NCBI GenBank assembly: GCA_016936615.1
Contig: JAFGXN010000131.1
Coordinates: forward strand, 1-60,169
Direction of reading: 5' to 3'
Origin: Spirochaetales bacterium
GTDB taxonomy: Bacteria; Spirochaetota; Spirochaetia; JAFGXN01
DNA length: 60,169 bases
In this document: positions 1 through 60,169 of the stretch, in pieces
How the letters are laid out: every line of letters begins with the position of its first letter
Numbering within the stretch: position 1 is the stretch's first letter
Notes under the pieces: generated by a model
The model's database searches: none
The model's input: only the letters and a program-made list of their open reading frames with translations
What the model was told of the DNA's origin: nothing
Position numbers and translations under genes: made by a program

Positions 1-184
1 AATACTTTGAGCTTGAAGACTCATCTTGCATAACCTTAACCGCAGAATCGTAAGGAATCATAGTGGCATAACCATCTTCCTTGTTTATCTGAGTAATCTT
101 CTGATTCTCCCAATAAGGTAGAGATGCACATGAAAAAGTAAAAAACAAAATAAATAATCCAAAGATATTTAGATTTTTTCTCAT
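1..184 (-). CDS. GH2 beta-galactosidase-like lipoprotein, N-terminal part (runs off the window edge; absent from ORF track)
   Basis: Manual translation from ATG at 184 (AGGAG 6 nt upstream): MRKNLNIFGLFILFFTFSC-ASLPYWENQKITQINKEDGYATMIPYDSAVKVMQDESSSSKY, open to the edge. Lipobox FSC; WEN..I..INKE...AT..PY is the typical LacZ/GH2 N-terminus. Confidence 0.75.
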   Translation of the reverse strand, partial: MRKNLNIFGLFILFFTFSCASLPYWENQKITQINKEDGYATMIPYDSAVKVMQDESSSSKY

Positions 185-334
185 CAAATTCTCCTAATAT
201 AATTGATAGTATGTATATCAATTATATTAAAAGCAAATCTCTCATTTGGCAATTTAAATTTAATCGAATTTTCGACTTTTTTTAATTTTTACCAAATTTT
301 AATCTTCTATAAAAAGAGAAAAACAGCTAACTGT

Positions 335-363
335 TAGACAAAAAACTTTTTAACCTCTATAAT
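335..363 (+). promoter_or_regulatory. sigma70-type promoter of the aldo/keto reductase, positioned for a leaderless mRNA
   Basis: TAGACA(335-340)-N17-TATAAT(358-363)-N6-ATG(370); no Shine-Dalgarno. Confidence 0.7.
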
Positions 364-369
364 TACAAA

Positions 370-1317
370 ATGAAGCGAATACCATTGGCAAACATAGATC
401 AAGAATCAAGTTGCTATATCCTCGGAACCTGGGCATTTGGCGATAAGTTTTGGGGAGATCACTCACACAAGGACACAATAAAGACAATACACGCAGCTCT
501 CAGACTTGGGATTAACCATTTTGATACTGCCCAATCATATGGGAATGGAATTGCAGAACAGATAATTGGGCAGCAACTCAGAAAAGAGAGGGAAAAGTAC
601 ATTATATCGACAAAACAGATAGCAACAACTCCTGAAAAGCTGGAAAAAGAGTTGCAAGCCAGCATGAAACGACTTTTCTCCGAGTATATCGATATTTTTT
701 ACATACACTGGCCAAGCAGTCAGATAGAAGCAAGACCCATGTTCGAGAAACTACTTGAACTAAAAGAGAAAAAGATAATCAAAGCAATCGGTCTCAGTAA
801 TTTTTCACTCCAACAGATCAGCAAACTCCAAGAGATAGGAAAGATTGACATTGTACAAGAATGCTATAACCTAATTTGGAGACGCCCTGAAGATGGGATA
901 ATCCCATACTGTCTCGACTACGGGATTAACTTTGCAGCATATAGCCCTCTCGCCCATGGAATACTCTCTGGAGAATACCCGTCACTTACGAAAAAGATAA
1001 ATAAATACAGACAGAAAACTGTATTCTTCGAGGAAAAGCCTCAATTTTACATAAATATAGCCTTAGAAAAATTCAGAAACCTTGCAAAAGAGGCAAACTT
1101 ACCACCAGCAGCACTTGCTCTAAAATGGATAGAGACTCGCCCATCCATGCCTCTAACAATCTTCGGAGCCAAGACCCGAGCCCAACTCGAAGCCAACCTC
1201 TCCCTTGCAGAAAAGGTTGTCGAAACAGAAATTTTAGCTAAAGTAGATGAGATTTTCATTACTGCTGCAAAAAAAATGCCCAAAGATGCAAAAAACATCT
1301 TCAGGCACAACCCTTAA
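370..1317 (+). CDS. aldo/keto reductase
   Basis: LGTWAFG, FDTAQSYG (catalytic Asp/Tyr), STK, YIHWP, IGLSN, YSPLAHGIL motifs. Confidence 0.92.
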   Translation: MKRIPLANIDQESSCYILGTWAFGDKFWGDHSHKDTIKTIHAALRLGINHFDTAQSYGNGIAEQIIGQQLRKEREKYIISTKQIATTPEKLEKELQASMKRLFSEYIDIFYIHWPSSQIEARPMFEKLLELKEKKIIKAIGLSNFSLQQISKLQEIGKIDIVQECYNLIWRRPEDGIIPYCLDYGINFAAYSPLAHGILSGEYPSLTKKINKYRQKTVFFEEKPQFYINIALEKFRNLAKEANLPPAALALKWIETRPSMPLTIFGAKTRAQLEANLSLAEKVVETEILAKVDEIFITAAKKMPKDAKNIFRHNP

Positions 1318-2876
1318 TCACTCTCTATCAGAGTCGAATTAAAGCGATTATACAACCAGGTCATCTCAGACAACCGGCTCAACCGATAATCATTTAAATC
1401 ATTTTGCTTATATCTCCAGCCCCAATTTTTGCCAACTGTAGAAGGAGTATTCATCCTGCTCTCACTTCCATGCTCTAAAATATCCTGAAATGGTAGGATA
1501 CAGTATCTAGCCGAAGAAGAAATTGCAAGTCGAATAAAATCCCAGACAATATCGTGATCATTTCTTGCCATATAGGTTCGGACAAGATCCTTATAATTGT
1601 CTGGCAACTTATGATACCAACCGAACGTAGTATCATTGTCGTGAGTTCCAGTATAGACAACAGAATTCTCTTCATAGTTATGTGGTAAGAATGCATTATC
1701 TGGATTCAACATTCCATTCTCTTTAAAATCAAATGCAAAGTGAAGAACCTTCATTCCAGGAAAATTAAATTTATCCCGAAGCGCATATACAGACTCTGTA
1801 ATATGACCTAAATCCTCAGCAATAACAGGAAGCTCGCCAAACTCCTTCTTTAAGGATGTAAAAAGTTTCTTTCCAGGCGCCTTAACCCACTTGCCCTTAA
1901 CAGCAGTCTTCTCTTTTGCAGGAATAGACCAGAATGCATCAAATCCACGAAAATGATCAATCCTAACAATATCATAAAGCTTCATATTTAGACGGAACCT
2001 ATCCTTCCACCACGCAAAGTCATCTTTTTCCATTGCAGCCCAATCATAGATAGGATTGCCCCATCTCTGACCAGTTGGACTAAAATAATCTGGAGGAACT
2101 CCTGCAACAGAGATTAGGCTCGCATCAGACTTAAGCTTGAACAACTCCTGATTCGCCCATACATCTGAACTATCATGAGAGACAAAGATTGGGATATCCC
2201 CAACAATCTTTATTCCTCGCTGGTTTGCATACTCTTTAACCTTCGACCACTGCTCAAAGAAAAAATACTGCAAAACCTTTGCGATTTTGATCTTTTCCTC
2301 AAGCTTTTTTTTCCATTTAGACAATTCTGACTTCTCTTTGCGCTTTAATCCTTCCGGCCAATAGGCATACCATGCGGAATCGCCATCAATCCCCTCTTCT
2401 TTAGCCTCTTTATTAAAATGATCACGAAACACTGTGAAACAAGAGAAATCCTCTAGCCACCAAGAGTTCTCAGCTTCGAAGATATCGAATTTTTTCATAT
2501 CCTCTTTGCTAGCTTTCTCGAGGAAGGTTGCTGCGCATTTCTTCAGCAGAGGAAACTTCCACTCATTCACAAGTTCATAGTCTACGAAACAATCATCAAA
2601 ATAAGGATGCAATTCTAGATCTCTCTTTGATAAAATCCCATGTTCTTGCAAAGAGTCTAAATCTATTAACAACTCATTACCAGCAAACGAAGAATATGGA
2701 GAATAAGGCGAATTTCCATATCCACATGGGTTCAAAGGAAGAACCTGCCACAGACTTTGACCAGATCTAAACAAGAAATCAATAAACTCGTAGCAATGTC
2801 TTCCAAAATCACCTATTCCATACTTTGAAGGAAAACTGACTGGATGCAACAAAATCCCAGAATAACGTTTTTCCAT
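1314..2876 (-). CDS. malQ: 4-alpha-glucanotransferase (amylomaltase, GH77)
   Basis: SGILLHP, WQVLPL, GVPPDYFSPTGQRWGNP, RIDHFRG, AEDLG, YTGTHDNDT motifs. Confidence 0.97.
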   Translation of the reverse strand: MEKRYSGILLHPVSFPSKYGIGDFGRHCYEFIDFLFRSGQSLWQVLPLNPCGYGNSPYSPYSSFAGNELLIDLDSLQEHGILSKRDLELHPYFDDCFVDYELVNEWKFPLLKKCAATFLEKASKEDMKKFDIFEAENSWWLEDFSCFTVFRDHFNKEAKEEGIDGDSAWYAYWPEGLKRKEKSELSKWKKKLEEKIKIAKVLQYFFFEQWSKVKEYANQRGIKIVGDIPIFVSHDSSDVWANQELFKLKSDASLISVAGVPPDYFSPTGQRWGNPIYDWAAMEKDDFAWWKDRFRLNMKLYDIVRIDHFRGFDAFWSIPAKEKTAVKGKWVKAPGKKLFTSLKKEFGELPVIAEDLGHITESVYALRDKFNFPGMKVLHFAFDFKENGMLNPDNAFLPHNYEENSVVYTGTHDNDTTFGWYHKLPDNYKDLVRTYMARNDHDIVWDFIRLAISSSARYCILPFQDILEHGSESRMNTPSTVGKNWGWRYKQNDLNDYRLSRLSEMTWLYNRFNSTLIESD

Positions 2877-2916
2877 AACAACCTCTCACTATTATTATCT
2901 TTTTACAATCAAGCCT

Positions 2917-2945
2917 TTGACTGTATTTTTTATTTATAGTATACT
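2917..2945 (+). promoter_or_regulatory. sigma70-type promoter of carD-ispF, positioned for a leaderless mRNA
   Basis: TTGACT(2917-2922)-N17-TATACT(2940-2945)-N6-ATG(2952); no SD. Confidence 0.72.
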
Positions 2946-2951
2946 ACACTT

Positions 2952-3461
2952 ATGAGTAATTTGAATAGTACAAAACAAAAATATCAGGAAGGTGACTTAA
3001 TAGTCTACCCAGTGCAAGGCGTTGGGAAGATTACAGAGGTGAAGAATCGAGAGTTCAAGGGCAATCAAACATTATACTATGTTGCTTATTTCTCTGACTC
3101 TGACATGACTGTAATGATTCCTGTTGAGAAGACAGAAGAATTAGGCGTGAGACCAATTATTTCACGAGAGCAAGCCCTAAAGGCGTTCGAGACACTTAAG
3201 AACCCAGATGCAAGCTCAACTTCTGACTGGAAGATTAGATACCAGACAAATACAGATCTGGTAAAGACTGGAGATATAAACGACATCGCAAGTGTTGTGA
3301 GTACCCTTTACACACGAAGCAAACAAAAAGATCTTCCAATACTTGAACGCAAACAGTATGACAATGCATTGAAGCTTTTGGTTCACGAAATTTCTCTCTC
3401 TCTGGGACAATCTCGTGAAGAAACAGAAAATTCAATTTTTTCAATACTAGAAGAACAATAA
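2952..3461 (+). CDS. carD: CarD family transcription factor
   Basis: GDLIVYPVQGVG, MIPV, LGVRP, DWKIRY (wedge Trp). Confidence 0.92.
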   Translation: MSNLNSTKQKYQEGDLIVYPVQGVGKITEVKNREFKGNQTLYYVAYFSDSDMTVMIPVEKTEELGVRPIISREQALKAFETLKNPDASSTSDWKIRYQTNTDLVKTGDINDIASVVSTLYTRSKQKDLPILERKQYDNALKLLVHEISLSLGQSREETENSIFSILEEQ

Positions 3462-3464
3462 ATC

Positions 3465-3941
3465 ATGATTAGAATAGGTCAAGGCTGGGATATTCACAGA
3501 CTTACAGCAGGAGAATTCCTCACCATTGGTGGAGTAAAGATTCCTTTTGAAAAAAAATTTGTGGCACATTCAGATGGAGATGTTCTGATTCACGCGATAA
3601 TCGACGCACTGCTTGGTGCTGCAAATCTCGGCGACATTGGAACACATTTCCCTCCGTCAGAGATGGAATTCAAAGATATCAACAGCCTTGAACTTCTAGA
3701 AAGATCTAAGAGACTTATCGAGGATAAGAATTTTGAGATAATCAATATAGATTCTACAATTATCATAGAGAAGCCAAAAATGGCTAAACACCTTCCACAG
3801 ATGAAGACCAAACTTGCTGCAGCACTCTCCATCACTGTCGAGCAGATCTCAATAAAGGCAAAGACCCACGAGCAATCTGACTCCACTGGCAACAGCGAGA
3901 CTGCACAAGCTCAAGCAATCTGTCTTCTTCAATCAAAATAA
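3465..3941 (+). CDS. ispF: 2-C-methyl-D-erythritol 2,4-cyclodiphosphate synthase
   Basis: RIGQGWDIHRL, HSDGDVLIHAIIDALLGAA.LGDIG.HFP, SIKAKT. Confidence 0.96.
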   Translation: MIRIGQGWDIHRLTAGEFLTIGGVKIPFEKKFVAHSDGDVLIHAIIDALLGAANLGDIGTHFPPSEMEFKDINSLELLERSKRLIEDKNFEIINIDSTIIIEKPKMAKHLPQMKTKLAAALSITVEQISIKAKTHEQSDSTGNSETAQAQAICLLQSK

Positions 3942-3942
3942 A

Positions 3943-3972
3943 AAAACAGATCCAGCTCTCTGAATCTGTTTT
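3943..3972. terminator. bidirectional intrinsic terminator
   Basis: AAAACAGAT...ATCTGTTTT hairpin between convergent ispF and ATPase genes. Confidence 0.65.
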
Positions 3973-3992
3973 CAAAAGATCAAATACAAAAA

Positions 3993-4697
3993 CTATAATT
4001 CTGCAATCAACAATGTAGCAGGATCTAATTTTAAATTCATATCAAGAGCCTTAATGTCTTCTCTATCTTTCAAGACCTCAAAATGAATGTGATCTGGCTT
4101 AGTCTCTAATTTTATCAAGACAGAGATCTCATTCAAGATTGAAGAGAAAATCTTCGGAACAGATCCATCAAGATCAGCAATCTGTGACGGCTCCAAACTA
4201 ACACTTACCCAAACTTCGCAATTTGATTCTTTAGAAAACTCCTTTATAGCGGAAAGATCAGAGGAATTCACACCTTTTAAATCTAACCCATCAATTATGA
4301 CTGCATCAGCAGCAAAATGACCTTGCTCAATCATCAGCTTCAAGCTCTTGAGAACCTTAGCAACTCCAGCAGCCTCTTGTGAAAAGTTCATAACAACACG
4401 ATTTTTTAAAATTTGATCATGAACAACTCTAGCTGATTCTAAGTCTCTCTTCTTCGCAATTTCATTAAAAATATCATCATACCAATTCATGACATGATTA
4501 ACCCTCTGTGAAAAAGAAACATGAATGACATGCTTCCCTTGTAACAATTTATCTGTAGCAATGTGCACTAAACAAGCAGTCTTGCCAACCCCTTCTTTTG
4601 AAAAAATAACACCAATGTTGCCTTCGCCTAACCCCCCGTGAATTGACTTCTCGAAAATTCTTAGGGGGCTTCTCTTAATTAACTCTTCTTTAACCAT
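3993..4697 (-). CDS. single-domain RecA/KaiC-like P-loop ATPase
   Basis: IHGGLGEG, Walker A variant SKEGVGKT, HVSF, Walker B VIIDG. Confidence 0.75.
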   Translation of the reverse strand: MVKEELIKRSPLRIFEKSIHGGLGEGNIGVIFSKEGVGKTACLVHIATDKLLQGKHVIHVSFSQRVNHVMNWYDDIFNEIAKKRDLESARVVHDQILKNRVVMNFSQEAAGVAKVLKSLKLMIEQGHFAADAVIIDGLDLKGVNSSDLSAIKEFSKESNCEVWVSVSLEPSQIADLDGSVPKIFSSILNEISVLIKLETKPDHIHFEVLKDREDIKALDMNLKLDPATLLIAEL

Positions 4698-4826
4698 GGC
4701 ACGCTCCTTTAAATAGTTAAGGGTTATCCCTTTATTTAATTCTAAACCCGCAAATCTTAGTAGTCAATCAAGTTTTTTATAAAAAGATAAAAGCCCAAGC
4801 TTCTTGCAAGGGCTAGAATAAAAAAA

Positions 4827-6272
4827 CTATTTGACAAATTCCCACTTCTGAGGATACCGACCATCTGGGCCAGATAAGAGCTCGTGATTAGGATAGTGGA
4901 CAGATATCTGACAGCGACCCTCTTTCTTCACCTCTATTTTAACATAGTGATCTGCCTGCTCTCCGTAAACATAGCCGTAGATATTATTATCATCAGCATA
5001 ACTCTCAATATCAGGCGCATGATAGTAATTTTTTCCAGAATATTTTGCTTGTCCATATCCATTCTTGTCCGATGTATGGTCAATATACCTTTCGGGATTC
5101 CAAGGTCTTCGATAAGATTGAATTTTTTCCATCTTACCAGTCTTAATATTAAACCACTCAATAGAATCATCGCCAATACCCCTCTCTAACAAGTTAAAAG
5201 AGATCTCTAATTTAGCGCCACCACCACCGATGCACCAGAGATAAAGAGGATCTTCAGCAGGAAGGTCTCCCTCCTCATAGAGATACCCACTCTTGCCATA
5301 CTGATATTCCCAATGTTCATAGTGATGATCATGCCCAAAAAAGATTCCATCAACCTTATACTTAGAAGCTAGCGGAACAATCCATTTCTGCAAATCAACA
5401 TTCCTACCTGAAGTACCAGTTGTCAACATTGTATGATGCATAAAGACAAAGGTCCATTTAATTTTTTCATCATTATAAGCCTCTCTCAACAGAGACTCAG
5501 CCCAATCCTTCTGAAAATCACTCATCTGACCTGAAAGCTCTTTATCAAAGTTGTCCAAAAAGATCATCCTAACATCAGCATAATCGACATGATAGAATTT
5601 CCCTCTCTCCTCAGTCTTTGTCTGGTAAGGATAAGAAAAAAACCTAGCAAAATGCGCATGGCCATCATCCCAATAGTCATGATTTCCAATCGCGGAGAGA
5701 AAAGGGCGATTTGCGACCATCTTTGGCAATATCCTCAGCGCAGGCCCCCACGTTAGCGAGAGTCCACCATGCCCAGTAACATCACCTATCTGACAAACAA
5801 AATCTGGATTAATCTCCTCCACGGCATCAGCAACCAAACGATTCGACCTATTTCGAATAATCGGCATTGGTTGCCAATCTCCTACAACTGCAAAAGTAAA
5901 ATCTGCCGGCTCCCCCGCCACTGGAGCTGTCTTAAACCGATGCACACCTCCATCGACACCAGCACCAGATCTAACAATCTTGTAAAAATACTCAGTTCCA
6001 GGCTCAAGCCCGCTTAGAACAATATTCTGCGTTGTGGTGGAAGTCTCACCCCTTGCAGAAAACTCCAAATTGTCGCTGGATTTGCCGTAGATTACTTCGC
6101 CGTGTCTCTTGACCGCTGAGACCCAGTTCACGGTAACGCTGATTGTTGGGTCTTCGCTCCAGGTCAACCAAGGACCAGCAGCAAATCCATATACCGGCTT
6201 TGTCGAACTCAAACATGATTGCAACACTAAAGCAAAAACAAATAAAATTATTGAACAGTAACCTTTTTTCAT
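4827..6272 (-). CDS. metallophosphoesterase lipoprotein with N-terminal FN3-like (purple acid phosphatase-type) domain
   Basis: Start moved to ATG 6272 (GGAGG upstream); lipobox LQSC; LSGLEPGTEYFY; VGDWQ, GDV, GNHD, MHH, GHDH motifs. Confidence 0.85.
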   Translation of the reverse strand: MKKGYCSIILFVFALVLQSCLSSTKPVYGFAAGPWLTWSEDPTISVTVNWVSAVKRHGEVIYGKSSDNLEFSARGETSTTTQNIVLSGLEPGTEYFYKIVRSGAGVDGGVHRFKTAPVAGEPADFTFAVVGDWQPMPIIRNRSNRLVADAVEEINPDFVCQIGDVTGHGGLSLTWGPALRILPKMVANRPFLSAIGNHDYWDDGHAHFARFFSYPYQTKTEERGKFYHVDYADVRMIFLDNFDKELSGQMSDFQKDWAESLLREAYNDEKIKWTFVFMHHTMLTTGTSGRNVDLQKWIVPLASKYKVDGIFFGHDHHYEHWEYQYGKSGYLYEEGDLPAEDPLYLWCIGGGGAKLEISFNLLERGIGDDSIEWFNIKTGKMEKIQSYRRPWNPERYIDHTSDKNGYGQAKYSGKNYYHAPDIESYADDNNIYGYVYGEQADHYVKIEVKKEGRCQISVHYPNHELLSGPDGRYPQKWEFVK

Positions 6273-6363
6273 AAAACCTCCAAAATTCAATCGTACCACC
6301 CGAGCAAAATTAGAGGTTTAATTTTTTATTAATTTAAGATTAAAAAGGGCAGCCACTAAACAC

Positions 6364-6397
6364 AAAAAAAGGCCTCCCAAGTAAATGGAAGACCTTC
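6364..6397 (-). terminator. intrinsic terminator after fusA
   Basis: Imperfect hairpin followed by a T7 run on the minus strand. Confidence 0.55.
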
Positions 6398-6416
6398 TAT
6401 TTAAAATTGATACTAA

Positions 6417-8507
6417 TTAAGCATCTTTCTTAGCATATTTTTTCTTTAACTCTTCAGCAACACTCTGTGGAACTCTACCGTATTTCAAGAATTCCATTGT
6501 GAACTCAGCTTTTCCTTGAGTCAAAGATCTCAAGTCTGTAGAGTAACCGAACATCTCTGAAAGAGGAACTTCAGCTTCTACTATACAGAAAGCACCCTCT
6601 TCCTGCGAAGAAGTAATCATACCACGTCTCTGGTTCAATGAACCGAAGATGTTACCTTGGAACTCAGAAGGACCTTCAACAGAAACCTTCATAACTGGCT
6701 CAAGGATAACTGGCTTAGCTTTCTCATAGTATTCTCTGAAAGCTCCAATTGCTGCTAACTGGAACGCCATATCAGAAGAGTCAACCGCATGGTACTGACC
6801 ATCGTTCAAACCAAATCTTACATTTACAACAGGGAATCCAATCAAAGCTCCCTTTTCCATTGCAGACTTAAAACCTTTCTCAACAGAAGGGATATATTCA
6901 GTAGGAATAACTCCTCCCTTAATGTTATTTACAAACTCAAAGTTCTTGTCACCATCTTCAATTGGTTCGAAAAATCCAGCAACACGTCCGTATTGTCCAG
7001 ATCCACCAGACTGCTTCTTATGAGTATAGTTATAATCAATCTTCTGAGAAATAGTCTCTCTATAAGCTACCTGTGGTTGTCCAACAATAACCTCAGCCTT
7101 ATACTCTCTCTTCATTCTCTCAACATATACCTCAAGGTGAAGCTCTCCCATTCCCTGAATAATTGTCTCATTTGATTCTGGATCTACATAAGCTCTGAAA
7201 GTTGGGTCTTCTTTTGTAAATCTGTTAAGAGCCTTACCCATATTATCTTCAGCCTTCTTATCAACAGCTTTGATAGAAAGATCGATTACAGGGTTAGGTA
7301 CATACATTGAAGTCAAAGAATACTTGAATCCAGCATCAGCCTTAATAAAAGTATCACCAGAAGCACAATCAATACCAAAAAGACCAGCAATATCACCAGC
7401 AGGTGCTTCAGAAATCTGCTCCATATCAGCTGCATGCATCTTAACTAGACGACCAACCTTGATCTTCTTACCAGATCTAACATTAATAAGCTCTTCACCC
7501 TTTCTCAACATACCTTGATAAACTCTAATGTATGTTAACTGACCATACTGACCATCCTCAAGCTTGAACGCAAGAGCTACAGTTGGCTTATTTACATCTG
7601 GAGAAAGAACAACCTCAGCCTCATTATTATTTAAATCAAGTGCAATATTCTGAACTTCTGTAGGATTTGGAAGAAAATCTCTTACCGCGTCAAGAAGGGC
7701 CTGAACTCCAACATTCTTATACGCAGAACCCATATAAACAGGAGTTAAATCTAGACTCAAAGTACCTTTCTTTACTGCTGCCTTAATCATTTCGATAGAA
7801 GGCTCTTCTTCCATCATCAATGTTTCCATCAATTCGTCACTGAACATAGAAACAGCGTCAAGCATCTCAGATCTCTTCTCTTCAGCTTCATCTCTTAATT
7901 CAGCAGGAATTTCAACAACATCTAGTTGCTCACCATTCTCGCCTCTAAAGTAGATAGCCTTCATCTCGATCAAATCAACAACACCTTCCATCTTATCTTC
8001 AAGACCGATAGGAATTTGCATAAGAACAGCATTGTGACCAAGCTTATTACACAACTGGTCTTTTACTTTATATGGATTAGCTCCAGATCTATCACATTTA
8101 TTAACAAATGCAACTCGTGGAACCTTATATCTCTTCATCTGTCTATCTACAGTAATAGACTGAGACTGAACACCACCAACAGAACAAAGAACAAGAACAG
8201 CTCCGTCAAGAACACTCAAAGCTCTCTCTACCTCAACAGTAAAGTCAACGTGTCCCGGAGTGTCAATTACATTTATATCAATATCCTTCCAAGTTACACT
8301 AGTTGCAGCTGAAGCGATAGTAATTCCTCGCTCTCTCTCAAGCTCCATAGAGTCCATTGTAGCTCCAACACCATCTTTTCCCCTAACTTCATGGATAGCA
8401 TGAATTCTGTTACAGTAAAAAAGAATTCGCTCAGATAAAGTTGTCTTTCCAGAGTCAATATGCGCACTGATTCCAATGTTTCGCATCTTTAAAATATCTT
8501 TGGCCAT
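6417..8507 (-). CDS. fusA: elongation factor G (stand-alone, spirochaete/mtEFG1-like)
   Basis: [55 protein letters not shown]. Confidence 0.97.
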
Positions 8508-8733
8508 TTATATCACCCTCTTCTATTAAAATTGCAGATTTATTTGTTTGTATTTATATTAAAAGATATAATTCATAGTTAATTTAAAGGAATTAGAGTA
8601 AAATTGCAATACCCAGAGCCTTTATGAGAAGAATTTTAAATAAAAAAATGAAAATTCTTTAGAAAAAGAAGGCAACAAAAGAGCAAAAAAATTGTTTTAA
8701 GGTATAATCAAAAATTACAAGAGGCAAATATAA

Positions 8734-9429
8734 ATGAAACAAATAAAATTCAAAATAGACAATATTCCATCTACTCTATATGGTTCAGAATCTAATAAAC
8801 TATATCTATATGTCCACGGAAAACATGGAAACAAAGAAGAGGCAAAGAACTTTGCTGTCCTTGCTGAAAAAAAAGGAATGCAAGTTCTAAGCTTCGACCT
8901 GCCAGAACATGGCGAAAGGAAAGACGAAAGATACGAATGTACAGCAGAAAATGGAGCAAAAGACTTAATAAAAATACACCACTACATTACTAGAAATTAT
9001 TCAGAAATCTCTCTTTTTGCATCCAGCCTTGGAGCCTTTTTCAGCCTTATGGCCTTCCAGAACAATACCTTCCACAACTGCCTTTTCCTTTCTCCAATCC
9101 TCGACATGAAAAAATTAATTGAAAACATGATGACTTGGACGAATACCACAGTAGAAGATCTTGAAACAAAAAAGAAAATATTAACACCCTTCGGAGAGAC
9201 CTTATCATGGGATTACTATCAATATACGATGAGAAATCCAATCCTAAAATGGGATAGCCCAACATCTATTTTATATGGAGAAAAAGATAACCTTACCGAA
9301 CGCAAAATCCTCGATTCCTTCGCCAATAACTTCAACTGCGATATAACAATTATGACAAATGGAGAACACTTTTTCCATACCCAAGAACAACTTAAATTCC
9401 TAACACACTGGCTTAAAGAAAAAATATAG
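8734..9429 (+). CDS. alpha/beta hydrolase
   Basis: YVHG, FDLPEHG, nucleophile elbow ASSLG, YGEKD, GEHFFH. Confidence 0.85.
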   Translation: MKQIKFKIDNIPSTLYGSESNKLYLYVHGKHGNKEEAKNFAVLAEKKGMQVLSFDLPEHGERKDERYECTAENGAKDLIKIHHYITRNYSEISLFASSLGAFFSLMAFQNNTFHNCLFLSPILDMKKLIENMMTWTNTTVEDLETKKKILTPFGETLSWDYYQYTMRNPILKWDSPTSILYGEKDNLTERKILDSFANNFNCDITIMTNGEHFFHTQEQLKFLTHWLKEKI

Positions 9430-9449
9430 AACTTCATTTTTTTTAAACC

Positions 9450-9472
9450 AAAAAAGCCCCCTTGCGGGAGCT
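9450..9472 (-). terminator. intrinsic terminator ending the ald operon / VOC gene
   Basis: Minus strand AGCTCCC-GCAA-GGGGGCT-TTTTT. Confidence 0.7.
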
Positions 9473-9511
9473 AATCAAAATTGACATGGCAGATTCGTCC
9501 TGCGACAAATC

Positions 9512-10027
9512 TTATTTATAATAAGCCTTGAAAGGCCCTTTTCTCATAATAAAACCAACCAACTTTCCAAGGACTCTAATCGCAAAGTAGTTGAATCGCA
9601 AATCAATAATCTCAATCAAATTACCATCTGGATCTCTGAAGAAGAACCATGCAGCACCGTCAGTCTCCTGAGGCTCGCACAACAGTTCAACATCACCTCT
9701 TGCTTTCAACTTATCATACCATTTGTAGGCATTGTGAGCATCGAAAGTAAAGTGAGTAGTTCCTGGTCTATTCCATGCATGGTCAAATGGTGCTGTCTCA
9801 GAGAACTCAAAAATCTCCACGACTCCGCCCTTTGGCGCTCGAAGAAAGCCTAGCTTCACGCTAATCCCTTCTTTCAGATTATATAATTTTTTCTTACCTG
9901 CAAGTGTTGCAGCATCTAACTCAGACACAGAAAGTAGTGGCATCTTAAACACATCCCAATACCATTTAACCGCCTTGTCAAAATCCTTAACAGTAATTCC
10001 AACATGACTAAGTGACTTTATCCTCAT
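9512..10027 (-). CDS. VOC (glyoxalase / methylmalonyl-CoA epimerase-like) metalloprotein
   Basis: SHVGITV, VEIFEF, THFTF, FFRDPDGNLIEI give the His/Glu/His/Glu ligand set; second ATG (10027) has the better RBS spacing. Confidence 0.88.
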   Translation of the reverse strand: MRIKSLSHVGITVKDFDKAVKWYWDVFKMPLLSVSELDAATLAGKKKLYNLKEGISVKLGFLRAPKGGVVEIFEFSETAPFDHAWNRPGTTHFTFDAHNAYKWYDKLKARGDVELLCEPQETDGAAWFFFRDPDGNLIEIIDLRFNYFAIRVLGKLVGFIMRKGPFKAYYK

Positions 10028-10046
10028 ATTCATCTCCTTTTTTTAT

Positions 10047-10084
10047 AAAAAAAGCACAGCTGTCCCACAAATAAGACAGCTGCT
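10047..10084 (-). terminator. terminator-like hairpin between SCP2-like gene and VOC gene
   Basis: Minus strand GCAGCTGTC-loop-GACAGCTGTGC followed by T7, ending just before the VOC RBS. Confidence 0.6.
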
Positions 10085-10089
10085 CAAAA

Positions 10090-10884
10090 TTATTTGATCA
10101 TTGAACCAACTAGAAGCATGTGATCACCAAGCTGCGCACCAAACTCTGGTCCACCAACCATGGTCAACTTACCTTCGACTGTTGACTTGATCATATCATC
10201 AACTTCCAACAATATACCTAGCGCACTTCGCGGAGAGTCAAACTTCATTGTGAAGAATGGCATACTTCGCTTATAGACACCTCTAGCTGCCCTTGAATTT
10301 CCTGCTTTAATTCTAATATAAGCAGAAAGATCTGGATAACCGTCAACTGCCCAAGCATACACACGGTCTGGACTCTTCTGTGTCCAAGCCTTGATAGCTG
10401 GATGACCAAGTTTGTTCAAAGTACTAATTCCTGATGACAACAGATAGAACATACATCTTGTCAAAAGAGCCTGAGTCTCAACATCCTTAGGTGGTTGTTT
10501 TGCTCCAAGCAATCCAGACATTGTCAACAATGCAGACAAGAACCCGAAGTGACTCAACATCCCTTTTGGAAGAGGTAAAATTTTTCCTTTAAAAAAACCA
10601 TTCATATGCTCTCTTGATTTGAACAAGAGCTCACTAGTAGGCTTTCCGTCAAACACACCTCTTACAACTGTCCAAGCTCCCTCTTCAACTACAAAGTGCA
10701 TAGCCTCTTTCTCACCATTATGCATACAAGCAACCTGGTGCACCGCGCTTTTCCCCTCCCACTTCTTAGCAAGCTTGGGAGTATTCTCGACAATAGTCTT
10801 TAATACAGGAAGTACTGCGTTAAAAAATAGTTTGTTCGAATATAAAGTAGCTTGTTCGTTTGTCATTTCTACATTTTCGCCCAT
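10090..10884 (-). CDS. hypothetical protein with two predicted SCP2-like (lipid-binding) domains
   Basis: Pattern AYIRIKAG...PFFTMKFDS...GIL...DMIKSTVEGKLTMVG resembles the SCP2 signature (two beta strands, then L.G.LD...A...GKL...G); a similar pattern occurs in the N-half. Confidence 0.55.
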   Translation of the reverse strand: MGENVEMTNEQATLYSNKLFFNAVLPVLKTIVENTPKLAKKWEGKSAVHQVACMHNGEKEAMHFVVEEGAWTVVRGVFDGKPTSELLFKSREHMNGFFKGKILPLPKGMLSHFGFLSALLTMSGLLGAKQPPKDVETQALLTRCMFYLLSSGISTLNKLGHPAIKAWTQKSPDRVYAWAVDGYPDLSAYIRIKAGNSRAARGVYKRSMPFFTMKFDSPRSALGILLEVDDMIKSTVEGKLTMVGGPEFGAQLGDHMLLVGSMIK

Positions 10885-10898
10885 TTTACGCCTCCTGA

Positions 10899-11906
10899 TT
10901 AAATTTCATCGTCCCAGTTATCATCTTCCTCAAAATCTGCACCCATAAGCTCTCGAGCTGCAGCAAGAATTCCATTTGCACCATAACCATAGTAGTCCAT
11001 CAAGTCTTCATGAAGACCGATAATTGAGAACACATCTGGAACACCAAGTTTCTTGAAAGCACAAGCCTTACCAGTCTCGACCATAACCTCAGCAACAGCA
11101 GAACCAAGTCCACCATAAATATTATGATCTTCAACAGTAATAATTCTTCTTGTATCATGAACAGCCTTCTTAATTGCATCTGCATCAATTGGCTTGATTG
11201 TATGCATATTAAGAACTCTTGCTCTAATTCCTTCACCTTCAAGAACCTTTGCAGCATCCATAGCTCTAGCAACACAAGCACCAGTAGCGATGATAGTAAG
11301 ATCAGTTCCCTCTTTCATCTCCTGAGCCTTTCCTAGCTCGAATTTACACTCGTCCATAGACTTGTAAACTGGCATGTCAAAACCTCGATTGATTCTCAAA
11401 TAAACAGGACCTGGAGTCTCATAAGCAGCAGCAACTGCCTTTGCAGTTTCAAAACCATCACAAGGGACAATAACCTTACAATTAGCCATAGTTCTCATTA
11501 TTGCGATATCTTCTGTACAGTGGTGAGTAGAACCAGCCTGACCAAAAGAAAGACCTGCATGAGTTGCAATCATCTTTACATTCAAGTTCTGATAACAAAT
11601 ATCAGTGTGAATCTGATCTAGACCTCTCATTGCTGTAAAAATAGCAAATGTTGAAGCAAAAGGAACAAAGCCCATCTGAGCAAGCCCTGCTGCCATACCA
11701 AACATATTCTGCTCAGCAATACCTGCATTAAACAATCTGTCAGAAAACTTATCCAACAAAGCTCCAATCTTAGTAGACTTTGCTAAGTCAGCTGAAAGCC
11801 CAACAACCTTTGAATCTTGTTCAGCAAGCTGAACCAAAGTACTTCCATACATCTCCGCAGTTGTCATGTTAGTAGCTTCAAGCATTGTATAATTTAAATT
11901 AGCCAT
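10899..11906 (-). CDS. split transketolase, C-terminal (pyrimidine-binding/C) subunit
   Basis: ADLAKST, GIAEQNMFG, THAGLSFGQAGSTHH.TED, GPVYLR, TIKPID, TVEDH...GGLG. Confidence 0.92.
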   Translation of the reverse strand: MANLNYTMLEATNMTTAEMYGSTLVQLAEQDSKVVGLSADLAKSTKIGALLDKFSDRLFNAGIAEQNMFGMAAGLAQMGFVPFASTFAIFTAMRGLDQIHTDICYQNLNVKMIATHAGLSFGQAGSTHHCTEDIAIMRTMANCKVIVPCDGFETAKAVAAAYETPGPVYLRINRGFDMPVYKSMDECKFELGKAQEMKEGTDLTIIATGACVARAMDAAKVLEGEGIRARVLNMHTIKPIDADAIKKAVHDTRRIITVEDHNIYGGLGSAVAEVMVETGKACAFKKLGVPDVFSIIGLHEDLMDYYGYGANGILAAARELMGADFEEDDNWDDEI

Positions 11907-12766
11907 TATTTACCCCCCTTTGCTTTTCTTGCATCGTGATAAGCATCGATATCTGCAACAGATTTCTCAACACCAGAAGCATCGATTGACGCATAGTGAT
12001 ACTCGTACTTATCCTGCATCCAACTGATACCACAACCTTTGAAAGTATTAGCAATAATAACAACTGGCTTATCTTTTGCAGCCTTAGCCTTATCAAAAGC
12101 CTCTGCAATCTGATACATATTGTGTCCATCAATCTCCACAACATCAAAACCAAAAGCTCTCCACTTGTCAGCAAATGGCTCAAGCTTCATAACCTCTTCA
12201 GTTGGTCCATCAATCATACATCTGTTTCTATCTACGATAGGAATAACATTTGTAGCTTTAAAATGAGAAATTGCCATTGCAGCTTCCCAGATTGAACCTT
12301 CATCACACTCACCATCACCCATGATAACATAGATGTTTATATCTTTTTTCAAAAGCTTAGCACCAAGAGAATTTCCCAATGCAATAGAAAGCCCATGTCC
12401 AAGAGAACCAGAAGAAGCATCAAGACCTGGAACCTTATTAACATCCAAGTGCATTCCAAGCTTACTCTCTGTATGGTTATAAGTCTTTAACCACTCTTTA
12501 TCAAAAAAACCCTTATCAGCAAGAACTGGAGCATAACCAACTCCAATATGACCTTTACTTACAATAACTCGGTCTCTATCTTCCCATTTAGGATTCTTAA
12601 CATCTACTCTTGCATATTTGTAGTAGATCATTGTCAAAATATCAGTAGCACTCAAAGCACCACCAATATGTCCACCACCAGCCCAACTTACTGTCTGGAC
12701 AGTTAACTTTCTTAACTCTCGTGCCTTATCTTCTAGCATGTTAAAATCTTGTTCAGAAATACCCAT
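11906..12766 (-). CDS. split transketolase, N-terminal ThDP-binding subunit
   Basis: GGHIGGALS, DRVIVSKGH, GSLGHGLS, ThDP motif GDGECDEGSIWEA...DRN; stop overlaps next ATG. Confidence 0.93.
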   Translation of the reverse strand: MGISEQDFNMLEDKARELRKLTVQTVSWAGGGHIGGALSATDILTMIYYKYARVDVKNPKWEDRDRVIVSKGHIGVGYAPVLADKGFFDKEWLKTYNHTESKLGMHLDVNKVPGLDASSGSLGHGLSIALGNSLGAKLLKKDINIYVIMGDGECDEGSIWEAAMAISHFKATNVIPIVDRNRCMIDGPTEEVMKLEPFADKWRAFGFDVVEIDGHNMYQIAEAFDKAKAAKDKPVVIIANTFKGCGISWMQDKYEYHYASIDASGVEKSVADIDAYHDARKAKGGK

Positions 12767-12776
12767 ATAAACCCCC

Positions 12777-14039
12777 TTATTTTCTTAGCTTATCAGGATT
12801 GTTCTTAGCAACAATACTATAAGCAATGTCTGCAATCTCTAAAGTCTTCTTAATATCTGCATCTGTCAACGAGCAGTTTGTGAAATGATTATGATGACTT
12901 ACAAAGAAAGCGCCCCTCTTAGTACACTCAGCACAGAACTCCTGCTGCATAAATAATGAATCTTCATTAGCTATTCTCATATAGAACATAGAAGGAACAC
13001 CAGAGATCTTCATATCTATTCCATAAGATTTGCCAATCTCAACTAGACCTGAAGTTAATTTTTCACCCCTCTCTATCATTATCTTTGGAGCATTTATCTT
13101 TCTCATTTCAGTGATACAAGCAATAGCAGCTGCCATTGGAACCGCACTTGACCAGTAACTTCCAGTAAAGAATACATTTGAAGCTGCGCCCTTAAGCCCT
13201 TCACGACCAACGACAGCAGAGATATTATATCCATTAGCTAAAGCCTTACAGTAACATGCCAAATCTGGCTTGAACCCGAAATACTTAGCACTTCCAGCAA
13301 GATCTAATCTAAAACCACATCGAACATCATCGATAATAAGAATAATTCCATTATCATCACAAATCTTTCGAATAGCCTGCCAGTACCCTTCAGCTGGTAA
13401 AACATTATCCTGAAAAACTCTATGGTCATAAGGACAGCTGATAAAAGCAGCAATTTCCCCCGGATTAGCCTCTACTGCTCTCTTGACAGCCTCTACATCA
13501 TTCCAAGGAACAATAATATTATTAGAAACATCCGCAGTAGCAACTCCAGCATTTCCTCGTCCCTGAGTCCAAGGAGCAACACCATGGTAACCACCTTCAA
13601 CTCGAATAATCTTCTCACGACTAGTCTCTGCTCTTGCTACCATAACAGCAAAAGATGTAGCATCTCCACCATTTTTCATGAAAAAAGACCAATCAGCAAT
13701 TTCGATTGTATCTACTAGCAACTCAGCCAAATCAACCTGAAGAGCACCAGGAAGAGCCATACAGTTACCCTTCTTCATCTGAGCAAGTGCAGCTTGATCA
13801 ACTATGTCATTGTTATAACCAAGTACGTTAGGACCATATGCACACATATAATCTATGTACTCGTTTCCATCAATATCCCAAAAATGCGAATCTTTTACCC
13901 TATCAGCGTAAAAAGGAAAATCGCTAGTTGGAATAAACTGAGACTGTACTGGTCCAAGATGTCCTGGAATACCAGTAGGTAATACCTTTACGGCTCTTTT
14001 AAAAAGCTCGATTGATTTATCGTTTTTATATACTTCCAT
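12777..14039 (-). CDS. class III PLP aminotransferase, FumI/GSA-aminomutase-like
   Basis: DIDGNEYIDY, KNGGDATS, YHG, DDVRCGFR, PDLACYCKALANG (PLP Lys), TGSYWSSAVPMAAAI. Confidence 0.9.
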   Translation of the reverse strand: MEVYKNDKSIELFKRAVKVLPTGIPGHLGPVQSQFIPTSDFPFYADRVKDSHFWDIDGNEYIDYMCAYGPNVLGYNNDIVDQAALAQMKKGNCMALPGALQVDLAELLVDTIEIADWSFFMKNGGDATSFAVMVARAETSREKIIRVEGGYHGVAPWTQGRGNAGVATADVSNNIIVPWNDVEAVKRAVEANPGEIAAFISCPYDHRVFQDNVLPAEGYWQAIRKICDDNGIILIIDDVRCGFRLDLAGSAKYFGFKPDLACYCKALANGYNISAVVGREGLKGAASNVFFTGSYWSSAVPMAAAIACITEMRKINAPKIMIERGEKLTSGLVEIGKSYGIDMKISGVPSMFYMRIANEDSLFMQQEFCAECTKRGAFFVSHHNHFTNCSLTDADIKKTLEIADIAYSIVAKNNPDKLRK

Positions 14040-14051
14040 TTCTAAACTCCC

Positions 14052-14807
14052 CTATGCAAGATAATTAGCAACCATGCCCAAAATTGGATCAATATGTTCT
14101 ACCATTGGGATAAATCCTCTCATAGACATATCACCAAGTCCCATTGCTGTAAAAGTATCAAGCTCATTATTTAAAATTTTATGAGCAACCTCTAAGCTAC
14201 TAAAAGACAAAATTGCTCTTGGATTTGAGCAAGAACTCTTCTTCGCAGTTAATTTTCCACTCTTTACTGAAATTGTAATAGAAGGACCATTAGTTACAGC
14301 CACAAGAAGATCTCCGTCATGCAATTGCTTTGCCTGACTCATACCAGCTGGATCATAATTTGCAATCTCGCACAAGGCATGAAAAGCAGCGTAAGCAGTC
14401 ATCTCAGTATTAGCCTTAAAATAATCTTTATTAGCTAATAACTCTTTTGTTGGCTTTAGGTAAAAGCCTAACTTATCTGCTAACTGAGTAAACGGTCCTG
14501 TAAGAAATCCAATCTTTGTAAAACCCTTTACTGGGATAGGATTTGCTTCCCCGTCTACCATTTTATTAAAATGTTCTGGAGATTTGAAAAACAAGGAAAT
14601 ATTACTCTTGTGTTTTCCATGTTTCATCTCTGCCTTTCCATTATCAAAGGATAAGTTCGCACTTGGACCACCCTTTACATTAAACTGAATAGCAATCTTC
14701 TTACCTGCAACAAGATTTGCACATTCTTTGTCATTTACAACAAGATATTCTATATTCTTCAAAACGCCAAACATATTACATCTTGCTTTCACTGATTGAT
14801 TAACCAT
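14052..14807 (-). CDS. hypothetical protein with two predicted SCP2-like domains
   Basis: IQFNVKGGPSANLSFDNG and ITISVKSG...PRAILSFSS...KILNNELDTFTAMGLGDMSMRG SCP2-like patterns; distant paralog of 10090..10884. Confidence 0.6.
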   Translation of the reverse strand: MVNQSVKARCNMFGVLKNIEYLVVNDKECANLVAGKKIAIQFNVKGGPSANLSFDNGKAEMKHGKHKSNISLFFKSPEHFNKMVDGEANPIPVKGFTKIGFLTGPFTQLADKLGFYLKPTKELLANKDYFKANTEMTAYAAFHALCEIANYDPAGMSQAKQLHDGDLLVAVTNGPSITISVKSGKLTAKKSSCSNPRAILSFSSLEVAHKILNNELDTFTAMGLGDMSMRGFIPMVEHIDPILGMVANYLA

Positions 14808-14840
14808 AAGCCCCCCTAAATCTCTTATTATTTATAATTA

Positions 14841-15956
14841 TTATTTTACTACATTCTCTGTAGCATGATAATCAAAATCAAATGCGTCTGCAACGCCTTT
14901 ACAGGTAATCTTACCCTTGTAGACATTCAATCCGCCAGCTAATGCCTTGTTCATACTGCAAGCAACTTCAACACCATGCTGAGCAAGCAACAAACCATAG
15001 CTCAATGTTGTTCCAGTCAAGGCAACAGTAGAAGTTCTAGCCACTGCACCAGGCATATTTGCAACACAGTAACATACAATACCATCAACAATGAAGACTG
15101 GATCATCGTGATAAGTTGCTTTTGTAATCTCAAAACATCCGCCCTGATCTACAGCAACATCCACCATCACAGCACCTTTCTTCATCAACTTCATATGTTC
15201 ATTTCTAACAACCTTTGGCGCCTTCTTTCCAGGAATCAAGACCGCACCAATAATCACATCAGACTCAGCACAAACCTTTCTAACATTTCCCTCATTACTA
15301 TAAAGAGTCGAAACCCTTCCCCCAAATATATCATCGATATAAGCAAGACGTTGTGCATTTACATCAAGAATTGTAACATCTGCACCAAGCCCAACTGCCA
15401 TCTTTGCCGCATTCAATCCAACAACACCACCACCAATTACAGCAACCTTTCCTCGCTCTACTCCAGGGACACCACCAAGAAGAACTCCTCTTCCACCAAA
15501 TGGCTTCTCAAGATACTTCGCACCCTCTTGAGCACTTAACCTTCCCGCAATCTCACTCATTGGTTTTAGACAAGGCAAAGAACCATCAGCCTCCTGAATA
15601 GTCTCATAAGCGATAGCCTTAACATTACTCTTCAACAAAGCCTCAGTAAGTGGCTTGTCAGCAGCTAGATGCAAGTAAGTATAAATAATCAAATCCTCTC
15701 TGAAATATTTATATTCAGCTTCGAGTGGTTCCTTAACCTTAATAATCATCTCTGAATCAGCCCAAATCTTTGCAGCTGAATCTACAATAGAAGCTCCCGC
15801 CTCGACATACTCTTGATCTGAGAAACCAGCTCCTTCACCTGCTGATTTTTCAATCATCACACTATGTCCTGCTTTAACATAAGCCACTACACTACTTGGT
15901 GTAAGCCCAACCCGGTATTCATGCTTTTTAATTTCTTTTACACAACCTATTTTCAT
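14841..15956 (-). CDS. ald: alanine dehydrogenase
   Basis: [55 protein letters not shown]. Confidence 0.97.
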
Positions 15957-15980
15957 CTGTTGCCTCCTAGGATAATCTTC

Positions 15981-15996
15981 GAGCGAGCACTCGCTC
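15981..15996. promoter_or_regulatory. palindromic operator, probable TetR site
   Basis: GAGCGAG-CA-CTCGCTC between the ald -10 box and RBS, next to a divergent tetR. Confidence 0.7.
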
Positions 15997-16002
15997 TAAA
16001 TT

Positions 16003-16031
16003 ATTTTAACCTTACCTATTCCATAAAGCAA
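16003..16031 (-). promoter_or_regulatory. sigma70-type promoter of the ald operon
   Basis: Minus strand TTGCTT-N17-TAAAAT; predicted start site falls at the operator edge. Confidence 0.65.
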
Positions 16032-16074
16032 GATTTTTTTTTATAATTAAAGAAAAATCTGGAGTAAAACCGAA

Positions 16075-16752
16075 ATGCAAGATACAAACAGCTCTATTAA
16101 AAAATATTATAAACCGACTTTTGAAAAAATTCCAAGCGAAAAAAGAAAAAGAATCATAGATACTGCAATTTCCGAGTTCGCTGCGAACGGGTACAATGCG
16201 ACAAGTATCAATACAATTGCAAAAAAAGCTTGCATTTCTATCGGTTCTATGTATAGTTACTTTGACTCAAAGGAGAGCCTCTTTATGACCCTGCTTGACC
16301 AAGGGTACAAACTCCTAAGCGAGGCTCTCGGCGAAGTAATAAAAGACAGCGGAGACTTCTACTCGAAGTTCAAAAAATTCCTAAAGATCTCACACAAATA
16401 CGCTACAGACTTCCGAGAGATAAACCAAATATACATCGACATCTCCACAGAGGGCTTAAGCCACCTAGCAAATGAGATGTCTCTCAAGATGGAGAGCGAC
16501 ACCTCCGAAGTCTACCACAAACTCATAGAGCAAGCCAAGTCAGAAGGAATAATTTCCGAAGATATAGACTCCAACATTGCTGCATTCTGCCTCGACAACA
16601 TTGTGATGATGGTTCAATTCTCATACGCATCAGCCTACTATCGTGAACGTATGAAATTTTACCTGCAAACAGACACAATCGAAAATGATGAAGAGATTAT
16701 AAATGGAATAGTTTATTTTATCGAGAATGGATTAAGACCGAGGAACAAATGA
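16075..16752 (+). CDS. TetR/AcrR family regulator
   Basis: IIDTAISEFAANGYNATSINTIAKKACISIGSMYSYFDSKESLF HTH. Confidence 0.93.
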   Translation: MQDTNSSIKKYYKPTFEKIPSEKRKRIIDTAISEFAANGYNATSINTIAKKACISIGSMYSYFDSKESLFMTLLDQGYKLLSEALGEVIKDSGDFYSKFKKFLKISHKYATDFREINQIYIDISTEGLSHLANEMSLKMESDTSEVYHKLIEQAKSEGIISEDIDSNIAAFCLDNIVMMVQFSYASAYYRERMKFYLQTDTIENDEEIINGIVYFIENGLRPRNK

Positions 16753-17240
16753 AAAAAATAATAACAACACAGATTGTAATAGCCCTAATAATTGCCGCAA
16801 ACTTTGCGATAGATCAAGGAACAAAGGCATATGCAGACAAACACCTGAAAAGCTCACCGCGTCAAGAGATTCTCGGAGATTTTCTCGCACTAGAATACGC
16901 AGAGAACACGGGAGCATTCCTCGGCGCCTTTGCAGGATCAAACAAGATATTAAGAATCCTCCTATTGAAAGCCTTTCCCCTATTAACAATCATATTCATC
17001 ACATTTCTAACTTTTTTCTCAAAAAAAATTACAATACTTAACAAGATAAGCTTCGCATTCATCATCGGAGGCGGTCTAGGCAATCTATACGATAGATTTT
17101 TCAGAAATGGCTATGTGATAGATTTTCTCCACATGGATTTCCATCTCTTTCAGACTGGAATATTCAACATTGCTGACCTCTCAATAATGATAGGCTTCGC
17201 CCTGCTTATAATCTCTCTTTTTTCAAAAAAAAAAGACTGA
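16749..17240 (+). CDS. lspA: lipoprotein signal peptidase II
   Basis: DQGTK, ENTGAF, GGGLGNLYDR, VIDF, FNIADL; ATGA overlap with tetR. Confidence 0.93.
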   Translation: MKKIITTQIVIALIIAANFAIDQGTKAYADKHLKSSPRQEILGDFLALEYAENTGAFLGAFAGSNKILRILLLKAFPLLTIIFITFLTFFSKKITILNKISFAFIIGGGLGNLYDRFFRNGYVIDFLHMDFHLFQTGIFNIADLSIMIGFALLIISLFSKKKD

Positions 17241-17261
17241 CCATACAGCCAGCCTTTAATA

Positions 17262-19121
17262 TTATTCTTCGTCCGAAGATTCATTCTCTTTTTCTTCATC
17301 CTCTGACTCTTCGTCATCACCCTCTTCAGCCTTCTCAGTATTATCAAAGCCCTTATCCTGCGGGGTTGCATCAGAATCAAACATAGAGAACATCCCCATC
17401 ATCAACTCTGCCCCCATCATATCAGGGCTCTTCATCGACTCAAGTCCGCTAAGTAGATCCTTCATAGCAAGAATATCTTCAACAACTAGCAATCTGACAA
17501 AGGTTTCATCCTGCGGAAGCATGGAAATTGAAACCTTATCATGCTCAAGAGCCAATGTTATAGTTACAGCATCTTTTCTCGCATAGAATAAATGGTCAGA
17601 ATGGTCAACCTTCTGTATAAAGAACTCCTCATTCCTGAAAGATTCAAGAATCTCACCCTTAATAAACTCTGCCATTCGCGGAGTAGCAAACTCAAGCTCG
17701 ATACTCTTCATCTCTTTTGCAGATAAATCCTCACCCTTCTTCGCGCGGTAACCAGATCCGCCCCTGAAGGTAACCAAAAGACCAGGTATAGCCATTACTG
17801 TAGTAACAATCATTGTCATAACAGCGACACCAAACATATCTTGACCGATAAGCCCCTTGCTCAAGCCCTGAGAAGCCATAATCAATATAACTTCACCACG
17901 AGGCAACATTCCAAAACCTATCCTTGATGCACCTTTTAGATTAAAGCCGGAGAGAAGCGCAGGTAACCCACAGCCCAAAACCTTTGCCACAATCGCAATA
18001 AGAACATAAACAATACTGAAAATCAAAAGCGAAGAGTTCTCAAACGGGTTAAAAATTGACAAATCAACCAACATTCCCATAACACAGAAGAAAATCGGAA
18101 CCAAGAAATCATAAATCCCCTGAACATGTTCCCGAATCTCATATGCGATATCAGTCTGAGAGAGAGAAAGACCTGCAATATATGCACCAATAATCATAGC
18201 AAGACCAAACATCTCAAAGAACCCAGCTAGAAACAGAGCAATACCAAAAGAGATACCAGCAACAATTTCCATAGACTTAAATCTCTTCATCCCCTTTGTT
18301 AATTTAGGAGCAAAGAAAATTCCAAGCAACGTAGTTACAAGCCAAATCCCCAGCGCCTTTCCTGCAACAATACCAATGTGAGCCCAATCTGTACCAGCCC
18401 CACTTCCAGCACCAATACCAAGAACGACAGCAAGGACAATAATACCAACAACATCGTCAAATACTGCTGCGGCCAAGATTGTAACACCCTCCGGCGTCGA
18501 CATCTTCTTTTTCTGACTCAATACCTGCGCAGTAATTCCAACACTTGTCGCAACTGACATAACACCCATAAACAGTGCTGTAGGATGCATAAAACCAGTA
18601 ACACCCCCAAGCATAGCAACAGCAATTAAATCACCAAAAACAAACGAAAAGACAATTCCTCCAAGACCAATAAATGAACCTTTCCCAGAAAATTTAATAA
18701 AAGTAGGAAGGTCAGTCTCTAACCCTGTTAAAAAAAGTAGAACTATTGAAGCAATTACAGCCAATCCCCACAGTTCAGGGGTTATAGCAATTCCAGCCTC
18801 ACCAATAGGCAAAGGATTTGTAAACAACTGTGAAGCACCAAGGCCAGAAAGAAACGATAACTTTATACCACCTAAGGCGTACGGTCCAATAATAATACCA
18901 GAAAGCAACTCGCCAAGAACCTTTGGCATTTTTAAGTATCTCTCAAAGATATATCCAAAAAGCCTACAAGAAATAATAATTATTGACAATTGCAAGACCA
19001 ACAACGTCATATTGTGAGTCAGAGTCAAACTATAAGAGAGATGATGTTCCCCATCACTTGCCATCAACACAAGTGGCGCAAGCATCATAAAAAAAGATGA
19101 TAACAATAATTTTTTCTTCAT
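17262..19121 (-). CDS. CPA2 cation:proton antiporter with cytoplasmic C-terminal domain and acidic tail
   Basis: PKVLGELLSGIIIGP, LFLTGLE, ATSVGIT, AAVFDDVVG, PRGEV; about 13 hydrophobic segments. Confidence 0.9.
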   Translation of the reverse strand: MKKKLLLSSFFMMLAPLVLMASDGEHHLSYSLTLTHNMTLLVLQLSIIIISCRLFGYIFERYLKMPKVLGELLSGIIIGPYALGGIKLSFLSGLGASQLFTNPLPIGEAGIAITPELWGLAVIASIVLLFLTGLETDLPTFIKFSGKGSFIGLGGIVFSFVFGDLIAVAMLGGVTGFMHPTALFMGVMSVATSVGITAQVLSQKKKMSTPEGVTILAAAVFDDVVGIIVLAVVLGIGAGSGAGTDWAHIGIVAGKALGIWLVTTLLGIFFAPKLTKGMKRFKSMEIVAGISFGIALFLAGFFEMFGLAMIIGAYIAGLSLSQTDIAYEIREHVQGIYDFLVPIFFCVMGMLVDLSIFNPFENSSLLIFSIVYVLIAIVAKVLGCGLPALLSGFNLKGASRIGFGMLPRGEVILIMASQGLSKGLIGQDMFGVAVMTMIVTTVMAIPGLLVTFRGGSGYRAKKGEDLSAKEMKSIELEFATPRMAEFIKGEILESFRNEEFFIQKVDHSDHLFYARKDAVTITLALEHDKVSISMLPQDETFVRLLVVEDILAMKDLLSGLESMKSPDMMGAELMMGMFSMFDSDATPQDKGFDNTEKAEEGDDEESEDEEKENESSDEE

Positions 19122-19122
19122 T

Positions 19123-19578
19123 TTACTTACCTAAAAATATTGCAAGAATCTCTTCCTGAGTAGTTGCAGATAAAATTCTCTTTCGCTTATCAGGGTTAGT
19201 CAACAAACGGCTAATCTCTGCCAAAAATTGTACATGTGGTCCAGTCTTCCCCGCAGGAGAGATTGTCATAATAAACAAATCTGAAGGTTTCCCATCAAGA
19301 GCTCCGAAATCAATACCACCTTTCGAGATACCAATGCAAGCAATTATATCATCGACCTCATCTGTTTTTGCATGCGGAATAGCAATACCTTCCTGCATCC
19401 CTGTTGACATCTGCGCCTCACGCCTCTTAACACTATCTAGCACAAGGTCTCTTTTCTCTGCTGCTAATTTACCTGAATCCACAAGAAGAGCTACTAATTC
19501 ACTTAACACATCACTCTTTGTTTTAGATTTAAGATCTAGACAAATAACATCTTTAGAAAGAATTTTTTTTAGATTCAT
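19123..19578 (-). CDS. PTS EIIA (Ntr/fructose-type) protein
   Basis: RREAQMSTGMQEGIAIPHAK phospho-His motif; IDFGALDGKP. Confidence 0.92.
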   Translation of the reverse strand: MNLKKILSKDVICLDLKSKTKSDVLSELVALLVDSGKLAAEKRDLVLDSVKRREAQMSTGMQEGIAIPHAKTDEVDDIIACIGISKGGIDFGALDGKPSDLFIMTISPAGKTGPHVQFLAEISRLLTNPDKRKRILSATTQEEILAIFLGK

Positions 19579-19602
19579 ACATCTCCATCCTCTATATATT
19601 AA

Positions 19603-20337
19603 TTATAATGAAAATCCTAGTCCAATAGAAATAGCTGGATTGTGAAAATGTTCAATTTTCCCAGTCTCCAAATTATTATCCTTAGGAACAATACCATATT
19701 GGTAATCAAACTTAAACGTAATTGCGATTGTCTTTGAAACAAGAAAATCCAAAGCCACAAAAGGAGTCATCGAGAATCCCATCACAGTTCTATCCTTAGT
19801 CTCATTTGGATCTGTAAACGAATTCAAGGCATAAAATCCTCCAGGTCCAATATGAAAAAAACCAATCTCCAAACCACCTGAGAACTGCAACCAATCTAGA
19901 GCACGAAATCCACCACCTAGACCCAACCGTAGATGCATCATTGAAAAAAGTGCATCTACCTTAAGATTAGGATCTTCAGGAAAGATATTAGAAGAACCAA
20001 ATGTCAACCCACCTGTCAAAAGAAGATGATCCAAGAAAGGATACATAAGATGAATATCGATTGCAGCATTGACTGCTGAATATTCTCGAACATTCACACC
20101 TTCTAGCTGATTATAGAAGAAATCAGGGACAGTGCCAACAGTAAATGGATACTTTACAGAAATAATGAAACGCGGAATAAAAGGTTGAATCTTTACAGCA
20201 TCAGAAGGCTCAACAACCTCTTCGGCTGCTTGCGCTTTTTCAGCATCTTGCGCCTCTTGATCCTTTTCCACCTCTTCTGAGAAGCCAAAGAAACTAATAG
20301 AAAACAAAGTTATTACTAAAAGGATAAATTTTTTCAT
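19603..20337 (-). CDS. exported protein, probable small outer-membrane beta-barrel
   Basis: Start moved to ATG 20337; signal peptide, acidic linker, alternating Gly/aromatic strands, C-terminus ISIGLGFSL. Confidence 0.6.
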   Translation of the reverse strand: MKKFILLVITLFSISFFGFSEEVEKDQEAQDAEKAQAAEEVVEPSDAVKIQPFIPRFIISVKYPFTVGTVPDFFYNQLEGVNVREYSAVNAAIDIHLMYPFLDHLLLTGGLTFGSSNIFPEDPNLKVDALFSMMHLRLGLGGGFRALDWLQFSGGLEIGFFHIGPGGFYALNSFTDPNETKDRTVMGFSMTPFVALDFLVSKTIAITFKFDYQYGIVPKDNNLETGKIEHFHNPAISIGLGFSL

Positions 20338-20432
20338 TTTTCCCCCATTATCTGTGATACAATATGTTTTAATTTTGTGCAATAGTATTTTGGGCAATGG
20401 TAATAATTATAAAAATAATATATTATAAAAGC

Positions 20433-22046
20433 ATGAAATTTGAAAATTTTAACATAGAGAAAAGAATCTTAGAGACTCTAACAGAAGAAGGCTATATAGA
20501 ATCTACAGCAGTACAAGAAGAAAGCCTTAAAATCACACTAGAAGGTAAAGACGTAATAGTACAATCTCAAACCGGAACAGGCAAAACTGCAGCCTTTGTT
20601 ATTCCGATAGTAAATTCGTTTTTAAAAACAAAGACAAGGGCGCTTATTATAGCGCCAACAAGAGAACTAGTAGTCCAAATAGACAAAGAACTTCAGAAAA
20701 TCGGGAAAAATACAGAAATCAAGACAGCAGCTGTCTTTGGCGGAGAAGGCTACGAGAAACAAAAAGCAAAAATAAACAATAAAGCAGAAATTTTGGTAGC
20801 AACCCCAGGCAGATTGATGGATTTTGCAAAATCTGGAACTATAAATCTAAAAGACTTTGATATTCTAGTCCTCGACGAGGCAGATAGAATGCTAGACATG
20901 GGCTTTCTTCAAGATATTAATTGGATTATGAAGAAGATGAAGCCTAGAGAACAAAGGCAAACCATGCTTTTTAGCGCTACCCTTAACACAAAGACAAGGC
21001 AGCTTGCATGGAATCTATTAAACAACCCGAAAGAGATTGAAATAAGCCCAGAAAGTGTAGTAATTGATAAAATCGAGCAGTCGCTGTACCACGTAGCATC
21101 CGAAGAGAAATTTCAACTTTTACTTGGTCTACTAGATAGAGAGAAGCCAGAATCAGCTATAATCTTTGTAAACACAAAGTATGAGACAGAGAAGATTTCA
21201 AAGCGTCTAAACCTCAACGGATTCAAGTCGCAATTTATAATGGGAGATCTTCCACAGAACAAACGTACAAAGATTATAGATAAGGTAAAAAACAAAGAAA
21301 TCGACATTTTAGTTGCAACCGATGTGGCTGCAAGAGGTCTTCATATAAACAATCTAGATCTTGTCATCAATTATGACATACCAGAAGACTTTGAGAACTA
21401 TGTTCACAGAATTGGAAGAACAGCGAGAGCAGGCGAAAAAGGAAAGGCGATAACATTAGCCTGTCCAAAATTTGTCTATGGTCTTGAAGCAATCGAAAAA
21501 TACATCGGTCACAAAATCCCAAGCGATTATGCGAGAGAAGAACTACTACTCGAAGATAAGAGCAAAGGCGCAGTAATACAGCTTGACAGATCTTCTAACA
21601 ACAAAAAGCCTCAACAGAAAAGCAATTCTAATCGACAAAGACAAGGAAATAGCAGACAGCAACCTCCAAAGAAGAGCTATCCGAAGAAGAGTGCTTCTGA
21701 GAAGCCAAGCTACCAGCCAAAATCTCAAACTGAGAAACCAAGCTATCCGAAGAAGCAACAAACAGAACGACCTAATCAACCATACAAGAAGAAGAGCACT
21801 GCTCAGCAACCAAGCAATAAGAATTCTTCAAGACAGAACAACCAGAGCAGAAAGCCGGTAAGCAAGATGAGCGACAAAGAGAGACTTGCATACTATGCAT
21901 CGAAATACGGGGAAGATTTTAAGAAGACAACAAAATCCCAACCAGCCAAACAAACACAGAAGAAGAAACAGCCAGCACCACAGACAAAACAACCTCAGCA
22001 AACAGCTTCTTTCTTTGGAAAAATTAAAAAACTTTTTAAAAAATAA
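20433..22046 (+). CDS. DEAD-box RNA helicase with K/Q/S/P-rich disordered tail
   Basis: QTGTGKT, PTREL, TPGR, DEAD, SAT, ARGL, HRIGRTAR; start moved to ATG 20433. Confidence 0.95.
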   Translation: MKFENFNIEKRILETLTEEGYIESTAVQEESLKITLEGKDVIVQSQTGTGKTAAFVIPIVNSFLKTKTRALIIAPTRELVVQIDKELQKIGKNTEIKTAAVFGGEGYEKQKAKINNKAEILVATPGRLMDFAKSGTINLKDFDILVLDEADRMLDMGFLQDINWIMKKMKPREQRQTMLFSATLNTKTRQLAWNLLNNPKEIEISPESVVIDKIEQSLYHVASEEKFQLLLGLLDREKPESAIIFVNTKYETEKISKRLNLNGFKSQFIMGDLPQNKRTKIIDKVKNKEIDILVATDVAARGLHINNLDLVINYDIPEDFENYVHRIGRTARAGEKGKAITLACPKFVYGLEAIEKYIGHKIPSDYAREELLLEDKSKGAVIQLDRSSNNKKPQQKSNSNRQRQGNSRQQPPKKSYPKKSASEKPSYQPKSQTEKPSYPKKQQTERPNQPYKKKSTAQQPSNKNSSRQNNQSRKPVSKMSDKERLAYYASKYGEDFKKTTKSQPAKQTQKKKQPAPQTKQPQQTASFFGKIKKLFKK

Positions 22047-22063
22047 AATTCAAGAGGGCTAAA

Positions 22064-24793
22064 ATGAAAAAATTACTTCTAATTTTAACTATAACAATCT
22101 CTATCGTGACAATCTCATGTCAAGATAGAGATTTTTTACATGGAGAACTTGAAAACGGACTAACATACTACATCCGCAAGACTAACAACCCCACCGACAA
22201 AGCAATCCTACGCCTGGCAGTGAAAGCTGGAAGTGCAGATGAGACAGAAGAGCAGCGAGGGCTAGCCCACCTTCTTGAGCATATGGCCTTCAACGGCTCA
22301 GCGAATTTCCCCGAAGACTCGCTGATAGAGTTTCTCCAATCACTCGGAATACAATATGGTCCAGAGCTAAATGCTCATACCTCGTTTAACGAGACAATCT
22401 ACAAACTTGAAATCCCCCTAGAGGAGCCTAACAACCTAGAGACAGGTTTTCTAGTCCTCGAAGATTGGGCGTTCAACCTCAACCTAGCAGATGAATCCAT
22501 TGAAAAAGAAAGATTAGTTGTAATAGAAGAGTATCGCTCAAGACGTGACGCACGGTATAGAATTGTAAGCGAATATTGGCCTAAACTTTTTAACAACACA
22601 AAATATGCAGAAAGAATGCCGATAGGAACACTTGAAAACCTGCAAAAGTTCACACCACAAATGGTGCGAGACTTCTACACTCAACACTACACGCCAGAGC
22701 GAATAGCGATAATCGTAGTAGGAGAGATAGAGCCTCTCAATATTGAAAAAAAGATAATATCCCAATTCAGCAAATACAAAAGCAATAGCGAAATTGAACC
22801 ATACATAGGGAATCAACCATCAGTAGCTGACCAGAAATTCATCATAATACAGGAGAAAGAACTCCAGTACACCCTAATCCAACTCACAGCCAACAACCCG
22901 CTACGAGCTGATACAATTGAACACCGCCTTCAAGAGGCAATCTTCACGACAGCGCTCAATTCCCGCTTCGAAACAATCAAAGAACGCGGCACAACAGAGA
23001 TCCTCGACGTTGGGGCCTGGAACTCCCAAATAATTGCGCCAACCAAGACTTTTTCCCTATCTTACATCTGCCGAGATGACAAAATAACCAAAAGCATCGG
23101 CGAAGTCTTCACTGAACTAAAGCGGTTGCACCAGCACGGCTTTGACGCAAGCGAGATTGAAGCTGCGACCAACCAAGTAGTAGAAGGGCTAAAGATGGAG
23201 TATGAGTCACAGGCAGATCTTGACGCAAACTACTGGATACAGAACTACCAGGAAGCCTTTATCTACTCACAGAACATCTTCTCAAGCAAAAGAGATTACA
23301 AAAAAGCACTACGAATCGCAGCCAAACAAGATGTTAGCACTATCAACAATCTCATCGAGTTTTTCCTTCCTTACCAGAATATCCTGACAATAATCTCCAC
23401 ACCAGCCCGACCGCCGCAGAGAGATGAAATCTCAGAACAGGCAGAAAAGGCCTATGCAGATGAAACGCGTCAAGAGAATTTTGGCAGCTACATCAAAGAA
23501 CTAGAAAATAGACCAGCCAGCAAAGGCAAAATTATATCAATATCAGAAGACAAAGATTTAGAGATAAAAAAGTTCACGCTATCAAACGGCGCAGAGGTTA
23601 TCCTGAAGAGAAATAAATCAAAAAAAGATGAAGTCCTCTTTTCTCACATAAGCAGAGGCGGATACTCTACCGTGAATGGTAAAGAACTGATAAATGCGAA
23701 GGCTCTTGAACCAATTATCTCAAACTGCGGACTTAGCCAGTACAGTGCGACACAGATATCCACGTGGAAACAGACCAACAACATTGAGCTAAACTTCTCA
23801 ATCAACGAACAATTCGAGACCTTTACAGGAAGATTCTCGCCCCAGAAGGCAGAAGATTTTTTCAAGCTTCTAAATCTACAGCTGACACAACCAACAATTA
23901 CGACAGAAAATTTTAACCGAATCATCAAATCTCTCAAAGAGGATGCAAAAAATCGAAAAAACAATCCTGATGAGGTATTTACTGATGAGATAATCAAATA
24001 TCTCTCACAGAACAACAAACGCTTCTTAGAATTAGACTCCGAAGAGGTAGAATCAATAGAGCTAGAGCAAGTTCTTGAAATTTTTAACAGGAAGACTACG
24101 CAACAAGGCGATGACACCTATATATTTGTCGGAAATATTTCAGAAAAAAAGCTAAAACCACTCCTTGAGAGATATATCGCTTCGATCGGTAATTCTACAG
24201 AGTCGCAATACATCAACAATCGCAAAACATATCCCACTTCTAGCAAGAGCCAGACAATTGCAAAGGGACAAGAGAAGATTACCAACATAAGAATCTACAA
24301 CACAGGGAAGATTGAACCATCCGCAAAGAATATTGAAGCGATCTCAATGCTCTCATATGTAATGGACACAACCTTGAACAATAAAATCCGCGAAGAACTT
24401 GGTGGCACATACTCAATCTCAACCTACGGAACAATGAGAATCTATCCATACGAGGAATTCATCTTTATCACAGGCTTCAGCTGCGATCCTGAACGAAGCA
24501 AAGAGCTACTCAAAGCAGTATATATAGAAAAAGAAAAAGCCTCATCTGGATCAATAGCGCAGGAACATATAGACAACTACAAGAAGACAATCAGCGTCTC
24601 ACTAGCAACTGAAGTAACAACAAATAATTTCTGGGTGAGATCCCTCTCTCAACTTATCAAAGGTGAAACTACAACAGAAAGAATTTTGAATAAAGAAAAA
24701 ATTGTCAACGAAATAGACAAAGAATACCTAACCAGGCTAGCAGAGACCATTTTTTCATCTACTAGAGGGGAATTCACACAGATTCAAGAGTAA
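22064..24793 (+). CDS. M16 family zinc peptidase (PqqL-like), lipoprotein
   Basis: Lipobox ISC; GLAHLLEHMAFNGS inverted zincin motif; NAHTSF.ETIY; IREELGGTY in C-half. Confidence 0.9.
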   Translation: MKKLLLILTITISIVTISCQDRDFLHGELENGLTYYIRKTNNPTDKAILRLAVKAGSADETEEQRGLAHLLEHMAFNGSANFPEDSLIEFLQSLGIQYGPELNAHTSFNETIYKLEIPLEEPNNLETGFLVLEDWAFNLNLADESIEKERLVVIEEYRSRRDARYRIVSEYWPKLFNNTKYAERMPIGTLENLQKFTPQMVRDFYTQHYTPERIAIIVVGEIEPLNIEKKIISQFSKYKSNSEIEPYIGNQPSVADQKFIIIQEKELQYTLIQLTANNPLRADTIEHRLQEAIFTTALNSRFETIKERGTTEILDVGAWNSQIIAPTKTFSLSYICRDDKITKSIGEVFTELKRLHQHGFDASEIEAATNQVVEGLKMEYESQADLDANYWIQNYQEAFIYSQNIFSSKRDYKKALRIAAKQDVSTINNLIEFFLPYQNILTIISTPARPPQRDEISEQAEKAYADETRQENFGSYIKELENRPASKGKIISISEDKDLEIKKFTLSNGAEVILKRNKSKKDEVLFSHISRGGYSTVNGKELINAKALEPIISNCGLSQYSATQISTWKQTNNIELNFSINEQFETFTGRFSPQKAEDFFKLLNLQLTQPTITTENFNRIIKSLKEDAKNRKNNPDEVFTDEIIKYLSQNNKRFLELDSEEVESIELEQVLEIFNRKTTQQGDDTYIFVGNISEKKLKPLLERYIASIGNSTESQYINNRKTYPTSSKSQTIAKGQEKITNIRIYNTGKIEPSAKNIEAISMLSYVMDTTLNNKIREELGGTYSISTYGTMRIYPYEEFIFITGFSCDPERSKELLKAVYIEKEKASSGSIAQEHIDNYKKTISVSLATEVTTNNFWVRSLSQLIKGETTTERILNKEKIVNEIDKEYLTRLAETIFSSTRGEFTQIQE

Positions 24794-24800
24794 ATTTCCA

Positions 24801-24849
24801 AAAATGTAGATAAATCAAATAGCAAAAAAGCTCGATTTATCTACATTTT
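24801..24849. terminator. 16-bp perfect inverted repeat after M16 peptidase
   Basis: AAAATGTAGATAAATC(24801-24816)...GATTTATCTACATTTT(24834-24849). Confidence 0.55.
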
Positions 24850-24929
24850 CAATTTTATATCCAATATCTCTAATTAATTAAAAAAATACTCATTTTTATT
24901 AAAATTTTCTGAGAATTATTAAATTTAAT

Positions 24930-24976
24930 TTGCGTTGTGCAATAATGCACTATACTATAAATTTATGAAATTTATA
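24930..24976 (+). promoter_or_regulatory. promoter of lipoprotein operon with two palindromes
   Basis: TTGCGT-N17-TACTAT; GTGCA-ATAA-TGCAC in the spacer; TATAAATTT-ATG-AAATTTATA over the start site. Confidence 0.45.
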
Positions 24977-24986
24977 AGGAGATACT

Positions 24987-25352
24987 ATGGAAAAAAGTAA
25001 TTTCACCAAACTAATCGTTTTGTTGACAGCCACACTAATAATGGCATGTCCACTATCAGACATCGGCAAGATTGCCGGAAAGTGGAGGTATGACGACCCT
25101 GACAAAATCACAAGCTATGTCATACTCGAAATAATTGCTGAGGACAGCACCTTTGTCCTAACTGAATATGAGAACAATATCAAGGTTAACACAATAACAG
25201 GAGATGTTAAGCTAGAAGATGGTGCTCTAAGCTTCAAGACAGCAAGCGAAAGCGAAGAAGATTCAGGCGAATTCTCACAAGGACCTACAATTACACTCAA
25301 GAAAGATATCCTTTCATTTGGTGGAGTAGGATTTAAGAAAGTAACCGAATAA
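24987..25352 (+). CDS. small beta-rich lipoprotein (lipocalin-like pattern)
   Basis: Lipobox IMAC; IAGKW followed by beta strands; AAGGAG RBS. Confidence 0.7.
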   Translation: MEKSNFTKLIVLLTATLIMACPLSDIGKIAGKWRYDDPDKITSYVILEIIAEDSTFVLTEYENNIKVNTITGDVKLEDGALSFKTASESEEDSGEFSQGPTITLKKDILSFGGVGFKKVTE

Positions 25353-25366
25353 ATTAAGGAGATTTT

Positions 25367-27916
25367 ATGAAGATAAGAAATATTCTATTAGTATATATTT
25401 CTACAGTTCTCCTAGCCTGCCCAAACACAACAAATCTACCCGAAAATTTTAAAGATAGCAATCTAGACCCTGTATCATATTTATTAATGCCATTTGGAAA
25501 AATTGAAAATGTACGAGCAAGCTCAGGAGAAAAAGGCCTTATCAATATCTCTTGGGAGAGACAAGCAAAGGCAGACGCCTATGTTGTAGAGAGAGCGACA
25601 GAGATTGAAGGCAATTATGAAGTAGTTGCAAGCAAGGTTCTTGGACTATCATGGTCTGACACAGGAATAACCGAGATGGGAAGCGACAACAAGTACTACT
25701 ACAGAGTAAAAGGTGTCCTTCTTGATTGGAAAAAAGCGGTAAAGGCATCAGGGCCCTACTCTGTTCCTGCCGAAGGTTACTGCATAGATCCAGCAAGCGA
25801 TTTCAATGTATTAGTAGAGAACATCCAAGTTAATTACAACTTTGACAACCCACAGCAGATTGTGAACTTTCTAGAAATAACATGGGATGAAGAGGAGTTT
25901 GCAAATCCAAAAGACCGCAAAGTCGAATATTATAAGATTCTTAGAGCAGTTGACAATGCAGGTACACCTGGAGATTTTTCTTTTCTAAAGAATGAAGCAG
26001 GTTATGATGTAACAGGGCTGAAATCACCAATATATGACTACTACACAGAGCCTGGCACTAAATATCACTATAAGATTGTTCCATGCAAGATAGATCCAGT
26101 TTTGAATAGAGAAATTTCAGCATCGCCTCAACCAGAGGTTCCAGTCAACATCACAACTCTAATCAGACCTAGCGCGGTGCGACCAACTGTAGGAACTAAT
26201 CCTGGAACACCCTCATTAGAGATTGAATGGGATGACTACCCTAACAAATATAAATATTATCTATACAAATCCAATGAACTTGGCGGGGATCAAACCCTAA
26301 TCTATGAAGGTGGAGATCTAAACTTCCCTGATACTGACATAACAGCAGGAAGCCAGTACTTCTACGGACTATCAGTAAGTTTTATGATATACATAGGCAC
26401 TGATAGCTACGAAGTAAAGACCCCTATACCTATGCCAGTGCCAGCAATGTATAATGCACCACCAGAACATGTGGAAGATCCAATTCTTGGAGAAGGTAAA
26501 GACTCTGTAACTCTCAAATGGAAGAGAGCAGAGGGACAAGCAGACTCCCCTTACTACAATCTATTCTATTCGACACAGCAAGACACAGGATTCAAACTTG
26601 TCGAAACACAAATCAAGGATGGAAAACCAGGTCTAAGCTATGATGAAGGAACCAAAACTTTTACCTATAACTTTACAAATACAACTATTCCTAGCGGATA
26701 TGTCTATTTCAGAATACATAATCTAAACGCAGAAGAGGTACAATCTTCTCAATATTTACCATTAACAGGATATTTCTTGCCAGAGAACCCTAACAACTTC
26801 CTTGCAAGTGGCGGAATGGGAGAGACTCCTGCTGGAGACTTTGTTGAATTAACATGGGAGAATCCAGGCGATGAGGGAATAGAGAAGTTTATCGTTTACA
26901 AGCGACCTGTGATTTTCAACAAAGAACAGGACGGGGGTAAGACTTGGGTGAAAATTCTAAGACGAGAGTTCAGCTCTACTATTCCTTTTACACTAGCACC
27001 GATTGCTGGACATCCAGAATTTGCTTTTGTAGGAGAAGTAACAAACGATGGAAGCAACTATTTCACATTAACTGACAGCTCACTTCGTCCAGGATTACAC
27101 GAATACATAATAACCTCTCACTCTGCAGGGCTAGAAGCTGTAACAGCTGGATACACAAGATATCTCAAAGATGATGGACACAGGACAATCTCTGACAAAG
27201 AGTTTATACAAGAGACCAACAAATTCTTCAGATTTGCCATAACAACAATTGAGAATGGAGACAATGGGAATGAGCTTGAAAGCCCAATTTCAGTTGAGCA
27301 AAGAGATGGCGAGGACACACCAACTGGTGGATTTTTCTCACACGATATAGACACAAAAATCGGATCAACATTTAGACAAAAGTATTATCTAAACGACTAC
27401 AACACTGGATATCTCACACTAAATACCCCTGATTTCTCAGCTCTGCCAGGTGACGACCTGCATTCTAGCGAATCAGGACAAAACTCATTTGATCCTCACT
27501 CTTTGTCTACAGTTGCCTTCCTAGATGACCACGGACGTAACGGGATAACCGGTCACCCAAAAAGAGACTCTATGAGAGTAGGCCGTATCCAAGTCTCAGG
27601 ACTATATCAAGGTGAAGTAGTATACAAGATTGGAAGAAATTGGTGGGCAAGACACAACGCACAAGGTTGTGGGAAGGCAGACTATGGAACAACAGCCAAC
27701 GTATCAGATATCTATGGCGGAGATCGTGACCAAGGATACTTTGACGTAAAGCAAGCTGGTGCTTCTGACTTTACAAGAATTGGATATGAGGATGGAATGA
27801 GTGCTACATACGAGAACTCAAACGAATCTACATACAATAACGCAATCAACGCTCAAGAGCAGATGGTAGAACCATTCTACAATGCTGACCAGCCATATTA
27901 TCCGGTTTGGAATTAA
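25367..27916 (+). CDS. large fibronectin type III repeat lipoprotein
   Basis: Lipobox LLAC; repeated ISW/ITW/IEW/LKW/LTW ... Y.I.R ... D ... YYY.V FN3 patterns. Confidence 0.8.
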   Translation: MKIRNILLVYISTVLLACPNTTNLPENFKDSNLDPVSYLLMPFGKIENVRASSGEKGLINISWERQAKADAYVVERATEIEGNYEVVASKVLGLSWSDTGITEMGSDNKYYYRVKGVLLDWKKAVKASGPYSVPAEGYCIDPASDFNVLVENIQVNYNFDNPQQIVNFLEITWDEEEFANPKDRKVEYYKILRAVDNAGTPGDFSFLKNEAGYDVTGLKSPIYDYYTEPGTKYHYKIVPCKIDPVLNREISASPQPEVPVNITTLIRPSAVRPTVGTNPGTPSLEIEWDDYPNKYKYYLYKSNELGGDQTLIYEGGDLNFPDTDITAGSQYFYGLSVSFMIYIGTDSYEVKTPIPMPVPAMYNAPPEHVEDPILGEGKDSVTLKWKRAEGQADSPYYNLFYSTQQDTGFKLVETQIKDGKPGLSYDEGTKTFTYNFTNTTIPSGYVYFRIHNLNAEEVQSSQYLPLTGYFLPENPNNFLASGGMGETPAGDFVELTWENPGDEGIEKFIVYKRPVIFNKEQDGGKTWVKILRREFSSTIPFTLAPIAGHPEFAFVGEVTNDGSNYFTLTDSSLRPGLHEYIITSHSAGLEAVTAGYTRYLKDDGHRTISDKEFIQETNKFFRFAITTIENGDNGNELESPISVEQRDGEDTPTGGFFSHDIDTKIGSTFRQKYYLNDYNTGYLTLNTPDFSALPGDDLHSSESGQNSFDPHSLSTVAFLDDHGRNGITGHPKRDSMRVGRIQVSGLYQGEVVYKIGRNWWARHNAQGCGKADYGTTANVSDIYGGDRDQGYFDVKQAGASDFTRIGYEDGMSATYENSNESTYNNAINAQEQMVEPFYNADQPYYPVWN

Positions 27917-27927
27917 TAGGAGAGGAA

Positions 27928-30321
27928 ATGAAAAAGTTAAATAGTTTTATATTAGCAATTTTTACAATCTTTCTATTTGCCTGTCAGCCACCTGAGATAG
28001 ACAACATTTACAGTCATCTATTTGGAGAGACAGAGATAAAATTAGAAGAGAAGTTCAAATTTGATGCAAACTCAGGTGATTACGGAACCCTTGACTTATC
28101 AATAGGTACCGCTGAGCCACAAGTTACCCAGGGGACTGATATATCAAAGCTCGTAGTGACATGGGCGGATATACCAGGAGCTACTTTCTGCGCAATATAC
28201 AGAGTAGAAGCCGAGGTTGAGAGAGACGAGAACACAGTAGTGACAAAGATCTCTTTTCCAGAAGAGGCAGAACCTATAAAGGTAGGCGAAGTCGCTGCAG
28301 CTGCAAAGAGATTTGAAGATACAAGTGTAGCAAACAACAAGATTTACTACTATGCAGTAAAAGGAATCTCAGAAGATAAAACACGAGAAGGGCTGCTAAG
28401 CTATTTTTATTACGGATATATGATAGGTTATCCAGAAAATCTTAGAGCAGATGACAAGGAGTCAAAAGAAAAGATTGGAATCTCTTGGGATGCAATCTAT
28501 GGAGCCAATAACTATCAGATATTCAGAGCTGAAAATGATCCAGAAGCAAGCTATGAGTTTGTTGGCAAATCTTTTTCTAACTACTTCGAAGACCACGCAA
28601 AAAGCAACAATCCACCAAGCGCAGGAATCAAATACTACTACAAGGTGAAGGCGTTCAGAAATGGAGTAATAGAATCAGGCTTCAGCCTCGCAAGTAATCC
28701 AGGAGAAATTGTCTCTGCTTTTGCTTGTGATCCTCCAGAGAAGGTCTACGCGTCACGAGCTGAGTACAATGACACAGTCAAAGTCTGGTGGGACCTCGCT
28801 GATGGCGCAGATAGCTATGTAGTATATAGAGCAGATTCTCCAGATGCTATTTTCGAAGCAATAACAGATATCGGAGATGTAACTGAGAATGCATACCTTG
28901 ATACAGAGATAGAAAATGGAAAAGACTACTATTACCAAGTATCATCGATAAATGCGGCAGGAATGGAAGGAACAAGATCTAAGTTTGAGCCTTTCGCAGA
29001 GACTGACTTTGATGGATGTGATTACCGAAGCCAGGGTTATGCCTTTGATACACCAGAACAACCTCTAGTAGCCTTTATTCCAAATGGTGATGGCGGCAGC
29101 CTATTCGTCTATTGGAATACTGTAAGAAAAGCAGAGACCTACTCAGTCTACTACAAAGATACAACAGATCAAGAGACTGCCCTAATCGAAGATTCAACAG
29201 AGACCTTTTATAAGGCAGATCTCTCAGCAGAGTTCGCAAACTTTGAATACTATATCAGAGCAAAGCGCGCTGGAACTGAAGGGGAAGTACTAAGCAAAGA
29301 CTCTCAATCAAAACTCCCTAACAATGGAGCACCAGAAAACCTCTCAGGAAGCGTAAAAGAGTATGAACTTCTAGGAGATGGGCAAATCAAAGGAAAGAAC
29401 ACTATATCCTGGAAATCTGCACAAAACATTCAATACAGAGTATTACGGAAACTTCCAGGAGAGAGCAGCTTCACATTGATAGCAGACAATGTAACCTCTA
29501 GCCCATACATCGATACAAATATCCCAGAACGGGGCTATGAATTCTTTCACAATCTTCTACCTTCAGTCGAGCCACAAGGAAGCGAAGATGGGAACCAAGC
29601 ACTGCAAAGATCACTCTCTGCTCGATACAAGATAGAAGCAGTATTCGATGCAGAAAACAACATCTTTGCAACAAGCGATGAAGTCCTAGCAATGCCAATG
29701 CCAACACACAAAGAGTTCTTCTTTATAATCCAATTCCTAGATGATTGTGCTACAAATAAATTAACAAATCAGAGTGATTATGAATCAACTACACCTGGAG
29801 ACGAAACAGATCCAGGATTTTTATCAGGTAAAATCGATTTTTCTGCAAAGATTCAAAGCCTTTCAAGCGCAAATATAAAGTTTAAGTTCACGAACTATTC
29901 AGACTGGCATGGATTAGCCCTAACTGGTGAATACAATTCTCTTCAACACTCTAACCCAGGACAACCACCAGGAGGATCTAGTATAAACACTTGCCATACA
30001 GATAGCGTATCACTCATAGGGCTTTTCAACATAAAAAGAAATGTTAGTTTACGACTAAACCCTGACAACTCTTCTTATGACGGATCTATCAAAATAAACA
30101 TTATTGGAGTAGGAGACTATACAATTATTGTATCTCCAGAAGACAACATCTTCCACTCTTATGACGGAACTGACAGAATCCCAGGAGGAAGAAATGCTTC
30201 TGGCTCGTCAGGAAACGAAAACACCTACGACTCAGGAACTCTTTCTAAGTTTGCAATACTAACTGTAAGAGGCGACAATCTAAGTGCAGCAGGTGAGCGA
30301 GCTGGAACACCAATAAATTAA
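27928..30321 (+). CDS. large fibronectin type III repeat lipoprotein
   Basis: Start moved to ATG 27928; lipobox LFAC; FN3 patterns VTW..IPGA...IYR, ISWD..YGA..YQIFR, YYYKVKA, YYYQVS. Confidence 0.8.
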   Translation: MKKLNSFILAIFTIFLFACQPPEIDNIYSHLFGETEIKLEEKFKFDANSGDYGTLDLSIGTAEPQVTQGTDISKLVVTWADIPGATFCAIYRVEAEVERDENTVVTKISFPEEAEPIKVGEVAAAAKRFEDTSVANNKIYYYAVKGISEDKTREGLLSYFYYGYMIGYPENLRADDKESKEKIGISWDAIYGANNYQIFRAENDPEASYEFVGKSFSNYFEDHAKSNNPPSAGIKYYYKVKAFRNGVIESGFSLASNPGEIVSAFACDPPEKVYASRAEYNDTVKVWWDLADGADSYVVYRADSPDAIFEAITDIGDVTENAYLDTEIENGKDYYYQVSSINAAGMEGTRSKFEPFAETDFDGCDYRSQGYAFDTPEQPLVAFIPNGDGGSLFVYWNTVRKAETYSVYYKDTTDQETALIEDSTETFYKADLSAEFANFEYYIRAKRAGTEGEVLSKDSQSKLPNNGAPENLSGSVKEYELLGDGQIKGKNTISWKSAQNIQYRVLRKLPGESSFTLIADNVTSSPYIDTNIPERGYEFFHNLLPSVEPQGSEDGNQALQRSLSARYKIEAVFDAENNIFATSDEVLAMPMPTHKEFFFIIQFLDDCATNKLTNQSDYESTTPGDETDPGFLSGKIDFSAKIQSLSSANIKFKFTNYSDWHGLALTGEYNSLQHSNPGQPPGGSSINTCHTDSVSLIGLFNIKRNVSLRLNPDNSSYDGSIKINIIGVGDYTIIVSPEDNIFHSYDGTDRIPGGRNASGSSGNENTYDSGTLSKFAILTVRGDNLSAAGERAGTPIN

Positions 30322-30332
30322 AAGATACGAAT

Positions 30333-30360
30333 AAGCCCCCGAGATCTTCGGGGGCTTTCT
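30333..30360 (+). terminator. intrinsic terminator
   Basis: AAGCCCCCGA-GATCT-TCGGGGGCTT followed by a T-rich run. Confidence 0.8.
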
Positions 30361-30427
30361 TTCTTGGATTAAACTAAAATCCATAAATCTGCGACGAGTA
30401 ATTACTCCATCCAATTTTCTCCATTCT

Positions 30428-30456
30428 TTGCAAAACGTTAATTTTTTTCCTATAAT
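30428..30456 (+). promoter_or_regulatory. sigma70-type promoter of the duplicated FN3 gene
   Basis: TTGCAA-N17-TATAAT. Confidence 0.65.
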
Positions 30457-30528
30457 TAAAGATGAACCCGAGGAAGTAATATGAGTTTCACAAAAATTAA
30501 AATTTAACATCAGCAGGAGGGCTATAAA

Positions 30529-32892
30529 GTGAAAACAATAATCCTAACAATCTATGTAGCGATATCTGTGGTTCTTTCATGCCGAAGCCCAGGATCTTCA
30601 ATCTTTGAGCTTCTAAACGAGGGGAAAAAGCCGATAACAGAATCAAATCCTCAGTTAGAAAAAATTTCTGGTGACTATGGCGAAACAAATATTAAAATAT
30701 CGACCCAAGAACCAAGGGTTTCGCAGGGGTTATTCAATAATAAAATTGAAATATACTGGGACAACATAAGCAATGCAAAATATTGCGCAATATACAGAGT
30801 CAAAGGTGAAACAAGATTAAACTCGCAAACAGACAAAATAGAACCGTTTATTCCAGACAGCGAATTTCCTGCAAGGATTGCTGAAGTTTTGGCAACAAAC
30901 AGGAATTTTACAGATTCACTATGCCAGCCAAACACAATCTATTTCTACGCAATAAAAGGAGTTTCAGAAGATAAAACTTCTGAAGGACAACCCAGCTATT
31001 TCTATCTAGGATACAGACTTAGCCCACCAACAATGATTATGGCAGAAAACAAAGACTCAAAACAAAAGATAGGAATCTCATGGGATCAAAGCTTTGGCGC
31101 AGAATCATATAAAGTTTATAGAGCAAAAAGCTCCCCAGAAAGTGAATACCTACTTATTGGTGAATCAGCAACAACCTATTTTGAAGATCACAGACTCTCA
31201 AACACCCCGCCCAAGCCTGGTCAAAAATATTACTACAAGATCAAGTCAGTTAAGAATCTCTCAATAGAATCATCTCTCAGCAACCACAGCAACAGTGGCG
31301 AAATCGTCTCCGAATATGCCTGCGCACCACCAGAGCTAGTAACTGCCTCTCGTGCAGAATCTGCCGACTCAATTATAGTTGCTTGGGATGAATCTGAGAA
31401 TGCAGAGAGATACTGCATATACAGAGCCACAGACCCCAACAATCTGTTTTCCAAGCTCTCAGAAACTAATGAGAATTTTTTCATCGATAGCGAAATCGAA
31501 CACGGCAGGAACTATTTCTACCAAGTCGCTGCGATAAATTCTGCCAATCTTGAAGGCACTAAATCAAAGCTAATTATCTTCCCCGAAGCTGATGCTGATC
31601 TCTGCATATCACCAAGCCAAGGCTACTCTCTAGGCAAGGTAGACAAACTACTAGTGTTAGAGAGCAGCTTAGGTCAGATATTTTTCTATTGGGAAAAAGT
31701 AAAAAAAGCCGACTACTACGCAATTTTTTCCCAAGATAGAGATGGAGAGACAATAGAGATTGCAAATTTTCTATCAGATACTAGATTCAGCACAAGCAAC
31801 TCAGAATTAAGTGAAAATAAATTTTTTATAAAAGCTTGCAGGGAGATAGGCAACCAAACAATATGTAGTGCAGATTATCTCATCACAGAAGCTTGCTCTC
31901 CCCTACCTTCGGAGATTACAACAAGCGATAGCCTATTCGAACTAACCGAGGATGGCCGAATAATCTCAAAAAATATTATTAAATGGGAAGATCTTGGCTT
32001 TATAAAATACAATATCTTGAAAAAAGAGTATGCAACCGACAATTTCGAGAGGATAGGCTCAGCCTTAATCAATGGATTGTTCGTAGATTTGAATTTTGAA
32101 CCGCGAAGCTATGATTTTTTCCAGGAGCTAATACCACAGATAGCTTCTACCGTGGAAGATAGAAGAACATCTCTGAAACATGCTTTATCTGCAGAATACA
32201 AGATTGAGGTAATCCTTGATGAAGAGCAGGAAATAATTGAAACAAGCCCTGCATTCTCAGCATTTATGATGCCGACGTTTGAAGAAATTTTTTACATAAT
32301 GCAATTCGCCCAGGATTGTGCCACAAACAAGATGACAAATAAATCTGTATTCTCAGGACTCTATCCCAAAGGAGAATCTGATCCTGGGATATTATCAGGC
32401 GAGATAAAGTTCAGCTTTATCCCAGACGGTATCCAAAGATGCGGCAATGTTGTCTTCGAGCTCAACAACTACTCAGACTGGCCTGGTATTATACTAAAAA
32501 ACAGCTACAAGGAGCAATATTTCGAGAATGCCCAGGCCCCGATAACAAACTCACGTGTAAACAACATACACAGCGACACACTTCAGATGAGCGGACTATT
32601 CCATGTAAGCCGCAGAGCAAATCTCAAACTTAACCCAGACAACACAGTCGCAAATGGAACAGTCACGCTAGAGGTTCTAAATGTGGGAACCTACACGATT
32701 ACAGTTACTGATGAGAACAATATATACAATACCTTTCAAATCACAGATAGATGCCCTGGAGGACGCAACGCAACTATAGGAGGAATCGTAGCAGATGGAC
32801 ATACTCAAAGATATGATCAAACAACACTCTCGAAATTCGCAGTCTTTGAGATAAGAGGGATTAACACAAGTGAGATGACTATTAGGGAGTAA
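30529..32892 (+). CDS. FN3 repeat lipoprotein, full-length paralog of 27928..30321
   Basis: GTG start with AGGAGG; lipobox VLSC; collinear shared motifs CAIYRV, KG.SEDKT.EG..SYFY.GY, KIGISWD, DCATNK.TN, NYSDW.G, PGGRNA, TLSKFA. Confidence 0.82.
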   Translation: MKTIILTIYVAISVVLSCRSPGSSIFELLNEGKKPITESNPQLEKISGDYGETNIKISTQEPRVSQGLFNNKIEIYWDNISNAKYCAIYRVKGETRLNSQTDKIEPFIPDSEFPARIAEVLATNRNFTDSLCQPNTIYFYAIKGVSEDKTSEGQPSYFYLGYRLSPPTMIMAENKDSKQKIGISWDQSFGAESYKVYRAKSSPESEYLLIGESATTYFEDHRLSNTPPKPGQKYYYKIKSVKNLSIESSLSNHSNSGEIVSEYACAPPELVTASRAESADSIIVAWDESENAERYCIYRATDPNNLFSKLSETNENFFIDSEIEHGRNYFYQVAAINSANLEGTKSKLIIFPEADADLCISPSQGYSLGKVDKLLVLESSLGQIFFYWEKVKKADYYAIFSQDRDGETIEIANFLSDTRFSTSNSELSENKFFIKACREIGNQTICSADYLITEACSPLPSEITTSDSLFELTEDGRIISKNIIKWEDLGFIKYNILKKEYATDNFERIGSALINGLFVDLNFEPRSYDFFQELIPQIASTVEDRRTSLKHALSAEYKIEVILDEEQEIIETSPAFSAFMMPTFEEIFYIMQFAQDCATNKMTNKSVFSGLYPKGESDPGILSGEIKFSFIPDGIQRCGNVVFELNNYSDWPGIILKNSYKEQYFENAQAPITNSRVNNIHSDTLQMSGLFHVSRRANLKLNPDNTVANGTVTLEVLNVGTYTITVTDENNIYNTFQITDRCPGGRNATIGGIVADGHTQRYDQTTLSKFAVFEIRGINTSEMTIRE

Positions 32893-32979
32893 AAAAACTA
32901 ACAGAAATCTAACAGACAACTAATATTGTTGATTTTTTAGAAATTTTCTTTTATGATTAATAATAACATGGAGGGTTTG

Positions 32980-34020
32980 ATGAAAACTAAAGTAAAAATA
33001 TTTTTATGCCTAATTTTCCTTTTTGCGATTTTTCCTGTCATCGCAGAAGAAGAAAAAAAAGAAGAAGCAAGCGAGACTAAGACAGAGCAAGCACAAGCAG
33101 AAGAGACTAAGAAAAAAGTTGAACCAAAAATCTCTTTTCAATTATCTGAATATATAGAAGTCCATAGTAATGGATTTGATTTCTCTGGAACAACAATTGG
33201 ATTCTTTCAGGATGCCTTCTTCTCAAGAACATCAGCAAAGGCGAATGTTGCTCTACCTTTTGACTTTTACACTATGAACATTTGGGTCGAAGATGACTTT
33301 GATTTCAGACTAAATTATAAAGAAGATTTATCGACTGAAAATGATATAAACTTAAGAGGACGAAATAGAATCTATCTTGGAATGAACAACAACTTCAAGT
33401 TTAAAAACACAACCTTTGGCCTTAATCTTGAGCTAAGGTTAGAATCAGACATGAGGGATCTTAGTGGAACACAATCAAAAAAAACCGCAATAAGATTTAA
33501 TCCTAATATTACGATTGGCGGAAAATACGACTGCGGATTTGCATGGAGAACAGCAACATTTTTCTCATTCATCTTTGACTCAACTAGCTACGGAACAGAT
33601 ACCCCACTAAGCCTCTTTGACTTCGAAGCATACTACAACTTCTCATACGATTTTATGCAACATGTCGAAGGTTCATCAGCTAAAGGGTGGATATTCCTAG
33701 ACAACCAGTTAGCAACTTATATTGGCGGAGTCTACACTGATAGCCCAGCTCCCGTCTACCTATATGATATTCTAACTACAGGACTTAACTTTGACATCTC
33801 TGGATTCCAGCCTAAGATTGGCGCAGCATTCTGGTTCAACAAACATAGTTCTTTTTATGGCTCATACGGAGGGCTAGCCCTAGGTCTTGGCTATAAAAAA
33901 GATAATTTATCAATAAATGTTGATTACATCGGCGGTCGAGCAATGACCGAAGAGACTGCTACAGGATACAGCGCGAACTGGCTTAGCAGGATTACAACCT
34001 CAGTCAAGTTCAGCTTCTAA
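32980..34020 (+). CDS. probable outer-membrane beta-barrel protein
   Basis: Start moved to ATG 32980; signal peptide, charged linker, aromatic-rich amphipathic strands, C-terminal VKFSF. Confidence 0.65.
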   Translation: MKTKVKIFLCLIFLFAIFPVIAEEEKKEEASETKTEQAQAEETKKKVEPKISFQLSEYIEVHSNGFDFSGTTIGFFQDAFFSRTSAKANVALPFDFYTMNIWVEDDFDFRLNYKEDLSTENDINLRGRNRIYLGMNNNFKFKNTTFGLNLELRLESDMRDLSGTQSKKTAIRFNPNITIGGKYDCGFAWRTATFFSFIFDSTSYGTDTPLSLFDFEAYYNFSYDFMQHVEGSSAKGWIFLDNQLATYIGGVYTDSPAPVYLYDILTTGLNFDISGFQPKIGAAFWFNKHSSFYGSYGGLALGLGYKKDNLSINVDYIGGRAMTEETATGYSANWLSRITTSVKFSF

Positions 34021-34035
34021 CTTCACAGATTCAAG

Positions 34036-34057
34036 CCAGCCGAAAGGCTGGTTTTTT
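34036..34057 (+). terminator. intrinsic terminator
   Basis: CCAGCC-GAAA-GGCTGG-TTTTTT. Confidence 0.85.
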
Positions 34058-34169
34058 GCATGATAATTCTATACTTTTTTAGTAGGATTTCATTTTTTCC
34101 CCATTCTACTGATTGACAGATTATGAAGTTTTCTCTATCTTTTTACTATAAACATTTAGTGAGGTAAAT

Positions 34170-35378
34170 ATGAAAGCGATTAAAATGGCAGAAAATATCT
34201 ATAGAGTTGGGGCAAATATTGAAAATGGCGACCTTTTCGAGGGGATGTGGCCTATTCCTGATGGAGTTTCCCTTAATGCGTATGTTCTAACAGGGCTGAA
34301 AACAGCTCTTATCGACCTTGTACGAGATTGGGACAATGCCCCTGACGAATTAACAAAGCAGATTGATGAGCTAGGTATAAAAAAATTTGATTACCTGATT
34401 CTTAACCATATTGAGCCAGACCACACAGGCTGGTTAAATGGGTTTTTGAGGAAACATCCTGATACAAAGATCTTAACTACAAAGAAAGGTGCTGCAATGA
34501 TTGAAGGATTCTACCACGTCACTGAGAATGTCTCTGTGGTAAAATCAGGAGATACTCTTGACCTTGGAAAGGGAATCGAGCTGGTATTTGAGGAGATCCC
34601 AAATGTTCATTGGCCTGAGACAATGGTTACCTACGAAAAGAGCTCAGGAATCCTCTTTGCGTGCGATGCTTTTGGCTCTTACGGCTCAATCTCAGAGAAG
34701 GTCTTTGATGACCAATTATCCGAAGAAGAACACGCTTTCTACGATAGAGAGTCGCTTCGGTATTATGCAAACATTGTCGGGAGTTTTTCAGTATTTGTTC
34801 AACGAGCTGTAGCAAAGCTTGCAGATCTAGAGATCAAGATGATTGCTCCTTCGCATGGAATTATCTGGAGAGAGAATCCATCTGAAATAATAAATCGCTA
34901 TCTAAAGTTCGCTTCTTACATGAACGGTCCTGCCGAGCCAGAGATAACTATCGTGTGGGGAAGCATGTACGGAAATACAAAAGAAGTGCTAACATCAATC
35001 ATCGAAGGAATCAGATCCGAAGGTGTTGTGGTTCATGTTCATCAGACACCAGACGAAGATGTCTCATGGGCTCTAGCCTCAGCATGGAAATCTCGTGGAC
35101 TAGTTCTTGGTATGCCAACCTACGAATACAAGATGTTCCCACCAATGAGCGCAGTCATCGATATGTTTGAGCGAAAACACATCAACAACAAGAAAGTTCT
35201 CAGATTCGGCTCTTACGGCTGGTCAGGTGGTGCGCAGAAAGAGTTTGACAAGATCACAGAAGGGCTGAAGTGGGATTGCATGGAACCAGTTGAATGGCAA
35301 GGTCGTGCAAAAGAAGAAGACCATAAGAAGGCCTACGAAAGCGGCAAAGCACTTGCAAAGGCAATCAAAGAGATGTAA
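34170..35378 (+). CDS. fprA: flavodiiron protein (A-type flavoprotein, O2/NO reductase)
   Basis: HIEPDH, HWPE, DAFG, PSHG diiron motifs; flavodoxin SMYGNT, FGSYGWSG. Confidence 0.93.
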   Translation: MKAIKMAENIYRVGANIENGDLFEGMWPIPDGVSLNAYVLTGLKTALIDLVRDWDNAPDELTKQIDELGIKKFDYLILNHIEPDHTGWLNGFLRKHPDTKILTTKKGAAMIEGFYHVTENVSVVKSGDTLDLGKGIELVFEEIPNVHWPETMVTYEKSSGILFACDAFGSYGSISEKVFDDQLSEEEHAFYDRESLRYYANIVGSFSVFVQRAVAKLADLEIKMIAPSHGIIWRENPSEIINRYLKFASYMNGPAEPEITIVWGSMYGNTKEVLTSIIEGIRSEGVVVHVHQTPDEDVSWALASAWKSRGLVLGMPTYEYKMFPPMSAVIDMFERKHINNKKVLRFGSYGWSGGAQKEFDKITEGLKWDCMEPVEWQGRAKEEDHKKAYESGKALAKAIKEM

Positions 35379-35393
35379 TTTTCACCTCGCAAT

Positions 35394-35432
35394 AAAAAAC
35401 CCCCTTGAAATCAATTTTTCAAGGGGGTTTTT
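35394..35432. terminator. bidirectional terminator between fprA and proS
   Basis: A6-CCCCCTTGAAA...TTTCAAGGGGG-T5. Confidence 0.85.
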
Positions 35433-35440
35433 AGTTCGAA

Positions 35441-35669
35441 GTACACTGCCCTGGCAGGGTGGATTAGTTCTTCGAACTCTCTTTAACTTCCTGCTTGGCA
35501 GTGATCCCTGCTGGCAATGCTTCGCATTACCCACGCAGGGGTTGAGGTATACCTCAACCTGAACTGCCCTGGCAGGTTGTTTGAGTTCATTCTGAACTCT
35601 CTTTAACTTCCTGCTTGGCAGTGGGTACACTGCCCTGGCAGGGTGTTTGAGTTCATTCTGAACTCAAAC
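35441..35669. repeat. cluster of palindromic REP-like repeats (3 copies of a ~60-bp unit plus extra hairpins)
   Basis: (GTAC)ACTGCCCTGGCAGG...AGTTC(A)TTC(T)GAACT(CTCTTTAACTTCCTGCTTGGCAGTG) at 35441, 35563 and 35625; perfect 20-bp palindrome at 35540-35559. Confidence 0.85.
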
Positions 35670-37103
35670 TTAATAACTCTTCGCAAATATTGCTAGGTTT
35701 TTGGCTTTTTTGTTGCAGCAGACGCAGGTTCCTTCTATGTTTTCTTGTCGGTCGAATGGGAGGACTCGTATGGTTGCTTTTGTGGCTTCTTTGATCTTAG
35801 CTTCGCATTCGCCTGAACCGCACCATAGAGATTCAGCAAAGCCGCCTTCGCCTTCATTGAAGAATTTCAGGAATTCGTCATAGTTGTTTATTTCAAATGT
35901 ATTTTCTTCTCGGTAAGCCCTAGCTTTTTCTAGCAAGGCAACCTGCATATCTTTTAAAATTTCATCTAGTGTATCAGAGATTTTGTCAAATTCTACAAAT
36001 ATCTTCTCGCCACTGTCGCGCCTAACAAGCACAGCTTTTCTATTCTCCATATCACGAGGACCTACTTCAATCCGCACTGGCATTCCGCACATCTCCCACT
36101 CCGAATATTTCCATCCAGGTGAGTTAGTGTCATCATAATCTTTGACAATTCTAAATTTTTCTGCAAGTATCTTATAAATTGAATCAGCATAATCAAGAAC
36201 TTCATCCTTGTTCTTCGCCTTGTAGATTGGAATCAATACTGCATCTTGTGGCGCAACCTTTGGAGGAAGCACAAGACCCTTATCGTCAGAATGGGTCATT
36301 ATCAAAGCGCCTATCAATCTGGTAGAAACTCCCCAGCTCGAAGCCCATACATAATCTAACTTGCCTTCTCGTGTCTGAAAGGTCACATCAAAGGCCTTTG
36401 CAAAGTTCTGCCCAAGAAAATGTGAAGTTCCCGCCTGTAGTGCCTTCTTATCTTGCATCATTGCTTCAATAGCATAGGTATTTATTGCTCCAGCAAACTT
36501 CTCTGACTGCGATTTAACACCTGTCAAAACTGGAACTGCCAAGATACCTTCCGCAAACTCTTTATATACATTCAACATCTTAATAGTCTCTTCTTCAGCC
36601 TCTTCAGATGTCTCATGGGCAGTATGTCCCTCTTGCCACAAAAACTCAGTTGTTCGCAAGAACATTCGAGTACGTTTTTCCCATCTAATAACATTTGCCC
36701 ACTGGTTCAGTAGCAATGGCAGATCTCGATATGATTGAATCCACTTCTTGTACATACTCCAGATAATTGTCTCAGATGTTGGTCGCAATACCAATGGTTC
36801 TTCAAGCTCAGATCCACCTGCATGAGTAACTACAGCTAGCTCAGGAGAGAACCCCTCGACATGTTCAGCCTCTTTTTTTAAAAAACTTTCTGGAATTAAC
36901 ATTGGGAAATAAGCATTTGAATGTCCAGTTGCCTTGAACATCTTATCTAAATTCGACTGGATAGCCTCCCACAACGCATAGCCTCTTGGTCGAATAACCA
37001 TACAACCCTTCACTGGCGAATAATCTGCTAACTTCGCGTTCAAAACAATATCAACATACCAGTCTGAGTAACTTTCAGACCTCGGAGTAATCTTTTCTGC
37101 CAT
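35670..37103 (-). CDS. proS: proline--tRNA ligase, archaeal/eukaryote-like type
   Basis: [49 protein letters not shown]-terminal FAKSY; start moved to ATG 37103. Confidence 0.96.
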
Positions 37104-37118
37104 TTTACACCTCAAAAT

Positions 37119-37185
37119 AAAAAAAATAGACAGACAACATAAGTTATCTGCCTTTTAGAATATCATTTATAGAAATTGCAATCAA
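37119..37185 (-). promoter_or_regulatory. proS promoter followed by terminator-like hairpin
   Basis: Minus strand TTGATT-N17-TATTCT, then GGCAGATAAC-TTAT-GTTGTCTGTC and a T-run before the RBS. Confidence 0.5.
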
Positions 37186-37200
37186 GTAAGAGAAAATAAA

Positions 37201-37881
37201 TTATTTCAATTTTACAGTTTCAACCATATATCTAATAGAAAAACCATCTCCATCAATCTCTTTCTTCTCAATCACAAAGACAAGACTCTTGCAATCTGGA
37301 GACTTTATCACTTGAGCCACACTATAACCAAGGACACCTTCCCTCTTGTAGTTAGGATTCCCCACTTTGTACTGAACCATCGACCCATCCCCATCTGTAA
37401 TAGTCAAATTAAGGTAAAAAGAGGAAACTGTCTTTCCATTTTTTTTCTCAACAGATGGAACAAGCTCATACTCATACTCTTTTTTTTCTGAAAAATCCCT
37501 AAAATTCATATTCAGAGTATCGCCATCATCTGCCTTCACATAGATCATTCGGCCAACAACTGCGTGGTTAATAGTCCACTTTGCGATATTTGTAGAGATA
37601 TTACGCAACGCATTAAGCATCGCACCCTCAGGAGAGAGCCCCGAAACCGCAGTGCGAGTAAACTTGTAACGGTAGATACCATCTTTTACAAAACTATTCT
37701 TTGCAACATCTACGCAAAATACATTGGTATAGACATCTCCTTTTTCTGAAATTCCATACTCCGAAAATAAAAAATATTTTGAATCCTCTGAAAATCCTAA
37801 GTTTTTAAACGATGCGACATCTCCAGCAAAGGCTAAAGTTGTCAGACACATAGCTGTAATTATTAGAAAAATTTTTTTCAT
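37201..37881 (-). CDS. secreted DUF2259-like protein
   Basis: Signal peptide AFA-GD; GDVASFKNLGFS.D.KYF.F.EYG; C-terminal RYMVET. Confidence 0.75.
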   Translation of the reverse strand: MKKIFLIITAMCLTTLAFAGDVASFKNLGFSEDSKYFLFSEYGISEKGDVYTNVFCVDVAKNSFVKDGIYRYKFTRTAVSGLSPEGAMLNALRNISTNIAKWTINHAVVGRMIYVKADDGDTLNMNFRDFSEKKEYEYELVPSVEKKNGKTVSSFYLNLTITDGDGSMVQYKVGNPNYKREGVLGYSVAQVIKSPDCKSLVFVIEKKEIDGDGFSIRYMVETVKLK

Positions 37882-37943
37882 GAATAAAATCCTCCATTTT
37901 TAGTATCGGAAGAAATGAAAAACTCTTAAATAAAGTATTTGTA

Positions 37944-37972
37944 TTTACAAATAAATAACTAAAAACTATAAT
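37944..37972 (+). promoter_or_regulatory. sigma70-type promoter positioned for a leaderless mRNA
   Basis: TTTACA-N17-TATAAT-N6-ATG(37979); no SD. Confidence 0.7.
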
Positions 37973-37978
37973 AGATAC

Positions 37979-38803
37979 ATGACAATAAAGACTCGAAACA
38001 TACTTTTGATATCTCTTTTGATAGTTACAATCTTTCCTATATCACTATACCTTTATTCTTCGATCTTCTTGTTGTCAGAATTGAACAACAGTGTCTTCGA
38101 ATTTTTCTATCCTGAGCTTGCTACACGCCCAGTAAAATATCTAATATTCTCAACTGGGGTGATGTTGCTCTACAGCGTGGTATCAAGTATTGTAACTTTT
38201 TTCTATTTCAGACGAACTGCATCTACTGAGATTTTCTTCTTTCTTTGCTTCCTCGCAACAATCTCATTCGAAGCACTCAAACCTTTTTCTGCCTCTTTCA
38301 TTGCGGCAAACATGGCAGACTACTACATCCTTATTTTTTCAAAACTCATCTATTTCGGTTATCTGCTTGGCTCATCCTTCCTTCTGATAGGAGCCTTCTT
38401 CTCAAAAGGTATAGACTACAAGAAAAACGAGTTAATCTTTGCCCTAATCACCATAACAATACTCTACATGGTCCTTAAAATACCATTCTACTCTATGGAA
38501 AATTTTGATAACAACTTTATATTCAGCCCATCTCTCAAAAATGAATTATTCATAGGAAGCATCTTGGCAGTTGTCTCTGGCGCTATTATCTATCTTCATT
38601 CAGGAATTAAACAGGCAAACAAAGATTTAATCCTTGCCGGAGTCGGCTATATAATGTTGATAACTTCAAGAGAGCTAATATTACAACTCCCCAACTTCAA
38701 CTCTGTGTATGTACCAACAATATTCTTACTACTACAAATTCCACTGATCCTCGGAACCTTTCTATTTGTAAAAAAAATCCACAATATTTATTTGTGGTAC
38801 TAA
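37979..38803 (+). CDS. polytopic membrane protein, unknown function
   Basis: About 8 hydrophobic segments in 274 aa. Confidence 0.7.
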   Translation: MTIKTRNILLISLLIVTIFPISLYLYSSIFLLSELNNSVFEFFYPELATRPVKYLIFSTGVMLLYSVVSSIVTFFYFRRTASTEIFFFLCFLATISFEALKPFSASFIAANMADYYILIFSKLIYFGYLLGSSFLLIGAFFSKGIDYKKNELIFALITITILYMVLKIPFYSMENFDNNFIFSPSLKNELFIGSILAVVSGAIIYLHSGIKQANKDLILAGVGYIMLITSRELILQLPNFNSVYVPTIFLLLQIPLILGTFLFVKKIHNIYLWY

Positions 38804-38863
38804 TTTGCAATCCCTACCTATTTTGTCTAAAATTTGACATATATAGAAATAAGGGGATACCAG

Positions 38864-40669
38864 ATGAAGGGATTCAAAAAAATTAAGACAAGAATGATTG
38901 TCCTATTTGGAGGAATATCAACAATTCTTCTAATTGTGTTTTCAATAGTAATTATCACTCTCGTAGCAAGAGTACAAAACAAGATAGTTAACGAGCTTTC
39001 TACTGAAATCTCGAAGGCAAGAGGAGCAGAGGTAGAGAAGTGGCTTGATGGACATCTTAATGAGATGAAAGCCTTTGCCGCTCTCGAAGTAATCAGAGGA
39101 AATAACTTCGAGGAGATTGGTAAATATCTACAACGAAGACACTCGAATCTCAACCCACAACAACTTCAAGTATTCTTCGCAGATCTAGAAGGAAAAGCCA
39201 TAACCTCTTCTGGAGTTCCAGCGAATATTGCAGATAGAGAATACTTCATAGACATCATGAAAAAAGGGAAAAAGTCGACAGTAAGCCAAGCAATTAAAAG
39301 TCGTGCCTCTGATAATATCGTGGTAGTTGTAGCTACTGAAGTCCTAGATTTTAACGGAAACAGAATAGGAATAATAGGAACAACAATATCTACAGAAAGC
39401 CTCTCTGAGGTTGTAAACAGCATGGTCTACCGCGGAGAAAATGTTGGATCAATAATTGATGGAAACGGTTGGGTAGTTGCCCACGCAAAAGAAGAGATGA
39501 TCATGACAATAAACTTTCTCGATGCAGAAGGATACACAGATTTAGAAATTATTGGAAACGATATTGTAAAAGGAATAGCTGGCAACAAGGAATTTATCCG
39601 CCCAAGCGGAGAGAGAGTAGATGCAATCTATGCACCAATACCGAATACTCCAAACTGGGCAGTTGCATACCTTATCCCACACAAAGCACTAAGCAGCGAT
39701 TTAAACAAACTCATCACAATAGTTTTAATTATTGTCCTTTTTATGATCCTCGGAATTATAATACTTGCAATAACTATTTCAAATATAATCTCCCGCCCAA
39801 TACTTAATGCAGTGAAGATTGCTGAATCTCTCTCAACAGGGGATATAAACTTTTCTATTGCAAAAAAAGATCTCAAACGGCAAGATGAGATAGGAACTCT
39901 ATCGGTAGCATTCCAGAAGCTCAAAACAAAGCTAAACAACGTTGTTAAAAATATACAAAATGCAGTAAGCGAGGTATCTAAAGGTAGCCACGAGGTCAAT
40001 AGCTCAGCACAAGAGATGTCGATGGGTGCTAGTGAACAAGCAAGCTCGACAGAGGAAATTTCAGCTTCAATGGAGCAGATGAGTGCTAGCATAAAGCAAA
40101 ACAGCCAAAATGCAGCAGAGACTGAAGCTATAGCAAAAGACTCAGCACACAATGCGGAAAAAGGTGGGGAAGCAGTAGATAAGACTGTGAATGCAATGAT
40201 TCAAATTGCTGACAAGATCACGATAATCGAAGAGATAGCACGAAACACCAATCTGCTAGCCTTGAATGCAGCTATCGAGGCAGCACGAGCAGGCGAGCAG
40301 GGGCGGGGATTCTCTGTAGTTGCTTCAGAGGTGAGAAAACTCGCTGAACGAAGCCAGAAGGCTGCAGGAGAAATCAAGGAGTTGTCGACCGACAGCGTAG
40401 CAATAGCAAAGAAGGCAGGGGAGATGCTCTCTCTTATAGTTCCGGATATCAAGAAAACTGCAGATCTAGTCCAAGAGATAAATTCTGCAAGTTCAGAACA
40501 ATCAGCTGGATCAGACCAGATTAACAGTGCAATACTACAACTTGATAAAGTTGTTCAGCAGAACGCAGCAGCATCCGAGGAGATGGCTGCAATGGCAGAG
40601 AGCCTCTCAGATCAGTCAGAATCATTACAGAAGATAATGCTATTCTTCAAAACTGATGAAAATAAATAA
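38864..40669 (+). CDS. methyl-accepting chemotaxis protein (dCache-HAMP-MA)
   Basis: TM-periplasmic Cache (ADREYF)-[50 protein letters not shown]; start moved to ATG 38864. Confidence 0.95.
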
Positions 40670-40676
40670 TAAGCAC

Positions 40677-40706
40677 AAAAAAGGGAAGACAAAGCGCTTC
40701 CCTTTT
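40677..40706. terminator. bidirectional terminator between mcp and lgt
   Basis: AAAAAAGGGAAG...CTTCCCTTTT. Confidence 0.75.
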
Positions 40707-40709
40707 ATT

Positions 40710-41846
40710 TTATTTTTTCTTATTACTCTTTTTCTTAGGTTCACTCTTAGAATTATTTGAAGACTCTTTTACAACTTCAAGCAACTTCTGAGTCAATGTT
40801 GGCTTCTTAGGCTTCTCGGTAGTATCTGCACCAGGAAGATAGACACTAGCAACATCCAACCCCTTAAGCCTATCACGTTTGTCCATATACTTAAATATAA
40901 AATACAAGACGACACCAGCAACAACCATCAAGAAACACAATATCTGCCCCATTGAAAAATTCAAAAACGACTCTAACAAGGCAGGATTATCCTTAGATGG
41001 GAAAAATTTAATAATATATCCAAGTCCCTCATCAGGCTCTCTGTAATACTCAATCACAAATCTAATAACACCATAAAGCGCTACATACATAGAAGCAACA
41101 GCGCCATCAAACTTCTTGAATCTCTTGACAATAAACCAGAGAATCAGCCACAAGAAGATCCCCTCGAAGAATGCCTCGTATAACTGCGAAGGATGTCTTG
41201 GCAAAAAGAAAACCTCTCGACCATAATGATAGACTGACTCAATGTTAAACTTCGCCGCTAACTCCTTAGCCCAAGGTTGATAAGCATCAGTAGAAGCACC
41301 AGGAAAAACCATTCCAAAACCAGTCCTTGAAACCTTTCCCCAAAGCTCAGCATTTATAAAATTCCCCAATCTACCAAAGGTATACCCAAGAGGAATCCCT
41401 GCACAAGCCATATCTACAATACGTCTAAACTTCAACTTATTTCGCCAGCAATAATACAAAAATCCAAGAGCGCCACCAACAACTCCACCATGAAAGCTCA
41501 TACCTTGCAACCCAACCAATTTACCATCGCGAAATGGCCAAAAGATAAGCCACGGACGAGTCAAATAATAGGTCGAACCCTCATATATGATTACAGAAAA
41601 AAGCCTAGCACCAAGAAGCAGACCAATAATACAAGCAAAGAAGACACCCGAACTATGAGTCTCTGTCAGCTTAATCTCCGCCCTCTTGTTCTGTAGCTTA
41701 AACAATCCATAAGCAATAGAAAACGCAACAATATACATCATTCCGTACCATCGAATATTACCAAGAAAGCCAAGAAGGCCCTCTTTACCTGACCACCAAA
41801 AAAATATCTCTGGGTGTATCCACTCTGGGAATTTTACATATAACAT
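40710..41846 (-). CDS. lgt: prolipoprotein diacylglyceryl transferase
   Basis: IRWYGMMY, GARL, GMSFHGG, GRLGNFINAELWG, RHPSQLYE, RF.IE..REPD. Confidence 0.96.
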   Translation of the reverse strand: MLYVKFPEWIHPEIFFWWSGKEGLLGFLGNIRWYGMMYIVAFSIAYGLFKLQNKRAEIKLTETHSSGVFFACIIGLLLGARLFSVIIYEGSTYYLTRPWLIFWPFRDGKLVGLQGMSFHGGVVGGALGFLYYCWRNKLKFRRIVDMACAGIPLGYTFGRLGNFINAELWGKVSRTGFGMVFPGASTDAYQPWAKELAAKFNIESVYHYGREVFFLPRHPSQLYEAFFEGIFLWLILWFIVKRFKKFDGAVASMYVALYGVIRFVIEYYREPDEGLGYIIKFFPSKDNPALLESFLNFSMGQILCFLMVVAGVVLYFIFKYMDKRDRLKGLDVASVYLPGADTTEKPKKPTLTQKLLEVVKESSNNSKSEPKKKSNKKK

Positions 41847-41874
41847 CACAACTCCTCACAAGATTAAATCTTCT

Positions 41875-43017
41875 CTATAATTTATACCCTGAATTCACAG
41901 CTTTTACAAGCTTTCGTTTTATTAACATATTCTCTTTTTTTAAACTATTTATCTCAAATTGCTGAGTCCTGATTGTCTCAAGCAAATCTCCCTCTGTCAA
42001 TGCTCCAGTATTAAGCAAATCCTTAATCTCCGCAATCCTAAGATCAAAATCATTACTTGCCTCTTCATTCGCAATCTGATAACTATCCTCAATAGCCTCG
42101 TAATCAAAATCCTCTTCAGATAAAGGTGACAGCTGCACAAGTTTCTCACTAATTCTAAAGATCGCCTGAGAGAGAACAGCTTGTGGCTTATAGACAATAA
42201 TCGGCAACCGCGAAGAGAGAGCAACATCCTGCAAATGATCCTTGTAGATTACCCCTAAGTGCTCCATATCAACACCAAGATACTCCCGACATGAGACCCT
42301 TAACTTCTGAGCCTTAAAACTATCCTTTGGATCATCAATCATATTAAAGACAAGCCGCGGACAAAAAACCTTAAACCTCTTATCAAATTTTTCATAACCC
42401 TTAGGATCTTTTGCCTTCAGAATCTCTAGCAATCTCGGCACATACAATCTCTGCAAAGAGTTCCCATCTTTCTGAAGATGCTCAAGATAGGCGGTTGCTG
42501 GACTTTTCTGCCCAAAAGAGGTGGAAATAAGGCGAAAAACAATGTTTTTCAAAAAAAGATAAGCATTCAAGGTAGCGGTCAAAGATGGCGTTGTAACAAT
42601 CACCCCCTCAGACGAAGCGAGGAAGAGATCAAGAGTATTCATATTTGTCCCAGCCCCCAGGTCAATTATAACAAAGTCAGCCTTGATTCCTTTTAAATCT
42701 TTAAGGATTTTTCTTTTTTCAAAAAACTTAATATTTGCCAGACCAGGAATCTCAGCTTCGCCAGGAAGTAATCTCAGATTTGAATACTCAGTATCAATAA
42801 TAAAATCATTTATATCTGAATCCTTATTCTGCAGATAATGACCTATCCCTGTCGTAACAGAACGAATTCCCAAAATTGTGTGCGCATTGCTTGCTCCAAG
42901 ATCAAGATCCACAAGAACCACACTAAAACCTGCCTGACCAAGCGCAATAGACATGTTAACAGCTAACAATGATTTACCTACTCCGCCCTTTCCACTAGCT
43001 ATTGGAATTATTCTCAT
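41875..43017 (-). CDS. MinD/FlhG-like ATPase with C-terminal extension
   Basis: Deviant Walker A ASGKGGVGKS, VDLDLGASN, IDLGAG. Confidence 0.88.
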   Translation of the reverse strand: MRIIPIASGKGGVGKSLLAVNMSIALGQAGFSVVLVDLDLGASNAHTILGIRSVTTGIGHYLQNKDSDINDFIIDTEYSNLRLLPGEAEIPGLANIKFFEKRKILKDLKGIKADFVIIDLGAGTNMNTLDLFLASSEGVIVTTPSLTATLNAYLFLKNIVFRLISTSFGQKSPATAYLEHLQKDGNSLQRLYVPRLLEILKAKDPKGYEKFDKRFKVFCPRLVFNMIDDPKDSFKAQKLRVSCREYLGVDMEHLGVIYKDHLQDVALSSRLPIIVYKPQAVLSQAIFRISEKLVQLSPLSEEDFDYEAIEDSYQIANEEASNDFDLRIAEIKDLLNTGALTEGDLLETIRTQQFEINSLKKENMLIKRKLVKAVNSGYKL

Positions 43018-43114
43018 AACTTAAACTCCTCAAATTTCTATTTTTTTATAAAAAAAACATCGAAACAATAGACAAAAAGTAATATAATGTCTCATATAGT
43101 ATAGGAGATTTATC

Positions 43115-44545
43115 ATGAAAAATAAAGAACGTTTTTTATGGGCAACAGGAACAATTTTACTTATTTTGACTTTTATAGTCTTTTCAATAAGTTTTACAGT
43201 AAAAAACAACCTAACCCTAACTTCTGCGGAGGACAAACAGGCAGAGGTCAAAGACTACATGCAAGATATGGAGGAAACTTTTAATTTTATATTAGGAAAT
43301 TATGTAGAAGAGGTAGATCCAAAGGTTCTCTACGAAGGCGCGATGTCTGGGCTTTTTGAATCACTAGAAGATCCGCACTCTACTTTTCTTACAGAAAAAG
43401 AGATTCAAGATCTAACAAAGAACACACTTAAGGGAGAGTATGGCGGGGTTGGGCTCTACATCCAGAAGAAAGACCCATCTACTCTTGATGCAAAATCACT
43501 AGAGACAGATAAATTTGTTATAATATCAGCTCCCATCGAGGGAACTCCAGGATTTAAGGCTGGGCTTCATGCACTTGATATGATAACCCACATAGATGAT
43601 GAGCCTGTAGATGAGATTACAATCGATGAGACAGTTAGCAGACTCACAGGGCCAGTCGGAACAGATGTTAAGGTCTCAATATTACGCAAGCCAAATATCA
43701 AATTCGATGTTGTCCTTACTCGGGCAAAGATTGAAGTTCCAACAGTCAAGACTACAATGATAAATGATGATATTTTCTATATCAAGATTATCTCCTGGTC
43801 TGCACATACTCCAGACCGAATCAAAGAGGCTCTCCAAGAGGTTGAAGAGAAGAACATAAAACAAATAATTGTAGATGTGAGGAACAACCCTGGAGGATTA
43901 TTAAACTCTGTAACCAAGATTGCAGATTTTTTCCTATCAAAGGGAAAAATTGTAAGCACAAAGGGCAGAACTGATCAAAGCATCTCAGTTGCAAAGGCCT
44001 ATCCTCAGACAACAATAGTATCAAAAGATGTCAAAGTAGCTGTTCTTATGAATGAGTTTTCAGCATCAGCTTCAGAGATCTTCGCCGGTGCGATGAAAGA
44101 TTCTGGACGAGCCAAGACCTTTGGAACAACCACATACGGCAAAGGCTCAGTACAAATCCCAATGGCAGTGGGGAACACTGGCTACAAGCTAACAACTAGC
44201 CTCTACTACTCACCATCAGGAAGAAAGATTGATAAGCAAGGTGTCGAACCCGACTTCGAGGTAAAAGAGAAGGAACTTAGCGAAGAGGAGATTAACTCAC
44301 TTCAGAAGCTATTTGAGAACAAATATATAGAAAACTTCCTTGAAAAAAACTCTAATCCTTCAGCGTCCAAGATTGATGAGTTCTTAAAGATGTTGCGAAA
44401 CAAAGAGATTATTCTTGAAGAGAGATTGCTACGAAAGCTAATACAGAATGAGATAAATAGAAGCCTAGACTTCCCACCAATTATCGATATTGAGTTCGAT
44501 ATTGTGCTAAGAAGAGCTATGGAATTTCTTGAGACTGGAAAATGA
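43115..44545 (+). CDS. ctpA: S41A carboxy-terminal processing protease
   Basis: PDZ GVGLYI, DVRNNPGGLL, SASASEI, TYGKGSVQ, LTT..YYSPSG. Confidence 0.93.
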   Translation: MKNKERFLWATGTILLILTFIVFSISFTVKNNLTLTSAEDKQAEVKDYMQDMEETFNFILGNYVEEVDPKVLYEGAMSGLFESLEDPHSTFLTEKEIQDLTKNTLKGEYGGVGLYIQKKDPSTLDAKSLETDKFVIISAPIEGTPGFKAGLHALDMITHIDDEPVDEITIDETVSRLTGPVGTDVKVSILRKPNIKFDVVLTRAKIEVPTVKTTMINDDIFYIKIISWSAHTPDRIKEALQEVEEKNIKQIIVDVRNNPGGLLNSVTKIADFFLSKGKIVSTKGRTDQSISVAKAYPQTTIVSKDVKVAVLMNEFSASASEIFAGAMKDSGRAKTFGTTTYGKGSVQIPMAVGNTGYKLTTSLYYSPSGRKIDKQGVEPDFEVKEKELSEEEINSLQKLFENKYIENFLEKNSNPSASKIDEFLKMLRNKEIILEERLLRKLIQNEINRSLDFPPIIDIEFDIVLRRAMEFLETGK

Positions 44546-45288
44546 AACAATTTGTTCTAAAATTCGAGTGCGAACAACCTAAAGGCACCTTCTCACTGAC
44601 ACGAAGAGAGTATAACTATCTGATAAATGTGAGAAGGATGCAAAAAGGCGACAAGATAAAGGCTCTTGACCAAAAGAATCAAGAGCTAGCACTCGAAATT
44701 CTCTCTATAGATGACCAAGAAGCTCTATGCAGCTGGGAAATTATCAAAAAAGAGATAGTCCAACCAGAGATTGAGAAGATTATGATTTTTTCTCTACTAA
44801 AAGGCAAAAAAAACGAACAAGTAATACGGCAAGCTGTCGAGACCGGAGTAACAAAGATAATTCCAGTAGTTTCGAGATACTCAATCTCACAACCTGAGCG
44901 CAAAGATCTTGAGAAAAAACAAGAAAAATGGGAAACAGTGATAACTGAAGCAGTCCAACAATCTGGCCGGCCTGATATTCCAACCATTGAGGCTATCATC
45001 CCGATCGAGAAAATCAAAGATTTTCTCAATTTTGACCATACAGCCCTGTTTTTTCACCAAGAAAAGCTTGAAGAAATCCCAATATCAAGTAAAATAACAG
45101 CAGGCAGACCAACTGTCTTTGCGATCGGTCCTGAAGGCGGATTTTCAGAAGATGAGATAGAGATGTTCTTGAACCTCGGATTTATCCCAACTTTTTTGCA
45201 AACACCAGTGATGAGAGCAGAGACTGCAGCAGTTGCAGCCTCAATAATGATAACAACAATTGCATCGGAGACGAAAAGTGGAAAATAA
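44542..45288 (+). CDS. rsmE: 16S rRNA m3U1498 methyltransferase
   Basis: NVRRM, AVETGV..I.P, EAVQQSGR, IGPEGGF, MRAETA. Confidence 0.92.
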   Translation: MKQFVLKFECEQPKGTFSLTRREYNYLINVRRMQKGDKIKALDQKNQELALEILSIDDQEALCSWEIIKKEIVQPEIEKIMIFSLLKGKKNEQVIRQAVETGVTKIIPVVSRYSISQPERKDLEKKQEKWETVITEAVQQSGRPDIPTIEAIIPIEKIKDFLNFDHTALFFHQEKLEEIPISSKITAGRPTVFAIGPEGGFSEDEIEMFLNLGFIPTFLQTPVMRAETAAVAASIMITTIASETKSGK

Positions 45289-46012
45289 CTCAAACACAAA
45301 CGAATTTAACACAGGCATAATTAAGATAACAAATATAGCAGAGATGGAGTTCAAGAAATTCATATTATCGAAGATTGAGAGCAATACGAGATTTTCCTGT
45401 ATATTTTTAGACTCCTCAACAATAACACGAGCAATGTTCAGCAAGAAGTACAGAGATTTTGTTAACAGTTGCGATTTAGTAATTCCAACAACTCAGATTG
45501 TGAAGATGATAAACAAAAAAGTACCAATTGAGACCTACTCAGAATTTGACTTTTGTATCAAGGCCCTTGCCACAGCAGAGGAGAAACGAAAATCGTCGTT
45601 TATCCTAGGCGGAGACAAGCTAACCATCAAGAAGGCCTACAACAATCTATGCTCAACCTTCCCAGATTTGAAGGTTCTCGGAATGTACAAAGGCAACCTG
45701 AGCAACAAAGAAGAAGCCCACACAATCCTCGCAATCAAAAAGGCAGCACCGACAATCCTGATAGCAGGAAAGAGCCTTCCCAAGAATGAAAAATGGCTAC
45801 AACTACACAAAGAAGAGTTCAATCCCGGCATTTTCATATACACCCCAGAGACCTTCTCAATAATGACTGGGGAACGAAGCAACAAAGCAAAGAAAAAAAA
45901 CAAATTCATCCTCAGCATGAAATACTTAATTCTGCCTCATCTCTGGGTCAAAGGGCTAATCTTACTGATTTTCCTAGCCAAAGCAAAGAAATTTATCAAG
46001 AAAGGGTGTTGA
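45278..46012 (+). CDS. WecB/TagA/CpsF family glycosyltransferase (divergent)
   Basis: CDLVIP, FILGG, FPDLKVLGMYKG, IKKAAPTILIAG; probable GTG start at 45278. Confidence 0.7.
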   Translation: MENNSNTNEFNTGIIKITNIAEMEFKKFILSKIESNTRFSCIFLDSSTITRAMFSKKYRDFVNSCDLVIPTTQIVKMINKKVPIETYSEFDFCIKALATAEEKRKSSFILGGDKLTIKKAYNNLCSTFPDLKVLGMYKGNLSNKEEAHTILAIKKAAPTILIAGKSLPKNEKWLQLHKEEFNPGIFIYTPETFSIMTGERSNKAKKKNKFILSMKYLILPHLWVKGLILLIFLAKAKKFIKKGC

Positions 46013-46013
46013 A

Positions 46014-46667
46014 ATGAAAGCAAAAGGAATAATATTTGACTTCAATGGAACAATGTTCTGGGATTCTGAATACCAGATATCAGCATGGGATAAGTATTTA
46101 GCGAAAAATAAATTACAAATGACAGCGTCTGAAAAAGAAGAATATATCCATGGAAGGAATTGCAGAGATACATTTGAATTTCTTTTCAAGCGAACAATTT
46201 CTGACAACGAGCTAGATTATTTAATAGAACAAAAAGAGATAATCTATAGAAATGAATGCATGAAACACAAAATGATACTAGCTCCAGGCTTAGAATCTCT
46301 CCTAATATTTTTAAAAGATAATGATATAAAAATTGCTATCGCAACTGCAGCTGGCAAAAAGAATGTCGAATTCTTTATCGAAAAATTTAATTTACTGAAT
46401 TTTTTTGAAAGAAAAAACATAATATATGATGACGGAAAAATTAAAGGAAAACCACACCCAGATCTATTTAACAAGGCTGCCGAATCTCTCAACATCTGTA
46501 AGAACGAAATAATTATCTTCGAAGATTCAAAATCTGGAATTGAAGCTGCTAGAAAATCTGGCGCAGGTAAAATAATAGTTGTGAACTCAGCTAGAGTAAA
46601 TTTTAAGACAGAAGATTTAGAAACTATAAATGATTTTAACCAATTCGATAGGAATTTGGTTATATAA
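46014..46667 (+). CDS. HAD family phosphatase (beta-PGM-like)
   Basis: IFDFNGT, IAT, GKPHPD, FEDS..GI.AA. Confidence 0.9.
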   Translation: MKAKGIIFDFNGTMFWDSEYQISAWDKYLAKNKLQMTASEKEEYIHGRNCRDTFEFLFKRTISDNELDYLIEQKEIIYRNECMKHKMILAPGLESLLIFLKDNDIKIAIATAAGKKNVEFFIEKFNLLNFFERKNIIYDDGKIKGKPHPDLFNKAAESLNICKNEIIIFEDSKSGIEAARKSGAGKIIVVNSARVNFKTEDLETINDFNQFDRNLVI

Positions 46668-46700
46668 GCTAAAGATTCAAGGATTTTCACGCTAAAACTC

Positions 46701-47148
46701 TGTCAAGCGCAAGCGAAATTGTCTTTAATATGTTGTTCTTAATTTGAATTAAGAAAGAAGAGGTTGAATCGCCCGCTACGCTCGATTAACACAGATGAAC
46801 GCAGATAATATGGGAGAGGTTTTTGTAGGTATGTTTTGCCACCTATGTTTTAATGGTAATTTGTTGCCTTTTGATTTACCTATGTTTTTTGTGAAAAATA
46901 CCCAGAGCAAGCCTTGGGTCTTAAATGCAGCAAAATCTCTTATTTTTTTAATCAGCCAAACAACATTTCTTCTCAACCCTGATTGTCCTGCTTAGCAGTG
47001 AGTACACTGCCCTGGCAGGACGTATTAGTTCATTCTGAACTAATCCCCTGCGTTAATCTGCGTCCATCTAGCAGCGAAGCTGCGGGCGGTTAAAATCTCT
47101 TCTAAAAAACTATTATAACACATAAGACATTTTCCCTTTCGTTAGACA
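46701..47148. mobile_element. putative non-autonomous inverted-repeat element (MITE-like relic)
   Basis: Degenerate ~100-bp inverted arms beginning TGTC and ending GACA; flanked by near-identical 19-bp direct repeats at 46683-46701 and 47158-47176; no transposase inside. Confidence 0.5.
46985..47044. repeat. fourth copy of the REP-like double-hairpin repeat
   Basis: GTCCTGCTTAGCAGTG-AGTA-CACTGCCCTGGCAGGAC then ATTAGTTCA-TTC-TGAACTAAT. Confidence 0.85.
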
Positions 47149-47224
47149 ATAACATAAATTTTCACATTAAAACTCTTGACAAAACCTTAAAATTAGAACT
47201 AAACTCAACTAAGGAAGTTAGGCT

Positions 47225-47839
47225 ATGCAAACAAAAAAAGACAAGACTTACTCATCAATAATGATCACAGCTAGACAAGAATTTCTCAAGAACGGGTTCA
47301 AGCAATCCAGCATGAGAACTATTGCGGAGAAGGCAGAGGTTGGACTTAGTAATATCTACAACTACTTTGCAAACAAGGATCAGATCTTTGAAGAGATCCT
47401 TGCGCCAGCCATCAGAGAGTTAAAATATCTGCAAAATCAACACAACTGCGAAGAGAATCTAAGCATAGATATCTTCACTTCAATAGAATGCCTTGAAAAG
47501 CAGACAAAAACCTATGCAGATTTGATAACAAGGTACAAAGATGAGATAAATCTTCTTTTTTATGGTGCAAACAGCTCTAAACTTGAAAATTTCAAAGAAG
47601 AATACATTAACAACCACACGAAGATTGGGCTTGAATACATGACCTTGATGAAAGAGAAATTTCCGGAGCTAAACATCGAGGTTACAGACTTTTTTATTCA
47701 TACAATGAGCTCTTGGTGGATAGGAATAATGGGCGAACTAGCAATGCACGATCTTAGCAGCGAGGAACTTGAGAAGTTCATATACGAATACCTTGAATTC
47801 TCAACTGCTGGCTGGAAAAAAGTGATGAATGTTAAATAA
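47225..47839 (+). CDS. TetR/AcrR family regulator
   Basis: ARQEFLKNGFKQSSMRTIAEKAEVGLSNIYNYFANKDQIF HTH. Confidence 0.93.
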   Translation: MQTKKDKTYSSIMITARQEFLKNGFKQSSMRTIAEKAEVGLSNIYNYFANKDQIFEEILAPAIRELKYLQNQHNCEENLSIDIFTSIECLEKQTKTYADLITRYKDEINLLFYGANSSKLENFKEEYINNHTKIGLEYMTLMKEKFPELNIEVTDFFIHTMSSWWIGIMGELAMHDLSSEELEKFIYEYLEFSTAGWKKVMNVK

Positions 47840-47857
47840 TTTTTTTTGAACAAAACT

Positions 47858-47868
47858 GAACAATGTTC
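47858..47868. promoter_or_regulatory. short palindrome, possible TetR operator upstream of ABC genes
   Basis: GAACA-A-TGTTC just upstream of the AGGAGG RBS. Confidence 0.4.
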
Positions 47869-47887
47869 TTTTTTAGGAGGTTAATAC

Positions 47888-49657
47888 ATGGGTACTTTGA
47901 AAAAATTACAAAAGTACATGGAGGGCAGAAAAATATTACTGCCCGGGGCGATAATTCTATCAGCAATAAGCACCTTAACAGGGATGCTACCATTCATATT
48001 CATTTGGTTGATTGTCAAGGAATTATTCGCATCGCAAAATGAATTCTCTCTAGGGCTTGTGAATACATATGCTTGGGCTGCATTGGCAACTGCTGTCGGA
48101 GGAGTTATTCTCTACTTCGTGGCTCTATCACTTTCACATCTTGCTGCCTTCAGAGTCGAAGTAACAATGCGCCGCAAGGCAATGGAAAGGGTAATAAGCA
48201 TGCCACTCGGCTTCTTCGACAACAACACAAGCGGAAAAATTCGGAAGATAATCGATGAAGACGCAAGCATCACTCACACCTTTCTCGCTCATCAACTACC
48301 TGACCTCGCAGGAACAATATTGATGCCACTTGTCTCATTGACTCTGATTCTCGTAGTTGATTGGCAACTCGGGCTAGCTTGCCTTATCCCAATAGTTGTA
48401 TCCACAGCTTTAATGGGATTTATGATGGGGAAAAAAGGTCAACACTTCATGAAGCAATATATGACTTCGCTTGAAGAGATGAACAACGAGGCAGTAGAAT
48501 ATGTCAGAGGGATTCCAGTAGTGAAAGTCTTTCAACAGACTGTCTTCTCTTTCAAAAGTTTCTACAACAGCATAATCAGATACAAAGAGATGGTATCAAG
48601 CTACACCCACATGTGGGAAAAACCAATGTCTGCCTATACTGAAATAATTCACAGCTTCGCATACATCTTAATCCCATTTTCAATCTTGATTATTGGAAAA
48701 ACTGGGGATTATGCAGGCATAATAACTAATCTTTTACTCTATCTTCTTGTAACACCTGTATTTGCTCAATCAATTATGAAATCGATGTACCTTAATCAAG
48801 CACTTGGACAGGCATCAGAGGCAATAAACCGAAGCGAGAACCTTACAAAAGATTACAAGCCGCTTGCCACTTCAAACAAAAGAGAAATCTCCAATCACGA
48901 TATTACATTTGAAGCTGTCTCCTTCGCCTACCCTGGTACAGACAAAAAGGCAGTGGATAATGTTAGTTTTTCTATGAAAAAAGGGCAAAAATTCGCACTT
49001 GTCGGTCCTTCTGGTAGCGGCAAGACTACTGTGGCTCGACTACTACCAAGATTCCGCGAAATAGACAAAGGATCAATCAAAATTGGAGGAATAGATCTAA
49101 ATGAGATTGGGCAGGATGAGTTAATGAAAAACATCTCATTTGTCTTTCAGAATACCAAACTTTTTCGACGCTCACTTCTTGAAAATATCAAATACGGCAA
49201 TGAAAACGCATCAATGCAAGATATCAAAAAGGCGCTCGAGCTTGCTCAATGCAACGAATTTATCAGCAGGCTGCCTAATGGGCTAGAGACAAAGATAGGG
49301 GTAGATGGAACCTACTTATCAGGCGGAGAACAACAGAGAATTGCTCTAGCTAGGGCAATCCTCAAGGATGCACCAATAATTGTCCTCGATGAGGCGACTG
49401 CATTCGCAGATCCAGAAAACGAACACTTGATCCACAAGGCTTTACAAAAATTAACAGAAGGAAAGACTGTGTTGATGATTGCTCACCGACTATCAAGCAT
49501 CACAGATGTCGATTCAATTATTGTTCTCAACGACGGAAAGATTGCAGAACAAGGTACACACCAACAACTTCTAGCTCAAAATGGTATTTACACAAAAATG
49601 TGGAGAGAATATCAAAAATCTATCAAATGGACAATCTCAAAGGAGTCAGTATGTTAA
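47888..49657 (+). CDS. ABC half-transporter (TMD+NBD), IrtA/YbtP-like
   Basis: SHLAAF, LAHQLPD, EYVRGIPVVK; GPSGSGKTT, LSGGEQQR, LDEATAFAD, IAHRL. Confidence 0.9.
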   Translation: MGTLKKLQKYMEGRKILLPGAIILSAISTLTGMLPFIFIWLIVKELFASQNEFSLGLVNTYAWAALATAVGGVILYFVALSLSHLAAFRVEVTMRRKAMERVISMPLGFFDNNTSGKIRKIIDEDASITHTFLAHQLPDLAGTILMPLVSLTLILVVDWQLGLACLIPIVVSTALMGFMMGKKGQHFMKQYMTSLEEMNNEAVEYVRGIPVVKVFQQTVFSFKSFYNSIIRYKEMVSSYTHMWEKPMSAYTEIIHSFAYILIPFSILIIGKTGDYAGIITNLLLYLLVTPVFAQSIMKSMYLNQALGQASEAINRSENLTKDYKPLATSNKREISNHDITFEAVSFAYPGTDKKAVDNVSFSMKKGQKFALVGPSGSGKTTVARLLPRFREIDKGSIKIGGIDLNEIGQDELMKNISFVFQNTKLFRRSLLENIKYGNENASMQDIKKALELAQCNEFISRLPNGLETKIGVDGTYLSGGEQQRIALARAILKDAPIIVLDEATAFADPENEHLIHKALQKLTEGKTVLMIAHRLSSITDVDSIIVLNDGKIAEQGTHQQLLAQNGIYTKMWREYQKSIKWTISKESVC

Positions 49658-51387
49658 ATTATATTCAACGCAGACTTGCTCTTTCTAAGAAAGGGGCAAA
49701 AGACTTTGTAAAAGGTACATTTTGGACAACAATACTAAATATAGCCATCATGTTTACAGCTTTTTACACTTTTATTTTCTTAAAGGAGTATATCCCGTCA
49801 ATATTTGCGCCAGACATCGCCCCAGCAAAGGGCGCTGGTTACTTCGCCCTACTAGCACTTGCACTCCTGGTAGTCTCATGGATAATAGCAGTAATCCAAT
49901 ATCGCAGCACCTTCTCTACAATCTATGACGAGAGTGCTAATCGCAGACTTAACCTTGCAGAGAAATTAAGAAAGCTCCCCCTTGCCTTCTTCGGCGAGAA
50001 AAACCTCTCAGATCTAACCTCGACAATAATGGCAGACAGCACAGATCTAGAGCACACATTTTCTCATGCAGTACCTCAGCTTTTTGCATCGATAATCGGC
50101 GTAATCTTAATTGCTATCGGAATGATCTCATACAACTGGCAACTTGGGTTAGCCCTCTTCTGGGTTGTTCCTGTTGCGACACTAATCCTTGTAATTTCGA
50201 AGAAAAAGCAGGGTCGTGGCAACAAGAACATCTATGAAAAAAAACGAGAAGTAACTCAAGAGATCCAAGAAGGGCTCGAGACAATCCAGGAGATAAAGTC
50301 ATATAACAACGAAGCCAAATACATGGCTGGTCTTTCGAAGAAGCTGGATGATTATGAAAAAAACCTCATTAAAGGTGAACTTCTAACTGGTGTTTTTGTA
50401 AATGGGGCTCAAAGTGTGCTGAAATTAGGACTGGCAACTGTAATAATCGCAGGGGCATCTCTCTATGCGGCAGGAAAAGTAGATCTTTTCACCTACTTAA
50501 TCTTCCTTGTCCTTGGCGCTAAGGTCTTTGACCCAGTTAATGAGGTCTTTAACAATCTAGCAGCCCTTTTCTACCTCGACATAAGAATCAACCGAGTGAG
50601 AGAGATGGAAAATCTTCCGATTCAAAGCGGAACAACAGAATTTAATCCAACAAATTACAATATCGAGTTTAGGAATGTAATTTTCTCATACGATAACGAC
50701 AATCAAGTCATACAAGGAATCAATTTTGTAGCAAACCAAGGAGAAGTTACTGCCCTTGTCGGACCTTCTGGTGGAGGAAAGACAACCGCAGCTAAGCTGG
50801 CAGCGAGATTCTGGGATATTGACTCAGGCGAGATCCTAATTGGTGGTCAAGATATCAGCAAGATAGACCCCGAGACCCTACTCAAGCACTTCTCAGTGGT
50901 CTTTCAAGATGTTACACTTTTTAATGCATCGATTTTAGACAATATCAGAATCGGCCGACAAGATGCAACCGACCATCAAGTAATTGAGGCTGCAAAACTT
51001 GCCCAATGCGATGAATTTGTCTCCCAACTACACGACGGCTACAAGACAATCATTGGCGAGAACGGCGACACCCTCTCAGGTGGAGAGAGGCAGCGAATTT
51101 CAATTGCTCGGGCACTACTCAAAGATGCTCCAATTATCCTGCTTGACGAGGCTACTGCTTCGCTTGATGTTGAGAACGAGACTAAGATCCAGCGAGGAAT
51201 CTCCGAGCTTATTCGCAACAAGACAGTTCTAGTAATTGCCCACCGGATGAGGACTGTATCAAATGCAGATCAAGTAGTTGTATTAAAAGATGGAAAAATT
51301 GTAGAATCTGGAAGGCCGCAAGAACTGCGTAGCCGTGATGGAGTCTTTGCGAAGATGGTCAACCGCCAGCTAGCAGAGGTGATCTAA
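49651..51387 (+). CDS. ABC half-transporter (TMD+NBD), IrtB/YbtQ-like partner
   Basis: Start moved to ATG 49651 (AAGGAG); AEKLRKLPL.FF; GPSGGGKTT, LSGGERQR, LDEATASLD, IAHR. Confidence 0.9.
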   Translation: MLNYIQRRLALSKKGAKDFVKGTFWTTILNIAIMFTAFYTFIFLKEYIPSIFAPDIAPAKGAGYFALLALALLVVSWIIAVIQYRSTFSTIYDESANRRLNLAEKLRKLPLAFFGEKNLSDLTSTIMADSTDLEHTFSHAVPQLFASIIGVILIAIGMISYNWQLGLALFWVVPVATLILVISKKKQGRGNKNIYEKKREVTQEIQEGLETIQEIKSYNNEAKYMAGLSKKLDDYEKNLIKGELLTGVFVNGAQSVLKLGLATVIIAGASLYAAGKVDLFTYLIFLVLGAKVFDPVNEVFNNLAALFYLDIRINRVREMENLPIQSGTTEFNPTNYNIEFRNVIFSYDNDNQVIQGINFVANQGEVTALVGPSGGGKTTAAKLAARFWDIDSGEILIGGQDISKIDPETLLKHFSVVFQDVTLFNASILDNIRIGRQDATDHQVIEAAKLAQCDEFVSQLHDGYKTIIGENGDTLSGGERQRISIARALLKDAPIILLDEATASLDVENETKIQRGISELIRNKTVLVIAHRMRTVSNADQVVVLKDGKIVESGRPQELRSRDGVFAKMVNRQLAEVI

Positions 51388-51400
51388 CACCGGGAACAGA

Positions 51401-51448
51401 GCCGCACCCCCGACAACGAAGTAACACTGTCGGGAGATGCGGTTTTTT
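51401..51448 (+). terminator. intrinsic terminator after ABC pair
   Basis: CCGCA.CCCGACA...TGTCGGG..TGCGG-T6. Confidence 0.7.
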
Positions 51449-51460
51449 ATATAGAAAAAA

Positions 51461-52273
51461 TTACAATTTACCTACAAAATTAGTTATTAGCTCGGTGAAT
51501 TTCTTGTTCACAGATGCAGCAGTGTCGATAACCTCCTGGTGAGTCAGTCGATGCTCCTGCATTCCTGCCGCCATGTTAGTGATGCAAGAGATTGCACAGA
51601 CTTCAATCCCGCAGGCATTTGCGACAACAGCCTCTGGAACAGTTGACATACCCACGGCAGATGCGCCGAGAACTGAGAATGCGCGGATCTCGGCTGGAGT
51701 CTCATATGTCGGACCGGTTGAATAGGCATATACTCCCTTTTTCAATTTTATCCCAAGCTCAGTTGCTACAGACTCAAGTTTGCGAATCATCTCTGCCTTG
51801 TAGATCTCACTCATGTCTGGGAATCGCTCTGTATATGAATTTTGTTTACCAATCAGGGGATTTTGTAGATTAAAACCTAGATGATCCTCAATCGCCATCA
51901 GATCGCCCTGCTCCACATTGTTCACGCCCCCTGCCGCATTTGTCAATATTAGATGCTGTATGCCGAGTTCTGCCATAATGTAGACTGGCAAGACAACAGA
52001 TTCGACAGGATAACCTTCATAGTAGTGAACACGGCCCTTCATCGCAAGAATAGGAACACCGTTCAATTTCCCGACGACAAAGCGGCCATCATGACCAGCA
52101 ACAGTAGATACCGGAAAGTTAGGAATATCTGAATAATCTAACGAGATCCTATCAGACATTTTCTCCACCAAATTTCCAAGCCCCGATCCTAGAACTATCG
52201 CAGTAGAAGGGATTTTCCCCATTTTCTCCTTGATTAGCTCTGCACAACTTTTAACAATCTCTTTTTTATGCAT
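51461..52273 (-). CDS. punA: purine nucleoside phosphorylase (trimeric type)
   Basis: VLGSGLG, STVAGH.G, GRVHYYEG, LTNAAGG, GPTYETPAE, VGMSTVPE, ITNMAAG; start moved to ATG 52273. Confidence 0.95.
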   Translation of the reverse strand: MHKKEIVKSCAELIKEKMGKIPSTAIVLGSGLGNLVEKMSDRISLDYSDIPNFPVSTVAGHDGRFVVGKLNGVPILAMKGRVHYYEGYPVESVVLPVYIMAELGIQHLILTNAAGGVNNVEQGDLMAIEDHLGFNLQNPLIGKQNSYTERFPDMSEIYKAEMIRKLESVATELGIKLKKGVYAYSTGPTYETPAEIRAFSVLGASAVGMSTVPEAVVANACGIEVCAISCITNMAAGMQEHRLTHQEVIDTAASVNKKFTELITNFVGKL

Positions 52274-52298
52274 AAATCCTCCAGAAATAGAAAAAAAT

Positions 52299-52322
52299 AA
52301 AAAGCAGGGGACACGCCCCTGC
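52299..52322 (-). terminator. terminator-like hairpin between OmpA-like gene and PNP
   Basis: Minus strand GCAGGGG-CGTGT-CCCCTGC-TTTTT. Confidence 0.7.
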
Positions 52323-52365
52323 ATATTTTCAAACTATCTGCTAATCAACATCTCTAAGAGAGCGG

Positions 52366-54351
52366 CTAGCCATCTATTTTTATTCCAGCTGAATCTTCCT
52401 CAACATCAGGAAGATCTTCACTAGCTTGATCCTCTTCTGGCGCATCTCCACTACTCTGAGGAACAGAATATCCCTCAAGAATATCAACATTTGAAGATGG
52501 ATCTGGCATTTTCTTCATTACAAACTCAACACGTCTATTCTTCCACCACACTGAAGGGTCAGTAGTAGAAACAATAGGAAATCTCCCACCATATGCAGAA
52601 GTAACAATGACCTCTTGGGGTATTCCGTTTTTAACCAGATACGCTTTTACTGTCTTATTTCTATTCTCGGTTAAAGGAACAAGAATCAACTCTTCCTCGT
52701 CCCAAGCAGCACTTCCAGGAGTAAAAACATTTAATGCATGCCCCTCTAATTCAAGAAGAAATCCAGGATACTTCTTGTAAATCTCGACAACCCTATCCAT
52801 AGAGCTAAGATTTATATTAAACTGCTCTTCACCAGCAGAATCCAACTCATATTGGTAAGCCTCGAAGACAATATTAGGAACCATCAGATATAATTTACCA
52901 TCTTTTTCAACAACAAGAAGCTCTAAATCCACAGACTTCTCAAAGACAGCAACATTTCCACCAAAGTCTTTCACCTCAAGTTTCATCTGATACTGTTCAA
53001 TATTATCTGCAGGAAGATTAGATCCATCCTCTTTTGTTGCATCCCATGAGATCTGAGTAGAAGGATCACCCTTTCCAGTATATGTCCTTACAACATTTCC
53101 ATCATTATCAACAATTTCAAGTGTCCAGAACTCTACACCAATATTATCCATAGCGTCGACAGTGATAAAGACCTCACCATCTGCATCGCCTTTCTCAGTC
53201 TTTACAAAAGGATTAGCTCTAGTAGCAAGACCCAACTCAGGAGGAGTATTGTCAACGTAGAAAGAGTCCTTTATTGTCGGTCTATTTCCATGATTATATT
53301 GAACAAAATACTCAAAATCATAGAGACCTTCAGGCAACAACTGCCCATTCTTATATATTCCATCAAGAACAATCTGCTGTGGCAAATTATTATCTCCAGA
53401 AACCTGCAAAACAATCTCTTGAGTCTCTGAATCTCTCAAAGACCACTGCCACAGTGAGTAGTTCTTCTCATACTCATGATACAACTTAATATCCAAAGTC
53501 TTATTAGGACCAGTTCCATTTGGAGAAAAACCTTGACTGTAGTAAACAGCAGTAATCTCAGTAGGAGTTGTATCTTTTACAATATTCTCAAACTTAATGA
53601 TTCCCGATTTGTTACCAGCAAGGTCCTCTGCTTGAATTTCATAAGAGTAGACACCATCAGCGACATTCATAGCCCTATCATCAGTTCCGTCCCAGAGAAT
53701 ATCCTTAGGCTCATCATCAATAAATCTGAAAGACCTGACAACCTGACCATTTGCATCTCTGATAAATGCTCGCCATAATCTCTCTTTAGATCCTTTTTGC
53801 TTAATCTCAAATGTATCTAGCAATCCATCAGCATTTGGAGAAAAGACATTTAGCTCAGGCTTAGCAATTTCCACGCTAGGTACATTTGTATCCACAACAA
53901 AGGTTCCAGCCTTTAACTCAGTTCGATTCTTCGACGAGTCAACAACCCAGATGCTTACAGTATACTCACCATCAGCAACAACCTTGCCATTGTCATCTTT
54001 TCCATCCCAGAAAATTTTCTTAGCTAAATCGAATTTTTCAAATTTCCTAAAAAAAGCAACAAAATTACTTAAATCATTTTGACCTTTCTCTGTATGTTCT
54101 TTAACTTTCTGTCCATTAGAATTCTTGATAACGTATCCATACTCGGGGATATAACCTTTTTCACTCTTTACAACAATATTTACATTGAAAGCTATTACCC
54201 CAGTATCCTGAACGCCATCATCATTTGGAGAAATATATATAATATCTGATTCTGCCTTAACTACCGGCATCTCCTTATTACTTGCTCCAAAAACAACATT
54301 TCCAAATACGAAAAGAAAAATAAAGGCTAAAAAATACTTATTATTTTTCAT
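52366..54351 (-). CDS. exported protein with FlgD-Ig-like repeats and C-terminal OmpA-like peptidoglycan-binding domain
   Basis: Signal peptide; repeats SPN.DG..D...WDG.D..G..VADG.Y; LEGHA...KNRRVEF; start moved to ATG 54351. Confidence 0.82.
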   Translation of the reverse strand: MKNNKYFLAFIFLFVFGNVVFGASNKEMPVVKAESDIIYISPNDDGVQDTGVIAFNVNIVVKSEKGYIPEYGYVIKNSNGQKVKEHTEKGQNDLSNFVAFFRKFEKFDLAKKIFWDGKDDNGKVVADGEYTVSIWVVDSSKNRTELKAGTFVVDTNVPSVEIAKPELNVFSPNADGLLDTFEIKQKGSKERLWRAFIRDANGQVVRSFRFIDDEPKDILWDGTDDRAMNVADGVYSYEIQAEDLAGNKSGIIKFENIVKDTTPTEITAVYYSQGFSPNGTGPNKTLDIKLYHEYEKNYSLWQWSLRDSETQEIVLQVSGDNNLPQQIVLDGIYKNGQLLPEGLYDFEYFVQYNHGNRPTIKDSFYVDNTPPELGLATRANPFVKTEKGDADGEVFITVDAMDNIGVEFWTLEIVDNDGNVVRTYTGKGDPSTQISWDATKEDGSNLPADNIEQYQMKLEVKDFGGNVAVFEKSVDLELLVVEKDGKLYLMVPNIVFEAYQYELDSAGEEQFNINLSSMDRVVEIYKKYPGFLLELEGHALNVFTPGSAAWDEEELILVPLTENRNKTVKAYLVKNGIPQEVIVTSAYGGRFPIVSTTDPSVWWKNRRVEFVMKKMPDPSSNVDILEGYSVPQSSGDAPEEDQASEDLPDVEEDSAGIKIDG

Positions 54352-54467
54352 AAAATCCTCCACTACTTTGACTATATCCCATTTTTTCCAATATTAAAAG
54401 CAAAAAAATCCTAAATTATCCAATCACCAAGATATTTAAGCTCCGCGCGGGAGCCTAAATCAAGATA

Positions 54468-56891
54468 CTAATCTACCTTCAACCCAAATCCAGCCTTCTC
54501 AAGAGACTTAACAACCTGATTGTAAGAGTTCTCAAGAAACTCCCTTGTCAAAGTTGCAGCTCTATCCTGAAAGACGGTTCGAACAGTAACATATTTCTTA
54601 GAAGAATCCTCCGGTTCAAAGATATCCGCAATCTTCACAGAAGCAATCTCCTTAATCTTCACCTTAGAGACAACCTCCACAAGCCTTGCTACTGGCTCGC
54701 CGGAAGGAACAACCACAGTACAATCAAAGGTCGAAGATGGGAACTTTGGCAACGGCAGATACTTCACATTGCTCGACAACTCGACATCCATCACATTTGA
54801 CAAATCTACCACCGCAAGGCTCAAAAATCCCTTCATCTTGAACTCAGACATCAGACTTGGATGGACAGTAAAGATCTGCGCAAAAGGCTTGCCCATCGCA
54901 GAGACTCCAACATTCTCAAACGGATGAATCCCCACCCATGAAGAAGGAACAATCTGCTCAAGACTCTTCTGCTCAAATCTAGGCCGCAACCTCAACACAG
55001 AACATAGCTCTTCAATCTTATCCTGAAGCTCCATAAATGGTGTAGCCTTCTTACTAAAAGCTCCCACAAGAAGTACCGGCTTCTCGACAGCAAACTCACC
55101 ACCAGCATGATAACTGCGCCCAAACTCAAAAAACCTAAAATCAGAATAATTCTTCACATTCTCAGCACAAGCCTTCAAGACCCCAGGAATCAACGACGGT
55201 CTCATCCTATCCGCGTCACGCGAAATCGAATTGACAAGCACAAGCTCCTCGTTCAACTCAGGCCACTGAGCCTTCTTCAAAAGAGCCTCACCGACCATCG
55301 GATATGTCATAATCTCAAGAGCCTTGTATGAATAGACAAGGAAATCCTTGATTCGTCGTTCTTTCTGCTTCGCAGGAGAGAGCCTCACTGTAGTTAGCGA
55401 AGACTCTGGCGCAACTGGTGTAATATTATCAAACCCGATAATTCTACCGATTTCTTCTATAATATCAGCTTCACAGGAGACATCCTTTGTAGCTCTGAAG
55501 CTTGGAACAGTTATAGAGAGCTTATCGCCTTTTTTTTCTACCAAAAAAGCTAATCTTTGCAAGATATCAACAATTTCAGCTTCGTCAACAAATATTCCTA
55601 AGGTATCAGTTATTGTCTTAGCCGAAGTAGTAATCATCACAGGAGAGTAAGGCTTTGAATCAACTCCGCCGAACTCAATATCTCCCTCGACAACAGCATC
55701 CGGACAGATCTGACAAATCAAATCAATAATTCTGTACATAGCAAGTTTACACTGCTGACTATCAAGGTGCTTCTCAAATCTCAATGAAGAATCAGTTCTA
55801 AGTCCAATTCGAGTAGAAGTCTTTCTAATCATTGCATCAACCCAATTTGCAGTCTCAATAAATAGCTCTGTTGTAGAATCAGAGACTCCACTATTCAAGC
55901 CACCCATAATTCCTGCAATTGCAAGAGGACGTTCTGCATCACAGACCATGCTGTCTGTCGGCTCAAGGTTTCTCACAGCTTCATCAAGTGTTACAAACTC
56001 TTTATCTTCGCCAGCCTGGCGTATAACAATCTTATTACCTTTTATCTCACTCAAATCAAAGATGTGGTTAGGCATTCCAAGCTCAAGCATTACAAAGTTG
56101 GAAATATCAACAATGTTATTGATCGATCTCAAACCAGCAGAAGATAATCTATTCTTCAACCAGTCTGGACTCTGTCCAACCTTGACATTTTTCACAACCG
56201 CAGAGCAATAAGCTAGGCAGGCAGTTCCATCTTCGATAACTCGCTCAACTTGAGATTTGCCCTTAACAATCTTAGACTCAATCGCAGACTTCCACTCAGC
56301 AGAGAAAGGATCTTTCAACTCTTTCTTGAAAACGGTTGCAAACTCTCTAGCCATTCCATAATGACCCCAGAGATCAGGTCTATGAGTAATTGATTTGTTA
56401 TCAATGTCAAAAATTATATCTGTTTCAATGCCAAGATATTTGCTCAAAGGCATGCCGACTGGTGCGTCTTCAGGAAATTCCTTCAATCCGTAATCATCAT
56501 CCCCGATTGCAAGCTCTGTCTCGCCACAAAGCATTCCACAACTCTCGACACCACGAATCTTCCGTGGCTCAATGGCAAAATCCCCCGGAAGAACCGCCCA
56601 GACTGGCGCATATGGAACTAGAATCCCAGGTCTAACATTTGGTGCGCCACAGACAATAGTCGCACTCTCGCCGTTGCCAAGGTCTACAGTCGCCAACCTT
56701 AATTTATCAGCAGAAGGATGAGGCTCTACCCCAGTTACCTTCACGATTTTTACCAAATCAAAATATTGATTTATAGCCTCTACCTTCTCAACTTCACAAG
56801 TAGCAAGGGTGAATTTCTCTCCAAGCTCCTGCTTAGTAATATTTTCAGGCAGATCTACATATTGTTTAATCCAATTTATCGAAACAAGCAC
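54468..56891 (-). CDS. pheT: phenylalanine--tRNA ligase beta subunit
   Basis: HPSADKL, IVCGAPNV, GVESCGMLC, THRPDL..H.G.ARE, INNIVDISN, DIIEEIGRI.G. Confidence 0.96.
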   Translation of the reverse strand: MLVSINWIKQYVDLPENITKQELGEKFTLATCEVEKVEAINQYFDLVKIVKVTGVEPHPSADKLRLATVDLGNGESATIVCGAPNVRPGILVPYAPVWAVLPGDFAIEPRKIRGVESCGMLCGETELAIGDDDYGLKEFPEDAPVGMPLSKYLGIETDIIFDIDNKSITHRPDLWGHYGMAREFATVFKKELKDPFSAEWKSAIESKIVKGKSQVERVIEDGTACLAYCSAVVKNVKVGQSPDWLKNRLSSAGLRSINNIVDISNFVMLELGMPNHIFDLSEIKGNKIVIRQAGEDKEFVTLDEAVRNLEPTDSMVCDAERPLAIAGIMGGLNSGVSDSTTELFIETANWVDAMIRKTSTRIGLRTDSSLRFEKHLDSQQCKLAMYRIIDLICQICPDAVVEGDIEFGGVDSKPYSPVMITTSAKTITDTLGIFVDEAEIVDILQRLAFLVEKKGDKLSITVPSFRATKDVSCEADIIEEIGRIIGFDNITPVAPESSLTTVRLSPAKQKERRIKDFLVYSYKALEIMTYPMVGEALLKKAQWPELNEELVLVNSISRDADRMRPSLIPGVLKACAENVKNYSDFRFFEFGRSYHAGGEFAVEKPVLLVGAFSKKATPFMELQDKIEELCSVLRLRPRFEQKSLEQIVPSSWVGIHPFENVGVSAMGKPFAQIFTVHPSLMSEFKMKGFLSLAVVDLSNVMDVELSSNVKYLPLPKFPSSTFDCTVVVPSGEPVARLVEVVSKVKIKEIASVKIADIFEPEDSSKKYVTVRTVFQDRAATLTREFLENSYNQVVKSLEKAGFGLKVD

Positions 56892-56908
56892 AGTATTCTC
56901 CTTTTTCC

Positions 56909-57952
56909 TTAAAACTCAGCGAACTGAGAGACAAATCTCAAATCGCCGCTATGAAGATTTCTTATATCATCAATCCCGTATCGCATCATAACCAATCTAT
57001 CAAGACCAAGTCCGAACGCAAAACCATTGTACTTCGAAGTATCAATATTTCCGTACTTAAGAACATTTGGATGAACCATACCGCAAGGAAGAAGCTCAAC
57101 CCAACCAGACTGCTTACAGACACTACAACCTTTACCACCACAGATTAGACACTCAATATCTAGCTCAAATCCCGGCTCAACAAATGGGAAAAACCCAGGT
57201 CTAAGTCGTACATTAGTCTCTTTTTTAAAGATTTCACTCAATAAAGTCTTCATAAAATAGATTAAATTCGCAACAGAGATATTCTCTCCGACCATCATTC
57301 CTTCAAGCTGGTGAAAGACCATCTCATGACTCGCATCTGTAGCCTCACATCGGAAGACCTTACCAGGGCCGACAAACTTGAAAGGAGGTTGCTTAGACTC
57401 CATACCTCGAACCTGGATTGAAGAAGTATGAGTTCGAAGCAAATGCTTCATATCCTTGAACCAGAAAGTATCTTGCATATCACGAGCTGGATGATTTGCT
57501 GGAATATTCAAGGCCTCAAAGTTATGGTAATCATCTTCTATATGTGGTCCATCAAGAATATCAAACCCCATTGACACGAAAATATCTTCAATCTCACGCT
57601 GAATAGCTGAAACAGGGTGAAACCCGGCAGAAGAGAGACCCTTATCCTGCAAAGAGGATCTCAAACTAATATCAATCTTCTTTTTCTCAAGATTCTTATT
57701 TATCTCCTCCAACTCAAACGACTTAATCTTCTCTGTAATCATCTGCTCAACTTCACCCTTGAGCAAATTAGAATCCTTTCCAACCTGTTGCTTTGTCTCT
57801 ACGTCAGCATCTTTAAGCGACTTGAGAATCAACCCGATCTTACCAGACTTCCCGACATACTCCGACTTCAAGTTCATCAAACTAGCCTTATCTTTTACTT
57901 GAGAAAAAGCCAATTCAAACTCATCTTTAATCTTTTGAACAATCTCTACCAT
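56909..57952 (-). CDS. pheS: phenylalanine--tRNA ligase alpha subunit
   Basis: NFEALNIP..HPARDMQDTF, LRTHTS, FHQLEG, FFPFVEP, FAFGLGLDRL; start moved to ATG 57952. Confidence 0.97.
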   Translation of the reverse strand: MVEIVQKIKDEFELAFSQVKDKASLMNLKSEYVGKSGKIGLILKSLKDADVETKQQVGKDSNLLKGEVEQMITEKIKSFELEEINKNLEKKKIDISLRSSLQDKGLSSAGFHPVSAIQREIEDIFVSMGFDILDGPHIEDDYHNFEALNIPANHPARDMQDTFWFKDMKHLLRTHTSSIQVRGMESKQPPFKFVGPGKVFRCEATDASHEMVFHQLEGMMVGENISVANLIYFMKTLLSEIFKKETNVRLRPGFFPFVEPGFELDIECLICGGKGCSVCKQSGWVELLPCGMVHPNVLKYGNIDTSKYNGFAFGLGLDRLVMMRYGIDDIRNLHSGDLRFVSQFAEF

Positions 57953-58006
57953 TTCTAGAACTCCATATTTGTTGCAATTTACCAATCATGGTAAAAGCAT
58001 ATTTTG

Positions 58007-59335
58007 CTATTTTCTCTTCCTAACAGGAATTAAATTCTTAAAAAACGAACCAAGCCCGGACAGCAAATAGAAAGGCAAGGCAAAGGCAATAATCTGAACA
58101 TTATCCTGATCAACAACACCTACCAAGTTCAAGACTAAAGCAGATATTGCAGCTAGCGCAAAGGCTAAACTAAAAACAATCAAGAGAATCCTACCCTTCT
58201 TTGAACCAGCAGCATACATAATACTAAAAACAAAAAGTAGAATAACCCCAGGATTTATAAAAGCTATATTCATATTGTTATAAGTAACATCATGATCTGT
58301 AAAAGTCATCATGTAAAATAAAACAAACCCCATTATAAACAAGAAAAAATAGAATAAGGCATAATACAATCCACCAACAACCCGAAAGAACTTCATCTTA
58401 TTGCCTTTTGACAAGAGAAAAGCCCCAAGGAAGCCAAAACCCAGCCCGGCAAGAAGAGAAAGAATCCAGGAATTAGCTCGTCTATCTTTGTCAAGAAAAG
58501 GAACCGCCTCTGGCAAAGCCTTAGGAATCACTGTCTTGACAAGCTTTCTATTCACGCCATTCTTATCAGTATATTTAAAATCTGCTATAAAATCCTTAAT
58601 CTCAGCTGGAAGATACATCTCTTCCCAGACAGTCACAGGTCTATCTATAACACCACCCTGCAAGAAATTAAGCATAAAATCCACAAGATATGAGCCTCTC
58701 ATAGATCTCCGAGCATGATCTCTGATTGTCATCCGAGCAGGAATTGCCTTAGCAGTAGAAGCAAGCTGACCACCAGTTGCGACATCTATAATATCTCTAA
58801 GAATTGTTGCACAATTGTTGTTATAATGGTGATACAGATAGATATGATTCTCAGGCTCTGCATTCATCTCCAAGAACTTAGCAATCTGCCACTTCACCTC
58901 AGGAAGAAAATCCAACTCCTGAAGAACAATCGAACGATTCGCATGAACATATGCAGTCTGATGGTATTTTGCATTACTAGAACCAACTAAGAAGTTGAGC
59001 CTGCCCTGTATAAAATTCTTAGCAAAATCCTCATCCCCCATGGAAAATATCCCATAGTCATATGAGGTAGAACCCAACCATCTTGGATTAGCTCTATCCG
59101 AGAGATCATATCTCTCCACCACTATAGCAGCATGCCCCCACCAACTGTAGAGATTCTTAACCCCAACATCAGGACTTGCAGAGAAGTAATAAATTTTCAA
59201 ACCCTCTCCAGTCTTTGCAGCCCCAGCTTCGAGAGCAGGCCAATTATCATACGGATTAAAATTAGTAACAACATCCTCTGCAGAGACTAACCCTGCAATC
59301 AAAATAAAAAATGTCAAAAATAGATTTTTTCTCAT
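58007..59335 (-). CDS. DUF4105 / Lnb-like membrane protein
   Basis: Signal peptide; LYSWWGHAAI, YDYGIF, NR....QEL, YLYHHYNNNCAT..RD; about 4 C-terminal TM helices, TDH..TYNN. Confidence 0.78.
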   Translation of the reverse strand: MRKNLFLTFFILIAGLVSAEDVVTNFNPYDNWPALEAGAAKTGEGLKIYYFSASPDVGVKNLYSWWGHAAIVVERYDLSDRANPRWLGSTSYDYGIFSMGDEDFAKNFIQGRLNFLVGSSNAKYHQTAYVHANRSIVLQELDFLPEVKWQIAKFLEMNAEPENHIYLYHHYNNNCATILRDIIDVATGGQLASTAKAIPARMTIRDHARRSMRGSYLVDFMLNFLQGGVIDRPVTVWEEMYLPAEIKDFIADFKYTDKNGVNRKLVKTVIPKALPEAVPFLDKDRRANSWILSLLAGLGFGFLGAFLLSKGNKMKFFRVVGGLYYALFYFFLFIMGFVLFYMMTFTDHDVTYNNMNIAFINPGVILLFVFSIMYAAGSKKGRILLIVFSLAFALAAISALVLNLVGVVDQDNVQIIAFALPFYLLSGLGSFFKNLIPVRKRK

Positions 59336-59490
59336 AATACTTCCTTGATTTTATAAAATTATACAGTTAAATGCATTTTTTTTCTATAAAAGAAGTTAAA
59401 AAAGCAACGTAAATTCTTTTTTTTAAAATAATATTTTACGATTTGCCTCATCTATTATATAATATCAATAAGCAAAATAGGAGATATTAC

Positions 59491-60169
59491 ATGTACAAAA
59501 TTATCGGAGAGAACAACAAAGTAAATTACGGATGCATCGATGAGCCAATCGAATGGAATTACAAAGACTTCAAGCTTCTTAATTTTTTTAATAAAGAGGT
59601 AAAAGGGCTAAAAAAGAAATTTGCCTACCACAAGTTCAACTACATAGGGGTTAGCTCAGATAAATACACATTTGGATTTGCAGCTGTTGACCTAGGCTAT
59701 GTCTACAACGTATTTGCCTTTCTCTACGAAGAAGGCAAAGGAATGCTCTTCTCATACGACAAGAAAGGTGCATTTCGCAAGAACAAATTTTCATTTCCTG
59801 ACAATCCAGACGAATATTTAATCGATTTTAAAACAAAAAAAGATGAATTAATCTTGATGAAATCTCACAAGAATAAAAAATTCGAGATTAAAGGCAATTT
59901 TGGAAAAAAATTCATATTTGAGGCAGATTTTAATTTTTCAATAGAAGAACACCACCCGCTACGAGTGCTAAACCCTTCTATCCCTACACGATGGACCTAC
60001 ACCGAAAAGTGTTCTCCACTTCGACCAAACAACATTGCAGTATACTTTGACGGAGAACAACTTGATATGCCAGCCTACAAGACAGTAGCAATCTACGACT
60101 GGTCAGGCGGTTACCTCAGACGTGAGACTAACTGGTACTGGGCAAGTATGGGTGGGATACTCGAAGACG
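59491..60169 (+). CDS. DUF2804-like protein, truncated by the window edge (absent from ORF track)
   Basis: ATG 59491 with AGGAG and TTTACG-N17-TATAAT upstream; open to the edge; DLGYV, WTYTEK, DWSGGYLRRETNWYWAS motifs. Confidence 0.78.
   Translation, partial: MYKIIGENNKVNYGCIDEPIEWNYKDFKLLNFFNKEVKGLKKKFAYHKFNYIGVSSDKYTFGFAAVDLGYVYNVFAFLYEEGKGMLFSYDKKGAFRKNKFSFPDNPDEYLIDFKTKKDELILMKSHKNKKFEIKGNFGKKFIFEADFNFSIEEHHPLRVLNPSIPTRWTYTEKCSPLRPNNIAVYFDGEQLDMPAYKTVAIYDWSGGYLRRETNWYWASMGGILED

Follow-up and report, generated by a model that had tools for sequence, protein, structure and literature searches.

A conserved aminotransferase–transketolase–SCP2 gene set in spirochaetes and gut bacteria, a candidate for the breakdown of long-chain aminodiol lipids

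Introduction

What substrate would call for a class-III aminotransferase, a split transketolase (TK) and two SCP2-fold proteins encoded side by side? This question is raised by a locus in a 60,169-nucleotide stretch of DNA from a Spirochaetales bacterium (contig JAFGXN010000131.1), which is referred to here as the window. The original prediction held that the transaminase and the TK together cleave long-chain 2-amino-1,3-diols, with the SCP2 proteins as lipid carriers. A literature search found no paper describing this pathway; if the prediction is true, the locus would encode a route of sphingoid-base breakdown that has not yet been described.

Results

Seven minus-strand open reading frames and a divergent regulator were confirmed between positions 9512 and 16752. 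Head to tail on the minus strand, the order is Ald, tandem-SCP2, class-III aminotransferase, TK N, TK C, tandem-SCP2 and VOC. The coordinates, the protein families and the palindrome at 15981–15996 bear out the tightly packed array with a divergent TetR gene that had been described. The features are as follows.

9455..9472, minus strand: terminator-like hairpin past the VOC gene (from sequence)
9512..10033, minus strand: VOC (glyoxalase/dioxygenase fold) protein, accessory (PF00903, 68 bits)
10056..10083, minus strand: terminator-like hairpin separating the VOC gene from that for P0001 (12-bp stem with 5 GC pairs, then a T run)
10090..10884, minus strand: P0001, second tandem-SCP2-fold protein, 264 aa (no Pfam or NCBIfam match; assigned by fold)
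10899..11906, minus strand: TK C-terminal subunit, Pyr + TKC domain (PF02779 Transket_pyr and PF02780 Transketolase_C)
11906..12766, minus strand: TK N-terminal (PP-domain) subunit (PF00456 Transketolase_N)
12777..14039, minus strand: class-III, FumI-like aminotransferase (PF00202 Aminotran_3)
14052..14807, minus strand: P0002, tandem-SCP2-fold protein, 251 aa (weak Pfam SCP2 match, 26.5 bits; assigned by fold)
14841..15956, minus strand: alanine dehydrogenase (Ald), the operon's first gene in this genome (TIGR00518)
15981..15996, no strand: palindrome GAGCGAG-CA-CTCGCTC between ald and tetR, candidate TetR operator (from sequence)
16075..16752, plus strand: TetR-family regulator, divergent (PF00440 TetR_N)

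The VOC gene is present on the same strand as the other six, but the strong terminator-like hairpin at 10083–10056 sets it apart from the gene for the 264-aa protein.

The conserved unit is five genes (SCP2, aminotransferase, TKN, TKC and SCP2), not seven. They run uninterrupted and in unchanged order at 15 of the 21 genome loci that bear the TK–SCP2 module, and are colinear in all 44 metagenome loci with a length of 15 kb or more, which collapse to only 8 clusters at 90% identity; linkage of the five genes is far beyond chance. The distribution is wide, comprising marine or sediment-type spirochaete MAGs as well as gut contigs (the human gut is named in some of the 44 metagenome contig titles), and the gene set is conserved in anaerobic spirochaetes and human-gut bacteria. 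It is also modular, as the aminotransferase is paired with the P0002 orthologue without TK at one locus (L017), and both TK subunits are kept together with the 264-aa protein without the aminotransferase at five. Co-occurrence in other genomes holds for the five-gene core; VOC, Ald and TetR are accessories of particular lineages. The VOC gene comes straight after the core in 12 of the 21 genome loci and in 4 of the 80 metagenome loci, Ald is near the core in 2 of 21 (the window and L001) and 1 of 80, and TetR is near the core in 3 of 80 metagenome loci.

L049, L050 and L051 have a TetR orthologue of 43–52% identity transcribed away from the core, and each of these loci has palindromes of the GAGTGA-N-TCACTC type upstream of the core (two copies in L050). 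Such orthologues also adjoin the core in L070, L071 and L074, and an imperfect related palindrome lies upstream of it in L001. The combination of TetR with a conserved palindrome suggests that the operon may be inducible. The VOC protein misses the glyoxalase I equivalog (35.9 versus 120) and had no close solved relative in the structure-database comparison; at a guess, it might epimerise or isomerise a ketol. The C3 configuration of natural sphingoid bases, D-erythro, is the reverse of the one that canonical TK donors need, and the VOC protein, which might epimerise the ketol, is absent from most loci; on stereochemical reasoning, this bears against a D-erythro sphingoid substrate.

The best solved relative of the aminotransferase is FumI, the 'aminopentol aminotransferase' 6hbs (E 2.2e-89 over residues 10–412), followed by GSA aminomutases at E 2.6e-52 or weaker. 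Its identity to FumI is about 45%, judged by eye from the alignment, in which a Lys at about residue 265 aligns with the Lys of the FumI GK motif. The aminotransferase scores under the HemL and GntE equivalog cut-offs, GntE being the top NCBIfam match. FumI deaminates the sphinganine analogue hydrolysed fumonisin B1 at C2, with pyruvate as the preferred co-substrate, and 2-oxoglutarate is not used (PMC3136697). The pyruvate preference fits the linkage of the aminotransferase to Ald in this genome, where Ald reaches 505.8 bits for the TIGR00518 equivalog (cut-off 391.85); the pairing of alanine dehydrogenase with a transaminase is itself direction-neutral. As regards a sphingoid substrate, it counts against this reading that the substrate rests on a homologue at that by-eye identity and that the FumI substrate is itself 1-deoxy.

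The ThDP, Mg and catalytic residues are retained in the cluster TK. The best solved relatives are 6yak for TK-N (E 3e-79) and 6yaj for TK-C (E 2.8e-82). TK-N keeps the GDGE...N motif and the His equivalents of E. coli H26, H66, H100 and H261, and TK-C keeps S385, E411, H461, H473 and R520. Other positions are replaced: in TK-N, 16 of 16 orthologues have Asn in place of R91 and 'MHL' in place of 'GHP'; in TK-C, R358 is Ala in 19 of 20 (Lys in L016) and E468-D469 is Gln-Ala or Ala-Ala in 20 of 20, with Ala for D469 in all. The 'QA' form was also seen in 70 of 71 metagenome TK-C matches, whereas the housekeeping full-length TK of the same genome keeps R358, E-D and R91. The acceptor or substrate pocket of the cluster TK thus appears, on residue comparison, to be remodelled. 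Engineering of E. coli TK at R358, S385, D469 and R520 shifts the enzyme towards aromatic aldehydes (PMC7661550), and in the S385Y/D469T/R520Q lineage the preference moved from phosphorylated to polar and aliphatic and then to aromatic aldehydes (PMC5073344 for D469T). Of the four residues that bind phosphate, S385, H461 and R520 are kept, so a phosphorylated substrate is still conceivable.

Both P0001 and P0002 fold as double SCP2 domains in AF2 models. P0002 (pLDDT 90.0) has two SCP2-like alpha/beta units, with Foldseek matches to UbiJ-SCP2, SCP2 proteins and the SdsA1 SCP2 domain (probability 1.0, TMt 0.6–0.69). P0001 (pLDDT 93.9) matched SCP2 domains with probability 1.0 in Foldseek; its earlier designation as SCP2-like could not have been made from the sequence and is borne out by the fold. 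It has more than 1000 homologues, and 'hypothetical protein' is every source name among the 120 listed. Its orthologue follows TK-C in 21 of 21 genome loci, including those without the aminotransferase. P0002 may be a lipid chaperone of the aminotransferase, and P0001 a lipid chaperone or partner of the TK.

Two neutral ceramidases are encoded in the genome of the window, and signal or lipoprotein leaders mark both for export. This family was found in 4 of 4 genomes tested of the window's own family and in 0 of 14 control genomes. Co-occurrence more widely is moderate: ceramidase is present in 13 of 27 module-bearing genomes tested, and in a phylum sample in 10 of 22 with the module versus 53 of 279 without it. 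In one family, 34 of 45 genomes encode ceramidase and 0 of 45 the module, and two genomes with the five-gene cluster (G030 and G008) gave no ceramidase match. No ceramidase, kinase or transporter was linked to the core in the 21 genome or 80 metagenome loci. When linked ceramidase and aldehyde dehydrogenase genes were sought, only aldehyde-oxidising genes were found beside the module: an aldehyde:ferredoxin oxidoreductase (AOR) in L053 and L055, and, in L045, an aldehyde dehydrogenase that also matches LuxC (acyl-CoA reductase) weakly. In L001 and L011 the module's neighbours include OYE/FadH-type ene-reductases, which would make sense if the product from sphingosine were a 2-enal. A variant locus, L052, consists of a Zn-ADH, TKN, TKC, a tandem-SCP2 protein and a 3beta-HSD/SDR-like gene.

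Discussion

The explanation that we favour, with roughly even confidence, is that the locus serves the catabolism or detoxification of long-chain 2-amino-1,3-diols, the sphingoid bases sphinganine and sphingosine being prime candidates. From the observed gene content, conservation, homologies, residue changes and folds we infer a sphingoid-base substrate, an acceptor for the C2 unit, a direction, and roles for the SCP2 and VOC proteins. The FumI-like aminotransferase, supplied by its own tandem-SCP2 chaperone, would transfer the C2 amino group to pyruvate, giving alanine and a 1,3-dihydroxy-2-ketone, and in this genome Ald would return alanine to pyruvate with release of NH4+ and NADH. The split TK, with an acceptor pocket that is probably wider and less polar and with P0001 always encoded alongside, would then cleave C2–C3 on ThDP, freeing a fatty aldehyde and passing the glycolaldehyde unit to an aldose (phosphate). 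The aldehyde would be processed by enzymes encoded elsewhere in the genome or, in some lineages, beside the cluster, and TetR would repress the operon until the lipid amine is present. The predicted cleavage with SCP2 carriers is supported in part by the FumI homology, the remodelled TK pocket, the tandem SCP2 folds, the two exported ceramidases and the aldehyde-oxidising neighbours; the seven-gene operon as the conserved unit did not hold.

The same enzymes could work in the biosynthetic direction, with the TK extending a fatty aldehyde by a C2 ketol unit, after which the aminotransferase would aminate the resulting ketone with Ald-supplied alanine, giving an aminodiol lipid without serine palmitoyltransferase (SPT). 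The TK and transaminase reactions are reversible, but amination of a ketone by alanine is thermodynamically unfavourable. Small genomes (1.9–2.0 Mb) and most gut-type loci have the core without a regulator, the L045 aldehyde dehydrogenase with its LuxC resemblance could make the aldehyde, and the top NCBIfam match of the aminotransferase, though under the cut-off, is a biosynthetic transaminase. Pairs of a TK-like enzyme and an aminotransferase are reported in biosynthesis, for example for anisomycin (PMC11387542), and a precedent is reported for SPT-independent sphingolipid synthesis (PMC12134224). We nevertheless consider biosynthesis unlikely: the closest characterised aminotransferase is catabolic, TetR with an operator occurs in several lineages, the same genomes contain exported ceramidases, AOR adjoins the module, and no acyltransferase or ceramide-synthase-like gene was found at any locus examined.

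An equally improbable alternative is that the pathway cleaves a different lipophilic amine or ketol. Candidates are an aryl 2-amino-1,3-diol, capnine or a similar sulfonolipid base, and a side chain of the amino or dihydroxyacetone type on a steroid or hopanoid. This reading would fit the action of the split TK DesAB on a steroid ketol, the resemblance of L052 to desABC in gene content, the binding of sterols besides acyl chains by SCP2 domains (to go by the names of the Foldseek matches) and the preference of E. coli TK variants altered at R358 and D469 for aromatic aldehydes. However, homology to FumI indicates an acyclic 2-amino-3-hydroxy chain, and the amine of amino-steroids and amino-hopanoids sits elsewhere in the molecule. 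The spread over spirochaete MAGs and gut contigs also calls for a common substrate, and ceramidase co-occurs with the module in the family to which the window belongs. Less probable still is that the substrate is hydrophilic, an amino-polyol or an amino-sugar alcohol. [quoted passage not shown] This alternative would fit the kept phosphate contacts, the closeness of TK-C to a split TK with ordinary activity, and an SCP2 assignment that comes from fold rather than ligand data; yet R358, D469 and R91 are lost in every orthologue, two dedicated double-SCP2 proteins are encoded, the nearest aminotransferase relative acts on a lipid, and no linked sugar kinase, isomerase or sugar transporter was found at the loci examined.

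Cleavage of aminodiol lipids would follow the logic of the taurine pathway Tpa–Ald–Xsc, in which a pyruvate-dependent transaminase forms alanine, Ald recycles it and a ThDP enzyme cleaves the carbonyl product. In that pathway, however, Xsc is acetolactate-synthase-like rather than a TK, and a hydrophilic substrate is processed without lipid carriers. Engineered TK–transaminase cascades to 2-amino-1,3-diols use the same enzyme pairing around a ketodiol or aminodiol. In anisomycin biosynthesis, AniP/AniQ reportedly likewise couple a TK-type enzyme to a transaminase (PMC11387542). Both the cascades and AniP/AniQ differ from the cluster in their synthetic direction, small or aromatic substrates and lack of SCP2 partners. 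The sphBCD system of Pseudomonas aeruginosa also acts on free sphingoid bases without kinase and lyase, to a product not yet identified (PMC11398299), but it is aerobic and relies on proteins unrelated to those of the cluster, namely a periplasmic FMN oxidoreductase, a cytochrome c and a PLP aldolase.

Closer parallels exist for the individual enzymes. FumI, from the fumonisin-degradation cluster of Sphingopyxis sp. MTA144, is likewise a class-III, HemL-like PLP enzyme, and its substrate is a long-chain 2-amino-3-hydroxy sphinganine analogue resembling the one proposed here (PMC3136697). That substrate is 1-deoxy and polyhydroxylated and its product is a methyl ketone, whereas the product proposed here is a ketol; the FumI cluster is aerobic and alphaproteobacterial and includes a carboxylesterase, and the available text mentions no TK or SCP2 partner. 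The split TK of Carboxydothermus hydrogenoformans (6yaj/6yak), the closest solved TK to both cluster subunits, has an alpha2beta2 architecture (PMC7661550) and keeps R358, E468-D469 and R91, all three of which the cluster enzyme replaces. The steroid-17,20-desmolase DesAB of Clostridium scindens is a split N/C TK present besides a housekeeping TK, as in the cluster. It sets a precedent for a split TK with a lipophilic 1,3-dihydroxy-2-ketone as substrate, here the side chain of cortisol; the proposed reaction is cleavage of the ketol, with the C2 unit entering the pentose-phosphate pathway (PMC3735941). The des operon is without aminotransferase or SCP2 genes, the ketol being already present in cortisol, and the Zn-ADH that adjoins the TK genes in L052 has its counterpart there in DesC.

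Organization of the gene row and its regulator

The minus-strand row of seven genes, as first observed, was confirmed by the ORF table and by Pfam and NCBIfam scans. It comprises the following features, together with a divergent regulator gene and a palindrome.

9512-10033, minus strand: VOC protein, general VOC family PF00903
10090-10884, minus strand: P0001, tandem-SCP2 protein of 264 aa, no family match in the Pfam/NCBIfam scans
10899-11906, minus strand: transketolase C (TK-C), from the ORF table and Pfam/NCBIfam scans
11906-12766, minus strand: transketolase N (TK-N), from the ORF table and Pfam/NCBIfam scans
12777-14039, minus strand: class-III aminotransferase, PF00202, 127 bits
14052-14807, minus strand: P0002, tandem-SCP2 protein of 251 aa, weak Pfam SCP2 match
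14841-15956, minus strand: ald, alanine dehydrogenase, 505.8 bits against the NCBIfam equivalog TIGR00518, above its cut-off of 391.85
15981-15996: palindrome GAGCGAG-CA-CTCGCTC
16075-16752, divergent from the minus-strand row: TetR gene

Spacing within the row ranges from a 1-nt overlap to 56 nt. A hairpin with a 12-bp stem and a T run, resembling a terminator, lies in the gap between P0001 and the VOC gene, a second terminator-like hairpin lies 3' of the VOC gene, and the VOC protein scores below the glyoxalase I equivalog (TIGR00068, 35.9 versus a cut-off of 120). Palindromes of the GAGTGA...TCACTC type, related to that of the window, are found 5' of the core genes wherever an orthologous TetR gene is divergent from them (L049-L051). 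The genes flanking the row are housekeeping genes (EF-G, LspA, Na+/H+ exchanger and PTS EIIA). The TetR stop and the start of lspA (signal peptidase II; 16749-17240) share 4 nt, and the two genes may be co-transcribed. The alpha/beta-hydrolase gene at 8734-9429, convergent with the VOC gene, was rejected as a member of the system, as none of the other genome loci has a counterpart beside the cluster at E 1e-5. A purple-acid-phosphatase-like metallophosphoesterase of 490 aa is encoded upstream of EF-G (4827-6299), with no link to the cluster seen.

A conserved five-gene core of two modules

Loci for comparison were collected with P0002 and P0001 as probes, giving a genome set of 21 loci that carry the transketolase genes and the 264-aa gene, plus one (L017) with only the aminotransferase and its SCP2 partner, and a metagenome set of 80 loci. 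The original prediction had called for co-occurrence of all seven genes in other genomes, and this held for five of them: the order P0002 family, aminotransferase, TK-N, TK-C and 264-aa family is contiguous and co-oriented in 15/21 genome loci and colinear in all 44 metagenome loci of at least 15 kb, but the VOC, TetR and ald genes are mostly absent. A VOC gene follows the core in 12 of the 21 genome loci, a TetR-family gene adjoins it in five (the window, L001 and L049-L051, the last three encoding orthologues 43-52% identical to the window TetR), and ald adjoins it in two (the window and L001). Among the 80 metagenome loci these extras are rare (VOC 4/80, TetR 3/80, Ald 1/80), and the conserved unit is therefore five genes in two modules, an aminotransferase with its own SCP2 protein and a transketolase with its own SCP2 protein. 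At 90% identity the 80 metagenome loci reduce to 16 clusters, and a long locus is present in 8 of these, which leaves few independent metagenome loci; some of the matching contig names contain 'human-gut-metagenome'.

The remaining genome loci show the modules rearranged or apart. Five of the 21 (L046 and L052-L055) carry only TK-N, TK-C and the 264-aa gene. One (L016, 10520-11441 on G008:C2) has all five genes in a different arrangement, with TK-N broken into ORFs of 177 and 154 aa, and with the aminotransferase and its SCP2 partner divergent from the transketolase genes; it may be a decaying copy of the cluster. In L017 (8067-11743 on G006:C28), the aminotransferase and SCP2 pair occurs without any transketolase, and is divergent from an uncharacterised 152-aa gene and a gene for a Ca2+-dependent PI-PLC-like phospholipase.

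Of 301 genomes in the phylum sample, 22 have the 264-aa family, which is fixed in two taxonomic families (9/9 and 6/6). Neighbours of the gut-type loci (TrpRS, a class-I/II aminotransferase, PrsW protease, amidohydrolase, fucosidase and a beta-lactamase-family hydrolase) were set aside as evidence, being unrelated or confined to a single lineage. In one metagenome locus (L111, 6359-8027), genes for a 354-aa beta-lactamase-family serine hydrolase and a protein of 198 aa whose N-terminus is signal-like lie between the aminotransferase and TK-N; their products may release an amine from a conjugate.

The aminotransferase resembles FumI

The closest solved relative of the aminotransferase is 6hbs, the 'aminopentol aminotransferase' FumI (E 2.2e-89, residues 10-412), and GSA aminomutases come next among the solved matches, the best of them at E 2.6e-52. 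The enzyme has the PF00202 fold, and its PLP lysine aligns with that of the FumI GK. It falls short of the HemL (glutamate-1-semialdehyde 2,1-aminomutase) equivalog (TIGR00713, 213.1 versus a cut-off of 527.3) and also of the GntE equivalog cut-off. For FumI, pyruvate is the preferred acceptor (Km 490 uM), 2-oxoglutarate is not used, and the authors point out the likeness of the FumI substrate to sphinganine (PMC3136697). The homology to FumI thus lends independent support to a long-chain 2-amino-3-hydroxy substrate and to the link with alanine dehydrogenase, the aminotransferase activity itself being predicted.

The transketolase appears to have a remodelled acceptor pocket

Both transketolase subunits are closest to the split enzyme of C. 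hydrogenoformans (E 2.8e-82 and 3e-79). As the window's own genome (G000) also encodes a full-length transketolase, besides a DXS-like gene, the split transketolase is an extra enzyme. The ThDP/Mg2+ motif and the activating Glu (GDGE...DRN in TK-N, IAEQN in TK-C) are kept in all orthologues, and comparison with solved transketolases and the housekeeping enzyme showed that the equivalents of the E. coli catalytic His residues H26, H66, H100, H261, H461 and H473 are kept too. E. coli residue numbering was verified by spacing (H461+8, R358+27 and R91+9).

The pocket differs at three sites. Ala takes the place of R358 in 19 of 20 TK-C orthologues (Lys in L016), E468-D469 reads Gln-Ala or Ala-Ala in 20/20, so that D469 is Ala throughout, and R91 is Asn in 16/16 TK-N orthologues, where the adjoining 'GHP' motif reads 'MHL'; the Gln-Ala pair is also read in 70 of 71 metagenome TK-C matches. 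The canonical residues are retained in the G000 housekeeping transketolase and in the C. hydrogenoformans enzyme. The split enzyme therefore does not preserve the recognition set for sugar phosphates and 2-hydroxy aldehydes, of which only the S385 and R520 equivalents are kept, and all its scores against the NCBIfam transketolase equivalogs lie under the cut-off (for example, 265.9 versus 488). The activity of E. coli transketolase on aromatic aldehydes has been improved by mutations at R358, S385, D469 and R520 (PMC7661550). In a further study, stepwise engineering took an E. coli transketolase lineage from phosphorylated aldehydes by way of polar and aliphatic ones to aromatic ones; the D469T change makes room in the pocket, and R91 is the salt-bridge partner of D469 (PMC5073344). 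Taken with the kept catalytic residues and the replaced pocket residues, this engineering makes the natural enzyme look like a catalytically intact transketolase with a widened and less polar acceptor pocket.

The sole longer protein found, an apparent fusion of TK-C with the 264-aa protein (P0122, 622 aa), was rejected as a true fusion: its Arg/Pro/Gly-rich linker is typical of out-of-frame read-through in GC-rich DNA, and it is probably a frameshift.

Two families of tandem-SCP2 proteins

The AF2 models of P0001 and P0002 (pLDDT 93.9 and 90.0) each contain two SCP2-like units. Foldseek searches against the PDB matched the SCP2 (C-terminal) domain of the SdsA1 alkylsulfatase, UbiJ-SCP2 and many sterol-carrier proteins, with probability 1.0 and TMt of 0.5-0.69. 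The Pfam SCP2 signal is weak in P0002 and absent in P0001, and the sequence likeness between the two proteins is weak (E 3e-5). On these models both proteins are assigned the SCP2 alpha/beta fold and are predicted to bind lipids. They represent two new double-SCP2 families; that of P0001 lacks a Pfam model and counts more than 1000 members, drawn from MAGs of Spirochaetes and Clostridia, and all 120 listed members carry the source name 'hypothetical protein'. As many polar residues are invariant in P0001 (for example, P172-D173-R174, R191, K193 and E247), it may do more than carry lipid.

Ceramidase and aldehyde-converting genes

Two neutral-ceramidase homologues (PF04734, 405 and 360 bits), both with long C-terminal extensions, are encoded elsewhere in the window's own genome.

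G000:C16:24836-26533 (locus L057, 1345-4038): neutral-ceramidase homologue, 897 aa, signal-peptide-like leader
G000:C67:970-2592 (locus L058, 139-2733): neutral-ceramidase homologue, 864 aa, lipoprotein-like leader

The family is also present in all three other tested genomes of the window's own taxonomic family, even at 1.9 Mb, and in 0/14 control genomes; two genomes with the cluster (G030 and G008) gave no ceramidase match. In the phylum sample, a ceramidase occurs in 10/22 module-bearing genomes versus 53/279 others, and one taxonomic family has it in 34/45 genomes and the module in 0/45. Because these counts are confounded by kinship, the co-occurrence gives moderate support to the sphingoid-base reading.

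Linked ceramidase or aldehyde dehydrogenase genes had been named as something to look for, and genes of the aldehyde-handling kind were seen in some loci. An aldehyde:ferredoxin oxidoreductase (AOR) gene adjoins the transketolase module in L053 and L055 (one genus), and an aldehyde dehydrogenase gene does so in L045, but the core has no ceramidase, AOR or OYE gene beside it in any of the 80 metagenome loci. OYE/FadH-type ene-reductase genes adjoin the module in L001 and L011, and would suit a 2-enal derived from sphingosine. Genome-wide, four Aldedh matches and a single AOR were found in G000. The AOR of L053 (4271-10857) and L055 (4010-10562) is of the tungsten type and has beside it a second kind of class-III aminotransferase, with 27% identity to that of the window; the two genes are divergent from the TK-N, TK-C and tandem-SCP2 genes.

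Discussion

We consider catabolism or detoxification of long-chain 2-amino-1,3-diols, such as sphingoid bases, to be the best explanation of the cluster, and give it about an even chance of being correct. The deamination and transketolase-cleavage steps rest on homology and residue evidence, and the remaining steps we infer. A lipid amine bound by P0002 would be deaminated at C2 by the aminotransferase with pyruvate, and Ald, where present, would recycle the alanine. The transketolase, together with P0001, would then cleave the 1,3-dihydroxy-2-ketone to a fatty aldehyde and ThDP-bound glycolaldehyde, and the latter would pass to an aldose phosphate (S385, H461 and R520 are retained). The fatty aldehyde would be oxidised or reduced by an AOR, aldehyde dehydrogenase or ene-reductase encoded nearby or elsewhere, and TetR would sense the amine. 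The idea of transaminase plus transketolase action on sphingoid bases is partly supported, and is strengthened by the FumI homology and the pocket residues, but its direction, acceptor and exact substrate are still inferred.

Stereochemistry bears on this reading. Natural sphingoid bases are D-erythro, and canonical transketolase donors are xylulose-like. By our own reasoning, the ketone from a D-erythro base would have a ribulose-like C3, opposite to that of canonical donors, and the mismatch would need either a different facial selectivity of the remodelled transketolase or an epimerase. The VOC protein could be a C3 epimerase of the ketol; an obligatory role of this kind was given less weight, as most loci have no VOC gene.

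More tentatively, and with somewhat less confidence than for the catabolic reading itself, we propose a widespread anaerobic sphingoid-base route that needs neither kinase nor S1P lyase, in which a FumI-type aminotransferase and an R91N/R358A/D469A transketolase, each with a double-SCP2 chaperone, would break sphinganine or sphingosine down to a fatty aldehyde, a C2 unit for pentose phosphates, and ammonia. If so, sphingolipids from the host, the diet and Bacteroidota would be both detoxified and used as food by anaerobes of gut and sediment. Sphingoid bases occur as host lipids with antimicrobial action, in the diet and as membrane lipids of Bacteroidota, and little has been learnt of how bacteria dispose of them when free; even for sphBCD of P. 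aeruginosa, the product awaits identification, so that bacterial metabolism of such bases is not yet settled (PMC11398299). The five-gene module would provide a testable genetic marker of sphingoid-base turnover in gut and sediment microbiomes and would give two uncharacterised double-SCP2 families a function. For biocatalysis, where engineers mutate the same positions, its transketolase would be of interest as a natural enzyme suited to lipophilic substrates.

The full-text literature searched contained nothing relevant on this gene combination or on a transaminase/transketolase route for sphingoid bases. We therefore regard the cluster as a putative undescribed pathway assembled from known enzyme kinds. 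Its logic is like that of taurine catabolism, which runs through Tpa-Ald-Xsc, and its aminotransferase resembles FumI. The transketolase step is like that of DesAB, described as a split transketolase that cleaves the side chain of cortisol (PMC3735941); the window contains no desC- or desD-like gene. One locus (L052, 1298-6382 on G160:C5) encodes a Zn-dependent ADH, TK-N, TK-C, the tandem-SCP2 protein and a 3beta-HSD/SDR-like protein, with no aminotransferase. This layout is similar to that of the desABC steroid desmolase operon and suggests that the transketolase and SCP2 module has been reused for ketols made by dehydrogenases.

Follow-up and report, generated by a model that had tools for sequence, protein, structure and literature searches.

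The two-gene transketolase-like enzyme encoded in the window (the whole 60,169-nucleotide stretch of Spirochaetales DNA analysed here) appears to belong to a family of split ThDP-dependent enzymes in which the pocket on the aldehyde side has ceased to recognise sugars and which would cleave a deaminated lipid amino-diol catabolically, a reading of the sequences to which we give an even chance. We infer both the substrate and the direction of the enzyme from its gene context.

The 335-residue C-subunit (10899..11906, minus strand) contains MIATHAGLSFGQAGSTHHCTEDIAIM, and its residues Thr115–His129, THAGLSFGQAGSTHH, are encoded at 11520..11564 (minus strand). Translation of this strand gave the motif G122-Q-A-G-S-T-H-H129 with the Ala124 codon at 11535-11537, exactly as in the preliminary description of this DNA. 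In the alignment with the solved split transketolase of Carboxydothermus hydrogenoformans (PDB 6yaj; E 2.8e-82), HAGLTVGEDGASHQ lay opposite the window's HAGLSFGQAGSTHH, and human transketolase had HCGVSIGEDGPSQM at the same motif. BLASTP with E. coli K-12 TktA paired THDSIGLGEDGPTHQ (residues 461-474) with the window's Thr115–His129 segment, giving the residue pairs D469/A124, E468/Q123, Q474/H129, H461/H116 and H473/H128. Thus the alignments with 6yaj, human transketolase and TktA agree with the earlier placement of Ala at the position of E. coli Asp469, a residue described as forming a salt bridge with Arg91 in the E. coli enzyme (PMC5073344). The position was filled by Ala in all 79 full-length orthologues from genome loci, of which 73 also kept Gln123 and 79 kept His129, and of the 120 database proteins nearest to the C-subunit, which were 68-100% identical to it, 119 had G-Q-A-G in a pattern match. 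A chance event or a sequencing slip would not give such constancy, and on these sequences Ala124 is a hallmark of the whole family rather than the oddity of a single protein.

The domains of the transketolase superfamily (PP, Pyr and transketolase C-terminal) were all found across the two subunits. The C-subunit carries the Pyr and C-terminal domains (Pfam PF02779, 135 bits, and PF02780, 107 bits, both above cut-off), as in 6yaj, and the 286-residue N-subunit (11906..12766, minus strand) carries the ThDP/PP domain (PF00456, 140 bits, above cut-off) and matched TktA by BLASTP with an E value of 1e-30. The stop codon of the N-subunit gene and the start codon of the C-subunit gene share 1 nt, and the two genes were direct neighbours in 79 of 80 genome loci. 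The best NCBIfam model was NF004559, with 265.9 bits for the C-subunit and 257.8 bits for the N-subunit against a cut-off of 488, which was made for a full-length protein and is therefore a weak test for a split one; the DXP synthase model TIGR00204 scored 204.8 bits, below its cut-off of 465.95, so the protein does not qualify as a DXS. The ThDP/metal motif and the activating Glu were present as Asp151, Asn181 and Glu65 (E. coli Asp155, Asn185 and Glu411), the first two in 75 of 75 N-subunits. The catalytic and donor-binding histidine set (E. coli His26, His66, His100, His261 and His473) was complete: His33, His73 and His106, equivalent to the first three, were found in 75 of 75 N-subunits, His257 (His261 equivalent) was invariant in the 31 family N-subunits compared, and His473 corresponds to His128 of the C-subunit. 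The equivalents of His461, His473, Arg520, Ser385, Asp381 and Glu411 were invariant in all 79 C-subunits.

The acceptor side of the pocket had changed at several positions. At the position of E. coli Arg91 the N-subunit has Asn97 (codon 12476..12478, minus strand; LKNFRQLHSKTPGHPE aligned against LKTYNHTESKLGMHLD), and this residue was Asn in 31 of 31 family N-subunits, the ten canonical rows having Arg in eight and Lys in two. In transketolase (EC 2.2.1.1) Asp469 makes a hydrogen bond to the C2-hydroxyl of the acceptor, and both it and its salt-bridge partner Arg91 are missing in the family. The position of the phosphate-binding Arg358 of TktA is occupied by Ala17 (codon 11856..11858, minus strand) in the alignment and in a MAFFT residue map, MTTAEMYG of the window pairing with IATREAYG of 6yaj and IATRKAYG of the human enzyme; across 79 family members it was Ala in 70, Ser in six, Thr in two and Arg in one. 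Of the phosphate-binding set Arg358, Ser385, His461 and Arg520, Arg358 was therefore mostly lost, and the other three (Ser44, His116 and Arg174) were kept in 79 of 79. The invariance of three of the four phosphate ligands is unexpected for a pure lipid enzyme and fits a small anionic substrate too. The change at Asp469 was accompanied not only by Arg91 to Asn and Arg358 to Ala, but also by Val/Leu466 to Phe, Glu468 to Gln, Gln474 to His and Gly262 to Tyr; Leu was kept at the 382 position in 77 of 79 members. A family-specific acidic C-terminal tail, MGADFEEDDNWDDEI (10902..10946, minus strand), with invariant Trp331 and Asp333, falls in a region that was a gap in 54 of 60 canonical split transketolase representatives. 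As judged from these residues, the catalytic machinery is intact and the polar set for a 2-hydroxy aldose phosphate is neutralised.

Among the 150 nearest cluster representatives 71 lacked the Asp, and a deep Asp-less lineage of split transketolase-like proteins took up 51 of 156 tree rows with a split support of 99, so that by sequence the loss of this Asp among such proteins is old and widespread. The 60 representatives with the full Arg358/His461/Arg520 signature were taken as the canonical set, and all have the Asp by selection. The 79 Asp-bearing representatives mostly kept the signature residues (Arg358 in 72, His461 in 69 and Arg520 in 74), and the Ala is foreign to ordinary sugar-phosphate split transketolases; in the 71 Asp-less representatives Arg358 was found in only 40 and His461 in only 20. 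The preliminary description had taken the Ala to be a natural version of the engineered D469 point change, which is contradicted both by the place of the protein in this deep lineage and by the joint alteration of several pocket residues, Arg91 to Asn and Arg358 to Ala included. It had also counted the Ala as independent support for an aminodiol-lipid hypothesis; such support is weaker than was stated, because nearly half of the nearest representatives (the 71 of 150) are without the Asp. Overall, its sequence observation holds and its interpretation is only partly supported. The same figure means that the label 'transketolase family protein' hides many enzymes other than sugar transketolases. 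Family members shared 58-76% identity across Spirochaetota, Bacillota, Desulfobacterota and others, and the distribution was patchy, with an orthologue in seven of 40 relatives.

The C-subunit gene lies in a row of minus-strand genes that begins with an alanine dehydrogenase (14841..15956; TIGR00518, 505.8 bits, above cut-off), which probably turns alanine back into the pyruvate used by the aminotransferase of the row. This aminotransferase (12777..14039; 420 residues, class III, Pfam PF00202) had FumI, an aminopentol aminotransferase, as its best solved relative (PDB 6hbs; E 2.2e-89, 303 bits over residues 10-412), the best GSA aminomutase reaching 181 bits, and it is FumI-type by similarity. 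Between these two genes lies that of a 251-residue protein (14052..14807) with a Pfam SCP2 match of 26.5 bits in its C-terminal half, and a 264-residue protein is encoded next to the C-subunit (10090..10884), for which Pfam and NCBIfam searches gave no match and an ESM Atlas look-up gave 'hypothetical protein' clusters only, one with SCP2 in 20% of its members. The AlphaFold model of the 251-residue protein (pLDDT 92.9) matched alkylsulfatase SCP2 domains, SCP2 and UbiJ in Foldseek, and the model of the 264-residue protein (pLDDT 93.7) matched SdsA1, SCP2 and UbiJ. For both models the Foldseek probability to SCP2, UbiJ and alkylsulfatase domains was 1.00, with a TM score to the target of 0.5-0.7 per half, and the two proteins are remote paralogues (BLASTP E 3e-05). 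The models thus support a fold as tandem SCP2 lipid carriers for both flanking proteins, and with them the earlier suggestion of a fit to a hydrophobic aldehyde without an alpha-hydroxyl group.

Directly 3' of the 264-residue gene lies a terminator-like hairpin of 12 pairs followed by a T run (10056..10083, minus strand), from a consensus-only scan that gave nine sites where shuffled sequences averaged 4.8. Further downstream is an accessory gene for a VOC/glyoxalase-family protein (9512..10033, minus strand; Pfam PF00903, 68 bits), which was present in 15 of 80 loci and in six of the seven orthologous loci of relatives. A divergent TetR-family regulator (16075..16752, plus strand; Pfam PF00440) is likely to be a local repressor, and its homologues adjoined the cassette in 17 of 80 loci. 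Inverted repeats between the TetR and alanine dehydrogenase genes were considered as an operator and rejected as A/T-rich and unconvincing, and no promoter is claimed, since the scan of the operon region gave 22 sites with no excess over the shuffle mean of 20.1. Elsewhere in the genome is a separate canonical full-length transketolase with GEDG.

The Ala and the cassette go together. In the genome set (80 loci, with flank-dependent counts restricted to loci with enough flanking DNA), a FumI-like aminotransferase and a tandem-SCP2 gene lay upstream in 62 of 69 loci and the second tandem-SCP2 gene downstream in 74 of 75, and the gene order was fixed across cassette loci. In an independent metagenome test set of 80 mixed loci, cassette neighbours were present at 26 of 27 Ala loci versus one of 45 Asp loci, and in the genomes of relatives at all seven orthologues versus none of 20 other split transketolase loci. 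For P0127, a distant member of the Ala clade, the metagenomes held no close relative above 49% identity. The aminotransferase was missing in seven of the 69 genome loci, and also in the K/HA subgroup (L152, L154, L156-L158), and in the HA subgroup a Zn dehydrogenase follows the cassette. Recurring neighbours were aldehyde:ferredoxin oxidoreductase, aldehyde dehydrogenase, Fe- and Zn-alcohol dehydrogenases and old-yellow-enzyme reductases, and MerR regulators stood at four annotated metagenome loci. Sulfoacetaldehyde/taurine-type pathways consist of an aminotransferase, an alanine dehydrogenase and a ThDP enzyme, and a glycolyl-carrier role is known from saframycin-type clusters; both readings were dropped, since sulfur, Pta, ACP and lipoyl genes were not among the conserved neighbours of the cassette.

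In the favoured reading, the FumI-type aminotransferase would take the amino group at C2 from a sphingoid-like base, a long-chain 2-amino-1,3-diol, and pass it to pyruvate, which alanine dehydrogenase would restore. FumI itself is described as deaminating a C2-amino lipid polyol with pyruvate as the preferred co-substrate and 2-oxoglutarate unused (PMC3136697). The resulting 1,3-dihydroxy-2-ketone would be a transketolase donor: ThDP would attack C2, the C2-C3 bond would break, and a fatty aldehyde without an alpha-hydroxyl group would leave by way of a pocket that is wider and uncharged. ThDP would then hand the remaining two-carbon glycolaldehyde unit on to an acceptor, which may be a sugar phosphate bound by Arg520, His461 and Ser385, and both tandem-SCP2 proteins would ferry the greasy substrate and product. 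The separate canonical transketolase of the genome would serve the pentose phosphate pathway, and sister lineages may rely on a zinc alcohol dehydrogenase rather than the aminotransferase to create the keto group at C2. Natural D-erythro sphingoid bases are 3R and transketolase ketols are 3S, so an epimerase or an altered stereopreference would be required for the common sphingoid bases. Split transketolases are described as keeping (S)-selectivity (PMC13663882). A role of the VOC protein as epimerase of the 3-hydroxyl is pure speculation, its gene being confined to 15 loci. Counter-evidence to the lipid reading comes from the aminotransferase-less members, from the GH38 alpha-mannosidases that adjoin L146 and L167 and suggest a carbohydrate setting, and from L203, an Asp-bearing enzyme with an SCP2 neighbour; nor was a lipid transporter, kinase or lipase conserved beside the cassette in the genome loci.

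The kept phosphate ligands raise the question of whether the substrate is a lipid at all. It is possible, though unlikely, that the enzyme acts on a 2-amino- or 2-hydroxy-1,3-diol that is small, polar or anionic, and has no hydroxyl in its tail next to the cleaved bond, such as a 4-deoxy ketose, an amino-polyol or a phosphonate, sulfonate or carboxylate aldehyde, whose anionic end would be bound by Arg520, His461 and Ser385. These three being invariant in 79 of 79 members accords with such a substrate, as do the Arg or Lys still found at the Arg358 position in the HA subgroup, the weak resemblance (88 bits or less) of the HA-subgroup Zn dehydrogenases to polyol 2-dehydrogenases and ketose reductases, and the mannosidases and a solute-binding protein beside L146 and L167. 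However, the two tandem-SCP2 proteins are the enzyme's most constant partners, the family substitutions run towards uncharged or hydrophobic residues (R to A, T to I, V to F, E to Q, D to A, T106 to V and S/Q188 to M), the closest aminotransferase to have been characterised has a C20 lipid polyol as its substrate, and neither a sugar kinase nor a sugar transporter was conserved beside the cassette.

With the lipid nature of the substrate retained, the reactions could run in the opposite sense, towards the aminodiol-lipid synthesis that the preliminary description had favoured. A ketol donor (e.g. hydroxypyruvate) would be joined to a fatty aldehyde and the 2-ketone then aminated by the aminotransferase with alanine supplied by alanine dehydrogenase, giving a sphingoid-like aminodiol without serine palmitoyltransferase. 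The pair of reactions is reversible and the pocket evidence fits equally, alanine dehydrogenase is able to provide alanine, aliphatic aldehydes are described as accepted by engineered transketolase variants (PMC5073344, PMC13663882), and the aldehyde:ferredoxin oxidoreductase near some cassettes could turn fatty acids into aldehydes; since that enzyme is able to run towards the aldehyde, its presence leaves the direction unfixed. We nevertheless regard synthesis as improbable. No acyl reductase, hydroxypyruvate source, N-acyltransferase or head-group enzyme recurred in the 80 genome loci, whereas aldehyde and alcohol redox genes did, and the nearest relative of the aminotransferase is a catabolic deaminase with pyruvate as amino acceptor. 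The local TetR/MerR repressors suggest an inducible accessory pathway; the distribution is patchy (seven of 40 relatives); NAD-type aldehyde dehydrogenases adjoin the cassette in L145 and L148, and alanine dehydrogenase was tied to the cassette only in the window and in two of 80 genome loci (L009 and L066). The context thus favours breakdown.

A DXS- or acetoin-type enzyme, which would use pyruvate or cleave 1-deoxy 3-hydroxy-2-ketones derived from fumonisin-like amino alcohols with hydroxyethyl transfer, is very improbable. The FumI substrate is described as a 1-deoxy 2-amino-3-ol of 2S,3S configuration (PMC3136697), which by reasoning matches the 3S of transketolase; pyruvate would be produced by alanine dehydrogenase, and its acceptance by some split transketolases is described (PMC13663882). 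Against this, His100 is described as marking hydroxylated donors and as mostly replaced by Phe or Tyr in DXS (PMC13663882), and its equivalent His106 was present in 75 of 75 N-subunits; the top NCBIfam and Pfam scores went to transketolase models, and contig C16 of the genome carries a DXS-like gene in addition. Finally, that the protein is a degenerate, non-catalytic paralogue in which the Ala has no functional meaning is scarcely credible in view of the invariance across phyla of all the catalytic and cofactor residues examined, the 58-76% identity kept between phyla and the fixed gene order, even though three metagenome-derived split transketolases are described as having trace or no activity in other reactions tested (PMC13663882).

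Returning to the catabolic lipid reading, the operon points, as far as its sequence goes, to an unstudied route for cutting fatty amino-alcohols. A limited literature search found nothing relevant on a split transketolase/aminotransferase/SCP2 cassette or on FumI or aminopentol paired with transketolase, and nothing relevant among the matches listed on transketolase-linked degradation of sphingosine or sphinganine in bacteria; the searchable literature held no description of the degradation of sphingoid bases or lipid amino-alcohols by strict anaerobes. More tentatively, and with the balance of probability against it, anaerobes of several phyla (Spirochaetota, Desulfobacterota, Bacillota, with the Oscillospiraceae and Acutalibacteraceae that abound in gut and rumen, and others) may share an undescribed, oxygen-independent way of dismantling sphingoid bases by transamination and transketolase C2-C3 cleavage, with SCP2 carriers, entry of the head-group carbons into sugar metabolism and release of a fatty aldehyde. 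If this is true, the Ala469/Asn91 pair would be a signature for spotting lipid ketolases in any genome. The cassette is common among gut and rumen Clostridia and could therefore affect the host pool of bioactive sphingoid bases. It also occurs in the cultured strains Lutispora saccharofermentans (L004) and Oceanirhabdus seepicola (L014), in which the five-gene cassette makes the question of anaerobic sphingoid-base use directly testable. For two decades Asp469, Arg358 and Arg520 have been mutated to admit non-hydroxylated, hydrophobic aldehydes; the natural solution in this family also swaps Arg91, the partner of Asp469, and offers engineers a ready scaffold and a design rule.

Among known systems, the split transketolase ChTK of C. 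hydrogenoformans (PDB 6yaj/6yak; PMC7661550) has the same two-gene architecture, fold and ThDP/catalytic residues, and the two C-subunits align end to end (E 2.8e-82). ChTK is canonical, however, with GEDG, an Arg358 equivalent in IATREAYG and THQ, and is described as having no substitution of Arg358, Ser385, Asp469 or Arg520 (PMC7661550), whereas the window protein has Ala124, Ala17, Gln123 and His129 together with Asn97 in the N-subunit and the extra acidic tail. Closer in context is DesAB of Clostridium scindens (desABCD; PMC3735941, PMC12876203), by description a split transketolase-like enzyme of an inducible accessory operon in an anaerobe with separate canonical transketolases alongside. 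[quoted passage not shown] The DesC Zn dehydrogenase parallels the one that follows the HA-subgroup cassette. The des operon differs in that it includes a transporter but lacks both an aminotransferase and SCP2 proteins, the window context having neither a transporter nor a Zn dehydrogenase, and the leaving group of DesAB is a ketone (a 17-keto steroid) where that proposed for the window family is an aldehyde.

FumI, from the catabolic fum cluster of Sphingopyxis sp. MTA144 (PDB 6hbs; PMC3136697) and the nearest solved relative of the operon aminotransferase, is described as catalysing the pyruvate-dependent deamination of a C2-amino long-chain polyol to the 2-ketone and alanine. Its substrate is 1-deoxy and that proposed for the window a 2-amino-1,3-diol; the accessible part of PMC3136697 names only the esterase FumD and FumI and does not describe the fate of 2-keto-HFB1, and the word 'transketolase' is absent from the whole paper. 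The wild-type split transketolase pQR2809 (PMC13663882) has a natural Leu at the Asp469 position and is Asp-less like the window family, so that natural variation at this position is, by that account, already in print. It is described as giving the top pentanal conversion among ten split transketolases and as accepting aromatic acceptors (PMC13663882), and it combines Leu with the equivalent of L382A, whereas the window family combines Ala with Leu at 382 in 77 of 79 members; the accessible part of PMC13663882 gives no operon context or physiological role for it. The engineered E. coli D469 variants alter the same position as the window family, D469T being described as breaking the salt bridge to Arg91 and opening pockets for non-polar and aromatic acceptors (PMC5073344). 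In the natural family both salt-bridge partners and at least five more pocket residues are changed, and the family is ancient and probably runs towards cleavage. Synthetic aminodiol cascades couple a transketolase with an amine transaminase, and the window operon pairs the same two kinds of enzyme.

The split transketolase is encoded on the minus strand by an N-subunit gene (11906–12766; 286 aa, Pfam Transketolase_N) followed, with an overlap of 1 nt, by a C-subunit gene (10899–11906; 335 aa, Pfam Transket_pyr and Transketolase_C). Asp469 of E. coli TktA, whose numbering is used for the pocket residues, corresponds to Asp477 of yeast. The C-subunit contains ATHAGLSFGQAGSTHHCTED, and opposite the region of its Ala124 we found HAGLTVGEDGASHQ in the split transketolase of Carboxydothermus hydrogenoformans (6yaj, E 2.8e-82), HCGVSIGEDGPSQM upon alignment with human transketolase, and THDSIGLGEDGPTHQ as residues 461–474 of E. 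coli K-12 TktA (BLASTP). All three alignments agree that Ala occupies the Asp469 position, as stated in the preliminary description, and its codon indeed lies at 11535–11537; Gln stands at the Glu468 position and His at the Gln474 position. The source genome also encodes a separate full-length transketolase, 46% identical with TktA and containing THDSIGVGEDGPTHQ, and a DXS-like gene.

The replacement could be a trait of ordinary sugar-phosphate split transketolases. When the closest 150 cluster representatives (clustering at 50% identity) were aligned, 79 had Asp at this position and 71 (including two fragments) did not, the other residues including Leu (17), Ala (14), Gly (11) and Asn (7). 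The Asp-bearing representatives kept Arg358 in 72 cases, His461 in 69 and Arg520 in 74, whereas those lacking Asp kept Arg358 in only 40 and His461 in 20. Thus loss of the Asp is common among annotated split transketolases, yet, with Arg358 and His461 retained far less without it, it marks non-canonical enzymes rather than ordinary sugar-phosphate ones. An unrooted FastTree phylogeny of 148 representatives and eight members of the family (the split orthologues of the window's subunit pair) separated, with a support of 99, a 51-row group without any Asp from a 105-row group with all 79 Asp rows. The window C-subunit fell in a 14-row clade made up entirely of Ala sequences (support 97), adjoining a Gly clade, and again within sets lacking Asp in a quick IQ-TREE analysis of a 65-row subsample. 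Good conversion of pentanal was reported in October 2026 for a naturally occurring split transketolase whose residue here is Leu (PMC13663882).

Within the family the Ala is constant. Of the 120 database proteins most similar to the C-subunit (68–100% identity), 119 carried G-Q-A-G, the remaining one lying outside the search pattern. Scanning a single genome for each species gave at least 598 relatives, from which the best 80 loci were taken; these came from Spirochaetota, many Bacillota (Lutispora, Vallitalea, Oceanirhabdus, and gut or rumen Acutalibacteraceae and Oscillospiraceae), Leptospiraceae, Desulfobacteraceae and others. Ala124 was invariant in their 79 full-length orthologues, together with the equivalents of Glu411, His461, His473, Arg520, Ser385 and Asp381, and the Arg358 equivalent was Ala in 70, Ser in six, Thr in two and Arg in one. 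In the N-subunit, the His26, His66, His100, Asp155 and Asn185 equivalents were kept in 75/75 loci and that of His261 in 31/31 family sequences. This invariance shows that the catalytic machinery is intact, the change being confined to the pocket region that recognises the substrate's aldehyde half.

The Ala also tracks the operon. The gene order in the best 80 genome loci was tandem-SCP2 (251 aa), class III aminotransferase, N-subunit, C-subunit and a second tandem-SCP2 (264 aa), hereafter the cassette. The aminotransferase and first SCP2 gene were both present in 62 of the 69 loci with at least 3.2 kb available upstream, and the second SCP2 gene in 74 of the 75 with at least 0.9 kb downstream. 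Among 40 related genomes, seven had an orthologue (at least 56% identity), each with the Ala and the cassette neighbours, the next-best split transketolases in these genomes showing at most 46% identity. As a negative control, approximately 6 kb on each side (less at contig ends) of 20 such less similar split-transketolase genes from the related genomes was analysed; none had a cassette-type aminotransferase or SCP2 neighbour, and their Asp469 position held Asp in nine, another residue in 11 and Ala in none. In an independent set of 80 metagenome loci, a cassette neighbour accompanied Ala in 26/27 cases and Asp in only 1/45 (Gly, 2/6; Ser, 1/2), counts that represent clades rather than independent events since the sequences are related to each other. 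The sole Ala locus without such a neighbour was a 1.9-kb contig. The sole Asp locus with one, L203 (a 6069-base metagenome contig), has a C-subunit keeping Arg358, Glu-Asp and His-Gln; behind it lie an SCP2 gene of the 264-aa type (142 bits), a Zn dehydrogenase gene and a MerR regulator gene. L203 may represent an intermediate or have arisen by recombination. In the metagenome set the Ala stayed constant while the Arg358 position varied by subgroup (Ala, Arg, Lys or Asn). The minimal unit is the N-subunit, the C-subunit and the 264-aa SCP2 protein, with the aminotransferase module often, not always, attached. Searches of a limited literature collection gave no description of this operon, which is conserved and, as far as found, undescribed.

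We compared the C-subunits of 31 family members with those of 60 canonical representatives, defined by Asp and the Arg358, His461 and Arg520 equivalents all being present. The family-specific changes were Arg358 to Ala, Thr388 to Ile, Val/Leu466 to Phe, Glu468 to Gln, Asp469 to Ala and Gln474 to His. An acidic C-terminal tail with an invariant Trp was unique to the family (MGADFEEDDNWDDEI, residues 321–335; 10902–10946, minus strand); its Trp331 and Asp333 were invariant in 31/31 members, the tail as a whole was missing (a gap) in 54/60 canonical sequences, and it might be a docking peptide for the SCP2 proteins, the aminotransferase or another partner. The N-subunit comparison, with a small canonical sample of nine loci from relatives plus E. 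coli TktA, gave Tyr72 to Ala, Arg91 to Asn, Pro101 to Leu, Thr106 to Val, Ser/Gln188 to Met and Gly262 to Tyr. The most important of these is Arg91 to Asn: in E. coli transketolase Arg91 forms a salt bridge with Asp469, which was reported to be lost in D469T with the opening of new pockets (PMC5073344). Both positions, one per subunit, are uncharged in the family, and this replacement of both partners shows that the pocket is co-adapted rather than altered by a single substitution. Thus the proposal of a natural version of Asp469 engineering holds in that the Asp is naturally gone, but not as a one-residue change; the acceptor pocket of this transketolase has undergone a natural remodelling that is ancient and co-adapted.

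The nearest solved relative of the aminotransferase is FumI, the Sphingopyxis aminopentol aminotransferase (6hbs, E 2.2e-89, 303 bits); its best match to a glutamate-semialdehyde aminomutase was 181 bits. FumI is reported to deaminate hydrolysed fumonisin B1 (a C20 polyol resembling sphinganine) at C2, preferring pyruvate, with 2-oxoglutarate unused, and giving the 2-ketone and alanine (PMC3136697). Such a reaction, using pyruvate and yielding alanine, would account for the alanine dehydrogenase encoded first in the window operon (TIGR00518, 506 bits), a gene linked to the cassette in only two of the other best 80 loci. The 264-aa and 251-aa proteins are remotely paralogous; their models were of high confidence (pLDDT 93.7 and 92.9) and contained two SCP2 folds each, and the best structural matches of both were the alkyl-binding SCP2 domains of alkylsulfatases, sterol carrier proteins and UbiJ. 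Two terminator-like hairpins lie on the minus strand, at 10056–10083 directly behind the 264-aa gene and at 9455–9472 behind the VOC gene, so that the latter gene may be partly transcribed on its own. Elsewhere in the window, plus-strand ORFs of 849, 804 and 355 aa (within 25367–30318 and 32953–34017) had no Pfam match at E 1e-06 and adjoin an ORF of 787 aa whose sole match, a weak one, was to a GH85 C-terminal domain.

Recurrent accessory genes in the best 80 loci were a TetR regulator (17/80), VOC/glyoxalase (15/80) and, between them in six loci (L003, L004, L005, L010, L014 and L031; e.g. L004:10689-12956), a 756-aa old-yellow-enzyme domain fused to an FAD/NAD disulfide-reductase-type domain. 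This fusion is of the 2,4-dienoyl-CoA or enoate reductase type (BaiCD/BaiH) and could reduce a 2-enal, for example from a 4-unsaturated base; the other surrounding genes were housekeeping. In the wider Ala clade, the cassette was repeatedly flanked, on one side or the other, by an approximately 408-aa Zn alcohol dehydrogenase, Fe alcohol dehydrogenases, aldehyde:ferredoxin oxidoreductase, aldehyde dehydrogenase, old yellow enzyme and MerR regulators. In several metagenome loci (L152:990-4856, L154, L157, L158; L150:12062-12676), the transketolase genes were immediately preceded by those for an aldehyde:ferredoxin oxidoreductase of the tungsten type and an Fe alcohol dehydrogenase fused to ferredoxin. 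A His-Ala subgroup carried the approximately 408-aa Zn-dependent MDR alcohol dehydrogenase 3′ of the SCP2 gene, frequently together with a MerR regulator (L152, L154, L203, L173, L150 and L144, in each case behind the 264-aa homologue; L164, on the opposite strand). One metagenome contig had Thoeris defence genes (ThsA Macro domain, ThsB TIR-like) and an IS110-family transposase just upstream of the cassette (L155:687-2030). In two gut Clostridia (L057:3413-4678 and L048) a 422-aa endonuclease/exonuclease/phosphatase-family protein was encoded upstream; this fold family includes neutral sphingomyelinases, a weak link to the cassette.

Transketolase–transaminase cascades are known from the literature. 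In the pathway that we propose, a long-tail 2-amino-1,3-diol would be deaminated at C2 to HOCH2-CO-CH(OH)-R, whose head is exactly that of a transketolase donor. Its hydroxylated C1 would fit the retained His100 and His473 equivalents; pyruvate-using DXS enzymes are reported to have mostly Phe or Tyr at His100 (PMC13663882). Ketol cleavage would set R-CHO free, and since this aldehyde would have no alpha-hydroxyl for Asp469, both Asp469 and Arg91 would be dispensable and hence replaced. The two-carbon unit would then be handed to an acceptor, possibly a sugar phosphate served in the second half-reaction by the invariant Arg520, His461 and Ser385. In lineages with the Zn dehydrogenase instead of, or besides, the aminotransferase, the C2 keto group could come from a 2-hydroxyl, the dehydrogenase suggesting by analogy a second route to it.

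These reactions can run either way, and the pocket evidence is silent on direction. The preliminary description had read the Ala as support for synthesis of an aminodiol lipid. The genetic context leans to catabolism because the aminotransferase is of deaminase type, local repressors and aldehyde-consuming enzymes are present, the phyletic distribution is patchy, and the cassette neighbourhoods show no recurrent N-acyltransferase, acyl reductase or enzyme that would generate the donor. We therefore consider breakdown clearly the likelier direction.

Another rival is a non-lipid, polar or anionic substrate, which we keep alive. The phosphate ligands Arg520, His461 and Ser385 are invariant in the family, and the Zn dehydrogenases are weakly similar to polyol 2-dehydrogenases, the nearest solved structures being polyol and threonine dehydrogenases at no more than 88 bits. 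Moreover, GH38 alpha-mannosidase genes adjoin two loci without the aminotransferase, L146 (8223–11204) and L167 (1819–4773), the latter also with a solute-binding protein beside the cassette member; this is a carbohydrate context, at odds with the lipid reading. Stereochemistry also bears on lipid breakdown: common D-erythro sphingoid bases are 3R and transketolase ketols 3S. Split transketolases are reported to retain (S)-selectivity (PMC13663882). Given this mismatch, the pathway may require an epimerisation, or the enzyme's true substrate may be a different lipid amino-alcohol or a threo base.

The closest functional precedent for the proposed ketol cleavage comes from Clostridium scindens, whose DesAB, a split transketolase induced by cortisol, is proposed to cut the ketol side chain of steroids, with the cleaved unit proposed to enter the pentose phosphate pathway (PMC3735941). 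According to the same report, the DesAB genes adjoin a Zn dehydrogenase and separate canonical transketolases exist alongside. The Zn dehydrogenase of the His-Ala subgroup likewise recalls DesC of desABCD.
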